16,123 bases of DNA from Caedimonas varicaedens. Its GTDB lineage: Bacteria; Pseudomonadota; Alphaproteobacteria; Caedimonadales; Caedimonadaceae. This document shows positions 1 to 16,123 of this stretch, one piece after another. The stretch's first letter is position 1. The number at the start of each line of letters is the position of its first letter. Made by a program: the position numbers and the translations under genes. The stretch covers positions 1 through 16,123 of the forward strand of contig BBVC01000065.1 of NCBI GenBank assembly GCA_001192655.1, read 5' to 3'. The notes beneath the pieces are model-generated. The model was not told the origin of the DNA. It ran no database searches and saw nothing but the letters and a program-made list of their open reading frames with translations.

Positions 1-561
1 TAATGTCAAACATTTTCATGAGTATGCTCAACGAGAACACGGACTGACATACAGCTCTATACCTGGGCAAAGAATACTCTTGAGAAAGCAGGACTTATTA
101 GCAAAGGCAAACCCGGAAGTGGAGATCACCGCTTGTGACGAGAACACCGTCCTGTGGAGGGCATGATGTTTCACCAGGACGGTGTTCTCGTCACAAGCGG
201 TGGATTCACGGATGTTTTTAACGCTTCAAGATCGCTTGCCAAAAGAGCTTGAACTCAATGGCATTACCACGATGAAAGCAGCTAACGAATACTTGAAGAA
301 GGTCTACCTTCTGTACCATGACCAGCAATTCTGCGTGAAAGCAAAGATTAAAAAATCAGCTTATATTCCCTGGATTGGTGGTGATCTCAATGAGATTCTT
401 TGCCACCAGGAAGAGCGTGTTGTTCAAAACGATAATACAGTAGGTTATGAAGGTTTGCAGTTGCAGATTCCCAGAGATGATTTCTCCATCATTACGTCCG
501 TACCACTGTTCAGGTAGAGAAATCTGAACACAACCTAAACAATGCCGAAAGCGGTGCGTAG
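1..561 (+). pseudogene. Degraded DDE (integrase-core, ISNCY/IS1202-like) transposase remnant. It runs off the 5' window edge.
   Basis: Transposase-like segments occur in shifting frames. NVKHFHEYAQREHGL is in frame 2 (2-46). YTWAKNTLEKAGLISKGKPGSGDHRL*REHRPVEGMMFHQDG is in frame 1 (58-183), with an in-frame TGA at 136-138. DSRMFLTLQDRLPKELELNGITTMKAANEYL...NDNTVGYEGLQLQIP is in frame 2 (203-472). HYVRTTVQVEKSEHNL... is in frame 1 (490-561). The catalytic core that normally lies between the HR.RRERRP..G...HQDG block and the TLQDRL block is absent. The family name is from recall of conserved blocks, not from a search. Confidence 0.7.
127..202. repeat. Perfect 28-bp inverted repeat (arms 127-154 and 175-202, 20-nt spacer) at the internal deletion junction of the transposase relic
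   Basis: Arm 1 is caccgcttgtgacgagaacaccgtcctg. Arm 2 is caggacggtgttctcgtcacaagcggtg, the exact reverse complement. I verified this base by base. The repeat does not extend at either end. Confidence 0.97.
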
Positions 562-575
562 ATATTTCACAATTG

Positions 576-3341
576 CTAATCCGTTTTATCCCAATTTTCT
601 CCAACGCCTGAATCTATAATCAAAGGGATATTCAGGTGTGCGGCTCTGCTCATCTCGCGAGAGGCAAGCTGTTTTACGGGTTCAATTTCTTCCTCAGGAC
701 ATTCAATAATCAATTCGTCATGAACTTGAAGCAGTATTTTGGATTGAAGCTTTTTCTCTTTTACAATGTCATATAAAGTGATCATGGCTTTTTTGATAAT
801 ATCGGCGGCTGTTCCCTGAAGAGGGGCATTGATGGCCTGGCGTTCAGCGGCTCCCCGAAGAGCGGGATTTCTGTCGTTAATTCCGAAAATGTAGCATTTT
901 CGACCAAAAAGTGTTTCCACAAATCCTTGCTGACGAGCTTTCTCTTTTTGCGTCTCCATGAAGGCCTGAATCCCCGGATAACGCTCATTATATATTTTAA
1001 TAAACTGGGACGCTTCCCCTTGGGAAATTTTCAATTGACGCGCAAGGCCAAAAGCGCTGATGCCATAAATAATACCAAAGTTGATAGCCTTCGCTCGTCG
1101 GCGATGTTCAGATTCTACCTGATTCAGAGAGAGTCCGAAAACTTCTGCCGCTGTTGCTGCGTGGATGTCATGTCCTGCCCGAAAAGCATCCTGAAGCGTA
1201 GAGATTTTGGCCATATGTGCCAATAATCTGAGTTCGATTTGAGAATAATCTAGAGAGAGAAGTTTATACCCTGGTTTCGCCACAAAGGCTGCCCGAATCT
1301 TTCTGCCTTCCTCGCTGCGGATAGGAATATTTTGAAGGTTAGGACGACTGGAAGCAAGGCGACCTGTTGAGGTAATAGTAGAAGAGTAAGTGGTATGCAC
1401 GCGACCGGTTCTGTGATCAATTTGCTCGATCAGGGCATCTGTGTAAGTGTTTTTTAGTTTGGATAGCTGGCGCCATTCAAGAATTTTTTCCGGGAAACCG
1501 TGTCCTTGAGCCGCAAGATCTTCCAAAATATCAACACCGGTGGAAAAAGCACCGCTTTTTCCTTTTTTCCCTGTTTCAAAACCTAAGTCCTGAAAAAGAA
1601 CTTCTCCCAGTTGTTTGGGTGAACCAATATTAAAACTCTTGCCTGCCAGTTTATAAACGTCATCTTCCAACGCGGCCAGGCGTTTTGTAAAATCACGGCT
1701 CAGGTTTCTGAGGACTTGGGCATCCACAGCAATGCCTGTAGACTCCATATCAATCAATACAGGGATCAAAGCCCGATCAAAACTTTCATAAATAGTCGTA
1801 GTATGCTCTGCTAGCAAACGAGGCTTAAACAAATGATAAAGTTTTAACGTGATTTCTGCATCTTCCGCCGCATAATCACGCGCTTGTTCAAGGGGAACGT
1901 CGTCAAAGGTAATCTTCTTGCGTCCCACCCCGGTGACATCAGCATACTTGATTGTTTCATGTTCCAGATGAAGTGATGCCAATTCATCCATCCCATGACC
2001 ATGGCGTGTCCCGTCAAGGCTATAAGACATAACGATTGTGTCATCCAGAGGCGTTATTTGAATCCCGTATTTCAACAACACAAGAGCGTCGTACTTAATA
2101 TTATGACCTACTTTAAGAACAGCAGGATCACGGAGAAGCGGCTTTAACAAATCTATGGCTTCCTGAAAGGGAATTTGATGCAGATCTGTGGTGAAAGGAG
2201 TAGGAGTGGTTTCAAAAAGCGTTTGGGGCAGGGCGGCTTTATGGGCAAGAGGAACATAACATGCTTTGCCGGGATTTATACATAAGGAAACGCCTACCAG
2301 TTCAGCATTCAGGGCATCAAGAGAAGTGGTTTCCGTATCAAAAGCAACAATCCCGGCATAATGGGCTTCTTCAATCCACTTCTGTAAAGCTTCTCGTGTT
2401 TGTACCAATTCATACTCACTCTTGCTTCCTTCATTGGAAGTGGAAGACGGAGAAGACACAGAAAAACCATCAAGTGTTTTCAATTTACTGATACGAGACA
2501 AAATAGAACGGAAGTTTTGTTCTGTCAGAAAGGAAACAAGGTCCTGACGTTCAGGCGGTTTACGTTCAAAATATTCTAAAGCCAGGGGAAGGGGAGCTTG
2601 CCGACAAAGAGAAACCAGCTGATAGGAGAGCCGTGCCTGATGTGTATTGGTTTGCAATGCCTCACGTCTTTTAAGTTGGGGAATTTTATCAAGGTTGTCC
2701 AGCAGTGTTTCAAGGTTTCCAAATTCCTGGATCAATTGTGCAGCAGTCTTGATGCCAATTCCCGGTACGCCAGGAACATTGTCCGAACTATCACCCGCCA
2801 AAGCCTGAACATCAACTACCTGTTGAGGGGGAACGCCAAATTTCTCAATGACTTCTTTCGAGGAAATTATTTTATTTTTCAAGGGATCCAGCATGTCAAT
2901 ATGGCTGTTCACCAATTGCATCAAGTCCTTATCTGAAGAAACAACAGTTACCTTAGCGCCTTTCTGTACAGCCTGGTCAGCATAGGTCGCAATTAAATCA
3001 TCGGCTTCAAACCCTTCCGCTTCCACGGCACACACATTAAAAGCCTTGCAAGCAGCGCGAATCAAGGAAAACTGTGGGATCAACTCTTCAGGCACCTCTG
3101 GGCGATGAGCTTTGTAATCTGGATAAATATCATGACGATAATTACGACGGGCAGAATCAAAAACAACTGCAAGATGCCCGACTTCCGTGTCCTCAAGCAA
3201 TTTCATGAGCATCGTGATAAAGCCAAAAACGGCATTAACAGGAGTCCCGTCTGATCGCACCATAGGGGGCAGTGCATGAAAAGCCCTGAAGATAAATCCT
3301 GACCCGTCAATAAGATAGAGATGATGCAATGGCTGTGACAT
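576..3341 (-). CDS. polA: DNA polymerase I (5'-3' exonuclease, 3'-5' exonuclease and polymerase domains)
   Basis: 921-aa ORF. The N-terminal FEN-like domain has LIDGSGFIFRAFHA and GDSSDNVPGVPGIGIKTA. Exo motifs are AFDTETTSLD, HNIKYD and YAAEDA. Polymerase motifs are DYSQIELRLLAH, RRRAKAINFGIIYG and QVHDELI. Confidence 0.98.
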   Translation of the reverse strand: MSQPLHHLYLIDGSGFIFRAFHALPPMVRSDGTPVNAVFGFITMLMKLLEDTEVGHLAVVFDSARRNYRHDIYPDYKAHRPEVPEELIPQFSLIRAACKAFNVCAVEAEGFEADDLIATYADQAVQKGAKVTVVSSDKDLMQLVNSHIDMLDPLKNKIISSKEVIEKFGVPPQQVVDVQALAGDSSDNVPGVPGIGIKTAAQLIQEFGNLETLLDNLDKIPQLKRREALQTNTHQARLSYQLVSLCRQAPLPLALEYFERKPPERQDLVSFLTEQNFRSILSRISKLKTLDGFSVSSPSSTSNEGSKSEYELVQTREALQKWIEEAHYAGIVAFDTETTSLDALNAELVGVSLCINPGKACYVPLAHKAALPQTLFETTPTPFTTDLHQIPFQEAIDLLKPLLRDPAVLKVGHNIKYDALVLLKYGIQITPLDDTIVMSYSLDGTRHGHGMDELASLHLEHETIKYADVTGVGRKKITFDDVPLEQARDYAAEDAEITLKLYHLFKPRLLAEHTTTIYESFDRALIPVLIDMESTGIAVDAQVLRNLSRDFTKRLAALEDDVYKLAGKSFNIGSPKQLGEVLFQDLGFETGKKGKSGAFSTGVDILEDLAAQGHGFPEKILEWRQLSKLKNTYTDALIEQIDHRTGRVHTTYSSTITSTGRLASSRPNLQNIPIRSEEGRKIRAAFVAKPGYKLLSLDYSQIELRLLAHMAKISTLQDAFRAGHDIHAATAAEVFGLSLNQVESEHRRRAKAINFGIIYGISAFGLARQLKISQGEASQFIKIYNERYPGIQAFMETQKEKARQQGFVETLFGRKCYIFGINDRNPALRGAAERQAINAPLQGTAADIIKKAMITLYDIVKEKKLQSKILLQVHDELIIECPEEEIEPVKQLASREMSRAAHLNIPLIIDSGVGENWDKTD

Positions 3342-3426
3342 ACTCTGCCCGAAAATTCATTAAATACAATGGAATCATACACACTTTACACAAGAAATCA
3401 TCAAGAAATATCCCGACGATATTGCG

Positions 3427-4377
3427 TTATAATTTTTTACCCATGGGGATATCCTGTGGATCTGTTGGGTGCTTATCAGGGTCATTAAACGGCATTTCAA
3501 TATATCCCTGTTTTGAATAAAATGAATAGGCGGCAAGCGAGGTTTCGGTTTGCAACAGTTTAGTGCCTTTCTGTTCAAGCCAGCGCTCACAGAGTTTTAG
3601 AAACTGCTTCCCCATGCCGCGTCCTCTCAATGGCGCATCAATCACAATGATTCTGAGAGCAACTCTTTGCTCTGGCCAAAGCTGAAGATGAACATAACCG
3701 ACTATTTCTGTGCCCTGATACAAAACAAAATGGACATGTTCAGGATGGTTAAAAGTCCAGGTATAAGGGTCGGAGATAAGCACCTTATCAAAAAAATACT
3801 TTTGCCTGAAGTGACGCGCTGCATCCCATTCATCATAATGGGTACAAAATCTCATGCAGAGTCCTTTAAATCCGGCTTGAGTCAGAATCTTTTTGATAAA
3901 CTTGTCTTTTCCTAAAGTATATCCGCTAAATTTTTGGCCATTCTTATCATGTAAGGAGTTTTGGCTCACCAAATATAGCTTTAAATCCGCATATTCCTTC
4001 AATGCTCTTGGATGATTGCGTAAATAATCCCGAAAGAGAAGGTTGATCTCAATCTCTGGATTGCCTTCTTCATAAACATGCAGATTCACTTCAGGAAAAG
4101 TGTCTCTTTTCGAAAAACCATACTGAAAGGGAATATTGAACTCTCCTTTATACGTGTACCCGATCGTCCCAAGATCCTGTTCCAAAAAAGTGGTGTCTTT
4201 CACAACAGCAATAATATCAATTTTTGGTTTGGCACAAAGTCCTGGTACCGATGTAGAGCCAATATGATGAATGATAAGGCTATTTTCACCCAAAGCGTTT
4301 TTGAGAAGTGCGGCCTCATGCTCAAACATTTTGACCCATTCTGGATCATAGGGCATTACTGTAATGATTTTACGCAC
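3427..4377 (-). CDS. GrpB (UPF0157, nucleotidyltransferase-fold) domain fused to a C-terminal GNAT N-acetyltransferase domain
   Basis: 316-aa ORF with a GTG start at 4375-4377 and GGAG 11 nt upstream. The N-terminal half has GrpB hallmarks (VMPYDPEW..F, HHIGSTSVPGLCAKPKIDIIAVV, RDYLRNHP..EYA.LK). The C-terminal half has the GNAT acetyl-CoA loop (IIVIDAPLRGRGMGKQFL) and YSKQGY. Confidence 0.8.
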   Translation of the reverse strand: MRKIITVMPYDPEWVKMFEHEAALLKNALGENSLIIHHIGSTSVPGLCAKPKIDIIAVVKDTTFLEQDLGTIGYTYKGEFNIPFQYGFSKRDTFPEVNLHVYEEGNPEIEINLLFRDYLRNHPRALKEYADLKLYLVSQNSLHDKNGQKFSGYTLGKDKFIKKILTQAGFKGLCMRFCTHYDEWDAARHFRQKYFFDKVLISDPYTWTFNHPEHVHFVLYQGTEIVGYVHLQLWPEQRVALRIIVIDAPLRGRGMGKQFLKLCERWLEQKGTKLLQTETSLAAYSFYSKQGYIEMPFNDPDKHPTDPQDIPMGKKL

Positions 4378-4424
4378 AGAGTCTTTTACTCCAGGAATAC
4401 TTTTAGAGATAAGTTATGTCGTTT

Positions 4425-5810
4425 TTATTCTGATGAGGGATCGTTGACTTCTTTCTCATTTTTTTCAGCCGCTTGCTGTGCCAGCCATTCTTCCAGCCAG
4501 TGAATATTATAGTCACCCGAGGCCATCGCGGGAAGGGTGCACAATTTTTGATGCAGAGGAATGTTTGTTGAGATGCCGCCAATAACATATTCCCTAAGGG
4601 CGCGATTTACGCGTTGAATGGCCTGCTGTCGTGTATCACCAAAGACGATCAGCTTTGACACAAGGCTATCATAATGAGGGGGAACGCTGTATCCGTTATA
4701 AAGATGACTATCGATGCGAACGCCAAGCCCCCCCGGAGTATGATAAGATGTAACTTTGCCAGGACTGGGAAAGAATGTTTCAGGGTCTTCAGCATTGATG
4801 CGGCACTCAATAGCATGCCCTCTGAATTGAATATCTTCTTGTGTAAAGGGAAGTTTTTCGCCGCTTGCGACTAAAATCTGTGCCCGTACAAGATCAATGC
4901 CCGTAATCATTTCAGTAACCGGGTGTTCAACCTGAATCCGTGTGTTCATTTCGATGAAATAAAATTCACCATTTTCGTACAGGAATTCAAACGTTCCTAC
5001 TCCCCGATATCCCAAACCCTTGACTGCCTTGACAACCAGCTCACCTAATTCTGAACGGGTCTTGTCGTCCAGGGCAGGAGAGGGCGCTTCTTCCCAAACT
5101 TTTTGATGACGTCGTTGAATAGAACAATCCCGCTCTCCCAAATGGACAACATTCCCATGATGATCTGCCAATACCTGAATTTCGATATGGCGGGGTGTGA
5201 CAAGAAATTTTTCGATAAAAACCTGGTCATTCCCAAAATTAACTTTGGCTTCGTTGCGAGCAACAAGCAATGCTTCTGTAAGACTTTCAGGGCGATAAAC
5301 AATTTGCATGCCCTTGCCTCCGCCGCCGCCCGCTGCCTTGATCAGAACGGGAAAACCTGCATCATTACAAAAGGCATGGGCTTCTTCATTTGAGGTGACC
5401 GCGCGCTCCATCCCAGGAACAACAGGAATGCCAAATTGTTTGACTGCCTGTTTTGCTGTAATTTTATCGCCCATAATGCGTGTATGTTCAGCACTGGGCC
5501 CAATAAAAACAAAATTATGTTCTTCAACCATACGAACAAATTCAGCATTCTCTGATAAAAATCCAACCCCTGGATGAATGGCGTCTGCGCCAACAATTGT
5601 TGCGGCAGAGACAATTGCGGGCATATTCAAATAGCTTTCGCGAGAAGAAGCAGGACCTATGCAAATACTCTCATCGGCAAGCCGTACATGCATTGAATTA
5701 TTGTCAGCTGTTGAATGAACAGCAACAGATCTTATGCCCATTTCCCGACATGCCCGAATAACGCGTAAGGCTATTTCTCCACGGTTTGCAATGAGGATTT
5801 TTTTAAACAT
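4425..5810 (-). CDS. accC: Acetyl-CoA carboxylase, biotin carboxylase subunit
   Basis: 461-aa ORF. Motifs: MFKKILIANRGEIALRVIRA, ATP-grasp glycine loop KAAGGGGGKGMQIV, EMNTRIQVEHPVTE. It lies directly downstream of accB with a 26-nt gap. Confidence 0.97.
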   Translation of the reverse strand: MFKKILIANRGEIALRVIRACREMGIRSVAVHSTADNNSMHVRLADESICIGPASSRESYLNMPAIVSAATIVGADAIHPGVGFLSENAEFVRMVEEHNFVFIGPSAEHTRIMGDKITAKQAVKQFGIPVVPGMERAVTSNEEAHAFCNDAGFPVLIKAAGGGGGKGMQIVYRPESLTEALLVARNEAKVNFGNDQVFIEKFLVTPRHIEIQVLADHHGNVVHLGERDCSIQRRHQKVWEEAPSPALDDKTRSELGELVVKAVKGLGYRGVGTFEFLYENGEFYFIEMNTRIQVEHPVTEMITGIDLVRAQILVASGEKLPFTQEDIQFRGHAIECRINAEDPETFFPSPGKVTSYHTPGGLGVRIDSHLYNGYSVPPHYDSLVSKLIVFGDTRQQAIQRVNRALREYVIGGISTNIPLHQKLCTLPAMASGDYNIHWLEEWLAQQAAEKNEKEVNDPSSE

Positions 5811-5836
5811 GCGCAGACTCTTTCAGGCTTACACAA

Positions 5837-6313
5837 TTATTCAATAATGATGAGCGGGTGATCATATTCCACGGGCTCTCCATCATGGAAAAGAATTTCT
5901 ATCACTTTGCCATCCCTGGGCGCTCGTATCTGATTCATGACTTTCATGGCTTCGATAATAAGCAAGGTTTGTCCTTTTGTAACTTGGGAACCAGCCTGAA
6001 CAAAGGGTGGTGAACTGGGGTTGGCCGATGAATAGACTGTTCCCACCATGGGGGCTTTTATGACGCCAGGATGTTGAGACCAATCAAGTATTTTGGCAGG
6101 TTCTTCTGCTGTTGCCTGTGCAGGTGAAGAAGCAGGAGCTGGAGAAGGATGGGCAAAATGGGGTATTTGAACGTTTGCTGTTGAAGATACTTGTCGGGCA
6201 ACCCGAACGCGAATCTCTCCCATTTCATATTCGATTTCGGTTAAATGTGTTTCGTTTAGAATTTCCGCCAGTTTGCGTACAATTTGATCGTCAAATGAAG
6301 GGGAGATTGTCAT
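5837..6313 (-). CDS. accB: Acetyl-CoA carboxylase biotin carboxyl carrier protein (BCCP)
   Basis: 158-aa ORF. It has a Pro/Ala-rich linker (HPSPAPASSPAQATAEEPA) and the biotinyl-lysine motif IEAMKVMNQI in the C-terminal lipoyl-like domain. It is followed by accC. Confidence 0.95.
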   Translation of the reverse strand: MTISPSFDDQIVRKLAEILNETHLTEIEYEMGEIRVRVARQVSSTANVQIPHFAHPSPAPASSPAQATAEEPAKILDWSQHPGVIKAPMVGTVYSSANPSSPPFVQAGSQVTKGQTLLIIEAMKVMNQIRAPRDGKVIEILFHDGEPVEYDHPLIIIE

Positions 6314-6382
6314 TCATAGGCCTCACTAGAATTAAAAAATCATGCTGGCTTTATATCACGCTCAATATAAAAAGGCAAAACC

Positions 6383-6398
6383 ATATCTCGAGAGATAT
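6383..6398 (-). terminator. Short palindrome (atatctc-ga-gagatat) followed on the minus strand by a T-rich run. It may be a weak intrinsic terminator of the GNAT gene or a regulatory site in the accB leader region.
   Basis: The 7-bp arms are exact reverse complements. The minus-strand continuation is ggttttgccttttta. The site is about 70 nt downstream of the GNAT stop and about 70-85 nt upstream of the accB ATG. The stem is AT-rich and short. Confidence 0.25.
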
Positions 6399-6466
6399 TT
6401 TCAAAGAGTTTCTCTGCCAAATCCTTGTAAATTTTGAAATACTGTCAGAATATTTTTTGAAGATTC

Positions 6467-7063
6467 TCACCACCGAACATCGTCAGCACTCATTTCTTCG
6501 CCACCAAAGCGAACATAGCGACGCCCCATAGCAAGCTCATCATCGGTTAAATTTTCAATCAGCCCAAGAGCTCTGGTTTCCAATTCAAATCCCAGGTTCA
6601 TAGCTACCTGAATACTTTTTAAATTGCTGTCATGGCAAAGAATACTCACGCGTTTTAGTCCCATTTCCCTGAAAGCGTAAAGCGTTATGGCTGCAACAGC
6701 TTCTCTTATAAATCCGTTCCCTTGTGCAGATAAGCGACACCAATATCCAATAATCCCAGACGGAATATTCCAGGAAACTTCATTGAATCCACTCATCCCA
6801 ATAAGATATTCTTCAGCAAAAATAGCTAAATTAAATTTTTTCCCTCGAATAAATTCAGCGTAAAATTCATGAGCTGTTCGTTCGCTATCCTGCCAATTTT
6901 TTACAGCATCAACCCAAGGCAGCCATTTTCTGAGTTGTTCCCTTGTTTCTTCAATAGCTGTAAAGAGTTGTTGACCATCACCCGGCATCAAGGGACGTAT
7001 TAGTAAACGCTTTGTATAAATGGGCATGGGCAGATTCAGCAGTAACGGATCCTTGATCTTCAT
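6467..7063 (-). CDS. GNAT family N-acetyltransferase, RimJ/RimL-like (Acetyltransf_3 type)
   Basis: 198-aa ORF. The N-terminal TKRLLIRPLMPGDGQQLF is typical of the RimJ/RimL subgroup. Other motifs: GIIGYWCRLSAQGNGFIREA (acetyl-CoA loop) and LGFELE. GGAG lies 7 nt upstream of the ATG. Confidence 0.85.
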   Translation of the reverse strand: MKIKDPLLLNLPMPIYTKRLLIRPLMPGDGQQLFTAIEETREQLRKWLPWVDAVKNWQDSERTAHEFYAEFIRGKKFNLAIFAEEYLIGMSGFNEVSWNIPSGIIGYWCRLSAQGNGFIREAVAAITLYAFREMGLKRVSILCHDSNLKSIQVAMNLGFELETRALGLIENLTDDELAMGRRYVRFGGEEMSADDVRW

Positions 7064-7084
7064 TCTTTTTCTCCATGAAAGAAG

Positions 7085-7090
7085 ATTATA
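7085..7090 (-). promoter_or_regulatory. Candidate -10 box (TATAAT on the minus strand) for the GNAT gene, at the outer edge of the left inverted repeat
   Basis: The plus-strand attata at 7085-7090 reads TATAAT on the minus strand. It is followed by GGAG (7071-7074) and the ATG (7061-7063). I found no convincing -35 at 17-nt spacing. Confidence 0.3.
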
Positions 7091-7093
7091 AGT

Positions 7094-7128
7094 AATTGAA
7101 TTACCTGGCTATGCAGTTAACTCCACTA
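7094..7128. repeat. Left arm of the imperfect inverted repeat pair bracketing the APH gene
   Basis: The sequence aattgaattacctggctatgcagttaactccacta aligns to the reverse complement of 8250-8281 (aattcaatctggctatgcaattgactctacta). There are 28 identical positions, 4 mismatches and one 3-nt indel. Weaker similarity continues outward to about 7083 and inward through tatatactatat (7127-7138). Confidence 0.93.
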
Positions 7129-8166
7129 TATACTATATTTAGTTAGGAGGTGGGAGCTAAACATAATTTCATCTGTTTTAAATGCTATTTCTACCACGCC
7201 TTGAGGGTCAAACTGAGTTATGAATTGGTTATACCATTTAATCCGATCCTGGCCTCCTGCCATCGTTAGGAGTAACTGCTGACCGTAGAGCGCTATATCT
7301 TCTACAACTCGTTCGTGCCGGTAATATGCCAAGAGTGTCATGTTAACTTCGGCTTTTCCATAGCCCTTATAAAACAACTCTTTCTCGTGCGGCTTATTCC
7401 AAACATTAGCAACGCCTCCACCAATAAACATGAGGTCACGCTCCTTAGGCGCTATGATAGGGTCATCCCAATCAACTATATAGAGGGTGTCATTTTCATC
7501 TATTAATATATTACCACCATGAAGATCAGAATGGCACAGCACGAATTGAGATGATTGGTCTTGGACCTTTTGGGCCAACTGTTCAGCTCGATCTACCAGC
7601 CGATGAATAGCAGTCGTATGCTTCTTCATAAATGTCAGCAAATTAACGGCAATCATGTCACCACTCGGTTCAGATTCAATAAGCGGATAGAGCGACTGCA
7701 CGGCCTGTCGCCATTTGGATGAATAAGTCTCCCGCCGGATCTTGGCTTGAATTGAGAACGGCACATTAATTTCATGAATTTGCCTCATCACTTTGCCGAG
7801 CGTATACCATTGATCGTCCGTTAGATCACGACTAAACCCGTCCCGACCATCGACAAAGGGGGATACAGTCAGGGTAAAGTCGTCAATACGCTGAGTTGCT
7901 TGACCATGGATTGTTTTAATGATGGGAATAATTTGTTGAATACCAGCATTACGTAACAGCGCAATTATGCTAGCGCTGATATCATGGTGGTGTCCACGTT
8001 TTAACTTTACGAAATAAGATGACCGGTCATGTGTTTGAGCTTTATATACTGACGCATACATATCCGCCCCCAGAGGAAGGAATGTAAGCGTAGCAACTTC
8101 AATGCCGTAATTGTTCTTTAGGCAATCAATAATGCGTTGCTCTGAAAGAAGTGATTTTTCTGTCAT
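7126..8166 (-). CDS. Aminoglycoside/antibiotic phosphotransferase (APH) family kinase, possibly APH(9)/spectinomycin-kinase-like
   Basis: Motifs: Brenner motif CHSDLHGGNILI (H225..N232, 7510-7533), metal-binding IVDWDD, beta-3 lysine context YFVKLK, and APKERDLMFIGGG. The tracked ORF starts at a TTG (8205). I prefer the ATG at 8164-8166 (MTEKSLLSEQRIIDCL), which removes a hydrophobic 13-aa extension. The stop codon (7126-7128) sits inside the left repeat. Confidence 0.85.
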   Translation of the reverse strand: MTEKSLLSEQRIIDCLKNNYGIEVATLTFLPLGADMYASVYKAQTHDRSSYFVKLKRGHHHDISASIIALLRNAGIQQIIPIIKTIHGQATQRIDDFTLTVSPFVDGRDGFSRDLTDDQWYTLGKVMRQIHEINVPFSIQAKIRRETYSSKWRQAVQSLYPLIESEPSGDMIAVNLLTFMKKHTTAIHRLVDRAEQLAQKVQDQSSQFVLCHSDLHGGNILIDENDTLYIVDWDDPIIAPKERDLMFIGGGVANVWNKPHEKELFYKGYGKAEVNMTLLAYYRHERVVEDIALYGQQLLLTMAGGQDRIKWYNQFITQFDPQGVVEIAFKTDEIMFSSHLLTKYSI

Positions 8167-8249
8167 ATTAGAAGTATACAAGAAAACTAGGAGGTAAGCC
8201 GCCAATATTTTCTTCTCTATTCATACGAACATATACTATATGTAGTGGG

Positions 8250-8281
8250 TAGTAGAGTCAATTGCATAGCCAGATTGAATT
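8250..8281. repeat. Right arm of the imperfect inverted repeat pair bracketing the APH gene
   Basis: The sequence is tagtagagtcaattgcatagccagattgaatt. See the left arm for the alignment. An inner atatactatat (8231-8241) matches 7128-7138. Outward similarity continues to about 8290. Confidence 0.93.
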
Positions 8282-8446
8282 ATATCTACGACGGTATCGT
8301 ATTTTGCGGTTGAAGTCGCAGGACTTTTTGAGAAAGCTAAATAAATTAAATTTATCTCAAAATTTCAGAGCAGCGAGAGAAGTCTTTACGTTCAGGAAAT
8401 TTATCTGGTATAACATTTTGTTTTTTAACAATATGAGGAAGATAAA

Positions 8447-9124
8447 ATGAAAAACTTGATGTATTTTTTTATAAGCTTAATTTATTTAACGGGTTTTAAC
8501 GATAGCTATGGTGGAAGGTATCAAAACTGGGTTAATGAAGAAGAAATGTCCCCTTATTATTCTGCCATTCAGCATATTCGCACTCAATTAGAACCTTGCA
8601 TTCAAAAACACAAAGATTCCATACTAAACGGATTTGAAGCATGGTCATCGCCTAACCCCTCTTACTGTCGTACGCCTCGCTATCTATTTTTAGAAACTGA
8701 CACTTATAGTAATAGTGAGCGAATTGGAACTTTATATACTCCGCTCGGAGAAGTTAAGCTTTTAGTTGCAAGAACGGTAGACTCACTCACAGCATGTTCC
8801 ACAGAGTTTCTGGATATCATGAAAGAGGATTGGACGCTCAAAGAAGTGACAGATATTGTAAAGGTTTATAACTTCAGTCATTTTAGGAAAGAAGGAGAAA
8901 AACTATATGGGCCTTACAAATTCAAAAGTGAACCTTGGGAAGGAGCAAGCATTCAAAACCATCTCTATCTCATACAACGCGTTAATGGGCACGTCTTCGT
9001 TCAAAATGATCAAATTGTTCCTGATAATATGGTTATTTATAAACAAGCTCTCTTTAGAAGTGAGCAGCGTGATAGAGATGAAAGAATTTTTTCCAGCTTA
9101 TCAGGGGGCAAAAATACATTCTAG
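8447..9124 (+). CDS. Hypothetical protein with an N-terminal signal-peptide-like or anchor segment. I recognise no domain.
   Basis: 225-aa ORF. A good RBS (gaggaag) lies 5 nt upstream of the ATG. The N-terminus is hydrophobic (MKNLMYFFISLIYLTGF) with no lipobox Cys. The rest is hydrophilic with several Cys. The codon content is AT-rich. Confidence 0.6.
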   Translation: MKNLMYFFISLIYLTGFNDSYGGRYQNWVNEEEMSPYYSAIQHIRTQLEPCIQKHKDSILNGFEAWSSPNPSYCRTPRYLFLETDTYSNSERIGTLYTPLGEVKLLVARTVDSLTACSTEFLDIMKEDWTLKEVTDIVKVYNFSHFRKEGEKLYGPYKFKSEPWEGASIQNHLYLIQRVNGHVFVQNDQIVPDNMVIYKQALFRSEQRDRDERIFSSLSGGKNTF

Positions 9125-9149
9125 TCCTTTGCTCTCAAGCTCATTATGT

Positions 9150-9176
9150 GATCCAGGTTTGTAGTAATCCTGGATC
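9150..9176 (+). terminator. Hairpin downstream of the orphan gene, a weak terminator candidate
   Basis: The arms gatccagg (9150-9157) and cctggatc (9169-9176) are separated by an 11-nt loop. The hairpin starts 26 nt after the TAG stop. No U-run follows, so function is uncertain. Confidence 0.25.
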
Positions 9177-9406
9177 TCTAAGAGCTTCCACGAATTTTTC
9201 TTGCTCAATAAATCAGGTAGTGAGGCGATCGATCAATTTTTTGACTAACTTTTAACTTTGAGAAAAATATTATAATATATATTATGGAAAATAATATGCT
9301 GATACAGAGACCAGTCCAGAACGACCAAACCAAGAGAATATTAAGTATTTATTAGTAATTTTAATCTATTTTTAGATACAAATAGCCTTTAAAAGATTGA
9401 AACCTC

Positions 9407-10228
9407 ATGAATCTTAAAGAAAAAATGAACTGGCTTGATGATTTTTTTGAAAGCAAAGCAGGTCATTGGATGATTGGAACGGTTGTCATCATCAATGCTC
9501 TGATCCTGGGCGCACAAACTTTCAAAAATATTCCCATAGAGATCGCCGAAAAATTGCATCATATCGATAAAGCGATTTTAGCTTTGTTCGTTATCGAATT
9601 GATAACCAAGATGTCTGTAGGCGGCGCTGCTTTTTTTAAACGAGGTTGGAACATTTTTGACTTTGTTATCATTGTCGGTTCTTTCTTCTATCATCACGAC
9701 TACTTACCTATTTTGCGTGCTTTTCGTGTGCTGCATTTAATGTCTTTTATGGATGCTTCTCCAAGGATGCTCCATATTATCTCAGGTTTGTGGAGAGCCA
9801 TGCCTGGAATTCTGAATGTTTTTTCTATCCTTATTCTGTTCTTTTATATTGCTTCAGTCATGGGCGTTTTTCTGTTTCGTGATGTTGGTGTTGCAGAATT
9901 CCAGCACATAGGAATTGCAATGAAGACAATGTTCCAGGTTCTTACAGGAGATGACTGGAGCAATATCATGAAAAATGTGGAAAAAATTAACCCCTATGCC
10001 TGGGCTTATTTTATCTCTTTTTATGTAATTCTCGTTTTCATCATTCTGAATTTATTTATCGGCGTCGTCGTTGGTGCTCTTCAAGCCGCAGAACAAGAAA
10101 TATTTGCAGATGACAAGGATGATGGAACCAAAGATTTAATCATTTCAATTAAAAAGAAACTTGAGCGGCTTGAAAAGAAGATCGACCTCCTTCCCCAACA
10201 AAAATCGGCTGATAAAAACAAAGTATAA
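9407..10228 (+). CDS. Single-domain six-TM voltage-gated cation channel (BacNav/NaChBac family) with a calcium-type selectivity filter
   Basis: 273 aa. S2 is IDKAILALFVIELITK. S3 is WNIFDFVIIV. S4 is LRAFRVLHLMS. The S4-S5 linker is SPRMLHIISGLWRAMPG. S5 is ILILFFYIASVMGVFLF. The P-loop is TMFQVLTGDDWSNIM. S6 is PYAWAYFISFYVILVFIILNLFIGVVVGAL. The C-terminal tail is coiled-coil-like (KKKLERLEKKIDLL). The start codon is uncertain; Met7 is an alternative. Confidence 0.9.
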   Translation: MNLKEKMNWLDDFFESKAGHWMIGTVVIINALILGAQTFKNIPIEIAEKLHHIDKAILALFVIELITKMSVGGAAFFKRGWNIFDFVIIVGSFFYHHDYLPILRAFRVLHLMSFMDASPRMLHIISGLWRAMPGILNVFSILILFFYIASVMGVFLFRDVGVAEFQHIGIAMKTMFQVLTGDDWSNIMKNVEKINPYAWAYFISFYVILVFIILNLFIGVVVGALQAAEQEIFADDKDDGTKDLIISIKKKLERLEKKIDLLPQQKSADKNKV

Positions 10229-10351
10229 AGAATCGATCTTTCTTTTGTTAATTTCTTACCCAAGAGACTTTTCTTATTGACTTTCTTTAATAATAGAAAT
10301 AAAAAATACTTTAATAAATTCAAGTTTTTATCAATTTTATAAAGTTTAAAC

Positions 10352-10891
10352 ATGAAGATCAATCAAGAAAAAACTCAAAAGGGTCTGGCGGAACGTTATT
10401 TGGCAGCGGTGATATTTTCCAGTCGATGGCTGCAGGCCCCTCTTTATTTGGGCTTGATTATCGCCCAGGCGATCTATGTTTACCTGTTTATTGTCGAGCT
10501 TGCTCATCTCATTACGGATATCCACCGTATCGGGGAAAACGAAATCATGTTGATTGTGTTAGGCTTGATTGACGTGGTGATGATCTCCAACCTTCTGATT
10601 ATGGTTATTATTGGTGGATATGAAACCTTCGTTTCTCGCCTTCGGATTGATCACCCCGATATTCCTGAATGGCTTTCCCATGTGAATGCAAATACCATGA
10701 AAATCAAACTTGCCTTGGCTTTGATTGGGATTTCTTCCATTCACCTTTTAAAAACGTTTATCAACATCGATCATCTTTCTGAAAACAATGTGAAATGGCA
10801 GGTCGTTATTCATGCTTTATTTTTACTGTCTGCTCTTGCCATGGCCTATACATCAAAAATTGCCCAAGCAGTGGCTTCAGAAGAAGCCTAA
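10352..10891 (+). CDS. yqhA: UPF0114 / YqhA family inner-membrane protein
   Basis: 179 aa. It matches E. coli YqhA blocks as I recall them: SSRWLQAPLYLGL, GGYETFVSRL, ISSIHLLKTF, WQVVIHALFLLSALAMAY. Confidence 0.88.
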   Translation: MKINQEKTQKGLAERYLAAVIFSSRWLQAPLYLGLIIAQAIYVYLFIVELAHLITDIHRIGENEIMLIVLGLIDVVMISNLLIMVIIGGYETFVSRLRIDHPDIPEWLSHVNANTMKIKLALALIGISSIHLLKTFINIDHLSENNVKWQVVIHALFLLSALAMAYTSKIAQAVASEEA

Positions 10892-10940
10892 AAAAGACAG
10901 AACTGTTCAAAATAAAATAAACCAGGGTAAGAGAAACAAA

Positions 10941-11285
10941 ATGAAGATATCTTTCAGACATCAGGCGATTCAGAGAAAAAATAGTGATGTATGTGTGGTA
11001 ACAGAACACCCCATTGATGATGAAATCATCGACTTTGCCGTTGTTAAGGTCACGGGTCGATATCCGTATGCACGATATGCTACAAACAAAAAATGCAAGG
11101 AAATTGTTTATGTCCATGATGGAACTGGGAAAGTATCGGTAGATGGAAAAGAATATTCAATCAGTGCCGGCGATGTCGTACTGATTGACCCGGGCGAAAA
11201 ATTTTACTGGGAAGGAGAAAACTTAAATCTTTTTATCTCTTGTACACCTGCGTTTACAATAGAACAGCACCAAATTATTGATTAA
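10941..11285 (+). CDS. Small cupin-domain protein
   Basis: The tracked ORF begins at 10812 and overlaps yqhA by 80 nt. The internal ATG at 10941 follows gagaaacaaa and gives a 114-aa protein (MKISFRHQAIQ...). It has a cupin-like core (EIVYVHDGTGKVSVDGKEYSISAGDVVLIDPGEKFYWEG). Confidence 0.7.
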   Translation: MKISFRHQAIQRKNSDVCVVTEHPIDDEIIDFAVVKVTGRYPYARYATNKKCKEIVYVHDGTGKVSVDGKEYSISAGDVVLIDPGEKFYWEGENLNLFISCTPAFTIEQHQIID

Positions 11286-11317
11286 GTAGGAAAAATTTTA
11301 GAAGCTCATTTAAGATC

Positions 11318-12523
11318 ATGAAAAAAAACGTTGCTGCTAAGGGTATGGTTTTAGCCACCATCATTCTGATGGATATATTATCAGGTATGGAGTTCGATCT
11401 CTTTGTTCCGAGCTTTCCTGAGCTGCAAAGTTATTTTAGCCTGTCGCCCTTTTGGGTTGAAACCTTGTTGTCAGTCAATTTTGCAGGGTATTGTCTGAGT
11501 CTGTTCTTTGTTGGGGGGCTGGCTGATCACTATGGCCGTAAACCAATCATTCTGCTTGGCCTCATGACTTTTATCATTGGCAGTATCCTTTGTTTATGGG
11601 CATCATCTTATCAATTTCTGCTTGTTGGTCGCTTTCTACAAGGCGTAGGTATTGCAGCACCTGCGATCCTCAGCTTTCTTATTATCGCTGACGCCTATTC
11701 TCTTAAGAAGCAGCAGACCTTATTTGCCATACTGAATGGGTTATTGAACTTCTCTGCGGGTGCTGCTCCTGTCCTTGGGAGCTATATCACCCTCTATTTC
11801 CATTGGCAGGGTAATTTTATGGCACTTTTATTTTTAGGATTGACGGCATTCGTGATGTCCATTCTTTTTATTCCTGCTCACAAACTGCCGGAGCATAAGG
11901 CAACCCTCTCATTGAGTGGATATCTCCCTATCTTCCAATCAAAACCGTTGATGCTTTTGATCCTACATATTGTGTTCAATTTTGTGCCCTATTGGGTTTT
12001 TGTTGGGATGTCCCCTTTACTCTATATGGAAGATTTAGGGGTGAGCCTCGCACATTTTGGTTATTATCAGGGAGCGTTGGCCTTTGTATTTGCGTTCGGT
12101 AGCATATGCTTCGGCTTGATTGTCAGCAGATATGACCAGAAGAAAATGCTATATGTTTCAGCTCTAATCTTCATCATTGGTCTAATGAGTATGGTTTTGA
12201 TCACTCTCCTGGATACCCCAAATCCATTGTTTATTACGCTTGCTTTTCTTCTCTTTATTATAGGTCAGATTATCCCGAGTACGATACTGCATCCCCTTTG
12301 CCTGAACTTCATGCCACAAGCAAAAGGGCGAGTATCAGCAATTCTTCAAGGGGGGCGTCTTATCTTTGCAGCACTCAGTCTTCAGCTCGCTGGATATTTT
12401 TACCAGGGCTCCTTTCGAAATATCGGGATTATTATCGCTGTCTTCATTCTCTTTACGGTCATTACGCTATTTTTTGTCATCAAAAATCGTGAGCTTATGG
12501 CATTCTCTCAGAATAATAAATAA
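11318..12523 (+). CDS. MFS transporter, Bcr/CflA-like drug:H+ antiporter (12 TM)
   Basis: 401 aa and hydrophobic throughout. MFS motif A is GGLADHYGRKPIILLG between TM2 and TM3. The LVGRFLQGVGIAAP motif is in TM4/5. Confidence 0.9.
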   Translation: MKKNVAAKGMVLATIILMDILSGMEFDLFVPSFPELQSYFSLSPFWVETLLSVNFAGYCLSLFFVGGLADHYGRKPIILLGLMTFIIGSILCLWASSYQFLLVGRFLQGVGIAAPAILSFLIIADAYSLKKQQTLFAILNGLLNFSAGAAPVLGSYITLYFHWQGNFMALLFLGLTAFVMSILFIPAHKLPEHKATLSLSGYLPIFQSKPLMLLILHIVFNFVPYWVFVGMSPLLYMEDLGVSLAHFGYYQGALAFVFAFGSICFGLIVSRYDQKKMLYVSALIFIIGLMSMVLITLLDTPNPLFITLAFLLFIIGQIIPSTILHPLCLNFMPQAKGRVSAILQGGRLIFAALSLQLAGYFYQGSFRNIGIIIAVFILFTVITLFFVIKNRELMAFSQNNK

Positions 12524-12560
12524 TTTGTTAGAAAGCTTAACTGAGGAGCGTTATAGCGTT

Positions 12561-13889
12561 TTATCCAGCACTTACAAAGGTAAAGTTATCAACCAGCATC
12601 CCTGGTGCTTTCAATGTCCCTAAATCTCTTTGAACGTAAGTCCCTATTTCAGGAAGGGTCTCTGCTTTATCTGTAAACCCAATCAAGCCTTGCCCCCAAA
12701 AATGATAGAGGGATTCATCAAAGCGCATATCCTTAACTGGCGCCACGATTTCACCATTTTCTATCCAAAAGCAACCAAAGCGTGTCATTCCGGTAATACG
12801 TCCCTGCTGTATGTCACTCCAATTGAGGTAATGCAAATGAGAAACATAAAGCCCCGTCCCCAATTCTTTCATAATATTTTCAGATGAAAGTGTTCCAGAC
12901 AAAATTTCGGGGGCGCGGAGAGCTTCACTGCTATTTGCAAAATTTGAAGCGAGGCTGTATTCCTTTGCAGAGCGAGAAGAACATAAAAGATTTTTATAGT
13001 CTCCTTGCTCAATGAGAGGAAATAATTCAGAAGCGATCTCACCTATCTCATTAAAACGCGGTATTTCACCAGATGAAAAATTCTCTCGAAGAGAGAAAAA
13101 AGGAGAAAGTGTTTTCTCTCTATCCACAAGTTTTTTCAAGGCGCAATCGCCACGCTGATAAGCTTCACGACTCACGCCACGCCAAGAAAGGATCTGAAGC
13201 AATCCCGCAACAGCAGAAGGACTGAAATAAGTGCGATACTTTCCTTTCTCCAGAGTTTTAAGAGGATGATTCAAATAATCCAGTTGAAGAAGTTTTCTGG
13301 AGATCAGGTCATTATAATCTTGATCCTGCCATTGGCGCCCGCCATAAAGCCCTTTAACCGTTTGCTGGTTCTGTGTATAAAATGAGAAATCTACAGAGAA
13401 TGTGGATGTTTCAAACCACTGCTCAAGTCCCGATGAGTTCATGTTCGCTCGCACCATTTCTCCAGCGGCAAGCAATCCTGTGAAATCTTGACCTTTAACT
13501 TTGCTCAAACATTGCTCTGTCAAAGTATAACGAGATATTTTTTCTCCGGCGACTTGCTGAAAACGCCCGTCGTTAACAGGTAGCTGGATAAAAGGGTCTT
13601 CGGGAAAATGTTCTGCTTCTTCTCGACATCGATTCAGTGCATTCAAAGCAACTTTAAGGTCTTCGTCATGCTGGAAAGTGAACGGAAGAGTGAACTTTAC
13701 ATTTCGATTGTTTTTGAAAAAACTAATCTCGGCAAATCCTTGTTCAATTTCAGAACTTTGGCGTACTTTTGCTTGCGTCATCCGAACAAAAAGCGAATCC
13801 TCAGCCGCTAGTGAAACGGCAAGAGACTCCCCTTCCCTTAGTTCATTCAGGAGCTTTGTGATAACAGCGTGCCAATTTTTCTGATTCAT
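12561..13889 (-). CDS. TldD/PmbA-family protein, non-catalytic TldE(PmbA)-like partner
   Basis: 442 aa. The C-terminal blocks are typical of the family (GTGLYVSHLHYLNWSD..GRITGMTRFG.FWIENGEI). There is no HExxxH motif. The start overlaps the upstream tldD-like stop by 4 nt (ATGA at 13886-13889). Confidence 0.8.
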   Translation of the reverse strand: MNQKNWHAVITKLLNELREGESLAVSLAAEDSLFVRMTQAKVRQSSEIEQGFAEISFFKNNRNVKFTLPFTFQHDEDLKVALNALNRCREEAEHFPEDPFIQLPVNDGRFQQVAGEKISRYTLTEQCLSKVKGQDFTGLLAAGEMVRANMNSSGLEQWFETSTFSVDFSFYTQNQQTVKGLYGGRQWQDQDYNDLISRKLLQLDYLNHPLKTLEKGKYRTYFSPSAVAGLLQILSWRGVSREAYQRGDCALKKLVDREKTLSPFFSLRENFSSGEIPRFNEIGEIASELFPLIEQGDYKNLLCSSRSAKEYSLASNFANSSEALRAPEILSGTLSSENIMKELGTGLYVSHLHYLNWSDIQQGRITGMTRFGCFWIENGEIVAPVKDMRFDESLYHFWGQGLIGFTDKAETLPEIGTYVQRDLGTLKAPGMLVDNFTFVSAG

Positions 13890-15313
13890 TGTGCGCCTCC
13901 CCCAAAAACTTCAACCCCTGTAAACAGGCACACAGGTGTTGCATGTCCCACACGGATGATCTGATTAGGTTCTCCCTTGCCGCAATAAAGATTTCCGTGA
14001 ATTTCAAAAGTTGACGCGTCTCCCACCATTTTTAATCCATGCCAAAATGGTGTTGTGACCCCTCGATAATTGGGATTTTTCAAAGTCTTTGTAATTTTTC
14101 CATTTTCAATAAGTTGACCATATTCGCAACCAAACTGAAATTTATTGCGATAATCGTCAATAGACCATGACTTATTAGTTTTCATCAGAATTCCACTTTC
14201 GGTAGAAGAGATCATCTCTGCAAGCGTTGAAGAGCCGTGCTCAATATTGATATTCGCCATACGATCAATGGGAGGGCGATTCCAGGAACTTGCCCGCGAT
14301 GAGGAAACTCCTGGGATACCCGATCGTTTTTGACTTTCAAGACTTCCCAGCCCCCGTTGCAAAACACCTTCTTTAATCAGATAATGTTGCTCTGCTGTAG
14401 CACCTGTATCATCATACTGATAACTTGCAAATTCACCCTGGACAAAAGGATCAAAAGTTACATTAAGCAACGGTGAACCATATTGAAGGTGGCCGAAATC
14501 CTCTGGTTTGATAAAGCTCCACCCGGCATAATTACGTTCATCGCCCAGGATGCGATCCAGTTCAAGAGGATGACCGATAGATTCATGGATTTGGAGATAA
14601 AGCTGATCAGGCATCAAAACAAGGTCATACAATCCTGCAGGACATTCTTCTGCTTGGGTCAACTCAATTGCTTCCCGGGCAATTCGAAAAGCTTCCCGGG
14701 ATAGGTGGTCAGCATCAAAAAATTCATCTCCCCCCTGCCCTAGTGAAAATCCATTGGTTCTGGTCTGGATATTTGAACCTTCTCTGGCTGTTGCCGAGCA
14801 ATGAAAGGCACGCTGATGAAAGTGTTGTGTAAAATCGCTGCCATTAGAGCTGATAAAAGATATTTCCTGCTCAATAGAAATCATCGCAGCGCTTGTATTA
14901 ATAATTTTATCGTCGACTCTTAAACTTTTGGAAATATGAAGCGCAAGTTCATTGAGGGAATGAGCTTTTGAAGATTCAAGTATATATTTTATCGGCGTTT
15001 TATAGGTACCTGTTGAACAAGGCCTGACAGCACTTTCAAAAGAAAACAAGCGATAATCCCGCAGACGTTTTGACTGAGAAAGTGCACGCTCAGCAGCTTT
15101 TTGAACACCTTCAGCAGAGAGATCGTTGGTTCCAGAGTACGAAAATTGCCCATCCATCAGAATTTCAACCATAATTCCTTTATCATAAGAAATTGCTAAG
15201 GGGTCGAGATTTCCGTTGCGTGCGCGTCTGACTGTGGTTTTTTCTTCAACTTTCCTCAAGCCAATCCAGTCTACTTTTATGTCCACAGAAGAAAGAAGTG
15301 TCTTTAAATTCAT
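13886..15313 (-). CDS. tldD: TldD-like zinc metalloprotease subunit
   Basis: 475 aa. The metal-binding motif is IHESIGHPLELDRILGDE (HExxxH...E). The C-terminal block is GILMKTNKSWSIDDYRNKFQFGCEYGQLIENGK. It is translationally coupled to the downstream TldE-like gene. It is divergent from E. coli TldD. Confidence 0.82.
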   Translation of the reverse strand: MNLKTLLSSVDIKVDWIGLRKVEEKTTVRRARNGNLDPLAISYDKGIMVEILMDGQFSYSGTNDLSAEGVQKAAERALSQSKRLRDYRLFSFESAVRPCSTGTYKTPIKYILESSKAHSLNELALHISKSLRVDDKIINTSAAMISIEQEISFISSNGSDFTQHFHQRAFHCSATAREGSNIQTRTNGFSLGQGGDEFFDADHLSREAFRIAREAIELTQAEECPAGLYDLVLMPDQLYLQIHESIGHPLELDRILGDERNYAGWSFIKPEDFGHLQYGSPLLNVTFDPFVQGEFASYQYDDTGATAEQHYLIKEGVLQRGLGSLESQKRSGIPGVSSSRASSWNRPPIDRMANINIEHGSSTLAEMISSTESGILMKTNKSWSIDDYRNKFQFGCEYGQLIENGKITKTLKNPNYRGVTTPFWHGLKMVGDASTFEIHGNLYCGKGEPNQIIRVGHATPVCLFTGVEVFGGGAQ

Positions 15314-15437
15314 AATGATTATTCAACTTTATTAAACCTCACTGACTTGATTTTTATATTGTTGCGTCTCAAAGCGCAAGAGAATATGCTTCTCGCCTTT
15401 CGAAATCTAGGGTCGTGGGGTATAGAAAAAATCATTT

Positions 15438-16100
15438 TCAGGATTTTGATGAATTAATTTTCTCTGGAAAGGATTTAAGCGCATAATAGACCGTTGGCAG
15501 GATAAACAAGGTAAAAATCGTTCCAAAAGCAAGTCCCCCCACAAGAACAGCGCCAATAGCGCGACGGCATTCAGCGCCCGAATCATGGGCAAGAACAAGA
15601 GGAATGGCGCCAAAAATCATTGCCGCGGTTGTCATTAAAATAGGCCTCAAACGCAAGGCAGCCGCTTTTTGAACCGCTTCAAACGAAGAAAGCCCTTCTT
15701 TCCCAAGTTGATTGGCAAATTCAACAATGAGAATTCCGTGTTTGCTGATCAAACCAATGAGTGTGATCAACCCGACTTGCGTATAAATGTTCAGAGATTG
15801 TCCCAATATCCAAACAACAAAAAGTGCTCCTGAAATTGCTAACGGAACCGTCAGCATCACAATAAGGGGATCAATAAAATTTTCGAACTGTACTGAGAGA
15901 ATCGCATAAATAAAAATAAGCGCTAAAGAAAAGAGAATAGCCATGGTCAGCGCAGAGTCCTGATAAAGCTTTGCCGCTCCTGTCCACTCTTTTTTATAGG
16001 ATTGAGGCAAGGAATTGTTCGCAATTTCCCAAAGTTTCGGCATTGCAGTCTCAATTTTCTCTCCTGGGTGCAAATCAGTTTTCAGAGTCGTTGAACGCAT
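15438..16100 (-). CDS. C-terminal fragment (about TM8-TM12) of an RND (AcrB/HAE1-type) efflux permease, probably truncated or a pseudogene
   Basis: The 220-aa ORF aligns to the last fifth of AcrB-type pumps (EWTGAAKLYQDS.., SVQFENFIDPLIVMLTVPLAISGALF, QVGLITLIGLISKHGILIVEFANQ, LRLRPILMTTAAMIFGAIPLV). An in-frame TAG (plus-strand cta, 16113-16115) lies 4 codons upstream of the first Met. Only 23 nt remain to the window edge. Confidence 0.8.
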   Translation of the reverse strand: MRSTTLKTDLHPGEKIETAMPKLWEIANNSLPQSYKKEWTGAAKLYQDSALTMAILFSLALIFIYAILSVQFENFIDPLIVMLTVPLAISGALFVVWILGQSLNIYTQVGLITLIGLISKHGILIVEFANQLGKEGLSSFEAVQKAAALRLRPILMTTAAMIFGAIPLVLAHDSGAECRRAIGAVLVGGLAFGTIFTLFILPTVYYALKSFPEKINSSKS

Positions 16101-16123
16101 TTGATTGTATAGCTAACAACATA

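Follow-up and report, generated by a model that had tools for sequence, protein, structure and literature searches.

A single-domain channel gene of the BacNav superfamily

The window, that is, the whole 16,123-nucleotide stretch of DNA that was analysed, carries at positions 9407-10228 of the forward (+) strand a complete open reading frame encoding a channel protein of 273 amino acids. The translated protein is 100% identical to Caedimonas varicaedens GAO98523.1 (P0001). A comparison with the Pfam Ion_trans profile PF00520, which had been proposed as a check when the channel was first predicted, returned a match over residues 20-230 with an E-value of 1.9e-38 and a score of 132.5 bits, the cut-off being 25. 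The best phmmer matches were NavMs (148 bits, residues 10-259) and NavAb (117 bits), and the top folds returned by Foldseek for the model of the channel were NavMs, NavAb and CavAb (E-values of 2e-12 to 1e-9), with NavMs ranking best. Six transmembrane helices are present in the AlphaFold2 model, in which a P1 helix, a filter and a P2 helix separate S5 from S6, and the pore was modelled with a pLDDT of ~96. Taken together, these observations support the assignment of the gene as a single-domain channel within the BacNav superfamily.

Searches of the channel protein against NCBIfam models gave no match, an Rfam scan of the window detected no element, and promoter and terminator scans produced weak consensus matches only. 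The genes neighbouring the channel in Caedimonas are polA, GrpB-GNAT, accC, accB, GNAT, an APH-type kinase, a hypothetical gene, UPF0114, a cupin and an MFS transporter. No functional operon was found around the channel gene: only the UPF0114 gene also adjoins it in the 84%-identical relative, and the gene context differs in more distant relatives.

Sequence and register of the selectivity filter

The selectivity filter T180-G-D-D-W-S-N186 was located at positions 9944-9964 (+), where direct reading of the bases ACA GGA GAT GAC TGG AGC AAT, in the reading frame opened by the ATG at 9407, gave residues T180, G181, D182, D183, W184, S185 and N186, exactly as in the original prediction. The register of the filter was then confirmed by sequence comparison and by modelling. 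Using phmmer, FQVLTGDDWS was placed opposite FQVMTLESWS of NavMs, and the filter was also placed opposite FQILTGEDW of CaV2.2 repeat II. A MAFFT alignment with published references mapped T180/G181/D182/D183/W184/S185/N186 onto NavAb T175/L176/E177/S178/W179/S180/M181. In the AlphaFold2 model a non-helical G-D-D segment (residues 181-183) connects the P1 pore helix (residues 168-180; 9908-9946, +), which ends in FQVLT180, aligns to P1 of NavMs and NavAb and has a pLDDT of ~96, with the P2 pore helix (residues 184-194; 9956-9988, +), so that G-D-D lies between them. From S4 to S6 the alignment with NavAb is almost gapless, as had been proposed, with one single-residue gap directly after the filter that leaves P2 one residue shorter than in NavAb. 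The same gap is found relative to NavMs and NaChBac, and it is common to CavMr, NavPp and the actinobacterial proteins with a TGDDW filter.

In this register D182 occupies the high-field-strength (HFS) position (NavAb E177, CavAb D177), D183 the HFS+1 position (NavAb S178, CavAb D178) and N186 filter position 7 (NavAb M181, CavAb N181). The alignment thereby bears out the proposal that the NavAb positions converted in CavAb are natively D, D and N in this protein: the CavAb/CaChBac-type residues at positions 3 (D182), 4 (D183) and 7 (N186) are all present, and the sequence TGDDWSN does not match the Na+-type filter TLESW[AS][SM]. The CavAb filter had been given as TLDDWSN; reviews give TLDDWSD, but the earlier form is acceptable because the PDB entries titled CavAb (5KLB and 6JUH) carry TLDDWSN. 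At position 2 the CavAb-type leucine, which supports the filter from below, is replaced by G181. This glycine had been described as the only other difference and as a residue shared with CaV repeat II (TGEDW), which is correct, but the change is not neutral in NavAb and NaChBac mutants (see below). TGDDWSN is a new filter variant in the BacNav superfamily, of which no characterised example was found.

A voltage sensor with reduced gating charge

Segments S1-S3 of the voltage-sensor domain (9455-9685, +) were modelled by AlphaFold2 as helices 17-37, 44-78 and 80-93. The charge-transfer centre is kept, with F61, E64, K68 and D85, plus D54, corresponding to NavAb F56, E59, R63, D80 and N49; E64 and D85 are invariant among 36 clade relatives. 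Alignment to NavAb R99, R102, R105 and R108 showed that the S4 helix (residues 101-115; 9707-9751, +) has a reduced gating charge, with R104 (R1), R107 (R2), H110 (R3) and S113 (R4) in place of four arginines, a feature that was overlooked in the first reading of the sequence. Histidine occupies R3 in 25 of the 36 aligned clade members, the clade consensus for S4 being R-R-H-S or R-R-R-Y, and the residue corresponding to E32 of the outer negative cluster of NavAb is Gln. Model confidence is lowest in S4 (pLDDT 65-69). Because the sensor has only two arginines and a conserved histidine, the label 'voltage-gated' is uncertain. Thus, the open reading frame, the PF00520 match and the six-helix model agree with the earlier description of a complete single-domain channel with six transmembrane helices, but the charge-poor S4 leaves its voltage gating in doubt.

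The S6 inner helix (residues 198-238; 9998-10120, +; AlphaFold2) contains N215, which is invariant in the clade, G219 and, at the gate position, V221, which aligns to NavAb I217. It is followed by a C-terminal helix (residues 241-270; 10127-10216, +; AlphaFold2) with a heptad-like L/I pattern that is conserved across the clade, and alignment to the NavMs C-terminal domain extends through residue 259. Judging from the model, this helix is a probable neck and coiled coil for tetramer assembly.

Conservation of the filter and purifying selection

Within the filter, G181, D182 and W184 were invariant in 36 aligned clade members and D183 was present in 31/36. Replacement of D183 by N was always accompanied by replacement of N186 by D (4/4 cases, on three separate branches of a neighbour-joining tree), and the combinations D/D or N/N at positions 183/186 were not found among 68 sequences. 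This compensated swap indicates selection on the placing of acidic groups in the filter. More broadly, every hallmark of the pore and the sensor is kept over about 47 clusters, in which identity falls as low as about 36%. Comparison with the 84%-identical orthologue gave a dN/dS of 0.078 for the whole gene and of 0.034 for the S4-S5/pore segment, showing that the channel gene is under strong purifying selection; on these values a pseudogene reading was rejected. The gene presumably encodes a functional, selectively maintained cation-channel subunit that assembles as a homotetramer.

TGDDW filters occur in two unrelated lineages

Filters of the type [TS]GD[DN]W were found in about 47 protein clusters, of which the named ones belong to Holosporales symbionts. 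C. varicaedens is itself an endosymbiont of Paramecium. Filters of the type TGDDWG[NTS] were found in at least 41 clusters from Streptosporangiaceae (e.g. Nonomuraea), and TGDDW filters overall were found in at least 88 clusters at 90% identity, in two unrelated lineages. Many cultured Streptosporangiaceae carry TGDDW proteins, annotated as 'ion transporter' or 'voltage-gated sodium channel'. The novelty of the filter had been made dependent on whether such filters were already common and characterised; they are not rare, but our literature searches found no paper describing either TGDDW group, and none of these proteins appears to have been characterised.

In a neighbour-joining tree based on a simple corrected p-distance, the Caedimonas channel was placed in a separate branch with other atypical single-domain channels, with moderate bootstrap support (68-69%). 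Its nearest relatives in this tree include single-domain channels that have a filter lacking the tryptophan and a charge-poor S4. Monophyly of the strict TGDDW set was weak (bootstrap 9-31%) because P0124 and P0187 (TMDGWYD) move in and out of it. The actinobacterial TGDDW group falls among relatives that have TGEAW/TGEGW filters and a normal S4, and one origin for all TGDDW filters was rejected since the actinobacterial and Holosporales-type groups were joined in 0/100 bootstraps. Membership of the AnclNav/CavMr group was likewise rejected: the Caedimonas channel grouped with these proteins in 0/100 neighbour-joining bootstraps, it is without their long P2-S6 loop, and its filter position 4 is Asp and not Gly. 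Recent transfer from a eukaryotic host was unsupported, the best eukaryotic matches being four-repeat channels with 27-31% identity. Their high scores were sums over repeats, single repeats scoring 60-68 bits compared with 148 for NavMs. The neighbouring genes in five loci were all ordinary bacterial genes.

Predicted ion selectivity and gating

In a tetramer the filter would form two stacked rings of four aspartates, with D182 at the HFS position and D183 one position outward, and the backbone carbonyls of T180 and G181 would lie beneath them. Gly181 would probably open a small water-filled pocket under the filter, further stabilising a hydrated divalent ion. Given this arrangement of aspartates, through which the engineered CavAb and CaChBac select Ca2+, divalent binding and a preference for Ca2+ (PCa/PNa well above 1) would be the most likely behaviour. 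Gating would be by a sensor with an intact charge-transfer centre, two arginines and one titratable histidine; with this S4, the voltage dependence would be expected to be less steep than that of NavAb or NaChBac, and it may vary with pH. For the whole reading, in which the channel binds divalent ions with high affinity, preferentially passes Ca2+ and is gated by its sensor with shallow voltage dependence, we consider the chances to be about even.

Several precedents bear on this reading. In NaChBac, which had rightly been cited as converted by added aspartates, PCa/PNa rises from 0.15 (LESWAS) to 35 (LEDWAS) and 133 (LDDWAD) (PMC2229573). Changing the NavAb filter from TLESWSM to TLEDWSM increased PCa/PNa about 100-fold, and Spafford's classification counts a one-domain channel as Ca2+-selective when its HFS+1 residue is Asp or Gly (PMC10120453). 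The Ca2+-selective CaV repeat II (TGEDW) natively has glycine at position 2, and the Caedimonas channel is nearer to the canonical BacNavs (31.5-32.9% identity) than to the AnclNavs (27.8-29.6%), where the aspartate rule fails. Against the reading, identity to the channels in which the aspartate rule was established is only about 32%, and S4, where model confidence is lowest, carries half the usual charge. Moreover, filter sequence does not fix selectivity across backgrounds, because both NavPp (TLEDWTD) and its T6S and T6A mutants, which a review equates with the CavAb/CaChBac filters, pass Na+ and are subject to block by Ca2+ (PMC8677417). Glycine at position 2 also has effects of its own, namely divalent block in NavAb L176G (PMC10349818) and the loss of measurable current in NaChBac GESWAS and GEAWAS (PMC2229573). 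Ca2+ selectivity of the Caedimonas channel, as read from its filter sequence alone, is therefore plausible but not secure.

The behaviour of NavPp suggests an alternative that is unlikely but deserves serious consideration, namely a monovalent (Na+/K+) channel blocked by divalent ions, with the aspartate rings and the Gly181 cavity trapping Ca2+ or Mg2+ within the filter or immediately beneath it, so that divalent ions would block or modulate the channel and would not be the ions that permeate. Consistent with this, NavPp and its CavAb/CaChBac-equated mutants are Na+-permeable and Ca2+-blocked, the deletion after the filter is common to CavMr and NavPp, and NaChBac LESWAD is blocked by external Ca2+ (PMC2229573). 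The same Leu-to-Gly substitution made in NavAb (L176G) introduces divalent block, and the mutant shows Ca2+ density at the inner site together with an extra water cavity (PDB 8HA1/8HA2; PMC10349818). However, block of NavAb L176G is only partial, with about half of the Na+ current blocked at 40 mM Ca2+ (PMC10349818), and Asp at position 4 gave Ca2+ permeation, not pure block, in both canonical backgrounds tested. The 0/100 bootstraps grouping the channel with AnclNavs and the missing P2-S6 loop also argue against a NavPp-like behaviour.

The charge-poor S4 raises a second and rather improbable alternative, that of a weakly selective or non-selective cation channel whose degenerate sensor confers weak or no voltage dependence, so that it would act as a leak or be gated by pH or a ligand. 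Arginine at R1 and R2 only, His at R3, Ser at R4 and Gln at NavAb E32 are compatible with this view, as is the presence of Trp-less filters with a charge-poor S4 among the nearest relatives in the tree. In addition, Asp at the HFS position with a neutral neighbour goes with non-selective Na+/Ca2+ permeation in the diatom channel EukCatA (TLDAWAD). Nevertheless, R1, R2, F61, E64 and D85 vary little or not at all, and the sensor arguably still moves charge because R1, R2 and the charge-transfer centre are so conserved; strict conservation of the two aspartates and the compensated D/N swap point to specific ion binding. Finally, a decaying or non-conducting remnant, or a role other than conduction, might be considered for an obligate intracellular symbiont with a reduced, 1.7-Mb genome, a channel gene lacking conserved operon partners and a glycine that left NaChBac GESWAS and GEAWAS without measurable current (PMC2229573), but the intact frame, the low dN/dS of gene and pore, the hallmarks conserved across the clade and the retention of the same filter in a second, free-living lineage make this highly improbable.

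Significance of a natural aspartate filter

Structural models of how Ca2+ channels select their ion rely mainly on the engineered CavAb and CaChBac, whose filters of twelve aspartates have drawn criticism for being artificial. CavMr, the single native prokaryotic Cav characterised in the literature searched, follows a different rule for Ca2+ selection, one based on glycine. The TGDDW..N filter joins the aspartates of CavAb with the glycine of eukaryotic CaV repeats II and IV, and as a natural filter conserved in at least 88 clusters it permits a direct test of whether the aspartate-ring mechanism is natural and of the role of the position-2 glycine. If preferential Ca2+ permeation through a sensor-gated pore holds for the Caedimonas protein, this would give an initial indication that a channel responsive to voltage or Ca2+ is retained by obligate endosymbionts of ciliates and amoebae. 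Should the Caedimonas channel prove to be Ca2+-blocked or non-selective, it would provide a second natural counter-example, after NavPp, to the prediction of selectivity from filters.

A wider reading, which we regard as speculative and improbable as a whole, is that the TGDDW clade represents a natural but unrecognised class of Ca2+ channels, homotetramers of the CavAb type with all-aspartate filters. In obligate intracellular symbionts of protists they would have a charge-poor sensor in which the conserved R3-position histidine makes gating or a sensor proton shuttle pH-dependent, allowing the symbiont to read host Ca2+ transients or vacuole acidification, and the Streptosporangiaceae filter would have evolved independently.

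Comparison with known channels

The canonical BacNavs NavAb, NavMs and NaChBac share with the Caedimonas channel the S1-S4 sensor, the S4-S5 linker, the S5-P1-filter-P2-S6 pore and the C-terminal helix, as well as the T-x-acid-x-W scaffold, the S6 asparagine and the charge-transfer centre. They differ in sequence (31.5-32.9% is the identity over the core), in having TLESW[SA][MS] filters and an R-R-R-R S4 where the Caedimonas channel has TGDDWSN and R-R-H-S, and in lacking the one-residue deletion after the filter. Closer at the filter are CavAb and CaChBac, in which positions 3 and 4 are Asp and position 7 is Asn or Asp; in the CavAb crystal constructs 5KLB, 6JUH and 4MS2, DDWSN is identical to the Caedimonas sequence. 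Those filters were engineered and retain Leu at position 2, whereas the Caedimonas filter is natural, has Gly and lies in a background that is ~68% different. According to a 2021 review, no native Ca2+-selective channel with a CavAb/CaChBac filter was known (PMC8677417).

CavMr and NavPp (AnclNavs; Shimomura et al. 2020) are likewise single-domain channels native to prokaryotes. Their filters bear additional acidic residues, and they share the one-residue-shorter segment after the filter. In contrast to the Caedimonas channel, to which they are 27.8-29.6% identical, the AnclNavs have a long P2-S6 loop, and the selectivity of CavMr rests on Gly at position 4 (TLEGWVD), where the Caedimonas channel has Asp. 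No GDDW filter occurs in the AnclNav data sets that have been published. In the literature searched CavMr was the only characterised native prokaryotic Cav, in keeping with the initial view that few such channels are known.

The Streptosporangiaceae proteins (e.g. Nonomuraea pusilla) have the same TGDDW..N filter and the same deletion after it, but their lineage is independent of the Holosporales-type clade (0/100 bootstraps, 34% identity). Their S4 is canonical, with four arginines, their source organisms are free-living actinomycetes of high GC content, and the proteins belong to a wider group with TG filters (TGEAWPD, TGEGWPD).

Among eukaryotic channels, CaV repeats show the same T-G-acid-[DN]-W pattern. 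FQILTGEDW of CaV2.2 repeat II corresponds to the Caedimonas filter column for column, STGDNW of CaV3 repeat IV resembles the clade variants TGDNWSD, and TLDDW is found in CatSper2 of mouse and dog. In CaV channels and CatSper2, one such filter contributes to an asymmetric four-repeat or heterotetrameric pore, whereas a Caedimonas tetramer would have four.

Results

The channel gene (9407-10228, forward strand) encodes a 273-aa protein with the selectivity filter T180-G-D-D-W-S-N186 in frame at 9944-9964 (forward strand; ACA GGA GAT GAC TGG AGC AAT), both as claimed in the original prediction. The protein matched Pfam PF00520 (Ion_trans) well over the cut-off of 25 bits (E 1.9e-38, 132.5 bits), while no NCBIfam model matched it. 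Its sequence is that of GAO98523.1 (100% identity), annotated as 'ion transport protein' in Caedimonas varicaedens, a Paramecium endosymbiont of the Holosporales with a 1.7-Mb genome of 42% GC; the window has 41.6% GC. With an orthologue of 84% identity, taken from a public read assembly (locus L082), as the reference, dN/dS was 0.078 overall (dS about 1.1) and 0.034 in the S4-S5 linker and pore, which points to a working gene.

Comparison with PDB sequences using phmmer paired NavMs FQVMTLESWS with FQVLTGDDWS of the channel (148 bits, residues 10-259) and CaV2.2 repeat II FQILTGEDW with FQVLTGDDW. A MAFFT alignment to the reference set published by Shimomura et al. placed NavAb T175/L176/E177/S178/W179/S180/M181 in the columns of T180/G181/D182/D183/W184/S185/N186. 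An AlphaFold2 model, with 36 relatives as alignment input (mean pLDDT 83.6; pore about 96), contained a P1 helix (residues 168-180), a non-helical G-D-D segment (181-183) and a P2 helix (184-194), all encoded on the forward strand, and its closest folds were NavMs, NavAb and CavAb. Because these three independent lines of evidence agree, the predicted register of TGDDWSN over NavAb TLESWSM is confirmed; the filter analysis was correct and the finding is real. The alignment to NavAb from S4 to S6 was near-gapless, as expected, with a sole gap of one residue immediately past the filter. This one-residue deletion after N186 (window 9965-9970), relative to NavAb, NavMs and NaChBac, is common to CavMr, NavPp and the actinobacterial TGDDW proteins.

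The complete voltage-gated six-transmembrane architecture that had been proposed was borne out in part: the charge-transfer centre is whole (F61, E64, K68, D85, together with D54), but S4 is non-canonical, reading R-R-H-S. In the MAFFT alignment with NavAb, R104 and R107 stand at R1 and R2, His110 (window 9734-9736, forward strand) at R3 and Ser113 (9743-9745, forward strand) at R4, and Gln37 takes the place of the outer acidic E32 of NavAb. S4 is also the least confident region of the AlphaFold2 model (pLDDT 65-69). Of 36 clade members in the alignment, 25 have the R3 histidine; R4 is Ser, Ala or Tyr, and a more divergent subgroup of relatives carries R-R-R-Y. A titratable histidine at R3 could confer pH-dependent gating or proton shuttling through the sensor, a case that may be likened to engineered Arg-to-His mutants of Shaker.

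When 5.8 billion proteins were searched (clusters defined at 90% identity), all 46 clusters scoring >187 bits carried [TS]GD[DNG]W, and at <=166 bits the filters changed sharply to TLESWSM. One further member (protein P0124) came from an exhaustive representative search, and G181, D182 and W184 are invariant across the 36 clade members aligned. Organism names were attached to five members among the matches listed: Caedimonas, Candidatus Finniella (Paracaedibacteraceae, Holosporales), a Candidatus Paracaedibacteraceae MAG, an unclassified alphaproteobacterial MAG and a MAG labelled Janthinobacterium lividum (locus L003, JBPBPI010000085.1), whose channel is 62% identical to the Caedimonas protein. 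The last is probably a mis-binned symbiont contig, since its locus has only 41% GC, judged against the GC expected of J. lividum. These few named members give a suggestive link between the clade and Holosporales symbionts.

Across 68 sequences, 51 combine Asp at filter position 4 with Asn at position 7, as do D183 (window 9953-9955, forward strand) and N186 (9962-9964, forward strand), and four have the reverse, TGDNWSD (P0002, P0005, P0006 and P0022); none carries D/D or N/N. The swapped four, including the nearest relative of the window protein (P0002), sit on three distinct branches of the neighbour-joining tree. This pattern speaks for selection on how many acidic groups the filter carries or on where they sit.

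TGDDW filters also occur in a second lineage. A genome scan gave TGDDWG[NT] in Nonomuraea and Herbidospora among the matches listed, and a search that started from the protein of Nonomuraea pusilla gave TGDDWG[NTS] in at least 41 clusters (Nonomuraea, Sphaerisporangium, Acrocarpospora, Herbidospora, Microtetraspora and related genera), adjoined by relatives whose filters read TGEAWPD (39 clusters), TGEGWPD and the like. The actinobacterial TGDDW proteins have a normal S4 with four arginines. More broadly, Streptosporangiaceae and other actinomycetes hold BacNav filters starting with TG (TGDDWGN, TGEAWPD, TGEGWPD, TGESWPD; L021 6001-6741, L066 and L038, and proteins P0292-P0411), for which no description was found in open-access papers or bioRxiv.

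None of the 100 bootstraps of the neighbour-joining trees united the two TGDDW groups or placed either of them with AnclNav, the ancestor-like group of CavMr and NavPp. The Holosporales-type group formed one branch with P0124 and P0187 (68% support), which widened to take in several single-domain channels with Trp-less filters (69%). Core identity of the window protein was 31.5% to NavAb, 32.9% to NavMs, 31.5% to NaChBac, 27.8% to CavMr, 29.6% to NavPp and 34.3% to Nonomuraea. The channel falls outside both the Bacillus group and the AnclNav group and shows no resolved relation to the NavAb-like group. The single-domain channels without the filter tryptophan (P0137, P0170, P0159, P0193, P0215, P0224, P0230 and P0260) have filters such as LMAFDELGN, LMLGDNFGE, LMQSDNYGE and LMIYDDYGR; S4 is charge-poor in most, and they have an 'E/D-x-x-P-x-x-K/R-H' S4-S5 motif in common with the TGDDW clade. 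P0137, the sole one measured, has 35.6% core identity.

The neighbours of the channel gene are housekeeping or unrelated genes: upstream, in order, polA, a GrpB-GNAT fusion, accC, accB, GNAT, an APH-type kinase and a 225-aa ORF with a hydrophobic N-terminus (8447-9124, forward strand; no match in Pfam or NCBIfam); downstream, UPF0114/TIGR00645, a cupin, an MFS transporter, PmbA/TldD homologues and an AcrB fragment. The UPF0114/TIGR00645 (YqhA-like) membrane protein gene (10352-10891, forward strand) starts 123 bases past the stop codon of the channel, and the stretch between the two genes has no terminator-like site; this order recurs in L082 and is absent in Finniella and two other clade members. 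At the window end, a 220-aa AcrB/AcrD/AcrF ORF (15438-16100, reverse strand) covers only the C-terminal part of the family profile (positions 813-1020 of 1021) and may be a truncated gene or have a mis-called start. No Rfam elements were found within the window.

Discussion

The channel is best seen as a member of the BacNav superfamily with a new variant of filter and sensor. Full-text searches of open-access papers and bioRxiv, which for native Ca2+-selective BacNavs ran from 2021 on, turned up no account of such a TGDDW-type channel, no sequence compiled by Shimomura et al. 2020 has a GDDW filter, and a 2025 Holosporales review makes no mention of ion channels, sodium or calcium. The filter type is not rare, yet these sources hold no published characterisation of it.

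That the channel would be preferentially Ca2+-permeable is reasonable as a hypothesis, though counter-examples are known, and we give it even odds. The conversion of NaChBac by added Asp, cited in the original prediction, is documented, with PCa/PNa rising from 0.15 (LESWAS) to 35 (LEDWAS), 73 (LEDWAD) and 133 (LDDWAD) (PMC2229573), and S178D alone raises PCa/PNa of NavAb about 100-fold (PMC10120453). The CavAb filter TLDDWSN named in the original prediction is present in the CavAb-named PDB entries 5KLB and 6JUH and in the 4MS2 series, so the channel has its DDWSN in common with a Ca2+-selective filter that has been crystallised; PMC10120453 gives CavAb as TLDDWSD. Spafford's survey likewise assigns one-domain channels with Asp or Gly directly after the high-field-strength site (HFS+1) to a Ca2+-selective class.

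Since support from canonical BacNavs coexists with counter-examples, other readings carry graded weight. A monovalent channel blocked by divalents is unlikely, although NavPp (TLEDWTD) conducts Na+ and is blocked by Ca2+, as are its T6S and T6A mutants (PMC7041947, PMC8677417), whose filters a review equates with those of CavAb and CaChBac (PMC8677417); placing Asp at position 4 also abolishes the selectivity of CavMr (PMC7041947, PMC8677417). NavAb L176G about halves Na+ current at 40 mM Ca2+, and its crystals (8HA1, 8HA2) have an added water pocket below the filter with a hydrated divalent ion inside (PMC10349818). Somewhat less probable is a channel with weak selectivity and weak voltage dependence; diatom channels with Asp at the high-field-strength site beside a neutral residue are non-selective. 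A channel without conduction is very improbable, even though the NaChBac variants GESWAS and GEAWAS yielded no measurable current (PMC2229573).

The finding would gain interest if Ca2+ selectivity by native aspartate rings, or gating that depends on the histidine, proved true. Gly for Leu, held to be the sole other difference from CavAb, alters divalent handling in NavAb, but a native Gly stands at filter position 2 of CaV repeat II, as G181 does here, which favours the Ca2+-selective reading. The TGDNWSD of the swapped clade members resembles TGDNW of CaV3 repeat IV, and the actinomycete TG filters are near those of eukaryotic CaV repeats II and IV.
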